Below are positions 1-64,000 of a stretch of DNA of 64,000 bases, one piece after another (position 1 is the stretch's first letter; each line of letters begins with the position of its first letter). Under the pieces are notes generated by a model. The model did no database searches and was not told the DNA's origin. It saw nothing but the letters and a program-made list of their open reading frames with translations. The DNA is from Acidimicrobiia bacterium. GTDB taxonomy: Bacteria; Actinomycetota; Acidimicrobiia; Spongiisociales; UBA11373. The stretch lies in assembly GCA_040878325.1 (NCBI GenBank), contig JBBDMM010000010.1:1-64000 (forward strand). Reading direction: 5' to 3'. Position numbers and translations under genes: made by a program.

Positions 1-52
1 CTCCGCCTCGCTTCGCTTCGGCACCTCCCCCGGAGTACCGGGGGAGGACGCT
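1..52 (-). repeat. REP-like GC palindromic element (partial, at window edge)
   Basis: CCTCCCCCGG-agta-CCGGGGGAGG hairpin; near reverse complement of the copies at 32979-33030. Confidence 0.8.
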
Positions 53-132
53 GCCGTTCCTGCCGGTAGCGGGTAGCGACTCCTCGAGGGCAGCGGGCAG
101 TTACCCTCACGTGCCCCCCTCCTGAGGACCTC

Positions 133-969
133 GTGAAGCTCGGTCTCATGTATGCCAACACGCTGGCGGTCACCGGTGGGCAGGTTCGTGCCCAGATCTC
201 GGCGGCGGAGCAGGCGGGGTATGAGTCGGTGTGGGTGGTGGAGCACGTCGTGATCCCGAAGGGTTACGAGTCGGCCTACCCGTACAGCCGTAGCGGGAAG
301 ATGTTGGGTGGTGCCGAGGACTTCGACATCCCCGACCCTCTGGTGTGGTTGGCGTTCGCCGCGGCCGTATCCACCACGATCAAGCTGGCCACGGGCGTGC
401 TCATCCTTCCGCAGCGGAACCCGGTGATCCTCGCCAAGGAGGTCGCGTCGCTCGATGTGCTCAGCGGGGGGAGGGTGATCCTCGGCGTGGGGTCCGGATG
501 GCTCGAGGAGGAGTTCCGCACGCTCGGTGCCTCCTTCGACGATCGGGGTGCCCGGGCCGATGAGTACATCCGGGTGCTGCGGACCCTGTGGTCAGACGAG
601 GTCGCCTCCTTCGCGGGCGACTTCGTCTCGTTCGATGAGGTCTATCTGCGTCCCCGGCCGGTGAACCGGTCCGTACCGATCGTCATCGGGGGACATTCGA
701 AGCGGGCGGCGCGCCGCGCCGGCGAGCTGGGCGATGGGTTCTACCCGGCCTCGGCTGCGGTCGAAGAGTTGCCGGGTCTGGTCGCCTTTGCCCGGGAGAC
801 GGCCGAACGGGCTGGCCGAGATCCCGCCGCATTGGAGGTAACCATGGGGGCACGCCCCGACGCAGCGTCGGTCGAGCAGTTGGCAGCCGCCGGGGTCGAT
901 CGGGTGGTCGTCTCGGCCGCCGCGGGCGCAGAAGCCCTCGCCGGGTTGGCCGCCGATGTCCTCGGCTGA
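133..969 (+). CDS. LLM-class F420-dependent oxidoreductase (Rv2161c-like)
   Basis: Motifs ESVWVVEHVV, DPLVWLA, TGVLILPQRNP, DVLSGGR, GVGSGWLEEEF; GAGG RBS before GTG. Confidence 0.9.
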   Translation: MKLGLMYANTLAVTGGQVRAQISAAEQAGYESVWVVEHVVIPKGYESAYPYSRSGKMLGGAEDFDIPDPLVWLAFAAAVSTTIKLATGVLILPQRNPVILAKEVASLDVLSGGRVILGVGSGWLEEEFRTLGASFDDRGARADEYIRVLRTLWSDEVASFAGDFVSFDEVYLRPRPVNRSVPIVIGGHSKRAARRAGELGDGFYPASAAVEELPGLVAFARETAERAGRDPAALEVTMGARPDAASVEQLAAAGVDRVVVSAAAGAEALAGLAADVLG

Positions 970-1108
970 GCACGGTCGCCATCAAGGGACCCTCGGCGAG
1001 GGCCGATGGGTCTCGATAGGATCGCTTCGGGAAGGTCGATCCGTGTCCGGCGCCGCGCGTTCAACCCGCGGGCGCCGGGCGGGCCAGCAAGCAGACCAAA
1101 GGCGACCG

Positions 1109-2485
1109 GTGCACCCCAGAATCCTCGTCGGGCTCGTTCTTGTCGCGCTGGTCGCGGGCGCCGGGCCGGCGCGCGGCCAATCTGATCCCGAACCAGAAAT
1201 CGTGGGAGGCCGCGAGGCCAGCCCCGACGAGTTCCCTTTCATGGTCGGCTTGGTGAGGACCAACAACCCCGACACCTTCCAGAGCCAGTTCTGTGGGGGG
1301 AGTCTGATCGATCCCGAGTGGGTGCTCACGGCGGCTCATTGCGTCGCGGGCACTCGTGCGTCGCGGATCCAGGTGTATGCCAATGACTTCGACCTTGAAG
1401 GCGACGGCGACCGTATCGACGTTTCGGCGATCTTCGTCCACGACCAGTTCGACGACAACACGCTCGAAAACGATGTGGCGCTTCTGCGATTGGCGGAACC
1501 GGCGATGGCAAGCCCGCAGAAGAACGACACAGTTCGATTGCCGCTGGCGGCCGACGCCGCGTCCTATGGCGAGGGCAAGGAGGTAATCGCGATCGGGTGG
1601 GGGCACACCGAGAACGATCCCCCCGGCACACCCAGTTTTCCGCGCCGCTTGCGCGAGGTCGAGCTGCCGATGGCAAGCGACGCCGATTGCGCCGACGCGT
1701 ACAGCGACTTCGAGCGGCCAGACATGGTCTGCGCCGGCTTCGAGGCCGGCGGCGCCGACACCTGTCAGGGGGACAGCGGCGGACCGCTACTGGTTCCTCT
1801 CGGTGACGGCACCCACCTTCAGGTGGGCATCGTGTCGTGGGGGAGCGGCTGCGCCGATGCCGGATTCTTCGGCGTCTACACCAGAACCGTCACATACGCC
1901 TGCTGGATCGCCGAAACGATCGGCAACGGCACTCTCGGCTACGGGAAGTCGACGATCAGCGGCACTAGTGGTGACGACGTGCTCGCCGGCTCGAGTGGGA
2001 GCGATGTGATCCTGGGTCTCGACGGCGACGACGTGATCGATGGCAAGGGTGGATCCGACGTGCTGTGCGGTGGCGACGGAGACGACGAGATCTTCGGCGG
2101 GTCGGGGCCTGACGTCCTCGACGGCGGTCCTAGCGCCGATGTGCTCGACGGCTCCACCGGTGCCGACATGCTCTTCGGCGGGGTGGGCGACGACACCATC
2201 CGCGGCGGGAAAGGCAGCGATATCGGCGTCGGTGGACCGGGGGATGACAAGATCGTTGGGCATCGTGGGCAGGACTTCCTCAAAGGATCATCCGGTTCCG
2301 ATCGGATCAAGGGGGGTCGCCACGCCGACCTCCTCTTCGGGGGATCTGGCGACGACTTCCTTTTCGGCAATCGGGACGACGACATCCTGATCGGGGGTGG
2401 CGGGTTCGATCAAGCCAATGGCGGTGCCGACGAGGATCAGTGCGACGGAGAGATTCTCGGCTCGTGCGAGTCACCGGTACTCTGA
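1109..2485 (+). CDS. Secreted trypsin-like (S1) serine protease with C-terminal RTX/hemolysin-type Ca-binding repeats
   Basis: Signal peptide, IVGG, LTAAHC, NDVALL, DTCQGDSGGP; many GGxGxD repeats; start moved to GTG 1109 ahead of the hydrophobic leader. Confidence 0.9.
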   Translation: MHPRILVGLVLVALVAGAGPARGQSDPEPEIVGGREASPDEFPFMVGLVRTNNPDTFQSQFCGGSLIDPEWVLTAAHCVAGTRASRIQVYANDFDLEGDGDRIDVSAIFVHDQFDDNTLENDVALLRLAEPAMASPQKNDTVRLPLAADAASYGEGKEVIAIGWGHTENDPPGTPSFPRRLREVELPMASDADCADAYSDFERPDMVCAGFEAGGADTCQGDSGGPLLVPLGDGTHLQVGIVSWGSGCADAGFFGVYTRTVTYACWIAETIGNGTLGYGKSTISGTSGDDVLAGSSGSDVILGLDGDDVIDGKGGSDVLCGGDGDDEIFGGSGPDVLDGGPSADVLDGSTGADMLFGGVGDDTIRGGKGSDIGVGGPGDDKIVGHRGQDFLKGSSGSDRIKGGRHADLLFGGSGDDFLFGNRDDDILIGGGGFDQANGGADEDQCDGEILGSCESPVL

Positions 2486-2492
2486 TCGTCCC

Positions 2493-4091
2493 GTGATCAT
2501 CGTGCGTGGCCTCGGTGTCGAGGCCGGCATTCGGACCCTCGTCACCGACGCTTCCTTCGCCCTCCACCCAGGGGACAAAGTCGGCCTGGTCGGCCGTAAC
2601 GGCGCGGGCAAGACCACCCTCCTCCAGACGCTGGCCGGGCGGAGGCCTGCCAAGAGCGGCACCGTGGCGCGTTCGGGCAAGATCGGGTACCTCTCCCAGG
2701 AGGCTTCCCTTCCAGAACTCGAGTACGCCGACGCCACTGCCCTCGAGCGCGTCCTTGCCGCCCGCGACATCGGGGGAGTGCAGCGCCGCATGGAAGAAGT
2801 CCGGCAGGCGATGGAGTCCGCCGATGGCGCGGAGCGTGATCGGCTGATCCGCCGGTTCGCGCGACTCGAGGTGGAGTTCGAGACCGCGGGCGGATATCGG
2901 GCCGAAGCCGTGGCCCGGAAGTTCGCCTCGGCGGTGGGGATCGCCGACAGCGAGATCGGGCAGCCGGTGCGCACCATGTCTGGTGGTCAGCGGCGTCGGG
3001 TCGAGCTTGCCCGCATCCTCTTCTCCGAGACGGATGTCCTGTTCCTCGACGAGCCCACCAACCACCTCGACCTGGATGCCAAGGCATGGCTGATGGAGTT
3101 CCTCGCCGACTACCCGGGAGCGTTGCTAGTGGTCAGCCACGATCTGCCGCTGCTCGATGGCTCGATCACGTCGGTGCTATCCCTCGAGGACGGGACCCTG
3201 GAGCCCTACCGCGGCAACTACACGCATTTCCTGGCCGAGCGCGATCGCCGCCGCGAACAGCGGCGGAGGGAACGGGCCATTCAGGAGAAGCGAATCAACG
3301 ATTTGGAGTCGACGGTGCGGCGATTCATGGGCACCACCGAGAAGATGTCAAAGCGCGCCAAGTCGATGCAGACCCGCGCCGACCGGATGAAGGAGTCGCT
3401 CGTCGAAGTCGCGAAGAAGGGCCGCTCGGTCGCGGTGCGTTTCCCGCAGCCCGAGCCGTCGGGCCGCATCCCGATCGAGGGGCTCAACCTGTCGAAGGCG
3501 TTCGACGACAACGTGGTGTTCGTCGACGTCGGGGTCCATGTCGAGCGGGGTGAGCGGCTGCTGATCCTGGGACTCAACGGCGCCGGCAAGACCACTCTGT
3601 TGCGCATACTCGCCGGGGTCGAGCACGCCGACATCGGTGAGGTGGTCATCGGCTACCGGGTGTCGGTGGGCTACTACGCCCAGGAGCATGAGCACATCAT
3701 TCCGGATCAGACCGTCATGGAGCACATGCGGGCCGTGTCAACCGACCCGGAGCAGGATCTCCGGGGCGTCTTGGGGCATTTTCTGCTCGCCGACAAGATC
3801 GAGCAGGTGGCGGCGACCCTGTCGGGAGGGGAGAAGACGAAACTTGCGCTCGCCCAACTCGTCGTGGGCCGCCACAACGTGTTGCTCCTCGATGAGCCCA
3901 CGAACAACCTCGACACCCAGGCAAAGGAAGCGCTGCTCAAAGCGCTCCACGCGTACACGGGAACGGTGATCCTGGTCAGCCACGACACCGACTTCGTCGC
4001 CGCGCTTGCTCCCGACCGGGCGATCCTGATGCCGGACGGCACCGCGGTCTACTTCGACGAGTCCCTGCTCGAGTTGGTGGAGTTAGCGTAG
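2493..4091 (+). CDS. ABC-F family ATP-binding protein
   Basis: Two ABC cassettes (GRNGAGKT/SGGQ/LDEPTNHLD and GLNGAGKT/LSGGE/LDEPTNNLD) with a helical linker and no TM segments. Confidence 0.92.
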   Translation: MIIVRGLGVEAGIRTLVTDASFALHPGDKVGLVGRNGAGKTTLLQTLAGRRPAKSGTVARSGKIGYLSQEASLPELEYADATALERVLAARDIGGVQRRMEEVRQAMESADGAERDRLIRRFARLEVEFETAGGYRAEAVARKFASAVGIADSEIGQPVRTMSGGQRRRVELARILFSETDVLFLDEPTNHLDLDAKAWLMEFLADYPGALLVVSHDLPLLDGSITSVLSLEDGTLEPYRGNYTHFLAERDRRREQRRRERAIQEKRINDLESTVRRFMGTTEKMSKRAKSMQTRADRMKESLVEVAKKGRSVAVRFPQPEPSGRIPIEGLNLSKAFDDNVVFVDVGVHVERGERLLILGLNGAGKTTLLRILAGVEHADIGEVVIGYRVSVGYYAQEHEHIIPDQTVMEHMRAVSTDPEQDLRGVLGHFLLADKIEQVAATLSGGEKTKLALAQLVVGRHNVLLLDEPTNNLDTQAKEALLKALHAYTGTVILVSHDTDFVAALAPDRAILMPDGTAVYFDESLLELVELA

Positions 4092-4094
4092 GAA

Positions 4095-4170
4095 GCGCAA
4101 TGCGCGATGCGCGATGCGCGGTAAGTCTGAGTGGCGGAGGCCGGAGCCCGCCTCGCCAATCGCCAATCGC
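4095..4170. repeat. 7-bp tandem repeats (GCGCGAT)n and (TCGCCAA)n between convergent genes
   Basis: Directly visible heptamer periodicity. Confidence 0.75.
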
Positions 4171-4177
4171 TGCTCGG

Positions 4178-4516
4178 CTAGCCGTGAATCTGGACCAGCG
4201 AATCCTGCGCGGGTTGAAGGGCCGTCGCAAGCTCCGCCATGGCTTCTGGGACCACCCAGTAGTGGATCCACTTGCCGCGACGCTCCTTGTCGACCAGGCC
4301 TGCCTCGTAGAGGACCTTGAGGTGGTGGCTCACGGTCGGCTGTGATACGCCGACGTCGTCGACGAGGTCGCACGCACACGCGTCGCCGCAACATGCGATC
4401 AGCGAGAGCAGCCGCAGTCGCGCCGGGTCGCCGAGGGCGCGGAAGCGCGCGGCGAGGCGATCGGCATCGTCGTGCCCCACCGGCGACTCCAGGATGGGCG
4501 AGCAGCAGGCTTCCAT
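4178..4516 (-). CDS. arsR: ArsR/SmtB family metalloregulator
   Basis: FRALGDPARLRLL, ACACDL (CxC box), SQPTVSHHLKVL, RRGKWIHY; N-terminal CC. Confidence 0.9.
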   Translation of the reverse strand: MEACCSPILESPVGHDDADRLAARFRALGDPARLRLLSLIACCGDACACDLVDDVGVSQPTVSHHLKVLYEAGLVDKERRGKWIHYWVVPEAMAELATALQPAQDSLVQIHG

Positions 4517-4522
4517 GTGGAT

Positions 4523-4572
4523 ATATTGACAACTATCGATGCGTATGTCAACATATCGACTACTATCGATAT
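4523..4572. promoter_or_regulatory. Putative ArsR operator pair in divergent promoter
   Basis: Near-palindrome ATATCGACTACTATCGATAT (4553-4572) and related copy ATATTGACAACTATCGATGC (4523-4542) in an AT-rich gap. Confidence 0.7.
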
Positions 4573-4585
4573 AGGAGGTGGGCGC

Positions 4586-4666
4586 ATGGCTCCGATCAAG
4601 ATCACCGGCGACGCCGGTGGCGACGACTCGGATTGCTGCTCCGGCTGCGGCCCCGGCTGCTGCTGA
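4586..4666 (+). CDS. 26-aa cysteine-rich micropeptide MAPIKITGDAGGDDSDCCSGCGPGCC (metallothionein-like)
   Basis: Strong RBS AGGAGGT just upstream of ATG, 5 Cys in the last 10 residues, followed by a hairpin, divergent from arsR. Confidence 0.7.
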   Translation: MAPIKITGDAGGDDSDCCSGCGPGCC

Positions 4667-4670
4667 GAGG

Positions 4671-4704
4671 ATGGGGAGGGCCGGCCCAGCCGGCCCTTCC
4701 TCAT
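4671..4704 (+). terminator. Hairpin downstream of micropeptide
   Basis: ATGGGGAGGGCCGG / CCGGCCCTTCCTCAT inverted repeat. Confidence 0.6.
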
Positions 4705-4798
4705 TCGCCTTCCGCCCTCCGCTTTCCGCCATCCGCAAGAGACGTGTTGACGCATTGCGCATCTCGGGCGTAGAGCAGCGAGGGCGGTACAGCAAGGT

Positions 4799-4886
4799 TC
4801 CGCCTTTCGCCTTTCGCCTTTCGCCTTTCGCCTTCCGCCTTCCGCCTTTCGCCTTTCGCCAATCGCCAATCGCCAATCGGCCAATG
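4799..4886. repeat. Long heptamer array (CGCCTTT)n grading into (CGCCAAT)n
   Basis: About 12 consecutive 7-bp units. Confidence 0.9.
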
Positions 4887-4928
4887 GCCCCTAGGGCAAT
4901 CACCCGGCCATCTGCCACAATCGTTCCC

Positions 4929-7652
4929 GTGGCCGGTTATCCGTCCGACTACGAATTCCACTTGGTGCTCCGTGATGGGGGCCTGGCGTATATCCGTCCC
5001 ATCACGCCCGACGACGTTGGCGCCCTCGATGCGATGTTCCGGCGGATGGGCCGCGCCAGCATCTATCAGCGCTTCTTCAGGCACAAGGACGAACTGACCG
5101 ACGAGGAGCTTCGCTACTTCGCCAACGTCGACTACGAGGATCGGATGTCGTTCGTCGTCGAGGTCGGGGGGGTGATGGTCGGGGGAGGCCGATACGACCG
5201 CCTCCCGGACGAGCCGACGGTGGCCGAGGTTGCCTTTGGCATCGAAGACGCCCACCAGGGCCGCGGCATCGGCACGCATCTGCTCACCCATTTGACGAAC
5301 TATGCGCGGCACCATGGGGTGGAGTCGTTCCGGGCATTCGTCCTACCCGACAACTACGCGATGATGCGCGTGTTCAGGTCGTCGGGCTTCACGATGCATC
5401 GCGACATGGGCGGCGGGGTCTACATCGTGGACTTTCCGGTGGCCTTGACGGAAGAGGTCACCCGGCAAGAGGGACTTCACGAGCAGCAGGCGGTGACCGC
5501 CTCGCTGTTGCCGGTGTTTTACCCGAAGTCGGTGGCGGTGATCGGCGCCAGCCGCGATGACGCCTCGATCGGGGCTCGCCTACTGCGGAACCTGCTGCGG
5601 GGAGGTTTCTCGGGCACGGTGTTCCCGGTGAACCCGAGCGCTCCGTCGGTGAGCTCGGTGAAGGCGTACAAGTCGGTGCTCGACATCCCCGATCCGGTCG
5701 ATCTCGCCGTCGTCGTGGTCCCCGCCCGCTTCGTGCTCGATGTCGCCCGGGAATGCGCCAAGAAGGGTGTGCGCGGCCTGGTGGTGATTTCGGCCGGGTT
5801 CTCGGAGACCGGGCCGGAGGGTGGCGCCCTCGAGAAGGAACTCCTCCAGATAGTGCGCGACGGGGGCATGCGGATGGTGGGGCCCAACTGCATGGGTCTG
5901 TTGAACACCGACCCGGCGGTCCGGCTCGACGTGACCTTCGCCCCCACTTTCCCTCCGCAGGGGAACGTGGGGATGTCGAGCCAGTCGGGAGCGCTCGGGA
6001 TCGCCATCCTCGACCACGCTCGCCGCCTCGACATCGGCATCTCGACCTTCGTTTCGGTGGGGAACAAGGCGGATGTCAGCGCCAACGACCTGCTGCTCTA
6101 CTGGGAGTCGGATCCGTCGACCGATGTCATCCTGTTGTACCTCGAGTCGTTCGGACATCCACGGCGGTTCGCGCGGATCGCTCGACGGATTGCTCGGAAG
6201 AAGCCGATCGTCGCGGTGAAGTCGGGGCGGACCGCCTCCGGTGCCAGGGCGGCCAGCAGCCACACTGGGGCGCTGGCATCGGTGGAGCGGGCCGTCGGCG
6301 CGCTCTTCCGGCAGGCGGGGGTAATTCGCACCGACACCCTCGAGGAGCTGTTCGAGGTGACCACGCTCTTGGCGAATCAGCCGCTCCCCAAGGGCCGCCG
6401 CGTGGGCGTGATCAGCAACGCGGGTGGCCCGGCCATCCTCGCGGTCGATGCGCTCGAATCGGCGGGCCTCGAGGTCCCGGTGTTCTCGGATGCGCTACAG
6501 ACCTCGTTGCGCCAGCACCTGATGGCGGAGGCTTCAGTGCGCAACCCGGTCGACATGATCGCTTCGGCCGGGCCCAACCACTTCAGGGCTTGCCTGCGGT
6601 CGATGCTCGACAGCGACGAAATCGACTCGGTGATCGTGATCTACATACCCACCAGTCCGGGTGCGCTGCCCGCGGTGAGGCAGGCGGTGAGTGAAGTCGT
6701 GGGCTCCGATTCTGGGGGCAAGACCGTGCTTGGCGTGTATATGGAGGCGTACGCCGAGCCTCCCCCTCCGGTCGCCGAGGGGGAGGCCAGGCTCCCGGTG
6801 TACCCCTTCCCGGAGCCGGCGGCACGGGCGCTCGCCCGCGCCGCCAATTATGCGGAATGGCGGCTGCGGCCCGAAGGGGAGCAGGTTGGTTTCGAGGGCA
6901 TCGACGCGGTGGGGGCACGGACGGTGGTCGAAGCCGCGTTGGGACGCTTGGGCGACGGCGGGTGGCTCGAACCGGCCGAAGCCGAAGCGGTGCTCAGGGC
7001 CTACGGGATCCCCACCGCGGTGTCACGCACCGTTGCCACCCGGGAGGAGGCAGTAGCCGCCGCCGCCGAGATCGGCGGCCCTGTTGTGTTGAAGGTGATC
7101 GCCCCCAGCGTGCTCCACAAGTCCGATGTCGGGGGAATCGCCCTCGGCGTGAAGGGCGCCAAGGCAGTCGGGGAGGCGTTCGACCGGGTGACGTCGGTGG
7201 CGAAGGACGCCAGCGGCGCCCTCATCCAGGAGTTCGTTCCCGGTGGCCACGAGGTGATCGTCGGCATGACCGAGGACGAATCGTTCGGCCCGTTGATCGC
7301 GTTCGGGCTCGGCGGGGTGTTCGTCGAACTGATCGGCGACGTTGCCTTCCGGATTCATCCCCTCACCGATGTCGACGCCGCCGAGATGATCAACGAAGTG
7401 AAGTCGGCCCGGCTCCTCGAGGGCTACCGCGGCTCCGAACCGGGCGACATCGAGGCGCTCCACGAGACGCTGCTCCGCGTATCGGCCCTGGTCGAAGACC
7501 TCCCCGAGATCGCCGAGATGGACCTCAACCCGGTGAAGGTGTTGCCCCCCGGCGAGGGCGTCCGGGTGGTGGACCTGCGGATGAGAGTACGCCGGGTAGA
7601 AAAACACTGGCTCCCCAGCCGCAAAGACATCCCCGCGGTCCAGAGGAGATAG
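4929..7652 (+). CDS. GNAT acetyltransferase fused to an ADP-forming acyl-CoA synthetase/ATP-grasp module (Pat-like protein lysine acetyltransferase)
   Basis: N-terminal GNAT (HQGRGIG), CoA-binding domain (VAVIGAS, GPNCMG, SQSGA, VGNKAD, SHTGALA), ATP-grasp (HKSDVGG, DLNPV); the listed upstream extension is repeat-derived. Confidence 0.9.
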   Translation: MAGYPSDYEFHLVLRDGGLAYIRPITPDDVGALDAMFRRMGRASIYQRFFRHKDELTDEELRYFANVDYEDRMSFVVEVGGVMVGGGRYDRLPDEPTVAEVAFGIEDAHQGRGIGTHLLTHLTNYARHHGVESFRAFVLPDNYAMMRVFRSSGFTMHRDMGGGVYIVDFPVALTEEVTRQEGLHEQQAVTASLLPVFYPKSVAVIGASRDDASIGARLLRNLLRGGFSGTVFPVNPSAPSVSSVKAYKSVLDIPDPVDLAVVVVPARFVLDVARECAKKGVRGLVVISAGFSETGPEGGALEKELLQIVRDGGMRMVGPNCMGLLNTDPAVRLDVTFAPTFPPQGNVGMSSQSGALGIAILDHARRLDIGISTFVSVGNKADVSANDLLLYWESDPSTDVILLYLESFGHPRRFARIARRIARKKPIVAVKSGRTASGARAASSHTGALASVERAVGALFRQAGVIRTDTLEELFEVTTLLANQPLPKGRRVGVISNAGGPAILAVDALESAGLEVPVFSDALQTSLRQHLMAEASVRNPVDMIASAGPNHFRACLRSMLDSDEIDSVIVIYIPTSPGALPAVRQAVSEVVGSDSGGKTVLGVYMEAYAEPPPPVAEGEARLPVYPFPEPAARALARAANYAEWRLRPEGEQVGFEGIDAVGARTVVEAALGRLGDGGWLEPAEAEAVLRAYGIPTAVSRTVATREEAVAAAAEIGGPVVLKVIAPSVLHKSDVGGIALGVKGAKAVGEAFDRVTSVAKDASGALIQEFVPGGHEVIVGMTEDESFGPLIAFGLGGVFVELIGDVAFRIHPLTDVDAAEMINEVKSARLLEGYRGSEPGDIEALHETLLRVSALVEDLPEIAEMDLNPVKVLPPGEGVRVVDLRMRVRRVEKHWLPSRKDIPAVQRR

Positions 7653-7660
7653 CAAGGAAG

Positions 7661-7786
7661 CGTCCTCTCCCGGTATGCCGGGGGAGGTGCCGAATGGTGC
7701 CTCTTTCGAGAACCGTCCAGTCCTGCTCGCAGGGTCAGTTGCCCCCCCTTCGGGGTACTCCCCCCGGAAGCCGGGGGGAGACGCCC
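7661..7786. repeat. Composite REP-like elements between convergent genes
   Basis: CGTCCTCTCCCGG..CCGGGGGAGGTGCC on + and GCGTCTCCCCCCGG..CCGGGGGGAG..GACCCTGCGAGCA on -. Confidence 0.8.
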
Positions 7787-7789
7787 CTC

Positions 7790-10414
7790 TTAAACCGTCG
7801 AGTCCACTGCACGTTGGCCGAGGGCGGCGTGAGCGGCGGAGAGGCGGGCGATGGGAACCCGAGCCGGGCTGCACGACACGTAGTCGAGCCCGGTGCGGTG
7901 GCAGAAGTCGATCGTCGCCGGGTCGCCGCCGTGCTCGCCGCAGATTCCCACCTCCAGGTCGGGGCGGGCTGCCCGGCCCTCGCGGGTGGCGAGCTCCACC
8001 AGGCGACCGACGCCTTCGGTGTCGATCGACACGAAGGGGTCGGTGGTGAGAACCCCGAGTTCGAGGTACCGCGCCAGGAAGGCATCCTGGGCGTCGTCGC
8101 GGCTGATGCCGAACGTCATCTGGGTGAGGTCGTTGGTGCCGAAGGAGAAGAAGCGAGCGTGCGCGGCCAACTGCCCGGCGGTGAGCGCCGCTCGGGGGAT
8201 CTCGATCATCGTCCCCACCGGGATGTCCACTGCCACCCCGGAAGCCGCCACCTCCCGGCGGATCATCTCCTCCATCCTGCCCAGTTCCTCCACGGTGGAT
8301 ACCAGCGGCACCATGATCTCGAGGTGGGGGTCCCCGCCTGCGGCCAGCCTTCGCTTGACGGCCTCGAGCGCGGCGCGGACCTGGGCGACGTACAGCTCCG
8401 GGCGCACGATCCCCAGCCGGACGCCCCGCAGGCCCATCATCGGGTTCGATTCTTCGAGGCGGCGCACCGCGGCGATCAGGTGATCGATCTCCCCGGGGTC
8501 GGCGTGCTTGGCGATGAGCTCGCTCCGCTCCATCACGAGATCGATGCGCGCCGGGAGGAACTCGTGGAGGGGCGGGTCCAGCAGTCGGACGACGACGGGC
8601 TTGCCGTCCATGGCCGTCAGGAGCTCCTCGAAGTCGTCGGCCTGCACCTTCTCGAGTGCGGCGAGGGCATTCTCGGGGTCTTCGTCGAGGATCACTTGCT
8701 GGACGATCGGCAGCCGCTCACCCATGAACATGTGCTCGGTGCGGGCGAGGCCGATCCCGTCGGCACCCCAGCGAGCCGCTTCGGCGGCGGTGGCCCCGTC
8801 ATCGGCATTCGCCCGAACTCCGAGCGTGCGCACTTCGTCGGCCCAGGCGAGCAGTTGCTCGAGTTCGTCGCTGGGCTCCGGACGGATGAGGGGCAGTTCT
8901 CCGAGGTACACCCGGCCGGTCCCGCCGTCGATCGTGATCACATCGCCTTCGGAGACAACCGTGCCACCCGAGCTGAAACGCCGGTTCGCCTCGTCGACGA
9001 TCATGCCCCCCGCTCCGGTCACCGCCGGGGTGCCCATTCCGCGAGCGACGACCGCCGCGTGGCTGGTGCGCCCCCCGTGGCTGGTGAGGATGCCCTCGGC
9101 CGCCGCCATCCCGTGGATGTCGTCCGGGGTGGTCTCCCACCTGACGAGGATCACCGGTGTACCCGCCGCCGCCATCTCCACTGCCCGATCGGCGTTGAAC
9201 ACCGCCGCGCCACATGCTGCTCCCGGTGATGCGTTGAGACCCCTGGCGATCGGGTCGGCTGCCACCGGCTGGTCGAGCCCCGGGTGGAGTAGTTGGTCGA
9301 GCGACGCCGGGTCGACCCGAAGCAGGGCTGTGTCGCGATCGATCACGCCCTCCTCCACCAACTCGACGGCAATGCGGACGGCAGCTGCGGCGGTCCGCTT
9401 GCCGACTCTGGTCTGGAGGATCCACAGCTTCTCGCGCTCGACGGTGAACTCGATGTCGCACATGTCGCGGTAGTGGCGTTCGAGCTTGCCCATCACCTCG
9501 ACCAGTTCGGCGTGGAGGGTGGGGTGCCGCTCGGCGAAGGCACGGAGGCTCACGGTGTTGCGGATTCCGGCCACGACGTCCTCACCCTGGGCGTCGGGGA
9601 GGTAGTCGCCATAGGGCGAAGCCTCGCCGGTGGATGGATCACGGGTGAAGCACACGCCGGTGCCAGAATCCGCCCCCAGGTCACCGAACACCATCGACTG
9701 CACGTTGCAGGCGGTGGCGAGATCCTCGGGAAGCCGGTGGATGTGGCGATAGTCGCGGGCGCGCTGGTTGTTCCATGAGGCGAAGACCGCGGCGATGGCC
9801 CCCCGGAGTTGTTCGTGAGGGTCTTCGGGCAGCGGGGTGCCGGTGGCGGCGACGATCTCCTTGAACCGGCGGGTGGCCTCCCGCATGTCGTCGGCGGTCA
9901 GTTGGCTGTCGTCGTCGACGCCCCGGGCCTGGCGAAGGTCGGTGAGCACCTCCTCGAAGGCGGACCCTTTGGCCCCAAGAACGACCTTGCCGTAGGTTTG
10001 GGCGAACCGGCGGTAGGCGTCCCAGGCGAACTGTTCCCCGCCCGACCATGCCGTCAGCGCGGCATGAACTTCGTCGTTCATGCCGAGATTCATCACCGTG
10101 TCCATCATTCCCGGCATCGAGAACTTTGCCCCGGAGCGCACCGACACCAGCAGGGGCACTCCGTCGGTGGCACCGAAAGTCCGTCCGGTGGTCTGCTCGA
10201 GCCGCCGAAGGGCCTCGACCGTCTCGTCCCAGATGTCGTTGGCGAGGGCCCCTTCATCGAGGAAACGACGGCATGCCTTCGTCGACAGGGTGAAACCAGG
10301 CGGCACCGGCAACCCGAGCCGGGTCATCGTGGCAAGCCCGGCCCCCTTCCCCCCGAGCCCCTCCTTGTCGTCCCCATCACCCACCGCAAAATCAAACGCG
10401 TACATGCCGACCAT
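7790..10414 (-). CDS. ppdK: Pyruvate, phosphate dikinase
   Basis: GGKGAGL, LLVSVRSGAKFSMPGMMDT, GGRTSHAAVVAR (phospho-His), GIGLARTEHMF, SFGTNDLTQ, GICGEHGG. Confidence 0.97.
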   Translation of the reverse strand: MVGMYAFDFAVGDGDDKEGLGGKGAGLATMTRLGLPVPPGFTLSTKACRRFLDEGALANDIWDETVEALRRLEQTTGRTFGATDGVPLLVSVRSGAKFSMPGMMDTVMNLGMNDEVHAALTAWSGGEQFAWDAYRRFAQTYGKVVLGAKGSAFEEVLTDLRQARGVDDDSQLTADDMREATRRFKEIVAATGTPLPEDPHEQLRGAIAAVFASWNNQRARDYRHIHRLPEDLATACNVQSMVFGDLGADSGTGVCFTRDPSTGEASPYGDYLPDAQGEDVVAGIRNTVSLRAFAERHPTLHAELVEVMGKLERHYRDMCDIEFTVEREKLWILQTRVGKRTAAAAVRIAVELVEEGVIDRDTALLRVDPASLDQLLHPGLDQPVAADPIARGLNASPGAACGAAVFNADRAVEMAAAGTPVILVRWETTPDDIHGMAAAEGILTSHGGRTSHAAVVARGMGTPAVTGAGGMIVDEANRRFSSGGTVVSEGDVITIDGGTGRVYLGELPLIRPEPSDELEQLLAWADEVRTLGVRANADDGATAAEAARWGADGIGLARTEHMFMGERLPIVQQVILDEDPENALAALEKVQADDFEELLTAMDGKPVVVRLLDPPLHEFLPARIDLVMERSELIAKHADPGEIDHLIAAVRRLEESNPMMGLRGVRLGIVRPELYVAQVRAALEAVKRRLAAGGDPHLEIMVPLVSTVEELGRMEEMIRREVAASGVAVDIPVGTMIEIPRAALTAGQLAAHARFFSFGTNDLTQMTFGISRDDAQDAFLARYLELGVLTTDPFVSIDTEGVGRLVELATREGRAARPDLEVGICGEHGGDPATIDFCHRTGLDYVSCSPARVPIARLSAAHAALGQRAVDSTV

Positions 10415-10542
10415 TGTGGTCTGATCGCGCCGAGTGTCAGTAGCGGGCGGAAGTCCTAACGAGCCAGGAGGCCTTCCGCCCTCCGCCGTCGGCAAGAAAC
10501 GCAAAGAAGCCACGCTCCCGCGGATAGCGGAGGAGCGATTCC

Positions 10543-10567
10543 TGCTGGAGGCTGGAGGCTGGAGGCG
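10543..10567. repeat. Heptamer array (GCTGGAG)n
   Basis: Three or more 7-bp units. Confidence 0.7.
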
Positions 10568-10588
10568 GTAGCGGCCGGGAACCGGCCG

Positions 10589-11707
10589 CTACCTCACTGG
10601 CAACTCGACGTGGACGGTGGTGCCCTGGCTTTCGTCGGATTGGAGGCCGTAGACGCCGCCGGCGGTGGCTACGCGGCGTGCCATGTTGCCGAGGCCGAGG
10701 CCGTGATGGTCCTTCGACGTGTCGAAGCCGGATCCGTTGTCGGAGATCGTCACCATCACCCGATCGTCGAGGCATTGCACGCTCACGCTGATGTCGGTGG
10801 CGTCGGCGTGGCGGAGGGCGTTGCTTGCTGCCTCTCCGACGATCGCCACCAGGTGATCGGCGATGGCGGCGTCGGGCACCCCGGGTGGGCAGTGGACGGT
10901 GAGGGCGATCTCCTTGCCGTGGGGACGGGAGAGTTCGGCCAGCAACTCGCTGAGGCGGGAAGTGAGGCCGGGCTGAGCCCAGACCGGCGGCTGGAGATCG
11001 AAGATGAATCTCCGCAGGGCGATGATCGTCGAGTCGAGCCGGTCGACCGCATCGTCGATCCGCTCCTTCACCGAGGTCGGGTCACTATCGATCTTGCCGA
11101 TCGACGCCTGGAGCCCCAGCCCGACTGCGAAGAGGTCTTGGATGATCGAGTCGTGCAGGTCGCGGGCTATTCGCTCGCGGTCTTCGGTCAGGGCGGCACG
11201 GCGGAGTCGTTCCTGAAGCCGAAGGGTGGAGATCGCCGCTCCGGCGGTGACGGCCATGAACTCGACGAGCACCTCGTCGCCGTCGTCGAAGCCCCCCTCC
11301 TTCTCGGTGAGGTACAAATTGCCGAAGATCCGGCTGCCGACGCGCACAGGCACCCCCAGGAAGGAGTGCATCTCCGGGTGGTGGTCGGGGAAGCCAACCG
11401 AATCGGGGTGGTTGGCGATCTCGTCGATGCGCACCGTTTTCGCCTGGCGGGTGATGGTCCCCAGGACCCCCTCCCCCCGGGGAAGGTGTCCGATGGCGTC
11501 GGCCGTGTCGGAGCCGATGCCGATGTGGATGAAGTCGATCAGGGTGCCGTGCTCGCCGATCACCCCGAGTGCCCCGTAGCGGGCTCCTGTCAGCTCCATT
11601 GCCATGACCACCGTCGACTCGAGCAGCGAGCCCAGCTCGACCTGGCCCACGACGCTGGCGGCGGCTTCCACGAGGCCACGAATTCGGCCGGGGGTGAAGT
11701 CCTTCAC
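10589..11707 (-). CDS. GAF-domain sensor histidine kinase (DevS/DosS-like, HisKA_3)
   Basis: ARYGALGV, GFPDHHPEMHSFLGVP, FGNLYLTEK, ERIARDLHDSIIQ, EAASNALRHA, DNGSGF, GLGL. Confidence 0.9.
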   Translation of the reverse strand: MKDFTPGRIRGLVEAAASVVGQVELGSLLESTVVMAMELTGARYGALGVIGEHGTLIDFIHIGIGSDTADAIGHLPRGEGVLGTITRQAKTVRIDEIANHPDSVGFPDHHPEMHSFLGVPVRVGSRIFGNLYLTEKEGGFDDGDEVLVEFMAVTAGAAISTLRLQERLRRAALTEDRERIARDLHDSIIQDLFAVGLGLQASIGKIDSDPTSVKERIDDAVDRLDSTIIALRRFIFDLQPPVWAQPGLTSRLSELLAELSRPHGKEIALTVHCPPGVPDAAIADHLVAIVGEAASNALRHADATDISVSVQCLDDRVMVTISDNGSGFDTSKDHHGLGLGNMARRVATAGGVYGLQSDESQGTTVHVELPVR

Positions 11708-11753
11708 GGGGCGAGATTGTATGACCCCTCGACGCCCGTTACGGGCGCCAGTT

Positions 11754-11783
11754 AGGGCCGTTTGGAGGGGGTCTTGTGCCTTT
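11754..11783. promoter_or_regulatory. Possible DosR/OsdR-type binding sites in divergent promoter
   Basis: AGGGCCGTTTGG and GGGGTCTTGTGCCTTT partly resemble AGGGCC-N4-GGCCCT; weak match. Confidence 0.3.
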
Positions 11784-11825
11784 CCGCCGTCTCGGCGGCC
11801 GAAGCGCCCCGGGTATCGTGGGGTC

Positions 11826-12503
11826 GTGACGAAGGCACTTCGCATCGAACTGGTGGACGACCACGAAGTGGTCCGCAGTGGCCTGAAGTCGATGCTCGAC
11901 GCCGAAGACGACCTCCAGGTCGTCGGCGAGGCAGGCTCGGTCGAAGAGGCCATCCGCCGGGTCGGCTTCGACGAGCCCGACGTGGTGATCCTCGACGTAC
12001 GGCTCCCCGATGGAAGCGGGGTGGAGGCTTGCCGCGAGATCCGCACCCGCTGGCCCGACATCAATGTTTTGATGCTCACCTCGTTCGCCGACGACGAGGC
12101 CCTTTTCGCCTCGATTCTCGCAGGAGCGTCCGGCTACGTCCTCAAGCAGATCAAGGGATCGGATCTCATCGAGAGTGTGCGCAAGGTGGGTCGCGGCGAG
12201 TCCCTCCTCGATCCCGAGATGACTGACCGGGTGTTCCGCCGCATTCGCGGCGAGGAGCAGGGCGACCCGCTGCTGGCCCGGCTCAGCAAGCAGGAGCGTC
12301 GTATCCTCGAATACATCGCCGAAGGCTTGACGAACCGGCAGATCAGTGAGCAGATGTTCCTCGCCGAGAAGACCGTCAAGAACTACGTCTCCAACGTCCT
12401 CGCCAAGCTCGAGATGAGCCGTCGCAGCGAGGCGGCCGCCTATGCCGCCAGGCTGCAGGCAGAGAAAGAGCATCGATACCCACCGGAGCAATGGCCGTCA
12501 TGA
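11826..12503 (+). CDS. NarL/LuxR response regulator (DevR/DosR-like)
   Basis: LVDDHEVVRSGL, DVRLPDGSG, LTSFADDEAL, GLTNRQI, AEKTVKNYVSNVLAKL. Confidence 0.92.
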   Translation: MTKALRIELVDDHEVVRSGLKSMLDAEDDLQVVGEAGSVEEAIRRVGFDEPDVVILDVRLPDGSGVEACREIRTRWPDINVLMLTSFADDEALFASILAGASGYVLKQIKGSDLIESVRKVGRGESLLDPEMTDRVFRRIRGEEQGDPLLARLSKQERRILEYIAEGLTNRQISEQMFLAEKTVKNYVSNVLAKLEMSRRSEAAAYAARLQAEKEHRYPPEQWPS

Positions 12504-12922
12504 AGATCATCGTCGGAGTGGACGACAGCGACATGGCCGAGTCCGCGGTGAAGCGGGCACTGGATCTCGGTGGGCGCCTCGGTGCGGAGGTAGATGTCGT
12601 CAACGTGTCACATGTCCCCTCGACGGTGCTGGCGGCGATGGCGGGGGTGCCCACCGTCGCCGAGGATTTCGCCCACGCCCAGCGGGAGGGCGTCTGGGCG
12701 CGAATCGGCCCCTTGCTGGAGGGGACCACCGCCTCGCGTGTCGACCTGGAGGGCTACCCGCCCGACGCATTGATCGACCATGCGAAGGCGACGTCGGCCG
12801 ATCTCATCGTGGTGGGAAGCCGGGGCAGAGGGGACCTGGCCTCGTTGCTGCTGGGAAGCACGAGCCACCGGGTCGTCAACAACGCGCCGTGCGACGTCCT
12901 GGTCGTGCGGGGAGAGGGATGA
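12500..12922 (+). CDS. Universal stress protein
   Basis: IIVGVDDS, DLIVVGSRGRG, LLGSTSHRVV, APCDVLVV; ATGA overlap with the regulator. Confidence 0.92.
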   Translation: MKIIVGVDDSDMAESAVKRALDLGGRLGAEVDVVNVSHVPSTVLAAMAGVPTVAEDFAHAQREGVWARIGPLLEGTTASRVDLEGYPPDALIDHAKATSADLIVVGSRGRGDLASLLLGSTSHRVVNNAPCDVLVVRGEG

Positions 12923-12923
12923 C

Positions 12924-13589
12924 ATGAAGGTTCGAGATCTGATGACGACGGAGCCGATCACCACGACTCCTGGCGCCTCGCTCAAAGAGGCAGCGCGTGC
13001 CATGGTGCGGGAGAAGGTGAGCGGCTTGCCCGTCGTGGAGGGCGGCAAGCTGGTCGGCATGGTCACCGAGGGCGACTTCCTCCGCCAGGAGGCCGACCGG
13101 GACCAGCCCTATCGGCTGAGCCTTCTCGAGGCGCTGTTCGGCGACGGCACCAATGAGCCAGAGGCAGAGACCGTGCGCGAAGTCATGTCGAGCCCCGTGG
13201 TGACGATCACCTCCGACGCCACCCTCAGCGAGGCGGCGCGGGTGATGTCGCACCGCAATGTGAAGCGGCTCCCCGTGGTCGATGAAGACGGCGCCCTGAT
13301 CGGCATCATCAGCCGGGCCGACGTCGTGAACGCGTTCACCAAGCCCGACGAGGTGATCGAAGACGAGATCCGCGAAGACATCGTGCGGCGCCTGCTATTC
13401 CTCGAACCCGACGTGATCGACGTCAAGGTGGACGGCGGCGTGGTCACCCTGTCCGGGGAGCTGGAGAACCGCACCGAAGCCCATCTGCTCGAAGAGCTCA
13501 CCCGCCGCATCGCCGGCGTCATCAAGGTCAACAGTGACCTCACCTACGAGGTAGACGACGGCCGGATCGGGAAGTCGTACCCGCTGTAG
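12924..13589 (+). CDS. CBS-pair plus BON domain protein
   Basis: KVRDLMT, SGLPVV, KRLPVVD, GIISRAD; C-terminal VKVDGGVVTLSGE. Confidence 0.9.
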   Translation: MKVRDLMTTEPITTTPGASLKEAARAMVREKVSGLPVVEGGKLVGMVTEGDFLRQEADRDQPYRLSLLEALFGDGTNEPEAETVREVMSSPVVTITSDATLSEAARVMSHRNVKRLPVVDEDGALIGIISRADVVNAFTKPDEVIEDEIREDIVRRLLFLEPDVIDVKVDGGVVTLSGELENRTEAHLLEELTRRIAGVIKVNSDLTYEVDDGRIGKSYPL

Positions 13590-13674
13590 GGCCTCGCTTC
13601 GCTCGGCCGCAATTGGCAATTGGCGATTGGTAAGAGCGGGGCCATCCGGGGTCTTGGCCGTCGGCTGTTGGCTC

Positions 13675-14481
13675 CTAAATCAGCGCTTTGACCGCGTCCG
13701 CCACCGCATCTGGCTGCTCCATTGGTACGAAGTGGGTCGCCCCCGCGATCGTCCTTAGTTCGGCGTTTCGGAAGCGGGAGATCAGGCTCACGCCGAACTC
13801 TGGGGGGTGGCTGTTCGAGTGCTCCCCGACCAGGACCGTCACCGCACATCCGATCTCGCCGAGGCGGGCCCAGGCTCCGTGGGCGGTGGCCGCCCGATAG
13901 AACTCGGCCTCGATCTCGGGCGGGCAGGCCAGGGTGCGGCCGCCGTCGGCGGCCTCAACGGTTCCGTGCTCCACATACAGACGAAGGGACTCGTCGGTCC
14001 ATCGGGCGAACGGCCCCCGTCCGTGGAACGACTCGAAGGCGCTTTCGACCGATTCAAAGTGGTGGCGTCGCCGGAGGGCCTGCATCGTCAGCGGGTTGTC
14101 CTCGCCCCTGACAAACGGCGGCGGGAGGATGATCGGCTCGATCAGCACCAGGGCCGAGAAAGTGCCTGGACGGATGATCTCCGCCATCGCCACCGCCGCC
14201 CCGCCCGACGAGTGGCCCACTCCGATCGGGCTATCGGCGGAATCTCCGAGCACGTCGCTGACGTCGGCGCCGAGATCCCACCAGTCGAACGGCGGTTGCG
14301 GCGTGCCGGATGCGCCGTGGCCCCGTTGGTCGAGCAGGGTCGCCCGGACTCCAGGCAGCCGATCGACCACAGGAAGCCAGGTCTCCTTGCAAAACCCGGT
14401 GGCGTGGACGAACAGCGCGTGGGCACCCCGATCACCAACCGCCGAAACCGCCAGCGGAATCCCATCGCGAGCAGTGATCAC
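13675..14481 (-). CDS. Alpha/beta hydrolase (possibly MenH-role, by position)
   Basis: HATGF, DQRGHG, GHSSGG, HFVPME; directly downstream of menD-menF. Confidence 0.8.
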   Translation of the reverse strand: MITARDGIPLAVSAVGDRGAHALFVHATGFCKETWLPVVDRLPGVRATLLDQRGHGASGTPQPPFDWWDLGADVSDVLGDSADSPIGVGHSSGGAAVAMAEIIRPGTFSALVLIEPIILPPPFVRGEDNPLTMQALRRRHHFESVESAFESFHGRGPFARWTDESLRLYVEHGTVEAADGGRTLACPPEIEAEFYRAATAHGAWARLGEIGCAVTVLVGEHSNSHPPEFGVSLISRFRNAELRTIAGATHFVPMEQPDAVADAVKALI

Positions 14482-14523
14482 CGTGATCTGGCTTCCTTCT
14501 TCCTTCTTGCCAATCGCCAATCG

Positions 14524-15843
14524 CTAATCGCCGGGCCCGAGCGCAGCGAGGGCCCTAACCATCGGCCGGAGCTTCAGACGGGTCTCTTCGAGCTCTCTGG
14601 CGGGGTCGCTGTCGGCGACGATGCCGTTGCCCGCGTAGGCGATCGCATGGGGACCACGGATGAGGGCGCTGCGCAGGCCCAGCGCCAGCTCTCCGGTGCC
14701 GGAGGCGTCGGCCCAGCCGATTCCGCCCGAGTACCAGCCCCGGTCGATGCCCTCCATCTTCTCGATGAACGCCAGGGCTTCGGCGCGGGGGGTGCCGGCC
14801 ACCGCCGGGGTGGGGTGGAGGGCGTCGGCGAGTTCGAGCAGACGGGAGTCGGTGGTGCCCCGGATGGGGGTGGCCAGGTGCTGCACGGTTGCGAAGCGGT
14901 GGAGCACCGGGGTCGGCGATCGTTCCAGGGTGGTGGTGATCGGGCGGAGGCGTTGCACCGCGTCGGCGACGACGAGCTCGTGTTCTTCCCGGTTCTTGGC
15001 GCTGCCGAGCAGGTCGTCACCGAGACGGCGGTCCTCCTCGGCGTCGGCGCCGCGGGCGGCCGATCCCGCCATGGGAGCGAGGTGGAAGTTCTGGCCGTCG
15101 CGCCCCACCAGCAGCTCGGGGCTGGCGCCGATGAACACGGCCTCGCCCTCCTGCCACCCGAACACATGGCACTCGGGGTACCGGTCACGCAGTTCCGAGA
15201 CCAGGTCGAACGCCCCGATCGCCACGGCTGCCTTCACGGCCACCGATCGGGCGAGCACCACCTTCTGCATCGATCCTGCCTTGATCGCCGCCACGGCCTC
15301 GTCGACGAGCCCGAGCCAGTCGGTCGGAGCGGGTCGCGCCTCCACGGTGTTCTCGATGGGGGATTCCTCTGGGATCGGCGGCGGGGCTTTCAGCGTGGCC
15401 GCCAGGGTCAGCAGCAGGTGGCCTTCCGCCCCTGGGGGAAGGGCGATCCACAGGCGCGACTTCCCGTCCCGTCTTGCCACCGCCACCTCGGGCACCACCA
15501 GCGTCGCCGACGGGAAGCCCTCCCAGTCGGGCCCCATCGTTCCATCCCCGTTGAATGCGAAGCCGACCATTGCCGGTATTTCCGATTCGAGGTTGCGGAG
15601 ATCCGCATCGAGCAGATTCAGCCGGTTGGTGCCCGACGCCGCAACCCGGTGGGCCACCCCGAGGGTTCCGATGGTGGTGCCTTCGGGTGATGCGTAGAAG
15701 GCGGCGTGGCCGAATCCCGCCGCGCCGGAACGAACGAGGTCGAGGGGATCGATGTCGGCTTCGGCGTCGACGATCCGGAGCCCCGCGGGGAGAGCGCGCA
15801 GCTGCCGGGCGAGGGCGGCCAGGGTCGGACGAGGTATCAGCAT
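14524..15843 (-). CDS. menF: Isochorismate synthase
   Basis: KVVLAR, FIGASPELL, AGSAAR, KNREEH, LHPTPAV, RGWYSG, AGNGIV, ETRLK. Confidence 0.92.
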   Translation of the reverse strand: MLIPRPTLAALARQLRALPAGLRIVDAEADIDPLDLVRSGAAGFGHAAFYASPEGTTIGTLGVAHRVAASGTNRLNLLDADLRNLESEIPAMVGFAFNGDGTMGPDWEGFPSATLVVPEVAVARRDGKSRLWIALPPGAEGHLLLTLAATLKAPPPIPEESPIENTVEARPAPTDWLGLVDEAVAAIKAGSMQKVVLARSVAVKAAVAIGAFDLVSELRDRYPECHVFGWQEGEAVFIGASPELLVGRDGQNFHLAPMAGSAARGADAEEDRRLGDDLLGSAKNREEHELVVADAVQRLRPITTTLERSPTPVLHRFATVQHLATPIRGTTDSRLLELADALHPTPAVAGTPRAEALAFIEKMEGIDRGWYSGGIGWADASGTGELALGLRSALIRGPHAIAYAGNGIVADSDPARELEETRLKLRPMVRALAALGPGD

Positions 15844-15879
15844 CGATCCGATGGTACCGAGGGCGGGCGGCGGGCCCTC

Positions 15880-17571
15880 CTAGATCGATCGCAAGGCGGC
15901 TTCGACGGATTCCCTGATCCGCCGATGCAGCCCGACGTTCTCGTTCCGGTCGGTTCGCACCTCGAGGAGCAGCGGTTCGTCCCGCTTCGCCTCGATTCCC
16001 GCGGCGAGCGCCTCGGCGGTGTGCACCTGGCGGGCCTCGACGCCGAGCGAGCCGGCGACGGCGGTGAAGTCGAGGGCATGCGGCGTGCCAAAATGCCGCT
16101 CGAAGTGCTGGTGCCCCTCCTGGGGGAGGAAGTGAAAGATTCCTCCGCCGTCGTTGTTGACGACGACGATCGTCACGGGGATCTCCAGCCTGGCCGCGGT
16201 GGCCAGCGCGCCGAGGTCGTGGAGTACCGAGAGGTCGCCGGCTAGAAGCGTGGTCGGTCGTCCGGAGACTGCCGCCGACCCGAATCCGGCCGACAGGAAC
16301 CCGTCGATGCCGTTGACCCCCCGGTTGCCGATCACCCGGATCCGCCGGTCGGTCGGCTCGAGAAAGGCGTCGACGTCGCGGATGGGCATCGACGAGGCCA
16401 CCCACAGGGTGGAGTCGTCGTGGAGGGCCCGACCCACCATCCGCGCCACCGCGGGTTCATTGGGGAAAGCCGCGCCGTCGATCGCGGCGGCGACGGCGGA
16501 GGAGGCTGCGGCGTCGGCCGATCTCCAGGAGTCCATCCAGTCGCGCGACGCCGCGGAGCCGATCGCCTTGGCCAGGCCCTCGAGTGCCACTGCCGGGTCG
16601 GCTCGCAGGATGCTGGCCGCTGAGGCAGTGGGGTCGCGCCAGCCGGACGGTTCGATGAACAGGTGGGGGAGCCCGCGATTCTGTTCGAGCCAGTTCCACA
16701 CCGGCCGCGATGTGGGAAGGGCGCCGAACCTGACCACCCACGCCGGCTCGGACCGCTCCAACCATCCGCCCCATGCGAGCGGGTCGGCCGACCGGAGCAC
16801 CGCCGACCGGTCATGGGGGCCGCACCGGAGCCCCGAGAGGGCGTCGGCGAGGATCGGCCAGCCGGCGGCGGCGGCGAAGGCGGATGCCGCGGTGACGGCG
16901 GCAGGATCGTCTTGCGGTCCCGCGATGATGATGCCGCGGGTGCCGCTCATGGTCTCGGCAAGGTCGGCGATCGCTTCTGCCGATGGCTCGAGGCGGCCGT
17001 CGATCACCATCGGCGGGTCGGGCGTCTCCGGCGGCTCCGCCGTCGGCATCAACGGTTCGCGGTAGCGAATGTTCAGATGCACCGGCCCGGCGGGGGCGCC
17101 GACGGCCTCGGCGACGAGGCGGGCGGCGAGGGTCACCACTCGGGCCGGGTCGGCGTCGGCCGTCGACTCGACGTCGTGGAACCACTTGACGGTCCGCCCG
17201 AACAGGTTCTGCTGATCCATGGTCTGCGGTGCGCCAAATTCGCGGAGGTCGAACGGGCGGTCGGCGGTCAGGGCAATCAGCGGCACCCGGGCGTACCGGG
17301 CTTCGGCCAGTGCAGGGTGGAGCTCGGCAGCGGCGGTACCCGAGGTGGTGACGATCGCCACCGGTTCACCCAGGGTGCGAGCAATCCCGAGGGCAAAGAA
17401 CGCCGACGACCGCTCGTCGTGATGGGACCAGTCAGTGATGCCGGGCTCATCGGCGAACGCCAGCGCCAGCGGAGTGCTCCGCGACCCCGGGGTGATACAC
17501 ACGTGCCGCACCCCCAACCGGGCAAGCGCCCGCACGAGCGGAACGGTGAACGCGGTGGAGCGGTCGGTCAC
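15880..17571 (-). CDS. menD: SEPHCHC synthase
   Basis: PGSRSTPL, DERS, TSGTAAA, TADRP, GPVHLN, NRGVNGIDG, GDLS, NNDGGGIF. Confidence 0.95.
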   Translation of the reverse strand: MTDRSTAFTVPLVRALARLGVRHVCITPGSRSTPLALAFADEPGITDWSHHDERSSAFFALGIARTLGEPVAIVTTSGTAAAELHPALAEARYARVPLIALTADRPFDLREFGAPQTMDQQNLFGRTVKWFHDVESTADADPARVVTLAARLVAEAVGAPAGPVHLNIRYREPLMPTAEPPETPDPPMVIDGRLEPSAEAIADLAETMSGTRGIIIAGPQDDPAAVTAASAFAAAAGWPILADALSGLRCGPHDRSAVLRSADPLAWGGWLERSEPAWVVRFGALPTSRPVWNWLEQNRGLPHLFIEPSGWRDPTASAASILRADPAVALEGLAKAIGSAASRDWMDSWRSADAAASSAVAAAIDGAAFPNEPAVARMVGRALHDDSTLWVASSMPIRDVDAFLEPTDRRIRVIGNRGVNGIDGFLSAGFGSAAVSGRPTTLLAGDLSVLHDLGALATAARLEIPVTIVVVNNDGGGIFHFLPQEGHQHFERHFGTPHALDFTAVAGSLGVEARQVHTAEALAAGIEAKRDEPLLLEVRTDRNENVGLHRRIRESVEAALRSI

Positions 17572-17601
17572 GCGGAAACGGTAGCGGGGGGGGAAACTGC
17601 T

Positions 17602-18471
17602 CTATACCGCCAGCCCCACTCCCAGGAGGGCGCCCACTAGTAGGTGTAGAACTGCCGTCGCTTTGAGGGCTTTGATCAGGGCGGGGCCGGAGGTGGTGGT
17701 GGCGACGGTGCGGACCGGGGAGATTGCCAGGGGGAGGGCGGCGAGGGCCAGCAGCGACCAGCGGGGGATCCACCCGAGCCCGGCGAAGGCGGTAATCGCG
17801 GCGAACGTTCCGAACACGAGCCCTCCATAGAGGAGGGTCGTCGTCCGGCGGCCGATGATCACCGCCAGGGTGCGTTTCTTGGCGGCGCGGTCCGTGTCGA
17901 GATCGCGGAGGTTGTTGACCACCAGGATCGCAGTGACGAGGAATCCCACCGGGATCGCCACCAGCCACGCCTGCGAGGGCACGGTGGCATCGTGGGCGTA
18001 GCGGCTACCGGTGACCGCGGCGAGGCCGAAGAAGACGAACACGAATACCTCACCCAACCCGTGGTACCCGTACGGCCAGGGGCCCCCGGTGTAGGCGAGG
18101 GCGGCTCCGATGGCGGCAACGCCGATCGCCAGGATCAACGGGCCCGAGATGGCGGCGAGGTACAGGCCGCCGGCACACGCCGCCGTCAGCACCACCGCAG
18201 TGCCGATCCACACCTGGCGCGCCGTCAGCAGCCCGCTGGCGACGGCCCGGGGGGGACCGAGGCGCTCGGCAGTATCGGCGCCGCGGGCATGGTCCGAGGC
18301 GTCATTGGCGAAGTTCACCGCGATGTTGAGCAACACCGCGGTGACCAGGAGGACAAGGAAGGAATCCCATCGGAAGACCCCTTGCCCGTGGGCGAGGCCC
18401 GAGCCGACCAGCACCGGGGCGACGGACGCCAGCAGGGTGGGCGGCCGGGCGGCGACCAGCCACGCTTTCAC
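17602..18471 (-). CDS. menA: 1,4-dihydroxy-2-naphthoate polyprenyltransferase
   Basis: [36 protein letters not shown], multiple TM segments. Confidence 0.95.
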
Positions 18472-19286
18472 GGGAGGCGAGGGAACTTCCCGAAGTCAGG
18501 CTTGCGCTTCTCGTTGAAGGCGTTGCGGCCCTCCTGGGCCTCCTCGCTCATATAGAAGAGGAGCGTGGCGTCGCCCGCCAGCTGCTGCTGGCCGGCCAGA
18601 CCGTCGCTGGCTGCGTTGATCGCCGCCTTCATCAGCCGCACCGCCAGGGGGGATTTCTCCAGGATCTCGTTGGCCCAGGAAACCGTCTCCGCCTCCAGGT
18701 CGGCGACCGGGACCACCTTGTTGACCATCCCCATCTCGTAGGCCTCGGCGGCGGAGTACTGGCGGCACAGGTACCAGATCTCGCGTGCCCGCTTATCGCC
18801 CACCATCCGGGCGAGCAGCCCGGCGCCGTATCCACCGTCGAACGAGCCGACTTTTGGCCCGGTCTGCCCGAACACCGCGTTGTCGCCGGCGATGGTCAGG
18901 TCGCAGACCAGGTGGAGGATGTGGCCGCCACCGATGGCATAGCCGGCGACCATGGCGATGATCGGCTTGGGGAGCCGCCGCATCTGTATCTGCAGATCGA
19001 GGACGTTGAGGCGCGGCGTTCCCTGCGGATCGAGGTACCCGGCATCTCCCCGGATCTTCTGGTCGCCGCCCGAACAGAACGCCTCGGTCCCCTCGCCGGT
19101 GAGGATGATCACCCCGATCGACTGATCGTTCCGGGCCTTCTCGAAGGCATCGCTCAGTTCGAACAGAGTCGTCGGTCGGAACGCATTACGCACCTCGGGC
19201 CGGTTGATGGTGACCTTGGCAATGCCACCGAGCGTCTCGTACCGGATGTCGGTGTAGTTCCCGTGATCGGACCAGTCGAAGGGCAT
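18468..19286 (-). CDS. menB: 1,4-dihydroxy-2-naphthoyl-CoA synthase
   Basis: [41 protein letters not shown]. Confidence 0.97.
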
Positions 19287-19332
19287 ATTCGGCAAAGTTA
19301 GTCGGAGGGTCGGGGGCCGCAGTCGCCCGAAG

Positions 19333-19514
19333 CGTCCTCCCCTGCCGTCTGCGGCGGGGGAGGTGGCTGCCGGGCGGGAAGCCCGGCAGCCGGAGGGGGC
19401 AGCGGACCCTGCGAGCATTCCAACGACGGTGCTCTCTTCGGGCGTCCTCCCCTGCCGTCTTCGGCGGGGGAGGTGGCACCGCCGCGCGTTGCGCATTGCT
19501 CATTGCGCATTGCG
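19333..19514. repeat. Tandem REP-like elements plus heptamer array in the menB/menE divergent gap
   Basis: Two CGTCCTCCCCTGCCG..CGGCGGGGGAGGTGGC units, GACCCTGCGAGCA tail, (TTGCGCA)n. Confidence 0.8.
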
Positions 19515-19525
19515 AGAATCACAGC

Positions 19526-20824
19526 ATGGACTACCTCGCCCGTGCCGCTGCGGACCGCCCCGAGTCTCCGGCAATCCTCTATGGCGATCGCACCATCTCC
19601 TATCGGGACCTCGACCGGGCGGCGAATGCGGTGGCGGGGATGGTGCTTGGTGCCGGCCTTGAGGGCACCGGGGTGGCGTTCTGGGGGGAGCGGGACCCGG
19701 CGACCGTCGCTGCCGTGTGGGGGGTGTGCCGGGCGGGAGCCACCGCCGTGCCGGTGGATGCGCGGATGCCTCCGGCCGAGGCGATGCAGCTGACCCGCGA
19801 GGCCGGGGTTCGCGGCCTCTTTCCGATTCCGGAGGGGGGTATCGACGCGCTCCTCGATCGCAAGGTTCCGTCGGAGATCCCTGCCTGGGGCCCACCTTCC
19901 GGCGCCGCCCGGTTCGTGGTGTTCACCTCCGGCAGCGAGGGCACCCACAAGGGGGTGATCCTCACCGGGGAGAACATTGCCGCCTCGGTCACCGGCTCGC
20001 GCGATCGCCTCGGCAATGGGCCGGACGACGCCTGGCTCGGGGTGCTGCCGCTGTTCCACGTCGGTGGCCTGTCGATTCTGTGGCGTCAGGCCGAGCAGGC
20101 GGCGCCGGTGGTGCTCGAAGCGGAGTTCGATCCGGGGCGGGTAGCCGGGCTCCTGGGCACGACCGCCTACTCGTCGCTGGTTCCGACGATGCTCCGGCGG
20201 GTGCTCGACACCGGTCGAGTGGTCGGTTCGGGCAAGTTGCTCCTCGGGGGCGGGCCGGCCGATGTGTCGCTGTTGCGGCGGGCGATCGACGCCGGTGTCC
20301 CCGCCCTCCAGACCTACGGGATGACCGAGACCGCCTCCCAGGTCACCACGGTGGCGCCGGGAGGCGAGGAAGCCGATCTGGGAACGGCGGGCCGCCCGAT
20401 TCACGGCGCCGAGGTCCGGATCGCCGATGGTCGCATCGAACTGCGCGGCCCGATGCTCTCACCCGGCTACCTGGGGGAGGACCCCCGGCCCGAGGGTTCC
20501 TGGTTCACCACCGGTGACCTCGGTTCGATCGACGACCAGGGCCGGCTCACCGTCCTTGGTCGGGCCGACGCGGTGATCGTCACCGGTGGCGAGAACATCC
20601 ATCCCGCCGCAGTGGAGCGGGTCCTCCGCAGTCACCCCGGCGTACTCGACGCCCGGGTGTTCGGGAAACCCGACGACGAGTGGGGAAGGCGAGTTGTAGC
20701 CGAAGTGGTCCTCGACGGCATCAGCGTTTCCGAACTACGCGAATGGGTCGCCGCCCACCTCACCCCCGCCCAACTCCCCAAAGAGTGGCGCTCGGTCGAG
20801 CGGTTGCAGGGAAAGCTCGAGTAG
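19526..20824 (+). CDS. menE: o-succinylbenzoate-CoA ligase
   Basis: FTSGSEG.HKG, PLFHVGG, YGMTETASQ, TGDLG, TGGENI; located in the men cluster. Confidence 0.88.
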   Translation: MDYLARAAADRPESPAILYGDRTISYRDLDRAANAVAGMVLGAGLEGTGVAFWGERDPATVAAVWGVCRAGATAVPVDARMPPAEAMQLTREAGVRGLFPIPEGGIDALLDRKVPSEIPAWGPPSGAARFVVFTSGSEGTHKGVILTGENIAASVTGSRDRLGNGPDDAWLGVLPLFHVGGLSILWRQAEQAAPVVLEAEFDPGRVAGLLGTTAYSSLVPTMLRRVLDTGRVVGSGKLLLGGGPADVSLLRRAIDAGVPALQTYGMTETASQVTTVAPGGEEADLGTAGRPIHGAEVRIADGRIELRGPMLSPGYLGEDPRPEGSWFTTGDLGSIDDQGRLTVLGRADAVIVTGGENIHPAAVERVLRSHPGVLDARVFGKPDDEWGRRVVAEVVLDGISVSELREWVAAHLTPAQLPKEWRSVERLQGKLE

Positions 20825-20921
20825 CGTCAGACCGCCGCACGGCCCCCTCCGTCTCGCTTCGCTCGCCCCTGCGGGGGAGGAAACGCGAATTGCCAATTGC
20901 GGCCCGGGCGTAGCCCGGGCA

Positions 20922-21407
20922 CTACTCAATGGAATCGATCGTGATTTCGAAGGTGAGGGCTTGGCCGGCGAGCTGGTGATTGGTGTCGACCGTGATGAAG
21001 TCTTCGGTGATCGCGAGGATCGTGCCGGCCCCGCCGCTACCGAATTGCACCCGCTGGCCCACGGTCAGGCCCTCGGGGGCGCCTTCGGCGGGGACTTCGA
21101 TGATGAGCGCCTCGTTGTACTCGCCGTAGGCCTCGGCAGGCTCGAGGCGAACCGTGAGGGTCTCGCCCACTGCCTTGCCGCGCACGGCGTTCTCGAAGCC
21201 GTCGATGAGGCTGCCTTGACCGAGTACGAACACCAGCGGCTGTCCGCCGATGTTGGAGTCGAATTCGGTGCCGTCGTCGAGCGTGCCGCGATAGAACACG
21301 CCGACCGTGTCACCGTCGGACGCAACTGTGGCGGCGGAGTCTCCTCCACCGCCACAAGCTGCTGCGACCAGCGCGAGGGCGGCGACCAGGCCGCCCCGCG
21401 AAGTCAT
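20922..21407 (-). CDS. FKBP-type peptidyl-prolyl isomerase (SlyD-like IF domain), predicted lipoprotein
   Basis: Lipobox AAAC; YRGTLDDGTEFDS, LIDGFE, EAYG, DTNHQLAGQALTF. Confidence 0.9.
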   Translation of the reverse strand: MTSRGGLVAALALVAAACGGGGDSAATVASDGDTVGVFYRGTLDDGTEFDSNIGGQPLVFVLGQGSLIDGFENAVRGKAVGETLTVRLEPAEAYGEYNEALIIEVPAEGAPEGLTVGQRVQFGSGGAGTILAITEDFITVDTNHQLAGQALTFEITIDSIE

Positions 21408-21646
21408 CGACGGGGCCGGGCTTCGTTGACGTTGAGCTTGCGTCCACCGTGGTCCGCGCCGTTGAGCGCCTCGATGGCCTTGCGGCCGGCATCGTCAGGC
21501 ATCTCCACGAAGCCGAAGCCCCGGGAGCGACCGGTGTCGCGGTCCATGATCACGGCGGCCGAGTCGACCTGGCCGTGCTCGGCGAACACCCGCTCGAGTT
21601 CGTCAGAGGTCATGGAGTAGGAAAGGTTTCCTACGTAGATGTTCAT
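21404..21646 (-). CDS. Single-RRM RNA-binding protein
   Basis: RNP2 IYVGNL, RNP1 RGFGFVEM, VNEARPR. Confidence 0.95.
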   Translation of the reverse strand: MNIYVGNLSYSMTSDELERVFAEHGQVDSAAVIMDRDTGRSRGFGFVEMPDDAGRKAIEALNGADHGGRKLNVNEARPRR

Positions 21647-21861
21647 CGGGTCCCTTTCTCGAGTCCCAAACACCCGCCTCCGTGGCGGGCATCTGCCGGT
21701 GGGTTCCCGAGAAACAAACGCTCGACTCACCTCAACCAGGCAAACCCACGATAGCGAAACCGGGGAAATTGCCCCCGAGTCCCAGCGAAGGCCGCCCCCG
21801 GAACTGGGAGAAGGAGCTTGGCCGGCCGAAGGCCGGCCCAAGGCGGCCGAAGGCCGCCCGT

Positions 21862-21903
21862 TGGCTGTTGGCTGGTGACTGGAGACTGGTGACTGGTGAC
21901 TGG
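21862..21903. repeat. Heptamer array (TGACTGG)n
   Basis: Six 7-bp units. Confidence 0.75.
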
Positions 21904-21944
21904 ATAGTGTCGGGGGCCGCAAGAGCCTGGAAGGGGGCCGGCCC

Positions 21945-22718
21945 ATGTGCTTCGACCACGATTCGATACCGCCCATCCAACCGGTGGCTGGTGCCGCGAT
22001 CGACACCCGCCACCTCAACCTGACCACCTCGGACGGCCATGAGCTGACCGCGTTCGAGGCTCTCGGGGCAGGCGTCGGGGCGTCGGTGCTCGTGCTTCCC
22101 GATGTTCGGGGCCTGTACCGCTTCTATGAGGAGTTGGCGGTTCGCTTCGCCGAGGTGGGCCACAATTCTGTGGCCATCGACTACTTCTCTCGCACCGCCG
22201 GCCAGGGCACGCGCGGCGACGATTTCGATTACATGCCGCACGTGCGGCAGACGACCTTCGAGTCGGTGACGGCGGACGCCGCAGCCGGGGTGGCGCATCT
22301 CCGCAGCCTCGACCCGGACCGGCCGGTGTTCACCCTCGGGTTTTGCTTTGGCGGTTCGAACTCGTGGCACCAGGCGGCCAACGGTCTCGGGTTGGCGGGA
22401 GCGATCGGTTTCTACGGGAACCCCAACCGCGAGTTCCCCCCAGGGGCCACCCCGCTGGTCGAGCGGGTGGGCGAAATCGATTGCCCAATCCTTGGCCTGA
22501 TGGCAGGTGACGATCAGGGCATTCCGCTCGAGGAGGTCGATCGCTGGCGCGACGCCCTGAACGCCGCCGGCGTGCCGAACGAGATCGTCGTCTACGAGGG
22601 CGCCCCCCACTCGTTCTTCGATCGCAAGTTCGAGGAGTACGCGGTGGAATCCGCCGACGCCTGGGATCGGGTGCTGCGGTTCATCGCCGAGAAGAGTCAA
22701 GTAGCAAGTAGCAAGTAG
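21945..22718 (+). CDS. Dienelactone hydrolase family protein
   Basis: PDVRGL, GFCFGG, YEGAPHSF. Confidence 0.9.
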   Translation: MCFDHDSIPPIQPVAGAAIDTRHLNLTTSDGHELTAFEALGAGVGASVLVLPDVRGLYRFYEELAVRFAEVGHNSVAIDYFSRTAGQGTRGDDFDYMPHVRQTTFESVTADAAAGVAHLRSLDPDRPVFTLGFCFGGSNSWHQAANGLGLAGAIGFYGNPNREFPPGATPLVERVGEIDCPILGLMAGDDQGIPLEEVDRWRDALNAAGVPNEIVVYEGAPHSFFDRKFEEYAVESADAWDRVLRFIAEKSQVASSK

Positions 22719-22761
22719 CAACTTCGGCGGGACCAATCGCCAATCGCTAATCGCCAATCGC
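22698..22761. repeat. Heptamer arrays (CAAGTAG)n and (CCAATCG)n overlapping the stop codon
   Basis: Direct observation. Confidence 0.75.
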
Positions 22762-22819
22762 GGCCCGAGCGAACCGATGGCCTCTTATCATCCCCCCTCG
22801 GCATGCACCGCGATTCCGC

Positions 22820-24079
22820 ATGAGAGAGACCTTTCGGCGAACCTTTCGTTCCCTCCGGATTCGCAACTTCAGAATCTTCTTCGTCGGCCAGTTCATCTCC
22901 GCCGTCGGCCTGTGGATGCAGCAGGTCGCCGAACTGTGGCTGATCCTCGAACTCACCGATAGCGCGGCGGCTCTGGGGGCAATCACCGCCACCCACTTCG
23001 GGCCGATCCTCGTGTTCGGGTTGTGGGGTGGGGTCATCGCCGACCGGGTGGACAAGCGGCGTTTGATGATGGTCACCCAGACCCTCCTTGGCCTGCTCGC
23101 CGCCGGGCTGGCGATCACCAGCGCCCGGGGCACCCTCGGTGTCGCCACCCTGTTCGGGTTCTCCTTCGCGGTTGGCATGGTCACCGCGCTCGACAATCCC
23201 ACCCGGCGGTCCTTCGTCCGGGAGATGGTGCCTCTGATCGACGTGCCGAACGCGGTGAGCCTCAACTCGACCCTGATGACGTCGGCCCGGGCGGTAGGCC
23301 CGGCGATCTCCGGGATCCTCCTGGCGACACACGGGGCGACCCTGGTATTCACGGTGAACGCGGTGTCCTATGCGGCGGTGATCGTGGCGCTGATGATGAT
23401 GCGACCCGGCGAGCTGTATCGCACTGCCCCGGTGCCGCGACGCCCCGGCCAGCTGGTGGAAGGGCTCCGCTACTCGTGGAACAACCTTGCGGTGCGGCTG
23501 CCGATCGTGATGGTCGCCTGGATCGGCACGCTCTCGTTCAACTTCTCCCTGCTGCTCACACTCTTCGCCGACCACGTGTTCGACGTTGGGTCGAGGGGCT
23601 TCGGGGTGCTCATCTCGATGACGGCGATCGGCTCGCTGGTCGGCGCTTTGATCACCGCCTCGCGTCGCAAGGTGACCGAGCGGTACATCGCCTGGGCGGC
23701 GGTGGGCTTCGGCGTGGTGACCTTGATCACCGCGGTGGCGCCCACCTACGTCCTGATGGCCATTGTCCTGGTACCCGTCGGCCTGTTTGCGATCGCCTTC
23801 CTCGCGGGCGCCCAGGGCCTCGCCCAGGAGAGCACCGAGTTGCATCTTCAAGGCCGGGTGATGGCGCTGTTCGCGGTGGTGTTCCTCGGAAGCACCCCGG
23901 TGGGTGGTCTCATCGCCGGCGGGGTGGCCGAGTGGCTCGGTCCGCGGTTTGCGTTCGGGATGGGCGGGGTGACGGCGATAGTCGTCGGGGTCTGGGCACA
24001 TCGGGTGGTGACGCGCGCCCGGCGGGCGGCGAGCCATGATGCCGAGGTGATGGCGGTCGGGGGAACGGGCGGCCAGTGA
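22820..24079 (+). CDS. MFS transporter (MFS_3/DHA3-like)
   Basis: GGVIADRVDKRRL motif A, DNPTRRSF, QGRVMAL; about 12 TM segments. Confidence 0.9.
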   Translation: MRETFRRTFRSLRIRNFRIFFVGQFISAVGLWMQQVAELWLILELTDSAAALGAITATHFGPILVFGLWGGVIADRVDKRRLMMVTQTLLGLLAAGLAITSARGTLGVATLFGFSFAVGMVTALDNPTRRSFVREMVPLIDVPNAVSLNSTLMTSARAVGPAISGILLATHGATLVFTVNAVSYAAVIVALMMMRPGELYRTAPVPRRPGQLVEGLRYSWNNLAVRLPIVMVAWIGTLSFNFSLLLTLFADHVFDVGSRGFGVLISMTAIGSLVGALITASRRKVTERYIAWAAVGFGVVTLITAVAPTYVLMAIVLVPVGLFAIAFLAGAQGLAQESTELHLQGRVMALFAVVFLGSTPVGGLIAGGVAEWLGPRFAFGMGGVTAIVVGVWAHRVVTRARRAASHDAEVMAVGGTGGQ

Positions 24080-24090
24080 GAGGAACCGTC

Positions 24091-24639
24091 ATGAGGCGAG
24101 CGATGGTGCTGGTGGCGGTGGTCCTGTTCGTGACGGCCTGCGGTGCCGACTCGGGCGGCGCCCGCCCGTTGACGGACGAGGAGCGGGCGGTGGCTACCGC
24201 CCTCGACGCCAGCATCGAAGCCGAGTCGGCAGCAACCGACGAGCCGTTCACCGACGCGGAATCCCGGCGGTGCCTCGCTGAGAGCATCGTGCGCGAAGTC
24301 GGCGTGGCGAGGCTCGCCGAGCTCGGGGTCACCGCCGATGGCGTGGTCGAGTCGACGGTGCTCTTCGAGCGAATGACCGCGACCGAACTCGACACGATCG
24401 CTGATGTCTCGGTCGAGTGCTCCGATCTGGAGAGCATCTTTATCGAGGAGGGCGGCATGAGCGCGGGGAGCGCCCGCTGCTTCGCCGACCGGCTGACCGA
24501 CGAGGGCACCTACGCCGATCTCATCCTCGCCGGGCTCAAGAACGAGGAGCCGGCCAATGAGGTCTTCGTAGCGATGCTCGCCGCCGGCTCGGACTGTCTC
24601 ACCACCGAGGAGTTCGCCGAGTTCTTCGGCACCGGGTGA
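24091..24639 (+). CDS. Hypothetical lipoprotein
   Basis: Lipobox VTAC; acidic helical protein with paired Cys. Confidence 0.7.
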   Translation: MRRAMVLVAVVLFVTACGADSGGARPLTDEERAVATALDASIEAESAATDEPFTDAESRRCLAESIVREVGVARLAELGVTADGVVESTVLFERMTATELDTIADVSVECSDLESIFIEEGGMSAGSARCFADRLTDEGTYADLILAGLKNEEPANEVFVAMLAAGSDCLTTEEFAEFFGTG

Positions 24640-24831
24640 CCGTCGAAGGTATTGAAGTCGCCGGTCCCGTGAACTGCGCGGCGCCCTCGCCATCTCTGAA
24701 GCGCGCCTGTGGAGTGAGTCGACCTAGGCCATCGAAGAAAGACGCCGCCAATAGCGCCGCCTTGATCGGTGGCCTCACCCCGGAGGAGCTGGAGACAGTT
24801 CTCGGGTAGCCCTGTTCTGAGGAGGGCGGCC

Positions 24832-26592
24832 CTACGCGGCTTGTTCTTCGACACCCAGCGTCGAGCGCACCGGCAGGGTGGTGACGAATATCGAGCCGCT
24901 GCCGTCGAGGCGGTCGCTCACCCGGACGGTTCCCCCGTGGGCGGCGACCAGGGCGCGCACGAGATAGAGCCCGATGCCCGTTCCCTGTTCGGCATGGTTC
25001 TTGCCGCGGCGGAATCTCTCGAAGATCACTTCGCGTTCATCGAGGGGAATGCCAGGACCGCGATCGGCGACCGTGACGACGATCTGCTCGCCGTCGCCGT
25101 CAGCCGAGACTTCGACCGGGGTGCCGGCCGGGCTGTATTTGACGGCATTCTCGATGAGGTTGGTGAACACCTGCCGCAGGGTTCCCTGGTCGCCGGTCAC
25201 GAGGGTGAGTGCGCCGGCGAGGTGGAGGTCGATCTGACGCTCGGGGAACAGCCGGGCGATCAGGTCGACGGCTTCGGTGACGACATCCCCGAGGTCGAGG
25301 CGGTCGCGCCGGTACTCGAGGGCGCCCGCCTCGAGGCGAGACGCGAGCAACAGGTTGGAGATCAGTGCTTCGAGGTGGGCCGACTCGCGCTGAATGAGGG
25401 CCACATGCTCGAGCGCCTCGGGATCGCTCAGGTAGTCGGGCAGCAACGCCCCGAACCCGATGATGGTGGTGAGAGGGGTACGCAGCTCGTGCGAGACCGA
25501 AGCCACCAGGGTCGTCTTGAGATTGTCGAGTTCCTGCAGGCGGGTGACCGCGGCGCGCTCTCGCGCCAGTGAACGGGTGAGCCCGATGGCGGCGGCTCCC
25601 TGGGCGGCGACCCCCTGGGCGATACGAATTTGATGATCAGGGATGGCCTCGCGCCGATTGCGGTCGAGGACGAGAACGCCGAAGGTCTCGTTCCACGCGG
25701 TCAGAGGCAGGAGCAGCAGCGAGCGGACCCCAAATGGTTCGCGCCACGAGTCGGGGAGCAGTTCGGGGTGGGCTTCCGGGTCGAGTAATGCCATCGGCTC
25801 GCCCGATGCCATGACTTCGCGTGCCGCCGGAGCGTCCTCTGAGTTGGAAATGAAGCGCTGCCAGGCGGCATCATCGACGTGCCCATCGGCGAACTGGCTC
25901 ATCGTCGGGATGAGGCGGTCGCTCTCTTCGTCGAGGAGGAAGACGGAGCATCGGTCGAAGCTGGTGACCCGGGCGCAGTTCTGTGCGACTGCGGCGAGTA
26001 CCGGGATCAGTTCGGTGGTGCGGGTGAGCACGCTGCCAACCTCGAGGAGAGCCTCCGCATCGCTGGCCCGTCGCTCCTCGCGCTCGAAGGCGCGGGCGTT
26101 GTCAAGTGCCAGGGCGACGTATTCGGAGAACTCGGCGAGATCTTGCTGACGCTTGCGAAGGATGGCGGGCTGGCCTTCTACGATGAGGACACCGAGGAGC
26201 AGGCCATCGCGGCGGAGCCCGAACGCCAGGAACGGCTGGTTGCCGAACCGATCGACCACGTGGTCTGGCAGCCCGTCGCGGGGATCTTCGACCATCACGA
26301 CTTCCGCGCCGGCGCGGATTCGCTGCACCACGTCGAAATCTTCCACGTTCAGCCCCCGCCATTCCTCGAAGAGGTCACGATCCACCACACCGGAGGCGTA
26401 TTCGGAGACGTAAGGCAGAAGGCGCCCGTGTTCGGGAGACACCAAGAAGAGGGAGACGCGTTCGATCGAGAACGTGGTGGCGAGGAACCTGAACATCTCT
26501 GCGACCAGTCGCTTGGTCGACCGTTCTGTGCCCGCTCGTCTCAGAAACTCGAGAATCCCCCTCGAGAACGAGGAATGCTTCGCTATTTGCAT
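24832..26592 (-). CDS. Double-GAF sensor histidine kinase
   Basis: Two GAF-like regions, SHELRTPLT, NLIENAVKYS, DRGPGI, GTGIGL; start uncertain (26592 or 26616). Confidence 0.88.
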   Translation of the reverse strand: MQIAKHSSFSRGILEFLRRAGTERSTKRLVAEMFRFLATTFSIERVSLFLVSPEHGRLLPYVSEYASGVVDRDLFEEWRGLNVEDFDVVQRIRAGAEVVMVEDPRDGLPDHVVDRFGNQPFLAFGLRRDGLLLGVLIVEGQPAILRKRQQDLAEFSEYVALALDNARAFEREERRASDAEALLEVGSVLTRTTELIPVLAAVAQNCARVTSFDRCSVFLLDEESDRLIPTMSQFADGHVDDAAWQRFISNSEDAPAAREVMASGEPMALLDPEAHPELLPDSWREPFGVRSLLLLPLTAWNETFGVLVLDRNRREAIPDHQIRIAQGVAAQGAAAIGLTRSLARERAAVTRLQELDNLKTTLVASVSHELRTPLTTIIGFGALLPDYLSDPEALEHVALIQRESAHLEALISNLLLASRLEAGALEYRRDRLDLGDVVTEAVDLIARLFPERQIDLHLAGALTLVTGDQGTLRQVFTNLIENAVKYSPAGTPVEVSADGDGEQIVVTVADRGPGIPLDEREVIFERFRRGKNHAEQGTGIGLYLVRALVAAHGGTVRVSDRLDGSGSIFVTTLPVRSTLGVEEQAA

Positions 26593-26653
26593 GCTCGGGA
26601 GGTATCGGCCGTCCACGAGGTCAGGTTGAGGATGGTGGACGGCTTCCGGCTTG

Positions 26654-26980
26654 CGTCCTCCCCCGGCTGGCGTCCTCCCCCNNNNNNNNNNNNNNNNNNN
26701 NNNNNNNNNNNNNNNNNNNNNNNNNNNNNNNNNNNNNNNNNNNNNNNNNNNNNNNNNNNNNNNNNNNNNNNNNNNNNNNNNGGCTTCCGGGGGAGGTGGC
26801 TGACGGGCGATTAGCCCGGCAGACGAAGGGGGCAGCGAAGCGAACGAAGTGAGCCCCCTGCGAGCACTCCGACGACCGGTTGAGGAGGCGTCCTCCCCCG
26901 GCTTCCGGGGGAGGTGGCTGACGGGCGATTAGCCCGGCAGACGAAGGGGGCAGCTGACCCTGCGAGCACTCCGACGACCG
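26654..26980. repeat. Tandem REP-like cluster spanning a 100-N assembly gap (26682-26781)
   Basis: Repeated CGTCCTCCCCCGGCTTCCGGGGGAGGTGGCTGACGGGCGATTAGCCCGGCAGACGAAGGGGGCAGC..CCCTGCGAGCACTCC units. Confidence 0.85.
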
Positions 26981-27119
26981 AGCCTCCGGAAAACGGTTGC
27001 CGGGCTGCCCGGCAACCGAAAGGGCCAAGACAGACCAATGGAGGTTCGCTCCAGGATCCGGACCTGTGGGTCGGACTCGCCAATCGCCAATCGCCATCGG
27101 CCCTAATACCCTCCTCGCG

Positions 27120-28793
27120 ATGCCCCAGCCTCTTGTCGAATGCGTTCCAAATTTCTCCGAGGGACGGGACCCTGCGGTGATCGAGGCGATCGCCGCGGCA
27201 ATCACCGCCGTCGAGGGGGTCACCCTGCTGGACGTCGACCCGGGGGCCTCGACCAACCGCACCGTGGTCACGTTCGTCGGGCCGCCAGATTCGGTGGTGG
27301 AGGCGGCGGTGCGGGCGGGCCAGGCGGCGGCGGAGCACATCGACATGAGCCGCCACTCCGGTGCCCATCCCCGGTTCGGGGGGATGGACGTGTGCCCCTT
27401 CGTCCCGGTGCGGGACATCACCATGGAAGAGGTGGCCACCCTGGCGCGCGACGCGGCGCGTCGGCTCGGCGAGGCCGGGCTCACGGTCTTTCTGTACGAG
27501 CAAGCGGCGTCGGCTCCACATCGCCAGAACCTTGCCGAGGTGCGGGCGGGGGAGTACGAGGGCCTGGCGGCGAAGCTCGCCGACCCGCAGTGGCAGCCCG
27601 ACTTCGGGCCCTCCGAGTTCCAGCCCCGCACCGGTGCCACCGCGGTGGGCGCCCGTGAGTTCCTCGTCGCCTACAACGTGAACCTCAACACCACCTCGAC
27701 CCGCCGGGCGAATGCGGTCGCCTTCGACGTGCGGGAACGGGGCCGGGTGAAGCGAGCGGGGGATCCGCTCACCGGCGAGATCGTCCGCGGCACCGACGGT
27801 GAACCCGAGTACGAGCCGGGGGTGCTGCCCGGGGTGAAGGCGATCGGGTGGTTCATCGAGGAGTACGGGGTCTGCCAGGTGTCGATGAACCTCACCGACA
27901 TCGGCGTCACCCCGATCCATGTCGCCTTCGAGGCGGTGGCCGAGAGCGCCGCGTCGCGGGGGATGCGGGTGACGGGGTCGGAGATCGTGGGAATGGTGCC
28001 GCTGCGGGCGATGCTCGACGCCGGCGAGTTCTACCTGCGGCGGCAGCAGCGGTCCATCGGTGTCCCTGACGAGGAGATCGTCCACCTCGCCATCCGGTCC
28101 ATGGGCCTCGACGAGTTCGGCCCGTTTGACCCTCGCCAGCGGATCATCGAATGGCGACTCGAGGCGGGCGGCTCGCGGCTGGTCGACAAGTCGGTCACCG
28201 GCTTGGTCCACGCAGTGGCGTCGGAGTCGCCGGCGCCGGGCGGCGGTTCGGTGGCGGCGCTGGCCGGGTCGCTGGGGGCGGCGCTGGGCACGATGGTGGC
28301 CAACTTGTCCGCCCACAAGCGCGGCTGGGACGATCGGTGGGAGGAGTTCTCCGCATGGGCCGTGCGGGGCAAGGCCCTGCACCAGCGGCTGCTCGCCCTG
28401 GTGGACGAGGACACCGCCGCGTTCGACGCCCTGGTCGAGGCGATGCGGACGCCCCGCGACGATCCCGCTCGGGTCGGAGCGGTGGAGGCGGCAACCCGGG
28501 GCGCCATCGAAGTGCCGCTGCAGGTGATGGCGGCCTCGCTCGAAGCGATGGAGGTGATCGGGGCGATGGCCGCCGAAGGTCTGGCATCGTCGGTGAGCGA
28601 CGCCGGGGTCGGCGCGTTGCTCGTCCGGGCCGCGTTGCGGGGGGCTCACCTCAACGTGAAGATCAACGCCACCGGGCTTACCGACCAAAGAACCCGCGAC
28701 GACTACCTGGCCCGGGCCGACGAGATCGCCGTCGCTGCCTCCACCCACGAGGACGAGATCCTCGAGGTGGTCGAGCGGCGTTTCGGGGAGTAG
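27120..28793 (+). CDS. ftcD: Bifunctional glutamate formimidoyltransferase / formimidoyl-THF cyclodeaminase
   Basis: VECVPNFSEGRD, HSGAHPRFGGMDVCPF, QVSMNL, GSEIVG; C-terminal PAPGGGSVAAL and NVKIN. Confidence 0.95.
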   Translation: MPQPLVECVPNFSEGRDPAVIEAIAAAITAVEGVTLLDVDPGASTNRTVVTFVGPPDSVVEAAVRAGQAAAEHIDMSRHSGAHPRFGGMDVCPFVPVRDITMEEVATLARDAARRLGEAGLTVFLYEQAASAPHRQNLAEVRAGEYEGLAAKLADPQWQPDFGPSEFQPRTGATAVGAREFLVAYNVNLNTTSTRRANAVAFDVRERGRVKRAGDPLTGEIVRGTDGEPEYEPGVLPGVKAIGWFIEEYGVCQVSMNLTDIGVTPIHVAFEAVAESAASRGMRVTGSEIVGMVPLRAMLDAGEFYLRRQQRSIGVPDEEIVHLAIRSMGLDEFGPFDPRQRIIEWRLEAGGSRLVDKSVTGLVHAVASESPAPGGGSVAALAGSLGAALGTMVANLSAHKRGWDDRWEEFSAWAVRGKALHQRLLALVDEDTAAFDALVEAMRTPRDDPARVGAVEAATRGAIEVPLQVMAASLEAMEVIGAMAAEGLASSVSDAGVGALLVRAALRGAHLNVKINATGLTDQRTRDDYLARADEIAVAASTHEDEILEVVERRFGE

Positions 28794-28795
28794 CC

Positions 28796-30064
28796 GTGTC
28801 CTCGCTGCCCCGGCACCTCCTTCCCGACAACGCGTCCGTGGGCGACGACGGCAACCTGGTGATCGCCGGATGCGACACGCTTGCCCTCGCAGCCGAATTC
28901 GGCACCCCCCTCTTCGTCTACGACGAGCAGCACATCCGGGACCGCTGCCGCCAGGCGGTCGCCGCCTTCGGGGATCACGCGGTGTACGCCACCAAGGCGT
29001 TCCTCTGCCTGGCGATGGCCCGCCTTGCCCACGAGGCGGGAATGCGGCTCGACGTGGCCACCGCCGGGGAGATGTTCGTTGCCCTTGAGGCCGGGGTCCC
29101 GCCGGATCGCCTGGTGGTGCACGGCAACAACAAGTCGCCGTCCGAGTTGGAGACTGCCCTCGACCAGGGGGTGGGGCGCCTGGTGGTCGACGGGTTCGAC
29201 GAGCTCGACCGCATCGAGGCCCTGGTCGCCGGCGGGCGCGCTGCCCCCACGGTGTTCCTCCGGGTGGCGCCAGGGGTGGAGGCCCACACCCACGAGTACC
29301 TGGCCACCGGGCAGGACGATTCGAAGTTCGGGTTCACTCTGGCCAACGGCGACGCCGCCCGGGCGATCGAGCGGGTGCTGGCTTCGGACGCTTTCGACCT
29401 GCGCGGCATCCATTGCCACCTCGGTTCCCAGGTGTTTCGGGTGGAGTCGTACGCCGAAGGGCTGCGCACGGTCGCCGGCTTCGCCGCGGCATACGGGCTG
29501 CCCGACCTGGCCATCGGCGGCGGGCTTGGTGTGGCGTATGTCGAGGGTGAGACCGCCCCCACGATCCCCGAGTGGGCGGAGACCCTGCGGCATGCTGCCG
29601 GGGCGGTGGGCCTCGAGGCCACCCTGTGGGCCGAGCCGGGGCGGGCGATCGTCGCCTCGGCCGCGGTCACGCTGTACACGGTGGGCGGCATCAAGGAGAT
29701 CCCAGGGGTGCGCACCTATGTGGCGGTGGATGGGGGGATGAGCGACAACCCCCGCCCGGTGCTCTACGGCTCCGGGTACGAGACGTTCTTGCCCCGTGCG
29801 GTCGGGTCCGATCGCCCCCGGCTGATTCGCCTGGTGGGGAAGCACTGCGAGTCGGGCGACGTACTGGTGCGCGATGGCCGGGTGCCCGCCGACCTGGCGG
29901 TGGGCGACGTCATCGCCACCCCGGTCACCGGTGCCTACGGCCACTCGATGGGCTCCAACTACAACAAGATGCGCCGCCCCGCAGTCGTCTTCGCCCGCGA
30001 CGGCAACGCCCGCCTGGTGGTCCGCCGTGAATCCCTAGAGGATCTGATCACCAACGACGTGTGA
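28796..30064 (+). CDS. lysA: Diaminopimelate decarboxylase
   Basis: FGTPLFVYDE, YATKAF, HGNNKS, DSKFG, HLGSQ, GGGLG, EPGR, HCESGD, GAYG. Confidence 0.95.
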   Translation: MSSLPRHLLPDNASVGDDGNLVIAGCDTLALAAEFGTPLFVYDEQHIRDRCRQAVAAFGDHAVYATKAFLCLAMARLAHEAGMRLDVATAGEMFVALEAGVPPDRLVVHGNNKSPSELETALDQGVGRLVVDGFDELDRIEALVAGGRAAPTVFLRVAPGVEAHTHEYLATGQDDSKFGFTLANGDAARAIERVLASDAFDLRGIHCHLGSQVFRVESYAEGLRTVAGFAAAYGLPDLAIGGGLGVAYVEGETAPTIPEWAETLRHAAGAVGLEATLWAEPGRAIVASAAVTLYTVGGIKEIPGVRTYVAVDGGMSDNPRPVLYGSGYETFLPRAVGSDRPRLIRLVGKHCESGDVLVRDGRVPADLAVGDVIATPVTGAYGHSMGSNYNKMRRPAVVFARDGNARLVVRRESLEDLITNDV

Positions 30065-30145
30065 ACCCCCTATTGCGGATGTGCGAAATCTTGTCACCCG
30101 ATTTCCCGGGGCGCGTCACACGCCCGCGATACGGTGCACCCCACG

Positions 30146-30379
30146 ATGGCGAACACGCGCGAAGCCTTGGCCGACATCGTCGGGTTGACCGACGGTGAAC
30201 TGCGCGATTTCTCATCCACCATCGGAGACCTCGTCGCGGCGGAAGACTTTGGAGCCGCCCGGCGACTGATCTCCGATTGGGCGCTGACCATTCGGATCCG
30301 GAATCACCCCGACTACGCCGCGAACGCCAGCGCTTTCGCCGCCGCCATCGAGCAAGAGGACATTCCCGGAAGCCGGTAG
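30146..30379 (+). CDS. Small hypothetical protein
   Basis: Natural-looking helical 77-aa ORF with a promoter-like motif upstream. Confidence 0.55.
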   Translation: MANTREALADIVGLTDGELRDFSSTIGDLVAAEDFGAARRLISDWALTIRIRNHPDYAANASAFAAAIEQEDIPGSR

Positions 30380-30418
30380 CCAAAAGCCGGTAGCCGGTAG
30401 CCGGTAGCCGGTAGCCGG
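30372..30418. repeat. Heptamer array (GCCGGTA)n
   Basis: About 6-7 units overlapping the stop codon. Confidence 0.8.
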
Positions 30419-30493
30419 AACGCCATCTCTTCCGCCTCAATTGGATCCGGCTTTCGGCCGATGAGTCGTGGTCGCCCCAGGTAGGACCATCCC

Positions 30494-31618
30494 GTGCTCG
30501 TACATACCCTCAGTTACTCGGCGGCCGATGGGTGGAGCGCCCCGTTCCCCACGGTCGACCCGGCGCGCACCCTGATCTTCTGCTTTGGGGCCTCCGAATA
30601 CCTCGCCGACTGTGATCCGATCGTCGAACTGGCCAGCCTCGGCGGGTTCCTCATTGGTTGCTCCACCGCCGGCGAGATCCACGGACCTGAGGTCGCCGAC
30701 GGCACCCTGGCGGTGGCCATCGCCGAGTTCGAACACACCCGGCTGCGCGTCACCGCGGAGCAGATCTCCAGCGGCACCTCGTATCTGGCGGGTGGGCTGA
30801 TCGGTGAGGGCCTGCGAGGCGACGGCCTGCGAGCGGTGTTTGTGCTGAGCGACGGCCTCGACGTCAACGGCAGCGACCTGGTCGCCGGCCTCACTGCTTC
30901 CCTACCGGAGGGGGTGGTGGTAACCGGTGGCCTGGCGGGCGATGGTTCCCGATTCGAGCGGACCTGGGTGATCGTCGACGGCAAGCCGGCGTCAGGCTTC
31001 GTCACCGCGGTGGGCCTGTACGGCGACAGGATCGAAGTGGGTCATGGCTCGAAGGGTGGCTGGGACATCTTCGGCCCCGAGCGAACCGTCACCCGGTCGA
31101 CCGGGAACGTGGTGTACGAGCTCGATGGGCGTCCGGTGCTCGCCCTCTACAAGGAGTATCTAGGCGACCTGGCCGCCGAGTTGCCGGCCTCGGGTCTGCT
31201 GTTCCCGCTGGCGGTGCGGGCCCCCGGCGACGACAAGCAGCTAGTGCGGACCATCCTCGGCATCGACGAGGAGGCGCAGAGCCTGATCTTCGCCGGCGAT
31301 GTCCCCCAGGGGCATCGGGTGCAGTTGATGCAGGCGCAGTTCGATCGGCTGATCGGCGGAGCCGAGGCCGCCGCTGCTGTCGCCGTCGGGCGCATCCCGG
31401 GCGAGCCGTCGCTGAGCGTCGCCATCTCCTGTGTCGGCCGGCGCCTGGTGCTGGGCGAGCGCACTGAAGACGAGCTGGAGGCGACACTCCATGCGCTCCC
31501 CGATGGGATCGCCCAGGTGGGCTTCTACTCGTACGGCGAGATCTCCCCCTACGGAGAGGGGACCTGCGATCTCCACAACCAGACGATGACCCTGACGACT
31601 CTCGGCGAGGTGGCATGA
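30494..31618 (+). CDS. FIST N/C domain protein (NosP-like sensor)
   Basis: GCSTAGEI, SDGLDVNG, GGLAGDG, ISCVGRR, GFYSYGEI, HNQT. Confidence 0.92.
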   Translation: MLVHTLSYSAADGWSAPFPTVDPARTLIFCFGASEYLADCDPIVELASLGGFLIGCSTAGEIHGPEVADGTLAVAIAEFEHTRLRVTAEQISSGTSYLAGGLIGEGLRGDGLRAVFVLSDGLDVNGSDLVAGLTASLPEGVVVTGGLAGDGSRFERTWVIVDGKPASGFVTAVGLYGDRIEVGHGSKGGWDIFGPERTVTRSTGNVVYELDGRPVLALYKEYLGDLAAELPASGLLFPLAVRAPGDDKQLVRTILGIDEEAQSLIFAGDVPQGHRVQLMQAQFDRLIGGAEAAAAVAVGRIPGEPSLSVAISCVGRRLVLGERTEDELEATLHALPDGIAQVGFYSYGEISPYGEGTCDLHNQTMTLTTLGEVA

Positions 31619-33138
31619 ACCCGGTGTTTGCCCGCCAGTTGCGGCGGCTCGGCCTCGATGCCGACACTCTTCCCGATGAACTGACCGCCTGGCGGGCGCT
31701 GCTCGCCCGCGTCAACGCCTTCTATCACGACGCCGACAAGGGCCGCTACCTGCTGGAGCGGGCGATGGACATCTCGTCGCGCGAGATGCAGAACCTGAAC
31801 CAGGAGATCGAGGCGCTGTCGGCGGAACGGGTGGAGCGCACCGAGCAGCACTATCACTTGCTGTTCGACCAGACCCCGGTGGCGACCCTCGAGGTGGACT
31901 TCTGTGCGGTGGTCGATTGGATCGATCAGCTGCAGGCGCTCGGGGTCGAGGACATGGGGTTTCACCTCGCCGCCGACCGGGGCGCCCTCGACCACATGAT
32001 CTCGCTGGTGCGGGTGGTCGACTGCAACCAGGCGGCCGCCGAGCTGTGGCGGGTACCTGAACGCGAACGCCTGCTCGGTGCGGTCAATCCTCACTCGCCG
32101 ATCAACGCCAGCGCTGCCCTCGCCTGGCGACGGCAGTTCGAGGCGATCTGGGCGGGGGAGACCGCCATCCGTTTCGAGTTCGAGGCCGTCCGCGCCGACG
32201 GAGCCACCTACGCCGGGCTGTGCCAATGGACCGCCCCGGTGATCGGGGGCAAGGTCGACCACTCGGGAGTGCTGGTGGTGATCATCGACATCACCGAACG
32301 GTTCGCCGCCGAGGACCGCATGCGCCAATTGGTGGTGTCGAAGGATGAGTTCCTCGCCTCGGTGAGCCATGAACTGCGCACCCCACTCACCTCGGTGCTC
32401 GGCTACGCCGACCTGCTGCGCCGCGAGGAGACCGATCCTGAGGAGCAGCGCGCGATCCTGGGCACGATCGCCGACCAGGCGACCGACCTCGCCAACATCG
32501 TCGAGGACCTGCTGGTGGGTGCCCGAGCCGAGTTGGGTCAGCTCGTGGTGAACCGGATGGAGATCGACCTCGTCGACGAAGTGGGCCGGCTGCTCACCGG
32601 AATGCCCTTGGCCGCCGGGGTCGCCTTCGAGGTGGTCGGGAACAAGCCGATCGCACTGGGTGACGGCGTACGGGTGCGCCAGATCATGCGGAACCTTCTC
32701 TCCAACGCCGAGCGGTACGGCGGTGCGACGGTGGCGGTCCGGGTGGAGTCCGACGGCGACCGGGCCTGCATCGCGGTGCGCGACGACGGCCCGCCCCTCA
32801 ACGACGCGACCGCCGCCCAGGTGTTCGACCGGTATTACCGGCATCGCGGCGAGGTGGGCCAGCCCGGCTCGGTGGGCATCGGCCTCACCATCTCCCGCGA
32901 CCTCGCCCGCCTGATGGGCGGCGACCTCACCTACCGCCACGAAGACGGCTGGACCGTCTTCGAACTGTCACTCCCCGTCGTCCTCCCCCGGTATTCCGGG
33001 GGAGGTGCCGAGCGGAGCGAGGCGGAGGGGCAGCTGACCCAGAGCGTCCTCCCCCGGTATTCCGGGGGAGGTGCCGAGCGGAGCGAGGCGGAGGGGGCAG
33101 CTGACCCTGCGAGCATTCCGGCGACGGTGCCCTCCTAG
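31615..33138 (+). CDS. PAS-containing sensor histidine kinase with REP-derived C-terminal tail
   Basis: SHELRTPLT, NLLSNAERYG, GIGLTISR; ATGA-coupled to the FIST gene. Confidence 0.88.
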   Translation: MNPVFARQLRRLGLDADTLPDELTAWRALLARVNAFYHDADKGRYLLERAMDISSREMQNLNQEIEALSAERVERTEQHYHLLFDQTPVATLEVDFCAVVDWIDQLQALGVEDMGFHLAADRGALDHMISLVRVVDCNQAAAELWRVPERERLLGAVNPHSPINASAALAWRRQFEAIWAGETAIRFEFEAVRADGATYAGLCQWTAPVIGGKVDHSGVLVVIIDITERFAAEDRMRQLVVSKDEFLASVSHELRTPLTSVLGYADLLRREETDPEEQRAILGTIADQATDLANIVEDLLVGARAELGQLVVNRMEIDLVDEVGRLLTGMPLAAGVAFEVVGNKPIALGDGVRVRQIMRNLLSNAERYGGATVAVRVESDGDRACIAVRDDGPPLNDATAAQVFDRYYRHRGEVGQPGSVGIGLTISRDLARLMGGDLTYRHEDGWTVFELSLPVVLPRYSGGGAERSEAEGQLTQSVLPRYSGGGAERSEAEGAADPASIPATVPS

Positions 33139-33225
33139 TTTGCGGGCGGTAAGCCAGGCAGCCGGAGGGGGCGGCCAAGCGAACGAAGTGAGCGACCCTG
33201 CGGGCATTCCGGCGACGGTGCCCGG
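32979..33225 (+). repeat. Tandem REP-like elements (66-bp period), partly translated
   Basis: Two CGTCCTCCCCCGGTATTCCGGGGGAGGTGCCGAGCGGAGCGAGGCGGAGGGG units at 32979 and 33045 plus a half element. Confidence 0.85.
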
Positions 33226-33306
33226 GAAGTGACTACTCAAGAAATCACCCCCCATAGCGGTCTTCGATGGCCTACGCTTGCGGCACTCACCAAGGAGGAG
33301 GGCACT

Positions 33307-34341
33307 GTGTCACGCGTAAGGCGCGTTCTCGTCGCATTCGCCATGATCATCGTCGCGCTCCCGGTGCTCACCGGCGCCGGAGGCCAGGGCGATGCCGCCC
33401 GATCCGAGCACCAGCGCATCATCGACTTCTGGACGCCCGAGCGGGTGGCGCAGGCGGTGCCGCGCGACTTCTACTTCGAACCCGCCAGCGGCCGCTACAA
33501 GCTGGCCAAGCCCCCGGGCACACCGGGAGGCGGACCTGGCGGTGGCGGCGGCGACGGCACCACGGTGACGGGCGCCTCGTGGAACGGCGGCGGCACCGTC
33601 GCCGATACCACCGGCAAGGTGCTCTTCGCTTTGGGCACCAGCTACTACGTGTGCTCGGCGAGCCTCGTGGTTGACGGGAGGTCGGGCGAGTCACTGGTGC
33701 TCACCGCGGGCCACTGCGTCTACGACAACGCGACCGGCGGCGTTGGGTTCGCCACCAACTGGATGTTCATCCCCAACTACGATGCCTCGCCGGCGGCGTT
33801 GACCACCGACGGTTCGTTCTGCAGCGGCACGCTTTATGGGTGCTGGACGGCGGAGGCGCTGGTAGTGCACTCCGGTTTCGCCACTGCGGGCGGCTTCAAC
33901 GAGCAGGCGATCGTTCACGACTTCGCCTTCGCGGTGCTGGGTGATGGCGGCCACAACGGGAGCACGCTGGCCGAGAGCCTGGGGACCCAGGACATAGTGT
34001 TCACCGACGTGGCGAGCGGCACGAAGGTCTACGCCTTCGGATACCCGCACGCCAGTCCGTATGACGGCACCGATCTGGTCTATTGCGCCGGGGGCGTCGG
34101 CTTCGACACCCAACTCAGCAACCAGACCTACAAGCTCGGCTGCGACATGACGGGCGGCGCCTCGGGCGGACCCTGGTTCAAGGACTTCGTCGAGAGTGAT
34201 GGTGAGGGGATCCTGATCTCGGTGAACTCGTACAAGTACCGGAACGACAAGAAGTCGATGTACGGGCCGAAGTTCAACTCGGATACTCAGGACGTCTATA
34301 GCGCAGCCGGTACGGCGACCGGCAACACCGTCGTTCCGTAA
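33307..34341 (+). CDS. Secreted trypsin-like (V8/glutamyl endopeptidase-like) serine protease
   Basis: AGGAGG RBS, signal peptide, TAGHC, HDFAF, GGASGGPW. Confidence 0.88.
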   Translation: MSRVRRVLVAFAMIIVALPVLTGAGGQGDAARSEHQRIIDFWTPERVAQAVPRDFYFEPASGRYKLAKPPGTPGGGPGGGGGDGTTVTGASWNGGGTVADTTGKVLFALGTSYYVCSASLVVDGRSGESLVLTAGHCVYDNATGGVGFATNWMFIPNYDASPAALTTDGSFCSGTLYGCWTAEALVVHSGFATAGGFNEQAIVHDFAFAVLGDGGHNGSTLAESLGTQDIVFTDVASGTKVYAFGYPHASPYDGTDLVYCAGGVGFDTQLSNQTYKLGCDMTGGASGGPWFKDFVESDGEGILISVNSYKYRNDKKSMYGPKFNSDTQDVYSAAGTATGNTVVP

Positions 34342-34361
34342 CCCGATCAGATACTGGTTGG

Positions 34362-34393
34362 AAGGTCGGCTCCCCGTCGGGGGAGCCGACCTT
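34362..34393. terminator. Intrinsic terminator hairpin between convergent genes
   Basis: AAGGTCGGCTCCCC-gtcg-GGGGAGCCGACCTT perfect 14-bp stem. Confidence 0.85.
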
Positions 34394-34443
34394 GTTGGTG
34401 GGATGCGTCGAAGGGCGGCCCCGCGGGAGACGCCATCTGGCTT

Positions 34444-34719
34444 CTACCTGGGCCGGTAGATGTCGACCCGATGGTCGATCAACACCACCAGCACCCTGCC
34501 GGCGGCCCGGTCGATCTCGTATACGACGCGATACGCCCCCACCCGTGCACTGAACAGGCCGGCGAGGTCGCCGCGCAGCGGCTTGCCGACCCGCTCCGGG
34601 TTCTCGGTCAGGGGCCCGAGCATGAAGTCCAGCACCGCGACCGCCACCTTGGCGGGGATGCGATCGAGGGCGCGCCGCGCCGGGGCGGCGACAAACAGTT
34701 CCAGGTCAGGCGGAGTCAC
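34444..34719 (-). CDS. RelE/ParE family toxin
   Basis: GKPLRGDLAGLFSARVGAYRVVYEID..HRVDIYR. Confidence 0.9.
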   Translation of the reverse strand: MTPPDLELFVAAPARRALDRIPAKVAVAVLDFMLGPLTENPERVGKPLRGDLAGLFSARVGAYRVVYEIDRAAGRVLVVLIDHRVDIYRPR

Positions 34720-35005
34720 TGGTGGCGGATCGGAGTTGCTCTCGCAGCGCCTCCATTTCGGTTCGGCCGACGACTTCTCCGCGGGCGAGGGCCGCCCGGC
34801 CGGCCTCGAGTTCCGCGACGAGGCTGGGGTCGGAGAGGATCTCAAGGGTCTCTTCGATCGCTTCGAGGTCGTCGCAACCGACCAGTACGGCCACCGGGCG
34901 CCCGTTGCGGGTGATGGTGACCCGTTCCTGGGTCTCGGTGAGCTCGTCGACGACCTCGGAGAGCTTGGCCTTGACCTCGGTGAGCGGGAGGACTTTCATG
35001 ACCAT
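34706..35005 (-). CDS. Phd/YefM family antitoxin
   Basis: LTEVKAKLSEVVD, TITRNGRPVAVLV, ETLEILSDP; overlaps the toxin start. Confidence 0.92.
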   Translation of the reverse strand: MVMKVLPLTEVKAKLSEVVDELTETQERVTITRNGRPVAVLVGCDDLEAIEETLEILSDPSLVAELEAGRAALARGEVVGRTEMEALREQLRSATSDSA

Positions 35006-35162
35006 GATTCTAGTCAGAATCCCCTTCTTCCGGGAGAGGGTGGAAACCATTACAAACAGTGGCACCCGAGGGAAGGGTGTCGATCCCGTGCCGCTAGTGC
35101 CCTGACACCGGCCCAACGCGTCGCGCATCGCGAATTGCCGGCCGAGCGCCAGCGAGGCCCGC

Positions 35163-35561
35163 TTACGCCACGAAGGCGACCAGCATTCCCCCGTAGATGG
35201 CGGTGAGGGCCGTCATGGCGGTCACCATCACGGTGGTGTTGGTCTTCAGGTGCTTCTGCATCATTTCGAACATGTGGTGCATGTTCTCGTCCATGCGATC
35301 GAGCCGATCCTCGATCCGCTCGAAGCGGCGCTCGAACCGCTGCTCCATCCCGTTGAACCGCTTCTCGAGCCCGTCAAACCGCTGCTGGAGGTTGTCGAAG
35401 CGGACCCCGACCGCCTCGAACTGGCGGTCGACGTCGGCCTTCTTGGCCAGCTCGTCGGGCGGGGAGGGGAGACGGGTCATCAGGGTCTGGGCGTGGTCGG
35501 CACCAAGGACCTCCTCGAGGCGAGCATACAGGGCCCGCAGTGACGGGTCGGGCAAGGACAT
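35163..35561 (-). CDS. Coiled-coil protein with C-terminal TM helix (DUF1640/CCDC90-like architecture)
   Basis: LYARLEEVLG..ELAKKAD head, RFD/RFE heptads, hydrophobic C-terminus; paralog at 63778. Confidence 0.75.
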   Translation of the reverse strand: MSLPDPSLRALYARLEEVLGADHAQTLMTRLPSPPDELAKKADVDRQFEAVGVRFDNLQQRFDGLEKRFNGMEQRFERRFERIEDRLDRMDENMHHMFEMMQKHLKTNTTVMVTAMTALTAIYGGMLVAFVA

Positions 35562-35711
35562 ATTCGGCTCCTGATCGAATGGAGGGGCATCGTCTCTCCA
35601 GGGTGTGACACGTTGCTGCCCGCCGAAATTCGACGCGCACAAGGCCCAATGCCCCTAGGCCGCCGACCCCCGATCCCGTACAACCAGGGAGAGAAACACC
35701 AGAGGGGGCCA

Positions 35712-37487
35712 ATGGACCGCACGTTCCTGATCCTCGGCGGCGGCGGCATGGTGGGCACCGAAGTAGCTCGCCAGATTCTGCGTCTCCCCCCGTCGCAGAC
35801 GGGGGGAGTACCCGCCGAAGGCGGGGGAGGGGGGCAGCGGAGACAGCGTGCGCGTGGACACGACTCTTCTCTTGCGGAAGGCTGGAGACTGGAGACTGGC
35901 GACTGGAGACTCATCCTCGCCACCCTCACCGAACCCGAGGCCCAAGAAGCCGTCGATGCCCTGCAACAGGTCGCCCCGAACGGCGTCGACATCGTTGGCG
36001 AGTGCGGCGACATCTTCCTCGCCGAAGGCCTCTGCCACATGCCACGGAGGCAACTTCTCGATGACCCGGACGCCCGCCGCCAGGTGTTCGACGACATGCT
36101 GGGCCCGATCGACGCCGCCTACGAGCGTTCCCATCTCGCCGCCCTCATCCGCAAGTACCGCCCCGATGTGATCGTCGATGCGGTGAACACCGCCACCGCC
36201 ATCTCGTATCAGGACGTGTCGACCGCGGCGGTGATCGCCGAACGCGACGCCGAATCCCTCCTCGCAGGCCAGAACCCAGATGATCTCCCCGACCACATCC
36301 AGTCGCTGATCCTGTCGATCGCGGTGCCCCAACTGGTGCGCCATGTGATGATCCTCGAGCGGGCGATGCGCGACGCCGGCACCCGCCTGTACCTGAAGGT
36401 GGGCACCACCGGCACCGGGGGGATGGGCCTCAACGTGCCCTACACCCACAGCGAGGACCGCCCTTCGGCCAAGCTGCTGGGCAAGACTGCGGTGGGTTTC
36501 GCCCACACCGGGCTGCTGTTCCTGATGGCCCGCACCCCGGGCGGCCCGAACGTCAAGGAAGTGAAGCCGGGCGCCCTGATCGGCTACCGCAATGTGGAGC
36601 ACCGGACGATCCGGGAGCGGGGCGAGACCGTGTGGTGCTACCAGGGGGTGCGGGAGCCGCTGGGGGAGCGCCTCGACCTGCATCGGGATTCGAAAGACTT
36701 CACCCCGCTGTTCGACCTGCAGTTGCCGGTGGTGGACACCGGGGAGAACGGGGTGTTCACCAAGGGCGAGTTCGAGGCGATCACCGAGTTGGGCCAGATG
36801 GAGCTGGTCACCCCCGAGGAGGTGGCGGCGGTGTGCCTGCGGGAGATCACCGGCGCCAGCACCGGCCACGACCTGATCGCCGCCATCGACGGAGCGGTGA
36901 TGGACCCCTCGTACCGGGGCGGGGTGCTGCGGTCCCGGGTGTTGACCCGCCTGGAGTGGCTGGAACGCGAGACCAAGACCCACAGCGTGGCGCTGGGCCA
37001 ACTGGGCCCGCCCGAGTTGTCCAAACTGTTGTGGGAGGCGGAGTTGATCGGGATGTGCCAGGGGACCATCCCCGGTGCGCTCCAGGCGACCCCGGCCGAG
37101 TTGAGCCGGGAGGTGACCCAGTTGCTGGACCGCCGGGCGGGGCTTAGCGACACGATCGTGTCCCTGGGCATCCCCATCCTCGAGTCCGACGGCGACACCC
37201 TCCGCCGGGGCCCCCGGTTGCGGATCCCCGAAATGCCCGGGGAGGACACCGTGGCGGTGACCGCCGCCGACCGGGACCGTTGGGCGGCCAAGGGCTGGGT
37301 CGACCTGCGGGAGGCCAACTTCGAACGCTGGCAGAAGCGGCTGCGGGCGATCATCGAAGCCCGCCCCGAAAAGGGCGAAACCGGCTCCTCATCGGTAGCC
37401 GCCGGCACCTCGGAGACCGAAGAGATCCGCGCCGGCGCAGTGGTGGCCTGGGTGCTGGCCAACGAGATGGGCGGACATCGGGGCTGA
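35712..37487 (+). CDS. Uncharacterised Rossmann-fold (short-chain dehydrogenase-like) protein with in-frame repeat insertion
   Basis: ILGGGGMVG glycine-rich motif; blocks DAVNTAT, GTTGTGGMGLNVPYTHSE, DTGENG; codon usage typical of the host. Confidence 0.75.
   Translation: MDRTFLILGGGGMVGTEVARQILRLPPSQTGGVPAEGGGGGQRRQRARGHDSSLAEGWRLETGDWRLILATLTEPEAQEAVDALQQVAPNGVDIVGECGDIFLAEGLCHMPRRQLLDDPDARRQVFDDMLGPIDAAYERSHLAALIRKYRPDVIVDAVNTATAISYQDVSTAAVIAERDAESLLAGQNPDDLPDHIQSLILSIAVPQLVRHVMILERAMRDAGTRLYLKVGTTGTGGMGLNVPYTHSEDRPSAKLLGKTAVGFAHTGLLFLMARTPGGPNVKEVKPGALIGYRNVEHRTIRERGETVWCYQGVREPLGERLDLHRDSKDFTPLFDLQLPVVDTGENGVFTKGEFEAITELGQMELVTPEEVAAVCLREITGASTGHDLIAAIDGAVMDPSYRGGVLRSRVLTRLEWLERETKTHSVALGQLGPPELSKLLWEAELIGMCQGTIPGALQATPAELSREVTQLLDRRAGLSDTIVSLGIPILESDGDTLRRGPRLRIPEMPGEDTVAVTAADRDRWAAKGWVDLREANFERWQKRLRAIIEARPEKGETGSSSVAAGTSETEEIRAGAVVAWVLANEMGGHRG
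37429..37487 (+). repeat. 59-bp direct repeat, copy 1 (3' end of the Rossmann-fold gene)
   Basis: Matches 39541-39599 with 2 mismatches. Confidence 0.9.
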
Positions 37488-37606
37488 GGCCTGATCCTCA
37501 GGCGACGACGCGAACCTGAGCGTTGCGGGCGAGCCCCAACGAGGCCCTTTCACGCCACGGAGGCGATCGGAGCGCGCGCCCGGTTCGGCGCGTACCATCT
37601 CGCGCC

Positions 37607-39517
37607 ATGCGGAATGTCGCCGCGGCTGCCCTACTCATGGTCTTCGGGCAGGCGTGCTCCGGGACAACGGCCGAGACGGTGACGACCATCGTTCCTTCGG
37701 CGTCCACCGGTGGGTTGACCACGACCACCGATCTCGGTACGACGACGACGGAGATGTCGACCACCACTTTGGTAGCCATGGCGGACGACGGTTACCTGCC
37801 CGTTGGTGCCCTCGCACTGAGGCGGCAGTTTCCCGGGGGCGAGTCGCGGGGCGCGATCGTGCCCGACGCGACCTTGGCCGTCAGCGACGATCGGGTCCTC
37901 ATCGTCACCAACGACTTCTTGCGACTGTTCACCGACACCGGAACGCCGCTCGCTGATACCTCATTGAGGAGTTTCGCTCGCGCATCTTCCACCAGTGCCG
38001 TGGGCGACCCCCGATTGGTATTCGACCACACAAGTCGGAGGTTCTTCGTGGTCGTACAGGGTTTCGAACTGAACTGTCCGCCAGACGATTGTCTGTCGAC
38101 GCTCCACCTATTGGTGTCGAAGACGGAGAGCCCCGGTTCGCTCGGCAGCGCCGATTGGAACTCATTCGACCTTGACGCACGGCTCCGGCTGACCAGTGAG
38201 GGACCCCACGACAAGGCGCATTTCCCGGACTACCCGGCACTGGCTGTCAACGGTCCCTATGTCGTGATCGGGGTCCAGATGGAGCGCTTCTCCGACGAGC
38301 GAACCGAGTACCAGCTAATCAGGGTCCTCGACAAGGAGGTCCTCCTCGCCGGCGGCCCCGTCACCTCGTGGCGAGACTTCCCGCTTGAGAAGGGAGCCTG
38401 GGGCCCGGGTGCGTTCACTCAGAATCTGCTCCCGGCGAAGTACTCGAATCCCGCCGATGCCGCCGCGCCGTTCTTTCTCGCCGGCGTCGTCGGCGAGGGC
38501 ACCTGCGACCTCGTGTTGTTCGCCATCTCCGGCCCGCCGGGTGACCCCGACCTCACGGTTCGAACCGTCGAACTCCCTGGAGAGTGCGAGCGACCCGTCG
38601 ACGCCGAGCAGCCCGGTGACGCTCCGGCGGTGCTGATCGACCAGGCGTGGATCTCCGACCGTCCCGTATACCAGAGCGGGTATCTGTGGGTGGCCAGGGT
38701 GGTTGCCGTGGCACCGCCGAACGACCTGCGCTCGGCCATCAAGATCGTCCGGCTCGACGTTCGCGACTTTCCCGACCAGGTCGACCAGGTCGAGGAGTAC
38801 TTCCTTGAGGTGCCGGGCGCATGGCTCTCTTACCCGGCCCTTGAGGTCGATGACGAAGGCAATCTAGTGGTGGTGTTCGCCCAGTCGAGTCCCGATATGT
38901 ATCCCTCGGCGTTGTACACGGGACGGCTTGCCGACGACCCGCCCGGGGAGCTGCGCCCGCACGCGGTGCTCAAGCGGGGAGAGGCGAGCCAGAATCAGCT
39001 CGACGCGCTGGGCCGTAACAAGTACGGCGACTACTTCGGGGCAGCCCTTGACCCCGATGGTTCCGGGGTTTGGGTCCACGGCGAGTACGTGCTCTGCCAC
39101 GCTCGCTGGGGCACTTGGGTGGGATTCGTTGGATTCGAGGCCGCCACCATGGAGCTCGGTGTCGACTCCGTGGGCGTCGGCCCGCCCACTGACTGCGGGC
39201 CATCCATCAGTGGAAGGGTCGAGAGCCAGGCCATCGACGTCGCCGACGTCTTCGTGTTCGCCCACGGAGACGCCGGCGGGTACGGCGACGCCAATGCCAG
39301 GATCAACGGTGAGTTCATCCTGGATCTCCCGGCCGATCGGTATGTCATTTCCTTCTACACCCACTGCGGCCAGCCGGGCTTTCCGTGTTCTTCCTACCCC
39401 GACGAGGTGTTTCTCGGCTATTACAGCGAGGCCGGTCTTGTGCGTTCGCTCGCAGAGGCGACTCCGATCACAGTGATCGACCGAGAGGTCGCGGGGCTAG
39501 TGGTGGAACTGCCGTAG
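37607..39517 (+). CDS. Large extracellular lipoprotein (possible beta-propeller plus Ig-like domain)
   Basis: Lipobox GQAC, Thr-rich linker, GDPR, DYPAL, YGDYFG motifs. Confidence 0.75.
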   Translation: MRNVAAAALLMVFGQACSGTTAETVTTIVPSASTGGLTTTTDLGTTTTEMSTTTLVAMADDGYLPVGALALRRQFPGGESRGAIVPDATLAVSDDRVLIVTNDFLRLFTDTGTPLADTSLRSFARASSTSAVGDPRLVFDHTSRRFFVVVQGFELNCPPDDCLSTLHLLVSKTESPGSLGSADWNSFDLDARLRLTSEGPHDKAHFPDYPALAVNGPYVVIGVQMERFSDERTEYQLIRVLDKEVLLAGGPVTSWRDFPLEKGAWGPGAFTQNLLPAKYSNPADAAAPFFLAGVVGEGTCDLVLFAISGPPGDPDLTVRTVELPGECERPVDAEQPGDAPAVLIDQAWISDRPVYQSGYLWVARVVAVAPPNDLRSAIKIVRLDVRDFPDQVDQVEEYFLEVPGAWLSYPALEVDDEGNLVVVFAQSSPDMYPSALYTGRLADDPPGELRPHAVLKRGEASQNQLDALGRNKYGDYFGAALDPDGSGVWVHGEYVLCHARWGTWVGFVGFEAATMELGVDSVGVGPPTDCGPSISGRVESQAIDVADVFVFAHGDAGGYGDANARINGEFILDLPADRYVISFYTHCGQPGFPCSSYPDEVFLGYYSEAGLVRSLAEATPITVIDREVAGLVVELP

Positions 39518-39540
39518 CGGGAGGTTCCGCCCCTACCGTG

Positions 39541-39599
39541 GCGCCGGGGCAGTGGTGGCCTGGGTGCTGGCCAACGAGATGGGCGGATATCGGGGCTGA
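39541..39599 (+). repeat. 59-bp direct repeat, copy 2
   Basis: GCGCCGGGGCAGTGGTGGCCTGGGTGCTGGCCAACGAGATGGGCGGATATCGGGGCTGA. Confidence 0.9.
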
Positions 39600-39630
39600 C
39601 CCCGGCCCGGCGACCGTTGATGCCCGCGGA

Positions 39631-41598
39631 TCAGTGCCAGTCGACGACGTGGACGCCGATCGGGTCGGCGATCCCCTTGAGGTCGACGGTACGGGCCTCA
39701 CTCAACGGGAAGGGGATGGTTCCCGCCGCTTCCACCGTGTCGGCCGAGGCGAGGATCTCATCGCCCCCCGCCAGGGATCCCACCCGGGCGGCGGCGTGGA
39801 CCCCGTGCCCCGAGTAGTCTGTCCCCTGGCGGGTGGCCTCGGCAAGATGCATTCCGATGCGCACCGACGGGGCGAATCCGTGCTCGCGACGGTGAGCCGC
39901 CAGCCGTCGCTGGATGGCGACGGCGCTGTCGATGGCCTTCCGGGCGTCGTCGAACGATGCAAAGAACCCGTCCCCGGTGTGCCGCACCACCTCGCCACCG
40001 GCGCTCTCGATCTCGTGACGCAGCACCCGGTCGTGCCAGGTGAGCAGTTCCTCCCAGGCGGCATCGCCGATGAGTCCGATCAGGTCGGTGGAGGTGACGA
40101 TGTCACTGAAGACGAAGGTCTTGAGGACCCGGCGGCGGGTCGACTCCTGCGTCTGGATGCCGACCGTGGCACCCAGGTTGTCGAGGCCGCGAAGATCGGC
40201 GGCGGCTCCCAACTGCTCGAAGGTCGAGCGGGCCGAGCGGAATTCGAGCATCGCCCCGGTCTCGTCACCGGCGGCACGGCGTGCCCGCCCCAGCATGGTG
40301 CGGGCGAGGGCGGCCTCGTACGGCAGGTCGATCTCCTGCCACAACCGCCACGCCTGCCCGAGCGACTCCGTGGCGGCGCCAGGCTCGTCATCGTGGAGCT
40401 GCACCGATCCCCGGCAGGTGAGCGCCGTCGCCCGCCACGCCGGGCTCTCGAAGGGTTCCGTCAACCTCTCCAGCGTGGCGACCTCTGCCCGGGCGGTCTC
40501 GAGGTCGCCCGCCGCCAGGGCGATCTCCACCCGGGCCGGCAACAGCGAGGCGCGGCGCAGGGCCGCGGTGGTCTCAGCACCGCCGACGGCGCTGAGCGCC
40601 CCGACGATGGCCCGCTCCGCCTCTTCGAGCTTGCCCTGGTCGCGCATGAGCAGGGCATACCCGGGCTGGGCGGAATGGCCTCGCTCGTATGCCTCCATGT
40701 AGGCCTGCTCCGCTCCCTCGATGTCGCCCATGCGACGCCTCACCTCGCCGATCTCATAGTGGGCGGAGCCGATTGCATCGTTGAGCCGGAACCGTTCCAG
40801 CTCGGCGCAGGCGGTCCGGGCTTCCCGCTCGGCCTCCGGCCAGGACCCGTGGAGCCGCTTCAACTCGGCGCGATGGACCTGGCATACGCCGGGGTAGCCG
40901 CCCACCGAATGGGTGCGCATCCACCGTTCGGCCTCCTCGGTCCACTCGCCAGCCCGGCGGTAATCGGCGAGGTTGCGGCAGGCGGCGATGGTGTTGCAGT
41001 AGACGTCGCTGGTGGCGCGGAGATCCTCCTCCTGGGACATCGCCATCACCGCGGCCTCGTCGATGACCCGGATCCCCTCGCGCCAGTCGCCGCCTTCGAT
41101 CAGGCCGTAGCCCTTGAAGCTCATCGCCATCGACTGCAGCCCGCGGACCCCCTGGCGTCGGGCGATCGCGATGGCCTCCTCGGCGGCCTCGATGCCCCGC
41201 TCGAAGTCGCTCCCCATGATCAGGGCGCCGGCGGCGTGGAGCAGCTTCACCCAGCCGTGCCCCGTCGATTCGGGTTGGCCCTCGACGAGACTCTCGGCGC
41301 GAGCCATCCAGCCGGCGCCGACCGACTCCTTGAGCCGGCGGAAAGCGAGGTAGGAGAGCAGGGCGGCTACCGCCGCCGCGTCGGTGGGACGCTCCTCGGC
41401 GATGAACGCGGAGTAGGCGCGTTCGAAGGTGGCGACCGCCTCGTCGGTGTGAGCGCTCCACCACAGGGCATCGCCGAGCGCCACGAGGTCATCGGGGCTG
41501 AGGCCCTCATCGTGATCGGCCTTCGAGAGCGCCTCACGGGCCTCGTCCCAGTCGTGCCTCTTGATGGCTTCCCGCCCCTGAGCAACGAGATCGGGCAT
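39631..41598 (-). CDS. TPR (MalT-like) repeat protein fused to a class III adenylate/guanylate cyclase domain
   Basis: Helical repeats, then TFVFSDIVTST, TGDGFF, VRIGMH, HAAARV. Confidence 0.88.
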   Translation of the reverse strand: MPDLVAQGREAIKRHDWDEAREALSKADHDEGLSPDDLVALGDALWWSAHTDEAVATFERAYSAFIAEERPTDAAAVAALLSYLAFRRLKESVGAGWMARAESLVEGQPESTGHGWVKLLHAAGALIMGSDFERGIEAAEEAIAIARRQGVRGLQSMAMSFKGYGLIEGGDWREGIRVIDEAAVMAMSQEEDLRATSDVYCNTIAACRNLADYRRAGEWTEEAERWMRTHSVGGYPGVCQVHRAELKRLHGSWPEAEREARTACAELERFRLNDAIGSAHYEIGEVRRRMGDIEGAEQAYMEAYERGHSAQPGYALLMRDQGKLEEAERAIVGALSAVGGAETTAALRRASLLPARVEIALAAGDLETARAEVATLERLTEPFESPAWRATALTCRGSVQLHDDEPGAATESLGQAWRLWQEIDLPYEAALARTMLGRARRAAGDETGAMLEFRSARSTFEQLGAAADLRGLDNLGATVGIQTQESTRRRVLKTFVFSDIVTSTDLIGLIGDAAWEELLTWHDRVLRHEIESAGGEVVRHTGDGFFASFDDARKAIDSAVAIQRRLAAHRREHGFAPSVRIGMHLAEATRQGTDYSGHGVHAAARVGSLAGGDEILASADTVEAAGTIPFPLSEARTVDLKGIADPIGVHVVDWH

Positions 41599-41859
41599 TC
41601 CACCCCCTCGGGCGAGCGACAAGCCGAGGTTAGTCGTAGGTGGTTCCTGTCCGGGTTCGGTCGACGCCAACGGCTCGCCCGACGATTGTCGACGGGCGAC
41701 GAACGACCATGCCGAACGCACCGGGGGGATGGGCCCGACACTCACAGCGAGGGCCGCCGCTTCGCGAGACTGCTGGGGAAGACGGCGGCGGGCTTCGCTC
41801 GAACTGGCCTCGTCCCTTTCACGGGCATCGAGGCCCTCGTTTTCGTAGACTCCCGATCC

Positions 41860-43047
41860 ATGTCTCGCCGCGCGGCCCTGCTGCTCACCGTCCTCGGTCT
41901 GCTGGCAGCGGCGGTGCCCGCCGCCGTCGCCGGCCACGAGCCCCTGCGGCTCACCGAGGGGGAGTGGTCGGGGACGCTCACCTTCATGGCCGGGCTGAGC
42001 GGGGAGGTCGGGGAGGAGGGGCGCGTTTCGGTGGACGGCTACCAGATCGGCGACTTCCATCTCGAGGTCATCGCCGAGGAGGTCACCGGCCTCTACGCGT
42101 TGTCCGGCAGCGCCGGTGCCGAACTCAGCGGCCCCGGGCTGGCGGCCACTGGCCGCGGAACCTTCACCGGCTTCGGCAACGTGCTGGGAACCGCGGAGGT
42201 GCCGGTGCTCCACCTCACCGGGGGCACGGTGACCGTGGTGGTCGAGACGGGCTCGACGTCGGTGACCCAGGACGTCGACGTCTCCGGCCTGGTTCCCCCA
42301 ACCGAGCTGGAGATCGAACGCCTCCATTGCGGGGTCGCCTCGGGTAGCTGGGGGGGCGAGGTGTTCATCAGCAACGTCTCGGCGGCGGGGCTGACCCCCC
42401 GGGTCCGCCAGGGCTCGTTCACGGCGTTCGAGGTCGACCGGGTCACCCAGGACCAGATCGATGAGCTGCAGGAGGCTTTGGGGGACTGGTTCCGCGACTG
42501 GGGCGACACGCTCTTCGGCCCCGGTACGGGCGCCACCTCGGACGTTGGTGGCCTCCCCGCTGTCAACACGGAGGCCCTGATGGCTCGGATGGTGAGTGCG
42601 GTAGAGACCCTCAACAAATTCCAGAACCTCAAGGAGTGCGCCCGGGAGTTGATCGGTGAGGATCAGATCGAGGAATGGGAGAGCGGGATCGCCGGGTTCA
42701 TCGCCATGTCGATCCAGGCGATCCTCTCACAGAGCGACGCCTCGGCGTACCGGGTAGACGTACTCACGCGGGTCGCCGCCGCCACCGGGGCGATCGGCGA
42801 AGGATCGCCGTTCCCCGAGACCGCCGTCACCACCGAGGAGATGCTCCGCCTCGAGGCCGAGGAGATTCTTCAGGCGAATGCGGTGACCGACGGCACCGAC
42901 GCCGCCGGCAACCCGTGCAGCGAGGTGGCGCCCTGCCTCACCGACGACCCCGACGTGACCCTGATGGTGACCCGGGGGGCGCGCATGGGCTGGGACTACA
43001 CCCTGGGCGGGGAGACGAGGCCGGCGACCGGATGGGCCTCGGCATGA
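41860..43047 (+). CDS. Secreted hypothetical protein
   Basis: Signal peptide MSRRAALLLTVLGLLAAAVPAAVA; beta-rich N half and helical C half. Confidence 0.7.
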   Translation: MSRRAALLLTVLGLLAAAVPAAVAGHEPLRLTEGEWSGTLTFMAGLSGEVGEEGRVSVDGYQIGDFHLEVIAEEVTGLYALSGSAGAELSGPGLAATGRGTFTGFGNVLGTAEVPVLHLTGGTVTVVVETGSTSVTQDVDVSGLVPPTELEIERLHCGVASGSWGGEVFISNVSAAGLTPRVRQGSFTAFEVDRVTQDQIDELQEALGDWFRDWGDTLFGPGTGATSDVGGLPAVNTEALMARMVSAVETLNKFQNLKECARELIGEDQIEEWESGIAGFIAMSIQAILSQSDASAYRVDVLTRVAAATGAIGEGSPFPETAVTTEEMLRLEAEEILQANAVTDGTDAAGNPCSEVAPCLTDDPDVTLMVTRGARMGWDYTLGGETRPATGWASA

Positions 43048-43511
43048 CCCGCCTCGGCGCCCTGGTGCTGGTGGCGGCGCTGCTATCGGGCTGCGGGGAC
43101 GACGGGGCGACGACCTTCCCCGGAACCGCCGGCACCACCGCGGCGACGACGAGCACGAGCACCGCGGGCGACGAGCCCGGGGACGAGCCCGCGGCAAACC
43201 TGCCCGCCGTGCTCGGCCTGCAGGAGATCACCCTGCTCACGGCGACCAGCGGGGTGGGCATCCGCCCCATCCTGGAGTGGGAGGCGGTCGACGGCGCCGT
43301 CGGCTACGAGGTGGCGCTCAACGCACCGGGCGGCAGCATCTACTGGGCAGGGTGGGCCACCGGTACCAGCATCCCGGTGGGCGGTGAACCCCTGATCGAC
43401 CCGGCCTTCTCCGGCCCGAGCGTATCCGCGGGGATGACCTGGAGCGTCGCCGCCTACGACGCCAGCGGGTACTTGGTGGCGGTCAGTGCGATGAGGCCGA
43501 TCTCGCCCTGA
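43044..43511 (+). CDS. Hypothetical lipoprotein
   Basis: Lipobox LSGC, Thr-rich linker; ATGA overlap with the previous gene. Confidence 0.75.
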   Translation: MTRLGALVLVAALLSGCGDDGATTFPGTAGTTAATTSTSTAGDEPGDEPAANLPAVLGLQEITLLTATSGVGIRPILEWEAVDGAVGYEVALNAPGGSIYWAGWATGTSIPVGGEPLIDPAFSGPSVSAGMTWSVAAYDASGYLVAVSAMRPISP

Positions 43512-43622
43512 GCCAGCGGTCGGGCCTCCGTCGGCCTCGCCCCAGGGCCCGGGGGAGTGAGGTCGCTTGGATCTCGGCGGACCGCGTGCGGCCTGTCGAG
43601 TCTTGAAACTACCGTTCCCGGC

Positions 43623-45596
43623 GTGACCGTCACCGGGGTCCGGCGCCGTCTCCATTCGATTGCCGCCGTCGTCGTCTTCGCCGTGGCGATGGGGGGCGTG
43701 TCTTTGCCTTTCTTCAAGGGCGAGTTGTTCGGGGCCATCTGGCTGGTCATGGTGGCTTTCTGCCTGCTCGGAGCCCTGGTGCTGTGGCGGCGGCCCGGGA
43801 ACCCGATCGGGTGGGTCTTCGCGGGCATGGGCGTCAGCGGCCTGATGGCGGGGTTTGCGCCGGAGGGGGGCGTCGGCGAGCTGTTCGGCGGCTTCGGCTG
43901 GGTTACTTTCATGTTCCTCACGGTCGCCATAGTCCCCATGCTCTTTCCCTCGGGGCGGACCTTGTCCCCTCGCTGGCGACGGGTTCTCTATGCCGCCCTG
44001 GGGTTATACGCCTGCTTCGCGTTCCTCTGGATCTTCCACGATCAAGTGTGCGCCGAGTGGGCGTCTGACGGGGAAGATTGTGTGCGCACGGTGGACAACC
44101 CGATCGGCATTGCGGGCATCGATAATCCGGAGTCCTCCCTGCCGGGGGCGATTCTCGGTGTGGGTCTCCTCGGAGTCGTCCTCGCCGGCTTGGTCTCGTT
44201 GGGTATACGCCTCCGCCGGGCTCGCGGGGTCGAGCGACAGCAGCTGAAGTGGCTGCTTCTTGCCATCGGGGCTCTAGTGGGGTTCATCGTGTTGGTCGAC
44301 GTGGTAGCGATCGACCTGCTCGGGTTGCCGGTGCCCGCTGCCGCCTACAGCGTGATCGAAGCCGCAGTCTGGCTTGGGCTGCCGGCGGCGGCCGGTATCT
44401 CGATCTTTCGCTACGGGCTGTACGACATCGACCGCATCATCAGCCGCACCGTGGCCTACGCCATCCTCGTGGCCACCCTCACCGCCGCCTACGTGGCAGC
44501 CGTGGTCGGCATCGGCGCCCTCGTCGATCTGTGGGGCCCGTCTCCGGAGCAACTCGACTTCAACCTGCCCGTCGTGGCCACCGCGCTGGTGGCGCTGGCG
44601 TTCCACCCGCTGCGGGAACGGGCTCGGGGCCTCGCCAACCGCCTCGTGTACGGGAAGCGCCGCACCCCCTATGAGGCTCTCGCCGGCGTGGGCGGCGGCT
44701 CGCTCGAAGAGGTGCTTCCCCAGATCGCCCGGTTGGCCACCGAGGCCACCGCCGCCCGCCGGGCGATGGTGTGGCTGTCGAACGGGGTCGAACTACGCCC
44801 CGCCGCCGCCTTCCCCGACGAGGGTCTGTTGCCGGCGGCGGTGCCGCTCGAGGCGGGCGAGCCCCCGGCCCGCCTCGGCGGGGGGCACGGCTTCGCGCTG
44901 ACCCATCAAGATGACCTGCTCGGGGCGATCTCCGTTTACGTCGCCCCGGGCGAGGAGTTGGCGGCCGATGACAGCCGGCTGCTGTCCGACCTGGCCTCCC
45001 ATGCAGCGGTGACGCTGCGGGGGCTGCTCGACGCCGCCCCCCTCCCCACGGGGATCGTCACCTTCTTGATGACCGACATCGAAGGCTCCACCCGGCTATG
45101 GGAGGAGGATCCGGATGCCATGGGGCTGGCGCTGCGAGACCACGACCTGCTGGTGCGGCAGACGGTGACGGGTGGGGGAGGCATGCTCATCAAGTGGAGG
45201 GGTGAGGGCGACAGCACCTTCTCGGTGTTCACCGATGCGGCGGGGGCGATCGTGACGGCGCTGGCGCTGCAGGAGGCGCTGCGCACCCACCAATGGCCTA
45301 CACCCCGCCCCGTCTCGATCCGCGCCGCCCTCCACACCGGCGAGGCCGAGTTGCGTGAGCGCGACTACTTCGGCCAGACCGTCAACCGCTGCGCCCGCCT
45401 CCGCGCCATCGCCGTCGGAGGCCAGACGCTGGTATCAGCGGCCACCCGGGAACTATCCCGGGAGTCCCTGCCGAACACGGTGACCCTGCGCGACCTGGGC
45501 GAGCGCCCCTTGAAGGACATGAGCGAACCGGAACGGGTGTACGAGGTGGTGGGGGTGGGAGGTGGGGTGTCTACCACCGGTGGTGTTCTGTCCTGA
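43623..45596 (+). CDS. Multi-TM sensor plus GAF-like domain plus class III adenylate/guanylate cyclase
   Basis: About 9 TM segments; TFLMTDIEGST, GEGDS, RAALHTGE, DYFGQTVNRCAR; start approximate. Confidence 0.85.
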   Translation: MTVTGVRRRLHSIAAVVVFAVAMGGVSLPFFKGELFGAIWLVMVAFCLLGALVLWRRPGNPIGWVFAGMGVSGLMAGFAPEGGVGELFGGFGWVTFMFLTVAIVPMLFPSGRTLSPRWRRVLYAALGLYACFAFLWIFHDQVCAEWASDGEDCVRTVDNPIGIAGIDNPESSLPGAILGVGLLGVVLAGLVSLGIRLRRARGVERQQLKWLLLAIGALVGFIVLVDVVAIDLLGLPVPAAAYSVIEAAVWLGLPAAAGISIFRYGLYDIDRIISRTVAYAILVATLTAAYVAAVVGIGALVDLWGPSPEQLDFNLPVVATALVALAFHPLRERARGLANRLVYGKRRTPYEALAGVGGGSLEEVLPQIARLATEATAARRAMVWLSNGVELRPAAAFPDEGLLPAAVPLEAGEPPARLGGGHGFALTHQDDLLGAISVYVAPGEELAADDSRLLSDLASHAAVTLRGLLDAAPLPTGIVTFLMTDIEGSTRLWEEDPDAMGLALRDHDLLVRQTVTGGGGMLIKWRGEGDSTFSVFTDAAGAIVTALALQEALRTHQWPTPRPVSIRAALHTGEAELRERDYFGQTVNRCARLRAIAVGGQTLVSAATRELSRESLPNTVTLRDLGERPLKDMSEPERVYEVVGVGGGVSTTGGVLS

Positions 45597-45617
45597 GCAG
45601 GGGAAGGACCAAAGGGC

Positions 45618-45745
45618 GGGGACTGCAGCACCCGGGGGAGGAGCCCCGAGATCAGTACACCCACAGCGAGAACGACTACTCGGCCAAGCTGCTCGGTCAA
45701 TACGACGGTGGGTTCCGCCCCGTGCCAGATTGGCTCATCTACTGA
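45618..45745 (+). pseudogene. Degenerate fragment homologous to the internal YTHSE..SAKLLG region of the gene at 35712-37487
   Basis: TACACCCACAGCGAG (45656-45670 = 36441-36455) and TCGGCCAAGCTGCT (45680-45693 = 36465-36478) are exact, with identical spacing. Confidence 0.7.
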
Positions 45746-45868
45746 GATTGCGGACTAATATCATTGTGATTGTTGCTCTCATCCCCCATGAGAGCGATTG
45801 TCACGAAGATCCGAGCAGCTGAATGTGCAATCCTTTGCGTGTCAACGAATCGCAAGGAGGTACAGGTC

Positions 45869-46216
45869 GTGTTCCCCACCCGCCACGCAATCCAGAGATT
45901 TCAGGAACGAGTTGCACCAGTGACAGCGGCCGAGGCTGCCCGACGCATCCGGGAGGCCGCCGCCTCGGCAACGATCCGCACCCGTCCGAGATGGTGGACG
46001 CCCGTGGCGCCCGCGGCCGGCATCCGCTTCGCGTACCCGCACACTCTGCCGGGAGTCTGCTTGCTGATCCGCGAAGACGCGGTCATCACCATCTTTGAGC
46101 GCCGTAGCTGCCGGAGGTGGCATGCCAGCCGGGCCGATAGTCTCGAGTCGGCAGCCGGCCGCTCCCAGCCATATCGGCGAGCGGCCCCTGGGCAACGCCT
46201 CGAGGAGGCCGCATGA
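45869..46216 (+). CDS. Small protein with a T-x-HA-xx-R-xx-ER motif (BECR/RelE-like ribonuclease fold suspected)
   Basis: AGGAGG RBS; PTRHAIQRFQER and C-terminal LLIREDAVITI; ATGA overlap with the next gene. Confidence 0.65.
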   Translation: MFPTRHAIQRFQERVAPVTAAEAARRIREAAASATIRTRPRWWTPVAPAAGIRFAYPHTLPGVCLLIREDAVITIFERRSCRRWHASRADSLESAAGRSQPYRRAAPGQRLEEAA

Positions 46217-47448
46217 GCGTCGGAGGTTCGGGGATTCCCCGGCTGCAGGACCTTTCATACCTTGAGGCGGCGATGGAGGCCCTGTCACGAGGGGCGACAT
46301 TCGGAGAAGTCCGCATAGCCCTTGTTGATTGGGCGCGTGATCTTGAGCGCGCGGCGGACTTCGAAGGCTCGTTCTCGGAGAAGAAGTGGGAGGGGGTCCG
46401 AGCCGACGCAACCCAGTATGTCCACAACGTGGTCGACGTCCTCAAGGAGGGAGTTCGATTGGGATGGATCGAGAAGCCATCTCAGAGCCTGCCCTCAACG
46501 CCGCGCTCCGCCTATCTGCACCTCGCCGACAGGTTCAACCTGCGCCCAGCCGGGGAGCAATGGGTCGCTCTGTTACGCGCTAACAGGCGTGCCGCTTACG
46601 ACCATCTGGTGGGGTTGCTCCTCGACGTTCATCCACAGTTTGAAGGATTCCTCCGAGCGGTCGGTGCCCGCGAGGACTCCACCGCACCTTCGATGACGGT
46701 GCCACTGCTCCGGTGGGACCGACATGAGCACGAGGCGGTCTATCTGGACAACTTGATCAGCGTGACTCAAGCCGCTGTCGCGGCCGGTTCTGTCGGCTGG
46801 TCCGTTCCACCCTCTCGGATCGAGGAGTCAATTCGATCGTATGTGACCCGAATCGCACAGCGCCGTGAGGCTCGTGGCAAGCCCCAGACACGCCGCGGGT
46901 TCCTCAAGACTTGTGAGGAAGCGGCGACGAAGTGCGCCTTCGCTGGGGCGGGCGTTCGACTCGACTACGTCAGCATGGAGCTGCTGAGGCGTTGGACGAA
47001 ATTTCTCGGCCTTGCGGACTTCACATACCACGCTCCTGAGCCGTACGCCCTGCGCTTCTGGGCGACCTCATCGGTCTTGTCGGCAGGCGTTGGAACGGCG
47101 ATCGCGCGGCGCGTTGGCTCTGAGATCCGCGGGGGAGTGCTAAGAGCCACCATCGAAGCCTGGAACGAGCGGCGAAGCCTGCCAGGTGCAGCGATGTATG
47201 CGCCCGTGTGGGAGTTGCGCGCTGCTGTTTGCTGGCGGATGAGGATCAGTGACACGGAGTGGGACAAGGCGATTTCGGAGCTTGTCCACGGCGGACATGC
47301 TGATGTCGGGTACAAGATCCACCTCGACCGGGCGAGCCTCGGGGCCGTGCCCGGCTCAACCAGACCGCTCGTGATACCGACCGCAGCCGGACAACTCCGT
47401 GTGTACAACGTTATGACCGTGGTCGCGGACCAAAAGGAGAAGAAATGA
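46213..47448 (+). CDS. Hypothetical protein with predicted winged-helix domains
   Basis: LKEGVRLGWIE..FNLRPAG wing-like motif; C-terminal PVWELRAAVCWRMRIS helix motif; translationally coupled. Confidence 0.7.
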   Translation: MSVGGSGIPRLQDLSYLEAAMEALSRGATFGEVRIALVDWARDLERAADFEGSFSEKKWEGVRADATQYVHNVVDVLKEGVRLGWIEKPSQSLPSTPRSAYLHLADRFNLRPAGEQWVALLRANRRAAYDHLVGLLLDVHPQFEGFLRAVGAREDSTAPSMTVPLLRWDRHEHEAVYLDNLISVTQAAVAAGSVGWSVPPSRIEESIRSYVTRIAQRREARGKPQTRRGFLKTCEEAATKCAFAGAGVRLDYVSMELLRRWTKFLGLADFTYHAPEPYALRFWATSSVLSAGVGTAIARRVGSEIRGGVLRATIEAWNERRSLPGAAMYAPVWELRAAVCWRMRISDTEWDKAISELVHGGHADVGYKIHLDRASLGAVPGSTRPLVIPTAAGQLRVYNVMTVVADQKEKK

Positions 47449-48785
47449 CACACAACACACCACGAACCGCTGGCACCGTCTGGCTCCGGCGCAACTGGAA
47501 GCTCACCGACAACCCCTTCCCCACGAGCGGAATTGTTCGGCTCGGCGGCCTGGATCGTCGTGAGAATGGCCTGCTGTACGACGATCAAGTGAACGGCGTC
47601 AAGTACACGGAAGCGGTCGAGAAGTTTGTACTCGGCGCGGCGTTCTCAGGTCTCCGATTTGGGTTTCTCTGGTCGATGGGATTGGGGGGTGCCGACTCTG
47701 AAGCGCGTGGCTTCGGGAAGTCCGCGCTGATGCAGCACCTCGCATGGTCGTTGAATGAAGACTTCGGTCAGTCCGCGTATCTGTCGTGTGGCCTCGATGA
47801 GAGCGACGCGGCAGAGGCACCCATCTGCGGGCTGCTCACGAGCTTCGACACGACGCAGATCCGTAGTCTCGCTGCAGCCCTCTTCACCGCCGTTGAGTAT
47901 GCCGTCGACTTCAAGACGGAAGATGATGTGCCAACGCTGGCCGTGCGGCTGAGGAATCGTCTTGCTGCTATCGCGGGCTCGGACGAACCCTCCGAATTGG
48001 TCAACCTCGTTCTTGCGGAGCAACGCAAGTTGCGCGGACGCACGCTCGGCCCACCTGACGAGAAGTTGGTGAGGGCCTTGTGCGCGGACGAGCCGTCGCT
48101 TGCAATCGACTACCTCGATCAGGTCAAGCCGGCAACACGAACTCGCAGCGGTGCGAACTTCCTGTCGACGTTTCTCTTGTTTGCATCAGCAGCCGGGATG
48201 AAGCATGTGCTTCTTTGCTGCGACCAATTGGAGGACCTCGCGTCGACGACGACCGCGAAATCGAAGCGTGACCTTGAGACCGAACGGTTCCGCGATGTCA
48301 TTCTCGAGACGCTTCCAATGGCCGACATGCTGGCCGTCGTCGTGACGATGCATCCCCGTGCGGCGCTCGTCATCGGGTCGGCATGGCAGTTGGCCGATCT
48401 CCCGAGTTTCGAGCCGAACGAACTCGCCAATAGGCACCGTGTTGTGGTCCTTGAGGTGTTGAAATCCGTGGCAGAAGCCACCGGGCTGCTCCGAACCTAC
48501 CTAGATGCCGCGCGCAAACCGGACAGTGAGAGGAGTTCAGGCGATCTCCACCCGATGACCCAGGATGCCGTTGATGCGATGTTCGCGCGCTCGAATCGCA
48601 AGCCGAGGGACATCCTCCGGAAAGCACATGGAATATTCGAGTACGCCGCCGGAGAGAACGTCGAAGTCATCGATGGCCACATTGTCGCCCAGTACCTCGA
48701 CGCCCTTGGACCTGACGAGGACGACGCTGACGATCGGCCGAGCCTCGCGGGCCCAACCGGCGCGCCGGACTGGAGTTCGGGTTGA
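47445..48785 (+). CDS. P-loop ATPase (STAND/Cdc6/ExeA-like AAA+)
   Basis: N-terminal NPF, Walker A RGFGKS, Walker B VLLCCDQLE, C-terminal KPRDILR. Confidence 0.8.
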   Translation: MTHNTPRTAGTVWLRRNWKLTDNPFPTSGIVRLGGLDRRENGLLYDDQVNGVKYTEAVEKFVLGAAFSGLRFGFLWSMGLGGADSEARGFGKSALMQHLAWSLNEDFGQSAYLSCGLDESDAAEAPICGLLTSFDTTQIRSLAAALFTAVEYAVDFKTEDDVPTLAVRLRNRLAAIAGSDEPSELVNLVLAEQRKLRGRTLGPPDEKLVRALCADEPSLAIDYLDQVKPATRTRSGANFLSTFLLFASAAGMKHVLLCCDQLEDLASTTTAKSKRDLETERFRDVILETLPMADMLAVVVTMHPRAALVIGSAWQLADLPSFEPNELANRHRVVVLEVLKSVAEATGLLRTYLDAARKPDSERSSGDLHPMTQDAVDAMFARSNRKPRDILRKAHGIFEYAAGENVEVIDGHIVAQYLDALGPDEDDADDRPSLAGPTGAPDWSSG

Positions 48786-49519
48786 CCGCGGTGAGCTTGG
48801 CCGTGTTGTGTAGGGACTTGTTCCTTCTGGGCCATGCGCATGTCGCCGCTGGACAGGCCGGTGAAGGCCACGCCTTTGAGAGACGCGTGCGACACCATCT
48901 GGACGCTTCGGGACTGCCTACGGCTCAGGGCTTTCGCGTACTCGGGCGCCATAGTGTGTCCGGTCTGTACCACCAACTCGATGAGCAAACCCGTTGCGCC
49001 GAGGCGATGGTCGTCGGGGAATGGAAGGCGTACAGGGGAACCATCCCAAAGAACGACTTGTTGCGTTTCAAGGCGGCGACGGATGATTATTGGCTCTCGG
49101 GGCCACGACCGCCGGATGTCCCTGTTATCAGGGTGTTCGGTGGCACCGGTCGGGTAACCGAGGCAATGCGCATCTATGCGGCCCAGCACGGCATCGTGGT
49201 CGTGACTCCCGACCGGTGGCCGATTCCGACCGTACTGGACACTCGCTTGGTTTGGAGACCTGGCGATCTGGAGCCCGTCAGCGCGATTGACCACAAGACG
49301 ATGACGAGCCTCATCCGGCCCCTCGGTACGGTCCTCGCCCAACAGCCAGATGGATCGTGGCGGATTCCTCCTGTGCCAGCGGCCCCAGATCTTCGGCACC
49401 GACTCGACGTGTGGGCTCACCACTCGGATCGAGCATGGGGCTGGTGGGATGACAAAGTTCCTGAACGTTTCGACCTCTTGCTCGAAGAAGGGGCACGCGG
49501 ACTCGGGAGGGTCGCGTGA
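48782..49519 (+). CDS. PD-(D/E)xK restriction-endonuclease-like protein
   Basis: GHAFE..HQLD..VGEWK motif pattern; TTGA overlap. Confidence 0.7.
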   Translation: MTAVSLAVLCRDLFLLGHAHVAAGQAGEGHAFERRVRHHLDASGLPTAQGFRVLGRHSVSGLYHQLDEQTRCAEAMVVGEWKAYRGTIPKNDLLRFKAATDDYWLSGPRPPDVPVIRVFGGTGRVTEAMRIYAAQHGIVVVTPDRWPIPTVLDTRLVWRPGDLEPVSAIDHKTMTSLIRPLGTVLAQQPDGSWRIPPVPAAPDLRHRLDVWAHHSDRAWGWWDDKVPERFDLLLEEGARGLGRVA

Positions 49520-50178
49520 CGCTTCTATCAAAGTGCCGCAAGTGCCGATCGATACTCGCACCATGGGAGGTGGCGGCCGGCGGCTGTAGGTGCGAGGGCC
49601 CGAGAACGAAGAGTCTCGCCGAAGTGTTCTACTCGGTGTTATGCACAGCGCAGGACCCGCTGCCTCGCTACGACATCTTGCGAATCGCCAAGGCGGACTT
49701 CGACACCTTCGCTGGTGACATGACGGCGACCGCCGTTCTGGCTGCCGACAAGCGTTTCGTGTGGACAGGCCGTGGCGTTTACGGCCTCTACAGGCATGGC
49801 CCGCTGCCGGGAGCACGCAATCTTGAGGAAGTATCCAGACTCGTGTTGGCCGCGGTCGGGACCCTCCACGTTGACAGCCTGGCGTTCATCCTCAAGCAGC
49901 TTGGATACCGTTTTTCACTTGCGTCACTCCGTAACGCGCTCAGCAGATCTGAGTACATCACGTGGAGGGGCGGCTGGCACCATGCGTCTAGCGACATAGC
50001 GCGCCGGGCCCTTCGCTCCGACCTTCGTGCCGTTCCGGGCAAGGAGGCGGCGGAGTTTGATGAGATCATTGACAGGCTCCGGATTGTGGGCAATCGCGCA
50101 GTCGCCCGGCGCAAGAGGATCGTGAGCGCCCCCCGTACCCTGTCGGAGATCTCCGGGATCGATTGGGGTGGCGCTTGA
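49516..50178 (+). CDS. Zn-ribbon-like plus tandem HARE-HTH-like DNA-binding protein
   Basis: CRKC..CRC N-terminus; DKRFVWTGRGVYGL resembles the HARE-HTH / RNAP-delta wing; second HTH follows. Confidence 0.6.
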   Translation: MTLLSKCRKCRSILAPWEVAAGGCRCEGPRTKSLAEVFYSVLCTAQDPLPRYDILRIAKADFDTFAGDMTATAVLAADKRFVWTGRGVYGLYRHGPLPGARNLEEVSRLVLAAVGTLHVDSLAFILKQLGYRFSLASLRNALSRSEYITWRGGWHHASSDIARRALRSDLRAVPGKEAAEFDEIIDRLRIVGNRAVARRKRIVSAPRTLSEISGIDWGGA

Positions 50179-50496
50179 GGGACGGTGGGGTTCCGTGACT
50201 CGAGATTTCCCAATACGCAGCGAAGCAACTACCGGTTCCATATGGCAACGTCGATAGCGATCATGGGAGGCGTCAAAAGGGGTGACGCCGAATCGCTTGC
50301 TGCCGTCGATCTCTCATTAATCAAGCACTCCCTGAATCCTGCCTACAAGGCCGTCGATAAGGTCATGAACAAGGAGGTCGCCCCTGCAACACGCTAGACC
50401 AAGTCGCAAAGTCCTCGATCTCCACCCGCAATCGCCAGCCCCGGCATCGCGCCGGTCGGCCTGTCTATTGTGCGGCCCGGCGCGGGAGGACACAGT

Positions 50497-52398
50497 TTGA
50501 ACTGGCTATGGGATCAGACCGATGCTGGGAAGATCGGTCTATCTGGCGATATCGCGAAACTGTTCCGACACGAGGAGCCCAAGCAGCCCGGCGTCTTCGC
50601 TCAAGATGCACCACCTGCTGCCGCCACTCTGCTTGCCCGCGAAGTGATCCAGAACTCCTGGGACGCAGCGATCGAGCTCAAGGAGCAGCTAGGCCCCTCG
50701 GCGGATCATCAGTTCTCGATCACCTTCGAATTCGCCGACTTGATCGGTGATGAGAAACGCGCGCTAATCGAGGCGCTCGACCTGGCAGGCCTGGCCGACC
50801 GGGTCGGGCAGATCGATCGCCGGTCGATTGGACTGGGCCAGCACGACTGCCTTGATCAACTCGATGACTCGGGGGCCCCCCTGAGCGTGCTGAGGATCCT
50901 TGAGCACGGTGCCACCGGGATGTATGGGCCGTGGACCCAGAACAAGTCACACATGTATCTGGCTCTCGTCAGCCTCGGGTATACCGAGAAGTTGGCTGGC
51001 GCTGGTGGGTCATATGGGTATGGGAAAGCCGGATTGATCAACGGGTCCCGGATACGGTCTGTGATCGCGTACAGCTGCTTCGCCGAGCGGCAGGATGACC
51101 CCGGTGTTACCCGGCGGCTTTTGGGGATGACGTATTGGGGCCAGCACGACATCGGCGGTGCCAATTTCACCGGGATTGGAAGCCTCAGCACCGGAAGAGG
51201 TGGCCTAATCGAGCCCCATATCGATGATGAGGCAGACAGCGTCGCCGCCTCGATGGGCTTCACCGCGAGAAGTAGTGATGAGGTCGCTGGGCTCGGCACA
51301 TCCTTCCTCCTCATCGATCCAACGGTTGGGCCGGAGGATCTGAGGCGGGCCATCGAGCGATCATGGTGGCCGGCCCTGCACGAGGGCGACTTCATCATCG
51401 ATATCACCGGTGCAGACGGGTCGTCCCACCCGCCGCGCCCGATGCAGGACGAGACCCTGCGGTCGTTCATCGATGCGTGGGAACTGGCGGTCGGACGCCG
51501 AGACGCTCGCCGCGACGAGTGGGCGAGCGAGCTGTCAGGCCCGAGCGCCGCATCCCCAGATGGCGAACGTTTCGACGCCGTCGGGAACCTGGGCTTGGTC
51601 GCGGATCTTTCGGGCTGGTCCTACGCGGACGCGCAGGTCGGGCCCGAGGACGAAGAGGTCAGCCAAAAGAGTCTCGTTGCGCTGACCAGGGGACCCCGCA
51701 TGGTCGTTGAGTACTTTGTGGCTGGGCAGAGTCCGCCCTATCTGCGTGGGGCGTTCAGTGCTTCTTCCGAGATAGACGACCTGTTGAGGCGAACTGAGCC
51801 CAAGGCCCACGATTCCTGGAGAACCAAGCCAAGCGACGGGGAGGTCGACCCCTATGCGGCGACTTTGGCAGACCATGTCATCAAGCGAATTCGCTCTGCG
51901 GTCAACAACCATCGCGGTCGCCTCAAGCCGGCAGTGCCCCCACCCGAGGATCTGAACCTTCCGTTCTTCAATGAGATCATGCGGCGAGTCATGTCGGGTG
52001 CAGGGAAGGGAACTCGACAGCCTGTACCCGAGGTGCGCGAGATTTCGATTCATCTCAGGCAGGGCCCCAGGGAGTCCTCAAACGGATTGATCGAAATGGA
52101 GGGCACCGCGACGTTCTCATTGTCGGACCATTACGACGGGGAATCGGCGGATGTAGAGGTGTCGATCTCCTACAAGTTCATCGAAGATGGCCGCGTCGGG
52201 GCGTCGGCGGACCTAACCCTTTCAGCGCCCGACGGTGCCGTCGCCGTTGGGCCTGGGGTGTACCGTGCCAGGCTTGATCGCGAGAGCACGATCGCGATCG
52301 GCTTCTGCTCGGAACCCTATGACCCCCGGTGGTCCGGACGGCTATTTGCCAATGCCGAGATCACAAAGGTTGCTCACTCGGGAATAGCTACCGAATGA
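50497..52398 (+). CDS. GHKL (MORC/HSP90-like) ATPase domain protein
   Basis: REVIQNSWDA (N box), EHGATG (G1-like), GGSYGYGK (G2); GGAGG RBS before TTG. Confidence 0.8.
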   Translation: MNWLWDQTDAGKIGLSGDIAKLFRHEEPKQPGVFAQDAPPAAATLLAREVIQNSWDAAIELKEQLGPSADHQFSITFEFADLIGDEKRALIEALDLAGLADRVGQIDRRSIGLGQHDCLDQLDDSGAPLSVLRILEHGATGMYGPWTQNKSHMYLALVSLGYTEKLAGAGGSYGYGKAGLINGSRIRSVIAYSCFAERQDDPGVTRRLLGMTYWGQHDIGGANFTGIGSLSTGRGGLIEPHIDDEADSVAASMGFTARSSDEVAGLGTSFLLIDPTVGPEDLRRAIERSWWPALHEGDFIIDITGADGSSHPPRPMQDETLRSFIDAWELAVGRRDARRDEWASELSGPSAASPDGERFDAVGNLGLVADLSGWSYADAQVGPEDEEVSQKSLVALTRGPRMVVEYFVAGQSPPYLRGAFSASSEIDDLLRRTEPKAHDSWRTKPSDGEVDPYAATLADHVIKRIRSAVNNHRGRLKPAVPPPEDLNLPFFNEIMRRVMSGAGKGTRQPVPEVREISIHLRQGPRESSNGLIEMEGTATFSLSDHYDGESADVEVSISYKFIEDGRVGASADLTLSAPDGAVAVGPGVYRARLDRESTIAIGFCSEPYDPRWSGRLFANAEITKVAHSGIATE

Positions 52399-53384
52399 GT
52401 AGAGAGACCAGGACGGTCCGCCCCTTCGTCGGTCTTGATGCCCTTGAGCGGTGCTTGGATCACACGACCCTTTACTTCGGCCAGGAACCGTGTGAACCCA
52501 ACTCAAGTTTAGCAGCTGACATAGAGATCCATGAGTTCCTGATAAGGCCCGTATCGCTGGAGTGGGTGCCCGAGGGCCAGTTCGAGGCCTTCCGCGCTGG
52601 ACTCCTAGAGGCATGCGTTGCGGCGGGTATAGCCCCTGAGTCTGTGAGTCTCGCTGCGGTTGCGATGAGCGGCTTTCTGAAGCTGTCGCAGGTGGTGCTC
52701 AATGTTTCGCTTGTGGAGCTCGATCGTCTGGATCGCGTTGTCGACCTCGCCGCTGACCCACGTCCTGACCCGTTTCGCACTCCGTTCAACGGATTCGGTG
52801 TCGACGTGTATCTCCTGCTTTCGGAGGCCGTCGATGCTCGGCCCCTGAAGCCGTCGAAGAAAGGAACCTGGCTCTCGCGGGTCAGTTTCCGAATCGACAC
52901 GCACCTCGCGCCAGCCCTGCTTCCGCCCACTCCGCTGACCGGTGAGCTCCGACAGCAACTGGGCCTTCCGGCTCGCACGCTTCGATATTTGCAGTTCGGG
53001 GATCACGATCTCCTCGAGCCCTACCGTGAGCAGGAACAGCCAGTCTTCTACGTCGACGAAGACATCCTCGCGCAGCTAAGCGTTCGTCGGACGTCGGCTG
53101 CGAGCAAAGCGATCCAGCTTCAGCTAGCCCAGGACTTCGTGGCCGCGGTGGTTCGTCGCGCCGCAGGTCAGCCGGATCTTGAGACGGTCGCCTACGACGA
53201 TGTTCGCGAGAGTCTCCTCGGTAGCGTCATCCGGCTCGCCGCCGGTCCAAAAGCCTTGGATGGCGATCGGCAAACCCTTCTGGTGATGGTCCGCAACGAC
53301 CCCGAGTACGTCATCGCCAGAGCCGAGCACTTCGTCGATGTGGCAAGCGGATTTGTAAATGTCCTGAAGGACGGGGACTCATGA
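52395..53384 (+). CDS. Hypothetical protein in the methylase operon
   Basis: 329-aa ORF, ATGA-coupled at both ends. Confidence 0.75.
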   Translation: MSRETRTVRPFVGLDALERCLDHTTLYFGQEPCEPNSSLAADIEIHEFLIRPVSLEWVPEGQFEAFRAGLLEACVAAGIAPESVSLAAVAMSGFLKLSQVVLNVSLVELDRLDRVVDLAADPRPDPFRTPFNGFGVDVYLLLSEAVDARPLKPSKKGTWLSRVSFRIDTHLAPALLPPTPLTGELRQQLGLPARTLRYLQFGDHDLLEPYREQEQPVFYVDEDILAQLSVRRTSAASKAIQLQLAQDFVAAVVRRAAGQPDLETVAYDDVRESLLGSVIRLAAGPKALDGDRQTLLVMVRNDPEYVIARAEHFVDVASGFVNVLKDGDS

Positions 53385-54073
53385 CCTACCCCGTCCTGAC
53401 CGGAACGAAGTGCGCAGAGCTCGCTCGGCAGCTCTTGCAGGGGACGTCCCCTGCGATCGAGGCGTTTGCCGACTGGGTGGGCGTTGGCCCTGAGGTCGAC
53501 CTCGGCCCGATTGAGCGGGCTGCGGCGCTGATTCTCGCCGAGATGACGTCCGCCGGTGATTCCGACAAGGACATGTTCGAGGGCCGTTACTGCGTGCTCA
53601 TTCACGACGCGTTGGCGGCGGTTCCGATCGAGATTCGGGATGACCGGGGCTTCTGGCGGTTCCTCGCCCTCAAGTACTTCTGGCCATTCATCAAGTGGCG
53701 CGAGGCAGAAGCGTTCGAGCGTGAGAACCACCTGAGATATGTGGACGCTGCCTCCAGTACGGAGTCAGTCATCACTCGAATGCACCTTCGGGCGGCGGCA
53801 GTCGGCGGTCAGGAGTGGGCGCGTTTGGCTGGTGGAATCCCCAAGTCCACGGACTTCTGGCGCAGTCACATCCTTAGAGTGCGAACCTGTACCGCGCCGC
53901 CGGTGGCGAGGGCCTTTGCGTCTCGCCAGATGGACGAGAGGCTCAGCACCCCCTTGGTTCGGCAAGTAGCGCGCCGGGTGAATCGAACATGGACGAACGT
54001 GGAGTTGCACCTTTACGATGACGATGAGGCGCGCGATCTCATCGATGATCTCTGGTTGGGTGATGCCGAGTGA
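53381..54073 (+). CDS. DUF6339-like protein
   Basis: D.GFWRFLALKYF..IKWR and ITRMHLRA resemble my recollection of DUF6339; coupled to the methylase. Confidence 0.55.
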   Translation: MTYPVLTGTKCAELARQLLQGTSPAIEAFADWVGVGPEVDLGPIERAAALILAEMTSAGDSDKDMFEGRYCVLIHDALAAVPIEIRDDRGFWRFLALKYFWPFIKWREAEAFERENHLRYVDAASSTESVITRMHLRAAAVGGQEWARLAGGIPKSTDFWRSHILRVRTCTAPPVARAFASRQMDERLSTPLVRQVARRVNRTWTNVELHLYDDDEARDLIDDLWLGDAE

Positions 54074-55392
54074 CTGAACGGCTGGTGATGGATACTTACT
54101 CGGCTCTGCAAGGTGGTAGGCAGACCTTTGAGGGGGTCGCCGGGCGCGTCGTGCATCGGTTGTCATTGGGCGCTCTCCGGTCGACGTCATCCGTGGCATC
54201 TCCCGACTGGGCAAACTCCGATCCCAAAGGCGCGTGGTGGCGCGCCTACCTCGAGGGCAGCGTTCCGGTTCCAGGGGTCGTCGAGAGTCGCGTGCTGCGC
54301 ACCGTCGATCTTTTCTGTGGACCCGGTGGCTTGGCCAATGGACTCAAGGCCTTGTGTTCTGACCTCGGCGTTACGGTGGTTTCAGAGCTGGCGGTCGATC
54401 AGGATCCGAACGCCACGGTCGTGTACGCGGCGAACCACGGGACCCGCCGTCGTTCGACTGATTCGGTGGCTCGGCTAGTCGACTTCAGCGTCCGCAAGCG
54501 GCCCGAAGGTGCCGATTTCACATATCCACCGGACTTGACCGACCGCGGGCTTTCGCAAGCGATCAACGGGGTCGATTTGGTCCTGGCAGGACCACCGTGC
54601 CAAGGCCACTCGAACCTGAACAACCACACCCGCCGTGAGGATCCTCGTAACAGCCTGTACTTGACCGTGCCGGCATTCGCGGTCGCGATCGGCGCGCCGA
54701 TGTGCATTATCGAGAATGTCCCGGCGGTCCTGAACGACTCCACTCGTGTCGTTGAGATTGCGAGATCCCTATTCGAGCGCAACGGATACCACGTCGAGAC
54801 TGGGATGCTGTCAGCCGCTCACATGGGTTGGCCCCAAACCAGGCGTCGCCACTTCCTAGTCGCGCGGCGCGAGGTGCCGCCCATTCCTTTGGACACGGTC
54901 GCTCGCACGCTGGGGGAGGATTCCCCGAGATCCGTTTGGTGGGCGATCGGGGATCTCGAGGACATCACGAGCGACAGCCTTCTCGACGCCGTCACCGGGC
55001 TCTCTGCCGAGAACGTGAGCCGGATCGACTGGCTGTTCGACAACGATGAGCACGACCTGGCACTGCCGGAGCGCCCGGTGAGCCACAGGGGTGGAACCAC
55101 CTATACGGCCGTCTACGGGCGCCTACAAAAGGATGCACCGTCCCAGACAATCACCACTGGATTCATGTCGCCGGGTCGGGGCAGATACGTGCATCCGACT
55201 CGCCGTCGCGTCTTGACGGCGCATGAAGCCGCTCGCATCCAAGGGTTCCCCGACACTTATGCATTCAATCCGAATCCATCCCAGCCACCGACGCGGGCCC
55301 TTCTTGCCAAGTGGATTGGCGACGCAGTCCCTATGCCCCTCGGATATGGAGCTGCGCTTTCGGCCCTAGGGGGTGGGCTTGGCCAAGAATGA
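54070..55392 (+). CDS. dcm: DNA (cytosine-5)-methyltransferase
   Basis: VDLFCGPGG (I), GPPCQGHS (IV), ENV (VI), QTRRRHF (VIII), EAARIQGFPD (IX), IGDAVP (X). Confidence 0.95.
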   Translation: MTERLVMDTYSALQGGRQTFEGVAGRVVHRLSLGALRSTSSVASPDWANSDPKGAWWRAYLEGSVPVPGVVESRVLRTVDLFCGPGGLANGLKALCSDLGVTVVSELAVDQDPNATVVYAANHGTRRRSTDSVARLVDFSVRKRPEGADFTYPPDLTDRGLSQAINGVDLVLAGPPCQGHSNLNNHTRREDPRNSLYLTVPAFAVAIGAPMCIIENVPAVLNDSTRVVEIARSLFERNGYHVETGMLSAAHMGWPQTRRRHFLVARREVPPIPLDTVARTLGEDSPRSVWWAIGDLEDITSDSLLDAVTGLSAENVSRIDWLFDNDEHDLALPERPVSHRGGTTYTAVYGRLQKDAPSQTITTGFMSPGRGRYVHPTRRRVLTAHEAARIQGFPDTYAFNPNPSQPPTRALLAKWIGDAVPMPLGYGAALSALGGGLGQE

Positions 55393-55696
55393 GAGTTGGT
55401 CGGATACTGAGATCAGGGCCTCGCTCGAGTGCTACACGGCCATGGTGTTGCTAGAGCATGCCGGCATCGGGTTCTCGAAGGCCGACTTCCGTCGATTAGT
55501 AGAAGGGATGCTCGCCGGTCGATCTGAGAAGGCGATCGACTTCAAGTGGTGCAATGTCAGCGCCATCCTTGAAGAATCCGGGTTCTCCTATTTAAGCGCG
55601 TACAAGCCGATGGAGCACTATCAGGAGCGACTGCGAGAACTGACCGGCGTCTGGATGCTCGAGCACCCGCTTCTCCGCAAGCTCCTGAGCGGGTGA
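55373..55696 (+). CDS. Stand-alone helical domain resembling the N-terminus of HNH/DUF3883 restriction nucleases
   Basis: WSDTE..Y..M..E, GRSEKAIDFKWCNVSAIL, YKP; no nuclease domain follows. Confidence 0.65.
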   Translation: MGLAKNESWSDTEIRASLECYTAMVLLEHAGIGFSKADFRRLVEGMLAGRSEKAIDFKWCNVSAILEESGFSYLSAYKPMEHYQERLRELTGVWMLEHPLLRKLLSG

Positions 55697-55700
55697 GCTG

Positions 55701-56126
55701 TTGGTCGTGAGCGGACCTTCCGCCAGCTCGCCTGCTGCCCTCAAGCGGATGCAGGCGACTCGTCGGCGCGATACCCCGAAGGAGGTCGCCCTACGGAGTG
55801 CGCTCCACCGCCTGGGACTGCGGTTTCGGCTCCACCGACCGATCGAAGGTGTCGCTCGAACCAGGCCCGACGTCGTCTTCATATCGGCCCGGGTAGCTGT
55901 ATTCGTGGACGGATGCTTCTGGCATCGCTGTCCCGAGCACGGGACCGACCCCAAGGCGAACACTCGATGGTGGAAGGAGAAGTTGGACCGCAACGTCGAG
56001 CGCGACCGGCGGGTGGGCGAGCAGCTCGCCGAATTGGGATGGAGGGTGATGCGGATTTGGGAACACGAAGACCCTGATCAAGCTGCGGACCGGGTAAACG
56101 CGGCTGTCCGTGCGTTACAGCGATAG
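55701..56126 (+). CDS. vsr: Very short patch repair endonuclease
   Basis: RMQ..RRDTPKE, RPDVVF, FVDGCFWHRCPEH, NVERD, GWRVMRIWEHE. Confidence 0.95.
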   Translation: MVVSGPSASSPAALKRMQATRRRDTPKEVALRSALHRLGLRFRLHRPIEGVARTRPDVVFISARVAVFVDGCFWHRCPEHGTDPKANTRWWKEKLDRNVERDRRVGEQLAELGWRVMRIWEHEDPDQAADRVNAAVRALQR

Positions 56127-56199
56127 CTCTTCCGCTGGACGGTCGAACCTCGACACTCACGCTCGATCGAAGTGCTCGACGCTTCGCGTCGGTGAAACC

Positions 56200-56221
56200 C
56201 GTCGCGCTCGCGGCGTATCGT
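56200..56221 (+). promoter_or_regulatory. RecA-NDp/PafBC-like promoter, probably leaderless
   Basis: CGTCGC-N10-TATCGT, 7 nt before ATG 56229. Confidence 0.45.
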
Positions 56222-56228
56222 CCCCGCA

Positions 56229-57035
56229 ATGGTTTCAGGCGAGGGGCAACGAGTCATCGACACCGTGATCACGCGTCAGCGCGATTGGGCGGCCGGCCGA
56301 GCGCTCGATCCGAGCGGCACGCGGTTCTTGCATCCAGAGGATGCGCTTCAGGTCGAGCTTGATCCGACGACACGCGCCGAGTTTGCAGCCGGTGCCGGGG
56401 GAGAACTCGATCGCCTCACCAGCCTGCGCAGCTCGAGCTGTCTGGCCATCAACGTCTTTTCCCCTTGGCGTGGCTCGCCCGGCCCGGTACTCGATGCTCT
56501 TGGGTGGAACGTGAGCCAGGCGCCCCTGCAGTTCGAGGCCCGGCAGCCGACCGGATTGGGAGGTGTCGCGCCGCATCTCGACGTACTTGCCTCTGGGACC
56601 GGAAAGGCACTCGGGATCGAGTGCAAGTTTCTCGAGCTGTACGCCGAGGCGAGGAACACCTTCCGCCCTTCGTACTTTGATCGCGACGGTCTGTGGAGGG
56701 GGCTACCTCGGGCTGAGGCGTTGGCGCGAAGCATCGCCGAGGGATTGGTGAGGTTCCGATGGTTGGCGGCCGGTCAGTTGGTGAAGCATGCGCTTGGCTT
56801 GTCCAAGAACCAGCCGGACGGCTTCGCGCTTCGGCTTGTGTGGTATCGGGTAGAGGGGCCGATCGCCGACGCGCTCGAGACTGAGATCGCGGACTTCGGG
56901 CGAGCGGTGGGGGAGGAGCTGTCATTCGAGGCGATCACCTATCAGCGGCTCATCTCGGCGCTGCGACAATACGCCGAACCGATTCCGGGCTACTTCGACT
57001 ACCTCGCGGCGCGCTACGGGCTCGACGGGCGATGA
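56229..57035 (+). CDS. PD-(D/E)xK putative restriction endonuclease (PGN_0703-like)
   Basis: LRSSSCLAINVF, FE, PHLDV, GIECKFLE, QLVKH. Confidence 0.75.
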   Translation: MVSGEGQRVIDTVITRQRDWAAGRALDPSGTRFLHPEDALQVELDPTTRAEFAAGAGGELDRLTSLRSSSCLAINVFSPWRGSPGPVLDALGWNVSQAPLQFEARQPTGLGGVAPHLDVLASGTGKALGIECKFLELYAEARNTFRPSYFDRDGLWRGLPRAEALARSIAEGLVRFRWLAAGQLVKHALGLSKNQPDGFALRLVWYRVEGPIADALETEIADFGRAVGEELSFEAITYQRLISALRQYAEPIPGYFDYLAARYGLDGR

Positions 57036-57763
57036 GCCTTCCGCTCCTTGATCTGTGCAGTCGTCCCGAGGTGAATCGCCGTGACGGATTGGCCTCAGCA
57101 GTCGCTGGAGTCGACGTAGATGAGCTGGCGGCGGCATACAGGGACACGGTGTCGCTGGCTCCCCGGAGGAGGGCGCCGTATCTGGTGGCGACACACGACG
57201 GAGCGGGTGGAGCGTCCAATTTCAAGAGCGAGAAGGTGCTGGCCAAGGCGATCTTCAATGCGGACCGACCACTCCAGGTCGGGGATCGCCATGTACAGAT
57301 CATCGATTACGAGGTGCCGCTGAGAGACGTCCGCGCCGACGCCGGAGTCGGGGAGATCGACCTTCTCGGGGTGGAGGTCCAGGAACCCCGTCTCTGGATC
57401 ATTGAACTCAAAGTGCACCCGAACTCTGACACTCCCCTTAAGGCACTGCTTCAGGCGCTCCGCTACAGCGCCATCCTCGAGGCGAACAGCGACAAGATCG
57501 CCTCAGAAGTCTTTGAGCGCCGGGGTGTCCGAGTCGAGTGGCCCGCGTCGATCGCCGTTGCCGCCGACGGTTCGTACTGGACGAGGTTGGCTGACACGGT
57601 CCCGGCCGGCGAGTCGTTGGTGGCACTACGCAGGCTTTCCATGCAGGTGACCAAACGGCTCTCGATCCCGATTCATCTGGTCGATCTGGGGAACCTGGTG
57701 GCCGAGATGGGCGCGAATCAACGAGTGCTGCTCCGAGACCCGCTCACCGTGGAGACGCTTTGA
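57032..57763 (+). CDS. PD-(D/E)xK nuclease-like protein
   Basis: YEVPL..IDLLG..IIELK..QALRY; ATGA overlap. Confidence 0.75.
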   Translation: MSLPLLDLCSRPEVNRRDGLASAVAGVDVDELAAAYRDTVSLAPRRRAPYLVATHDGAGGASNFKSEKVLAKAIFNADRPLQVGDRHVQIIDYEVPLRDVRADAGVGEIDLLGVEVQEPRLWIIELKVHPNSDTPLKALLQALRYSAILEANSDKIASEVFERRGVRVEWPASIAVAADGSYWTRLADTVPAGESLVALRRLSMQVTKRLSIPIHLVDLGNLVAEMGANQRVLLRDPLTVETL

Positions 57764-57816
57764 GTCCTCGGAGGGGCGGCGGAGCGCACCTCCCTGGATT
57801 CTGGGATTCCGGAACG

Positions 57817-57838
57817 TGTCGCATCGAGGACGTATCTT
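57817..57838 (+). promoter_or_regulatory. RecA-NDp/PafBC-like DNA-damage promoter motif
   Basis: TGTCGC-N10-TATCTT upstream of the RecQ-like gene. Confidence 0.55.
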
Positions 57839-57871
57839 CGAAGGGATGACTCGAACGCGAACGCCTCCAGG

Positions 57872-59920
57872 ATGACCTACGACCGAGCCCTTGAGCTGCT
57901 CCGGTCTGCGACCGGGTCGAATGTGGCCGAGTTTCGTGGCGGGCAGTGGGAATCGATCGAAGCGGTGGTTGTCGGGCGGCGCCGGGTCTTGGTCGTCCAG
58001 CGCACGGGGTGGGGCAAGTCGGCGGTGTACTTCGTTGCGACTCGTCTGCTGCGTGAGGCGGGCATGGGACCAACCGTCGTGGTGTCGCCGCTTCTCGCAC
58101 TGATGCGGAATCAGATCGAAATGGCCGCGCGGCTCGGTCTTTCGGCTAAGACGGTCAACTCGACGAATCGAGACGACTGGGACGCGATCTTTGTCGAGAT
58201 CGCCGAAGGCCGCGTCGACGTCCTCTTCATCTCCCCGGAGAGGCTGAACAACCCGGAGTTCCGCTCGGAAGTGTTGCCCGATCTCCTGAAGTCCCTTGGT
58301 CTCCTTGTGGTCGATGAGGTCCACTGCATCTCGGACTGGGGCCACGACTTCCGGCCCGACTACCGCCGGTTGGCCAATGTCGTGGCCCTGTTGCCCCCGG
58401 GGGTGGCGGTGCTCGGCACCACCGCGACGGCGAACGATCGGGTGGTGTCGGATGTTCGGGAGCAGCTGGGCGAGAACCTGATGGTGGTGCGAGGGCCGCT
58501 CGACCGAACCAGCCTGCGGCTGCAAATTGTCGGGCTTGAGTCACCGGCCGACCGGCTCGCCTGGCTCGCCGGCACCATTCCAGGCCTTGCAGGCTCGGGA
58601 ATCGTCTACACGCTGACGATCAAAGGTGCCCAGCGGGTCGCCCGCTGGCTTCGGTCCCAGGGGGTCGACGCGGTTGCCTATTCGAGCGAGACCCCTGACG
58701 AGGAGCGGATCGACATCGAGCGACGGCTCAGCGATGGCTCGCTGAAGGTGGTCGTGGCCACCTCGGCACTTGGGATGGGTTACGACAACCCCTTCATCCA
58801 GTTCGTCATCCACTACCAGTCGCCGGGCTCACCGGTGGCGTACTACCAGCAGGTCGGCCGCGCCGGGAGGGCGGTCGACTCGGCCATCGGCATCCTCATG
58901 ACGGGATCAGAAGACGCCGACATCCAGGACTACTTCATCCGCACTGCGTTCCCCACGGAGGAGCATGTCGCGGAGATCCTGGGGGCTCTCGATGGTGCAG
59001 ATGGCCTTACGGTGCGGCAGCTCGAGCAAGTCAACATCCCGGCGGCCCGCCTCGCCGGTGCTCTCAAGGTGCTCGAGGTGGAGGGGGCGGTGTACCGCGA
59101 AGGTTCGCGGTGGTACCGATCGGCCGAGCGGTACCAGTACCCCAGGGAGCGCGTTGCGGCCGTGACAGCCCAACGTCGTGCCGAACAGGCGATCATGCGC
59201 GAGATCATCGAAGGGGATGGATGCATCCTGCATCAACTGCGTCTCAGCCTCGACGATGACTCGAGCGCGCCATGCGGGCGGTGCAGCAACTGCGTCGGCG
59301 AAGTTCTCCCTGTCGCAGTTCCCGGTGGCCTCGCGCAGGCGGCGGTCGACTTCATTCGGGGGGAGTCCACCACCATCGAACCTCGTAAGCGGTGGCCGTT
59401 CCCGATCAACGGAACCACCACGATCGGGCGTCCCTTTGCCGAGGGGCGGGCGTTGACGCGGTGGGGGGACCCTGGGTTGGCCGCCCTGGTGGAGCGGGGC
59501 AAGTACCGCGACGGTTCCTTCTCTGACGACCTCGTGATCGCGGCGGTGGAATCCATTCGCCGGTGGTCGCCGCGCCCGGCCCCAGAATGGGTGACCTCGG
59601 TGCCCGGTCTTGCTTCAGGTGATCTGGTCGGCGACTTCGCGGTTCGTTTGGCCGATCGCCTCCGTCTGCCATACCTCCCGGCCGTGAGAAAGTTGAGGGT
59701 GAATCGGCCGCAGAAGACCATGGAGAACTCGACCCGGCAGGTCAAGAACCTACTGGGGGTGTTCGAAGTGGTGTCGCCCTGTGCTGGGCCGGTTCTCCTG
59801 GTGGACGACATGGTGGATTCACGGTGGACCCTGACCGTTGTCGGCGATCTTCTCGGGAGGAGCGGGGTAAGTCACGTGTACCCTCTCGCGCTCGCGGACA
59901 CATCACGGGGAAGCGGATGA
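57872..59920 (+). CDS. recQ: RecQ-family helicase with C-terminal ComF-like phosphoribosyltransferase domain
   Basis: TGWGKS, DEVH, SDWGHDFRPDY, TATA, YYQQVGRAGR, CGRCSNC; VLLVDDMVDS PRPP-loop. Confidence 0.9.
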   Translation: MTYDRALELLRSATGSNVAEFRGGQWESIEAVVVGRRRVLVVQRTGWGKSAVYFVATRLLREAGMGPTVVVSPLLALMRNQIEMAARLGLSAKTVNSTNRDDWDAIFVEIAEGRVDVLFISPERLNNPEFRSEVLPDLLKSLGLLVVDEVHCISDWGHDFRPDYRRLANVVALLPPGVAVLGTTATANDRVVSDVREQLGENLMVVRGPLDRTSLRLQIVGLESPADRLAWLAGTIPGLAGSGIVYTLTIKGAQRVARWLRSQGVDAVAYSSETPDEERIDIERRLSDGSLKVVVATSALGMGYDNPFIQFVIHYQSPGSPVAYYQQVGRAGRAVDSAIGILMTGSEDADIQDYFIRTAFPTEEHVAEILGALDGADGLTVRQLEQVNIPAARLAGALKVLEVEGAVYREGSRWYRSAERYQYPRERVAAVTAQRRAEQAIMREIIEGDGCILHQLRLSLDDDSSAPCGRCSNCVGEVLPVAVPGGLAQAAVDFIRGESTTIEPRKRWPFPINGTTTIGRPFAEGRALTRWGDPGLAALVERGKYRDGSFSDDLVIAAVESIRRWSPRPAPEWVTSVPGLASGDLVGDFAVRLADRLRLPYLPAVRKLRVNRPQKTMENSTRQVKNLLGVFEVVSPCAGPVLLVDDMVDSRWTLTVVGDLLGRSGVSHVYPLALADTSRGSG

Positions 59921-60855
59921 AGCTGTCAGACGACGCCAAGGCCGTGCTCGTGCTGACCACTCGCCTCGGCGACCCGCAGCGCCCCGCTCTTCCCCCTGGC
60001 CAGTGGCACTCCTTCTCGCAGGCTCTCGGCGACTCTGGCCTCAGGCCATGCGATGTGTTCTCGCCCGACGCTCTCGAACGCATGGGACTCGACCCGGAGC
60101 GGAGGGCGCGGATCGATACCCTCGTCGCCGACGCCGCCCACGTGATGGTGGACCTCGAGTCGGTGAGTGCCCGTGGCATCTGGGCGATCACCGCGGCGGA
60201 TGAGGATTACCCAGAGCGGCTCAGAACCCTGGACTCCCTGGCACCACCGGTTATTTTCGGGGTCGGTGACCACCACCTCCTCGGTCGGCGGGGGGTGGGG
60301 ATTGTCGGGTCGCGTGACGTGGGGCCCGACGGGGTGGACGTGGCCCGGGAGGTTGCTACCGCCGCGGCCGAAGAAAGCCTGACAGTTCTGTCGGGGGCGG
60401 CACGCGGCGTCGATCAGCAGGCGATGGCAGCGGCGTATCAGGCGGGCGGGTCAGTAATAGGCGTCCTCGCCGACAGCCTGGAACGGCAGATCAAGACCGC
60501 CGATGTGCGGTCCTCGCTCGACGCAGGCACCACATGCTTGGTCACCCAGCAGCATCCCAAGACTGGCTTCACTCCGGCGGCGGCGATGGCCCGCAACAAA
60601 CTGGTCTACGCGATGGCATCAGCGACGTTCGTGGTGGCATCGGGCCTGAAGGGTGGGACCTGGGAGGGGGCGACGGAAGCGCTGCGAAGAGGCTTCGGGC
60701 GCGTGGCGGTCTGGCGCGGCCCAGGCCAGGGGCCGGGGAACGCGGAACTCGAGAAACTCGGTGCCCGCTCGGTCGACAAGGTTGCCGACCTGTTCGAATA
60801 CGTCGCGGAGGAACGGCTGCCAGAGCATGAGCAACTCACGATCGAGCTGAGTTAG
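59917..60855 (+). CDS. dprA: DprA/SMF-family protein
   Basis: DEDYP, IVGSR, SGAARGVD, MARNKLVY, GGTWEGA; ATGA-coupled to the helicase. Confidence 0.88.
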   Translation: MKLSDDAKAVLVLTTRLGDPQRPALPPGQWHSFSQALGDSGLRPCDVFSPDALERMGLDPERRARIDTLVADAAHVMVDLESVSARGIWAITAADEDYPERLRTLDSLAPPVIFGVGDHHLLGRRGVGIVGSRDVGPDGVDVAREVATAAAEESLTVLSGAARGVDQQAMAAAYQAGGSVIGVLADSLERQIKTADVRSSLDAGTTCLVTQQHPKTGFTPAAAMARNKLVYAMASATFVVASGLKGGTWEGATEALRRGFGRVAVWRGPGQGPGNAELEKLGARSVDKVADLFEYVAEERLPEHEQLTIELS

Positions 60856-60867
60856 CCGGGGTCGGGG

Positions 60868-60948
60868 CTAGGACTCGCGCGGAGCCAACCGTCGCGCCAA
60901 TGCCAACAGCACCGCCTTGTCCTCGGCGGCGTACTCGCTATCAGCCAC
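60868..60948 (-). pseudogene. Possible N-terminal stub of the cognate AbiEii-type toxin
   Basis: 26-aa ORF MADSEYAAEDKAVLLALARRLAPRES overlapping the antitoxin stop. Confidence 0.35.
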
Positions 60949-62035
60949 GCCAGGCATCCTCGTTCTCCGTCATCCAAGCGAGCAGTTCCTCAGCCTCTGC
61001 GGGTCCACGTCCGGGTGCGAGGTCAACGAACAGTTGAGTCAACGCAACCTGCACCAACCCTCCTTCGCGGCGCGTCCTCGCGAAGATGACCTGATCGAAT
61101 GGCTCGAGCAGGATCACGTTTGCCCCACGGTCGGCGGGTCGGATATCGAGGACTCCAGCGAGGCTGGGGAGATTTGAGCTGTACACGAGGGCAAGTCGCG
61201 GGGGAGCGACTCTGAGGCCTTGCGGCAACGCATAGGTGCCAGACAGGGCGTACTCCTGCGCACTGGACGTCTGAAGGTCGCGGATGACTGCATCAAGCCC
61301 ACGAGGTGCGATGTACTCCGCCGCCCGGTTCGATCCGAGCAGCGAGTAGTCCTGCGTCCATCGTCTGAGGGTGCCGATCCAGTCGACGAACGCAATCGAG
61401 CCATCCCGGTCACGTTCGAGGAGCTCCTCATTCTCCAGCAGCCCCGCAACCCGGGACAGGGTCGCGGGTGCTACGTCCGCTCGTTCCGCTAGCTCACGGA
61501 GCCCGGTGGGCGCCTTGAAGTCCACGAGTGCGCGCAGCGCGGCTCCGGTTGCCCGACCCCGGAGGCTCTTTAGGGTCGAGTTCCCTGGGTTGGGGTTTCG
61601 GTCCGCACCCTGGGTCTCGATGAAGACAGCGGGCCTGGCGCTGGTTAGCCAGAGGTTTCCGGTCAGATCAGCGTATCCGATGCCGCGTTCCCGGAGCTTG
61701 GCGCGTGCAGTAGGAGAGATGTACGGAGAAGCCAACAGCCCGATCGCGGAGGTGCCCGTGCCCTGGTCGATTGACGATACATACCGGGATAGTTGCTGGG
61801 CTGCATTGGCCAGGTCGCGTGTCGTGCTCGTGGTCTTGGCCTCGATGACGAGAGTGACTGATGTGCCGTCGGGTGCTTCGAGCGTGAGCATCATGTCGGG
61901 CCGTAGTTGAGGGGGCAGGCGGCTATTCGGGGTTTCGCGGTAAGACCATGTGGCAGGCAGGCGCTCTTTGAGCGATTGCACCACTTCAGCGAGGAGTTCG
62001 CTCTCGGGTCGATCCGCGGTAGTTCGATTGATCAT
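60941..62035 (-). CDS. AbiEi-like type IV TA antitoxin / transcriptional regulator
   Basis: PD..IEAK N-domain, YADLTGN, wHTH GLRELAERADV, GANVILL, QLFVDL..GRG.AEAE. Confidence 0.8.
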   Translation of the reverse strand: MINRTTADRPESELLAEVVQSLKERLPATWSYRETPNSRLPPQLRPDMMLTLEAPDGTSVTLVIEAKTTSTTRDLANAAQQLSRYVSSIDQGTGTSAIGLLASPYISPTARAKLRERGIGYADLTGNLWLTSARPAVFIETQGADRNPNPGNSTLKSLRGRATGAALRALVDFKAPTGLRELAERADVAPATLSRVAGLLENEELLERDRDGSIAFVDWIGTLRRWTQDYSLLGSNRAAEYIAPRGLDAVIRDLQTSSAQEYALSGTYALPQGLRVAPPRLALVYSSNLPSLAGVLDIRPADRGANVILLEPFDQVIFARTRREGGLVQVALTQLFVDLAPGRGPAEAEELLAWMTENEDAWRG

Positions 62036-62040
62036 GGTGG

Positions 62041-62095
62041 TGTTTCAGTTATCGTCTTGTTTCGTGAGATCTGAAACAATATCATTTCTGAAACA
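62041..62095. promoter_or_regulatory. Inverted-repeat operator of the AbiEi-like gene
   Basis: TGTTTC at 62041 and 62058; CTGAAACA at 62071 and 62088 (17-bp spacing in both halves). Confidence 0.7.
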
Positions 62096-62119
62096 GATGG
62101 TCAACGAGAGGGCCTCGCC

Positions 62120-62279
62120 GCCATGGCGCGCAGCACGCCCTTCTGACTACTTCAAGCTGTACTGCCCGTGCCCGGAGAAGCACTTCAAGACGGTACACTT
62201 GACGCCGTCCGGCGCTAACTACGCCAAGAACCTTCGCAAGTGGTTAGAGCGACAGTCATGTTGGGAGGGTGACTTCTGA
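62120..62279 (+). pseudogene. 5'-truncated HicA-like small protein
   Basis: WR..DYFKLYCPC..H.KTVHLTPS..NY.KNL; no clear start or RBS; TGATG-coupled to the next gene. Confidence 0.45.
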
Positions 62280-62614
62280 TGCGGATTTCCGTCAGCACGC
62301 TGTTCCATGTCTCCGGACGCGACGACGAGTTGGAATCCCATCTTGATGACGTCATGGAGCGACTACTTGAGATAGGGGTCCTTGATCCCTCTATCGGAGG
62401 CTCCCTGGCGTCTGGCCAGGTCGAGGTGTCGGTGGATGTCGAGGCGAAGAACATCCGACGGACGCTGCGTGCCGCCTTCGACATCGTCCTCCGGGCGATC
62501 ACCGCAGCCGGTGGCACGGTGATCGACTCGCTGGGGGAGCCGATCCAGTCCCATCGGACGGATGCCACCAACGCGCCGAGCTGGGACCGCAAGAGCCTTA
62601 GCGTTGCGGCCTAG
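62279..62614 (+). CDS. HicB-like / small alpha-beta hypothetical protein
   Basis: Natural composition; coupled to the HicA-like remnant. Confidence 0.55.
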   Translation: MRISVSTLFHVSGRDDELESHLDDVMERLLEIGVLDPSIGGSLASGQVEVSVDVEAKNIRRTLRAAFDIVLRAITAAGGTVIDSLGEPIQSHRTDATNAPSWDRKSLSVAA

Positions 62615-62630
62615 TCATTGGCTCGATGCC

Positions 62631-62942
62631 ATGAAGAAGTGGGATGAGCTGACCAGTGACCGTCGTGCCGCTCCTGGCTATCGGGAGCGGGTCGACGCCG
62701 AGAAGCGCAAGGCGCTCGGGGAGCTGCATGAGTTCAACCTCGCCGGGCTGCGGCGCATTCTCGACTTCACCTAGGAGGAGCTCGCCGGGCGCATGGGCAC
62801 CGACCAGTCGCGGATCTCGCGGGTCGAGAACGAGGCCGACATGCGACTGTCCACCCTCCGGGCCTATGTCGAGGCCCTCGGCGGACAGATCAGGATCCTC
62901 GCCGAGATCCCCGGCCAGGAGGCGTTTTCGCTTTCGGTGTGA
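62631..62942 (+). pseudogene. XRE/HigA-like HTH antitoxin with in-frame TAG at 62772
   Basis: LAGLRR..FT*EELAGRMGTDQSRISRVE..DMRLSTLRAYVEALGG; TAG sits where the conserved Q (CAG) is expected. Confidence 0.85.
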
Positions 62943-63035
62943 TGCCCCTGCCCGATCGGCACGGTTTGGAGCCCGAATGGTTAGTCCGCCCGGCTCAGAA
63001 GGGTATTGACACGTGAAGAGAAGATGGAGAGGCTG

Positions 63036-63269
63036 CTACCCGGGCCGCTTCACATAGGCTCCGGGATCCTCGCGTTGCTTCTTGATCGACTCCATGAGGT
63101 CTTCGTTCCTGAGAAGGGCCGCCTCGGCTTCGGTCATCACCACTGCCGGCTTCAGGGTGATGGTGCCATCGGGTGCGACGGTTGCCAGGTAGCGCCGGTG
63201 ACTCGCAATCTTCCCCAGGCTGGCGCGGAGCCGCTGGTCGAGTTCTACCAACAGTGGGTCGGGTGACAT
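63036..63269 (-). CDS. AbrB/MazE-like swapped-hairpin antitoxin
   Basis: ELDQRLRASLGK..Y..DGTITLKP..E..L..N pattern. Confidence 0.6.
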   Translation of the reverse strand: MSPDPLLVELDQRLRASLGKIASHRRYLATVAPDGTITLKPAVVMTEAEAALLRNEDLMESIKKQREDPGAYVKRPG

Positions 63270-63349
63270 CGGTGTCACCCTACTTCTTTGGGGCCAATGC
63301 GGCAAGAGGGTATCGGGGTAATGGGGCACGATGAGGGTGAGGGTGATCT

Positions 63350-63610
63350 ATGGCCGAGGTGTGGTTGAGCCCGGGGATCGCCCTCCCGCAGTACGAGAGC
63401 CTCCGGGGCGACGCCCGAATGCGCCGCGTGCTGGGCCGGGTCGATGGGATCCTCGACGCTCTCGAGAGAGACCCTGGCCAAGCTTGGCTGAGAGCGCACC
63501 GGTTTCGTGACCCGCCGCTCTGGTGCGTCACGTTCGACGCCGGCGGTGAATCGTGGGCGATCCTGTGGTCGATGGGCGAGGATGGCAAGGTGCTCGTGGA
63601 CTTCCTCTAG
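63350..63610 (+). CDS. Small RelE/ParE-like protein
   Basis: GAGGG RBS; two helices, LERDPG, beta-strands WCVTF/WAILW/VLVDFL. Confidence 0.5.
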   Translation: MAEVWLSPGIALPQYESLRGDARMRRVLGRVDGILDALERDPGQAWLRAHRFRDPPLWCVTFDAGGESWAILWSMGEDGKVLVDFL

Positions 63611-63777
63611 GGTCGGCGAGGTTCGCCTGAGCGGTCTGGGTGGAGAGGCGCGATCGAAGCACGGCGGATGCGCTAGTGACATCACGGCATCGCGATGGCG
63701 CTTGTGAGTCCAACTTGAGGTCCCTTCGTGTCACACCCAGGTGACACCTTGATCACCCGTCGAATCAGGTGGTTCTC

Positions 63778-64000
63778 GTGTCTGTAACCGATCCACAACT
63801 CCGATCGCTGTATGCTCGGCTTGAGGAGGTCCTCGGCCCCGATCACGCCGAAACGCTCATGACCCATCTTCCTCCGAGGCACGAACTCGCCACCAAGGGT
63901 GATCTTCAGGAACAGATAGGTCTGGTGCGCTCGGATCTTCAGGAACAGATAGGTCTGGTGCGCTCTGATCTTCAGGAACAGATAGGTCTGGTGCGCTCGG
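63778..64000 (+). CDS. Coiled-coil repeat protein (partial), paralog of 35163-35561
   Basis: MSVTDPQLRSLYARLEEVLGPDHAETLMTHLP..ELATKG then (DLQEQIGLVRS)n; runs off the window. Confidence 0.8.
   Translation, partial: MSVTDPQLRSLYARLEEVLGPDHAETLMTHLPPRHELATKGDLQEQIGLVRSDLQEQIGLVRSDLQEQIGLVRS
63901..64000 (+). repeat. 33-bp coding tandem repeat (11-aa hendecad)
   Basis: GATCTTCAGGAACAGATAGGTCTGGTGCGCTC(G/T) x3, no spacers. Confidence 0.9.

Follow-up and report, generated by a model that had tools for sequence, protein, structure and literature searches.

What a row of five overlapping genes does for the bacterium that carries it is the question raised by this locus, which lies in a 64,000-nucleotide stretch (the window) of contig JBBDMM010000010.1 from an Acidimicrobiia bacterium (assembly GCA_040878325.1). 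A sequence-only reading had taken the row to be a candidate new five-gene anti-phage system. The features are as follows:

45775..45795, no strand assigned: conserved palindrome, core CTCAT-N5-ATGAG at 45778-45792
45869..46216, forward strand: g1, 115 aa, start GTG 45869
46213..47448, forward strand: gene A, 411 aa
47445..48785, forward strand: gene B, 446 aa
48782..49519, forward strand: gene C, 245 aa
49516..50178, forward strand: gene E, 220 aa

The sequence AGGAGG stands at 45855-60, ahead of the GTG start of g1. The five ORFs lie on the same strand with the 4-nt overlaps that had been described (46213-16 ATGA, 47445-48 ATGA, 48782-85 TTGA, 49516-19 GTGA), and every motif named in the sequence-only reading is present in the translations; the real start of C may be GTG 48791, with a 5-nt gap and no overlap, since the first residue of its homologues corresponds to about residue 3-4 in the window protein. 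GC content drops at about 46 kb from 0.66-0.71 to 0.62-0.63. The linkage of the five ORFs is non-random, because the same gene order recurs in records from Actinomycetota, Chloroflexota and Pseudomonadota, and dN/dS is below 0.4 for all five in the pairs tested (2 pairs for g1, 3 for C). PADLOC, NCBIfam and above-cutoff Pfam scans of the five window proteins gave no match, nor did PADLOC at E 0.001 with another 17 homologues of A, B, C and E; in the PDB, no significant sequence match came up for the profiles of B, C, E or g1, and a sigma-70 promoter scan found nothing. The sequencing runs listed with the cassette include no RNA run, and the sole DNA run may be the source sample.

The genes do travel together, yet not as a fixed set of five. 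A and B are present in all 35 complete close loci and E in 33, while C is found in 13 and absent from 22 and g1 occurs in 9; all five genes stand together in only 8 of the 35. In distant metagenome loci having a whole B and room upstream, A accompanies B in 7/7. This distant clade is A-B-C without E: C is present in 13 of the 14 distant loci that include downstream DNA; E was detected in none. Both C and g1 are missing from 20/20 Streptomycetaceae copies, and no C homologue was found elsewhere in any of 10 nuclease-free genomes in a search run with positive controls. Nevertheless, 12 nuclease-free pairs show purifying selection, with dN/dS of 0.07-0.27 for A, 0.02-0.14 for B and 0.06-0.30 for E. 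The nuclease is the ancestral third gene, lost at least twice on a history that rests on a quick tree, and g1 is a dispensable accessory of the cassette.

At the centre of the cassette is B, which its predicted structure (pLDDT 89) places among the AAA+ ATPases of Orc1/Cdc6-TnsC-BrxD type. The AAA+ match spans residues 12-435 of 446, and the model aligns with A. pernix ORC2 at Z 17.8 (rmsd 3.5, 275 residues aligned) and with TnsC at Z 14.8, TnsC and MuB together ranging over Z 13.2-14.8; in the ESM Atlas the nearest named clusters are those of BrxC_BrxD, which are 10-74% BrxC_BrxD in composition. Walker A is GFGKS (89-93) and Walker B is CCDQLE (258-263), and G89, K92 and D260 are invariant in 57 distant homologues. 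In 85/85 close homologues Walker B reads DQxE instead of DE, which suggests that B may be less a motor than a slow switch or clamp. Of the STAND/AAA ATPase proposed earlier, the AAA+ part stands, in its Orc1/Cdc6 form, while the sensor repeats of Avs/STAND proteins are absent; B also lacks a C-terminal winged helix. No match to B was found in annotated phage records, and none to P0347 in plasmids.

The winged helices are instead found in A, in agreement with the original claim: its model (pLDDT 91) contains three such domains (about residues 13-130, 160-290 and 301-405), with wHTH matches at both ends. The FokI recognition domain aligns over residues 1-293 at Z 6.8 (rmsd 5.4, 191 residues aligned), whereas in Foldseek SspB and FokI reach only E 0.29, below significance. 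From this modelled fold we predict A to be a DNA reader. C is predicted from its sequence to be a PD-(D/E)xK nuclease, as first proposed: its motif residues are E33, D67, E80 and K82, the last three of which are kept in 18/18 aligned homologues at identities down to 15-24%. A weak NERD match (E 0.012) appeared in 2 of 16 C members, and sequence search of 16 members gave no ASCH match at E up to 1.

E combines a CxxC...CxC cluster with two HARE-like helix-turn-helix repeats; C7, C10 and C24 are found in 36/36 members, and hhalign detects the internal repeat at a probability of 76% (E 2e-5). Its assignment to HARE-HTH is weakly supported, since the profile (PF05066) matches 6/36 members (best E 8.3e-4) but not the window protein. 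E may be an accessory DNA reader. No longer or fused form was seen among 8000 candidates, a weak test, and a kinship of E with the sigma-region-4/HTH proteins encoded after C in L061 and L072 was rejected (hhalign probability <1%). As for g1, the motif RHAxxRxxxR, with H6, A7, R10 and R14 in 10/10 members, is all that speaks for the BECR/RelE-like RNase once proposed; a Pfam scan of the 10 members and a PDB sequence search gave no match. Its weak matches are to the phage families phrog_6182 and phrog_8252, both of unknown function, and its dN/dS is 0.19 and 0.37 in two pairs.

The palindrome upstream of the operon had been overlooked in the sequence-only reading. Its exact core occurs in 24/77 loci and lies upstream of the operon in 23 of these, and a credible copy is found in 34/38 close-operon leaders; the palindrome-like repeats before L030, L063 and L066, which have another core or spacer, are left out of this count. 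Five system-bearing genomes each hold one strict copy. The flanks are AT-rich, and a TTG resembling a -35 element lies 22 nt downstream in 18/36 aligned leaders. A profile of the palindrome detected no site in 9 distant loci, and in the close loci L004, L024, L029, L030 and L032 its match was weak at most; the top score of the window site in its own genome is circular, because that site was in the training set. In viral contigs the extended pattern had 4 matches, 1 at a cassette operon and 3 without cassette genes. A global regulon can be set aside, as the pattern occurs in 12/401 phylum genomes and its reversed control in 10, which is chance level. Judged by its conservation and position, the palindrome is likely an operator of the cassette.

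The cassette is rare and mobile. Copies occur in three phyla, in an archaeal-like provirus and on a plasmid; 60 relatives gave no full-length match, and 400 genomes of the phylum gave 2, partial or broken. At 7 of 10 tRNA-Thr loci, the A-B-E trio stands alone, bounded by the tRNA gene on one side and by a repeated copy of the tRNA 3' end on the other; such flanking repeats, being tRNA 3' ends, adjoin tyrosine integrases. Other copies are placed inside islands, and in one provirus the cassette sits between head and tail genes. An empty site for the window island was not found, left-flank matches lying on short contigs of relatives. Defence genes are frequent nearby: PDC-M33-like, Dcm, Vsr, REase-ARP and PsyrTA in the window, and GmrSD, CBASS, Shedu, type I/II/III R-M, AbiEii, HNH and DndB at other loci. 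Many loci, however, have ordinary neighbours (L006, L007, L012, L022, L023, L027), and the tally of defence neighbours is a raw one.

From these results we propose that the cassette, mobile and without a methylase, serves in defence against phage or plasmid DNA: A would load B, and C would do the cutting in copies that have it, a reading that we regard as on balance probable. The modelled winged helices of A would provide in trans the DNA contacts missing from B. B, given its fold and motifs, would bind ATP and, like Orc1/Cdc6 and TnsC, oligomerise on DNA, and the A-B assembly may then license C, whose motif would serve in cleavage. In the close clade, E could act as a second reader, perhaps for modified bases; in copies without C, an A-B-E assembly might hold the invader back by sitting on its DNA. 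The conserved palindrome would be an operator for a cassette protein, most likely A, setting expression of the operon. We favour this reading because of the folds of A and B and the invariant catalytic-type residues of B and C across distant clades; because of the patchy spread, the defence neighbours and the cargo position at tRNA integration sites; and because purifying selection persists without C. An anti-invader role is also predicted for related operons in PMC10853773. Several points count against our reading: many loci have ordinary neighbours, the likeness of A to FokI and SspB is below significance, and the palindrome profile gives no or at most weak matches at some loci; the effector is unexplained in the 22/35 close loci without a nuclease, none being found elsewhere in 10/10 genomes, and, as the unit has no methylase or other self-mark, so is the discrimination of self from non-self. 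Tentatively, we also put forward a sharper version, a new class of methylase-free defence: on invading DNA, an Orc1/TnsC-like ATPase coat, nucleated by the triple winged-helix reader, would itself be the effector, the nuclease being optional and the whole a self-regulated 3.9-kb, integrase-less tRNA-att cassette.

The lack of a self-marking enzyme would also fit a guard or abortive-infection switch, in which A and E restrain the operon and the nuclease via the palindrome until a phage DNA mimic or host shut-off frees B and C (and g1), so that the cell dies rather than the invader being selectively cut. The operator-like conservation of the palindrome, with the TTG 22 nt downstream in 18/36 leaders, the switch-like Walker B and the position of g1 at the head of the operon with its HAxxR motif all agree with such a switch, but no killer remains in the 20/20 Streptomycetaceae copies that lack C and g1 and are still under selection; we consider it unlikely. 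Somewhat less probable still is a role in maintenance of the element, where the palindrome and its AT-rich flanks would be an origin, A an initiator and B an Orc-like loader, replicating or stabilising the excised att-flanked unit or the host island. Tandem winged helices, as in A, are typical of initiators; in structure B matches an origin-binding protein best, the trio stands alone between att-like repeats at 7/10 tRNA-Thr loci, and there is a single strict palindrome per genome. Against this, the cassette is not accompanied by a primase, helicase or partition gene, the palindrome keeps a fixed distance to the -35-like TTG, copies lie within islands and between provirus head and tail genes, and the ancestral third gene is a nuclease.

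That ancestry, with C in 13/14 distant loci having downstream DNA and lost at least twice, could instead mean that the working unit is A-B-C only and that nuclease-free copies are helpers or relics needing the nuclease or helicase of another system. The low dN/dS of A, B and E in the 12 nuclease-free pairs and the absence of a C homologue from 10/10 genomes speak against it, even if an unrelated partner could still exist, and we think this explanation improbable. Least credible is an active or domesticated Tn7/Mu-like targeting remnant with B as TnsC-type regulator, A as target selector and C as TnsA-like nuclease: TnsC and MuB do rank high for B, but no DDE transposase recurs in at least three loci, IS genes turn up only sporadically (L032 and L040), and tRNA 3' ends beside tyrosine integrases make up the flanking repeats.

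The cassette presents, in minimal form, a pair of predicted reader and Orc-type ATPase that is also found inside SspBCD and related predicted operons, where its role is hard to isolate. Natural versions with and without the nuclease from cultured Streptomyces, together with a candidate binding site, are on hand, and two questions become directly testable: by what means self and non-self are told apart when there is no methylase, and whether phage can be stopped by an origin-recognition-type ATPase that does not cut.

How does the cassette compare with known systems? In Tn7, TnsC is an AAA+ protein, TniQ/TnsD its DNA-binding partner and TnsA a PD-(D/E)xK nuclease. The cassette shares an AAA+ protein of the same clade, a DNA-binding partner and a predicted nuclease of that kind, but no TnsB transposase recurs and its borders are att-like tRNA repeats. 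In Avs/STAND receptors a single polypeptide carries effector, NTPase and repeat sensor, whereas B has only 446 aa, nearly all within the AAA+ match. FokI-type enzymes share the triple-wHTH recognition module and a PD-(D/E)xK-type nuclease, as predicted for C; in the cassette, however, reader and nuclease are separate, with an AAA+ ATPase gene between them, and a cognate methylase is lacking. Among named families, B is nearest to the BrxC_BrxD clusters; the model for BrxD of type 2 BREX matches 3/54 distant B homologues (E 0.002-0.007), window B having no PADLOC match. BrxD likewise lacks DNA-binding domains, according to PMC12839542. The partner of the cassette ATPase differs in being a winged-helix protein, not a helicase, and PglX, PglZ, PglW, BrxC and BrxHI are absent from 15 window proteins, the recurring ORF families and 139 flanking proteins. 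Of the Streptomyces systems in bioRxiv 10.1101/2025.01.08.631966, which include Ceres, Veles and Oshun, those described in the text (Prithvi, Ukko and Geb) differ from the cassette.

The SspBCD phosphorothioate system pairs a triple-wHTH SspB with a Cdc6/Orc ATPase, SspC (PMC10853773), and shares its reader and ATPase pairing with the cassette, SspB being among the weak Foldseek rows for A. Unlike in SspBCD(E) and Dpd, the modification enzymes SspA/SspD or DpdA never recur with the cassette in recurring ORF families or flanks; Ssp and DpdG/H models in PADLOC did not match A or B, and DpdG was an Atlas lead only (0.79). That the locus fits no named system holds in that no PADLOC model matches, but a similar architecture is mentioned in print: the closest account that we found is one sentence on Orc/Cdc6, triple-wHTH and REase-ASCH operons (Rakesh, Aravind and Krishnan 2024, PMC10853773), an article that also covers Orc/Cdc6-HerA/FtsK capture operons and calls its triple-wHTH DndG-like. 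Judged by that description, both are mobile, have an Orc/Cdc6-type ATPase, a triple-wHTH protein and a REase (here predicted), and carry a predicted anti-invader role; the two sets of operons may overlap. The cassette differs in that C has no ASCH match, no HerA/FtsK gene recurs, B has neither an iREase nor a C-terminal wHTH, E is a separate reader, C is often lost and the palindrome is conserved. We conclude that the cassette, which none of the defence profiles scanned matches, is likely to act against phage, and would do so with no methylase to mark self.

The five ORFs, all on one strand, each overlap the next by 4 nt, as the sequence-only reading had claimed, and they do open a lower-GC island (GC 0.62-0.63 against 0.66-0.71 around) at its left edge. 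That reading had missed a palindrome in the leader.

Features of the cassette and its neighbour in the window
45778-45792: palindrome core CTCAT-N5-ATGAG, 91 nt 5' of g1
45869-46216: g1
46213-47448: A, triple winged-helix protein
47445-48785: B, Orc1/Cdc6-like AAA+ ATPase
48782-49519: C, predicted nuclease
49516-50178: E, cysteine cluster and HARE-like repeats
50470-56126: second cassette, comprising a PDC-M33A-like gene (E 7e-11), a gene without assignment, a PDC-M33C-like gene (E 0.003), a cytosine methylase (Dcm/DruM), a 107-aa PDC-S36-like piece and Vsr

After Vsr the island continues with REase-ARP and then PsyrTA. A PsyrTA-like pair at 57872-60855 has a second copy on the same contig (G000:C10 79018-82010; 72% and 65% identical). 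The second-cassette genes at 50470-54073 are absent from all 42 related loci; a relative, G008, carries similar DNA. A 94-bp repeat at 45628-45720, at the edge of the island and close to the palindrome on its left side, recurs at 36412-36504 (77% identical), and a 33-bp tandem repeat on the minus strand (~63900-63999), close to where the low-GC stretch ends on the right, gives three 11-residue units in a frame still open at the window end.

The cassette is a real, conserved module, rather than the five-gene system first proposed. Our genome scan gave 42 loci, of which 35 were counted and seven set aside: contig ends cut L031, L032, L037 and L039, the copies in L040 and L041 are broken ones, and no profile matched L042. 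A and B occur together in 35/35 and E in 33/35, so the homologues do co-occur. Of the 35 loci, 13 hold C (one copy with a frameshift) and 9 hold g1; the complete five-gene set occurs in just 8. C and g1 are missing from 20/20 Streptomyces/Kitasatospora loci. A C profile search found nothing in 10/10 nuclease-free genomes, and a wider profile, which recovered both positive controls, again gave no match in two of them. The cassette decays too, as is seen in broken copies at G155:C2 (237218-238238), L029 and L040, with frameshifts, stops and a transposase within C. L022 (8495-8615 and 11320-12354) carries the palindrome twice and, in place of E, an opposite-strand ORF of no assigned function.

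The exact palindrome core is present in 24/77 loci, upstream of the operon in 23 of these. A relaxed pattern, picked post hoc with the data already seen, matches 36/38 close leaders, or 34 after discounting L004 and L029 as misplaced. Both arms covary (CTCAT/ATGAG to CTCGT/ACGAG, 8 rows) and reach up to 22 bp, GGG, CCC or GCC predominates in the spacer, and TTG lies 22 nt downstream in 18/36 rows. Across 401 phylum genomes the palindrome occurs at chance level; the strict core occurs once per genome, at the operon, in 5/5 carriers. A profile search of the distant clade gave no match. Conservation of the site in three phyla suggests that its binder is encoded within the cassette, and since L022 has the site but not E, this one locus favours A as the candidate.

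The winged-helix claim holds for A, whose model (pLDDT 91) has three such domains; we treat its likenesses to SspB (E 0.29) and to the recognition module of FokI (Z 6.8) as no more than leads. Because E79 and D351 are the sole acidic residues among columns conserved in at least 13/15 proteins, we read A as a putative DNA binder. In C, D67, E80 and K82 are present in 18/18 homologues, which we take to be the pattern of a PD-(D/E)xK site, and C is on these residues a predicted nuclease of that type. Three cysteines are invariant in E, which also contains two mutually similar helix-turn-helix repeats and shows weak HARE-HTH matches in 6/36 members; the relevant passage of PMC11037411 offers HARE-HTH as a modified-base reader as a suggestion only. 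For g1 there is a motif, plus weak matches to two phage families of no assigned function.

We lean towards a defence module, in which A would bind DNA and load B, which would act there as a clamp or filament that depends on ATP; C, where present, would cut, E would contribute specificity and the palindrome would act as an autoregulatory operator. Observed here are the co-occurrence of the genes, their motifs, the modelled A and B folds, selection, the palindrome and the att-like borders; each step of binding, cleavage and defence is inferred. The flanks examined (139 proteins from 34 loci, with further picks) include GmrSD, CBASS, Shedu, type I/II/III R-M, AbiEii, HNH, DndB and HepT, an inventory rather than a measured enrichment, together with integrases and relaxases; many loci have ordinary neighbours only. 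A guard acting through abortive infection appears an unlikely role.

The model of B is confident (pLDDT 89) and has the AAA+ fold of the ATPase called earlier. Its top structural match is archaeal ORC2 (Z 17.8, rmsd 3.5, 275 aligned), with Cdc6/Orc1, TnsC and MuB among the further best; Foldseek also gives RdrA and BrxC, and ESM Atlas indicated BrxC_BrxD clusters. G89, K92 and D260 are invariant in 57 close-to-distant homologues, E263 is kept in 54/57 and R283 in 46/57; all 85 of 85 close homologues have Q at position 261, where the wider set has D or E as well as Q. The ORC2 and Cdc6/Orc1 matches recall an origin initiator serving the element, a role we consider improbable. A C-terminal winged helix is absent from B.

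The nuclease-free form, A-B-E, is under selection and not decaying: 12 Streptomycetaceae pairs, hand-picked and related rather than independent, give dN/dS values of 0.07-0.27 (A), 0.02-0.14 (B) and 0.06-0.30 (E). That these trios are helpers or relics thus seems quite improbable. In ten loci the trio directly follows tRNA-Thr. A copy of the tRNA 3' end lies right behind the E stop in 7/10 (BLAST), degenerate copies are visible by eye in L017 and L019 and none in L012, and in 5/10 an integrase element lies beyond the repeat. Leader-A-B-E is therefore a stand-alone unit of ~3.9 kb between att-like repeats, without an integrase of its own. A remnant of a Tn7-like element, which the TnsC match recalls, is highly improbable. 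In L013, L014, L015, L018 and L020, a conserved divergent gene (minus strand) 5' of A shares the leader with the trio; it is DndB-like in both copies scanned (E 1e-10, 4e-9).

A full-library search gave 435 B-like representatives. One distant clade has at least 16 metagenome loci; among the matches listed, C follows B in 13/14 with downstream DNA, A precedes B in each of the 7 that hold a complete B with enough sequence before it, and neither E nor g1 was detected in any of these distant loci. Here L069 lacks C and L074 has only a partial B. L077, an Azospirillum plasmid, has the order B-A-C. L076 (7424-10580) is an archaeal-like viral contig with a very distant A-B-C, its A match weak, in a cargo-block-like arrangement whose neighbours resemble virion-assembly genes from their translations. 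In L061 (3666-5090) and L072 (4969-6933), a sigma-70 region 4/multi-HTH protein without detectable likeness to E lies 3' of C, E's place in the close clade. Since a quick tree puts nuclease-free loci in at least 2 separate places amid nuclease-bearing ones, A-B-C was probably ancestral, with E gained later and C lost repeatedly. The family is rare: 60 relatives gave no full-length match, and 400 phylum genomes two, partial or broken.

None of the five proteins has a meaningful match in PADLOC (2023 release), NCBIfam or Pfam; the PADLOC result agrees with the earlier expectation of no complete named system. Our literature search, with most subscription papers outside its scope, otherwise found no description of this cassette. 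The passages of PMC12839542 that cover BrxD and BrxA do not include this operon, and the portion consulted of bioRxiv 10.64898/2026.10.19.760177 proposes that NTPase-wHTH systems coat DNA. The Streptomyces trio could conceivably be one of the systems Ceres, Veles and Oshun of bioRxiv 2025.01.08.631966. One sentence in PMC10853773 describes Orc/Cdc6 genes co-occurring with a REase-ASCH fusion and a triple-wHTH protein; on that sentence, this kind of system was already predicted in print. Those operons have ASCH, whereas none was detected in this cassette, and what is new here is a variant of that general kind.
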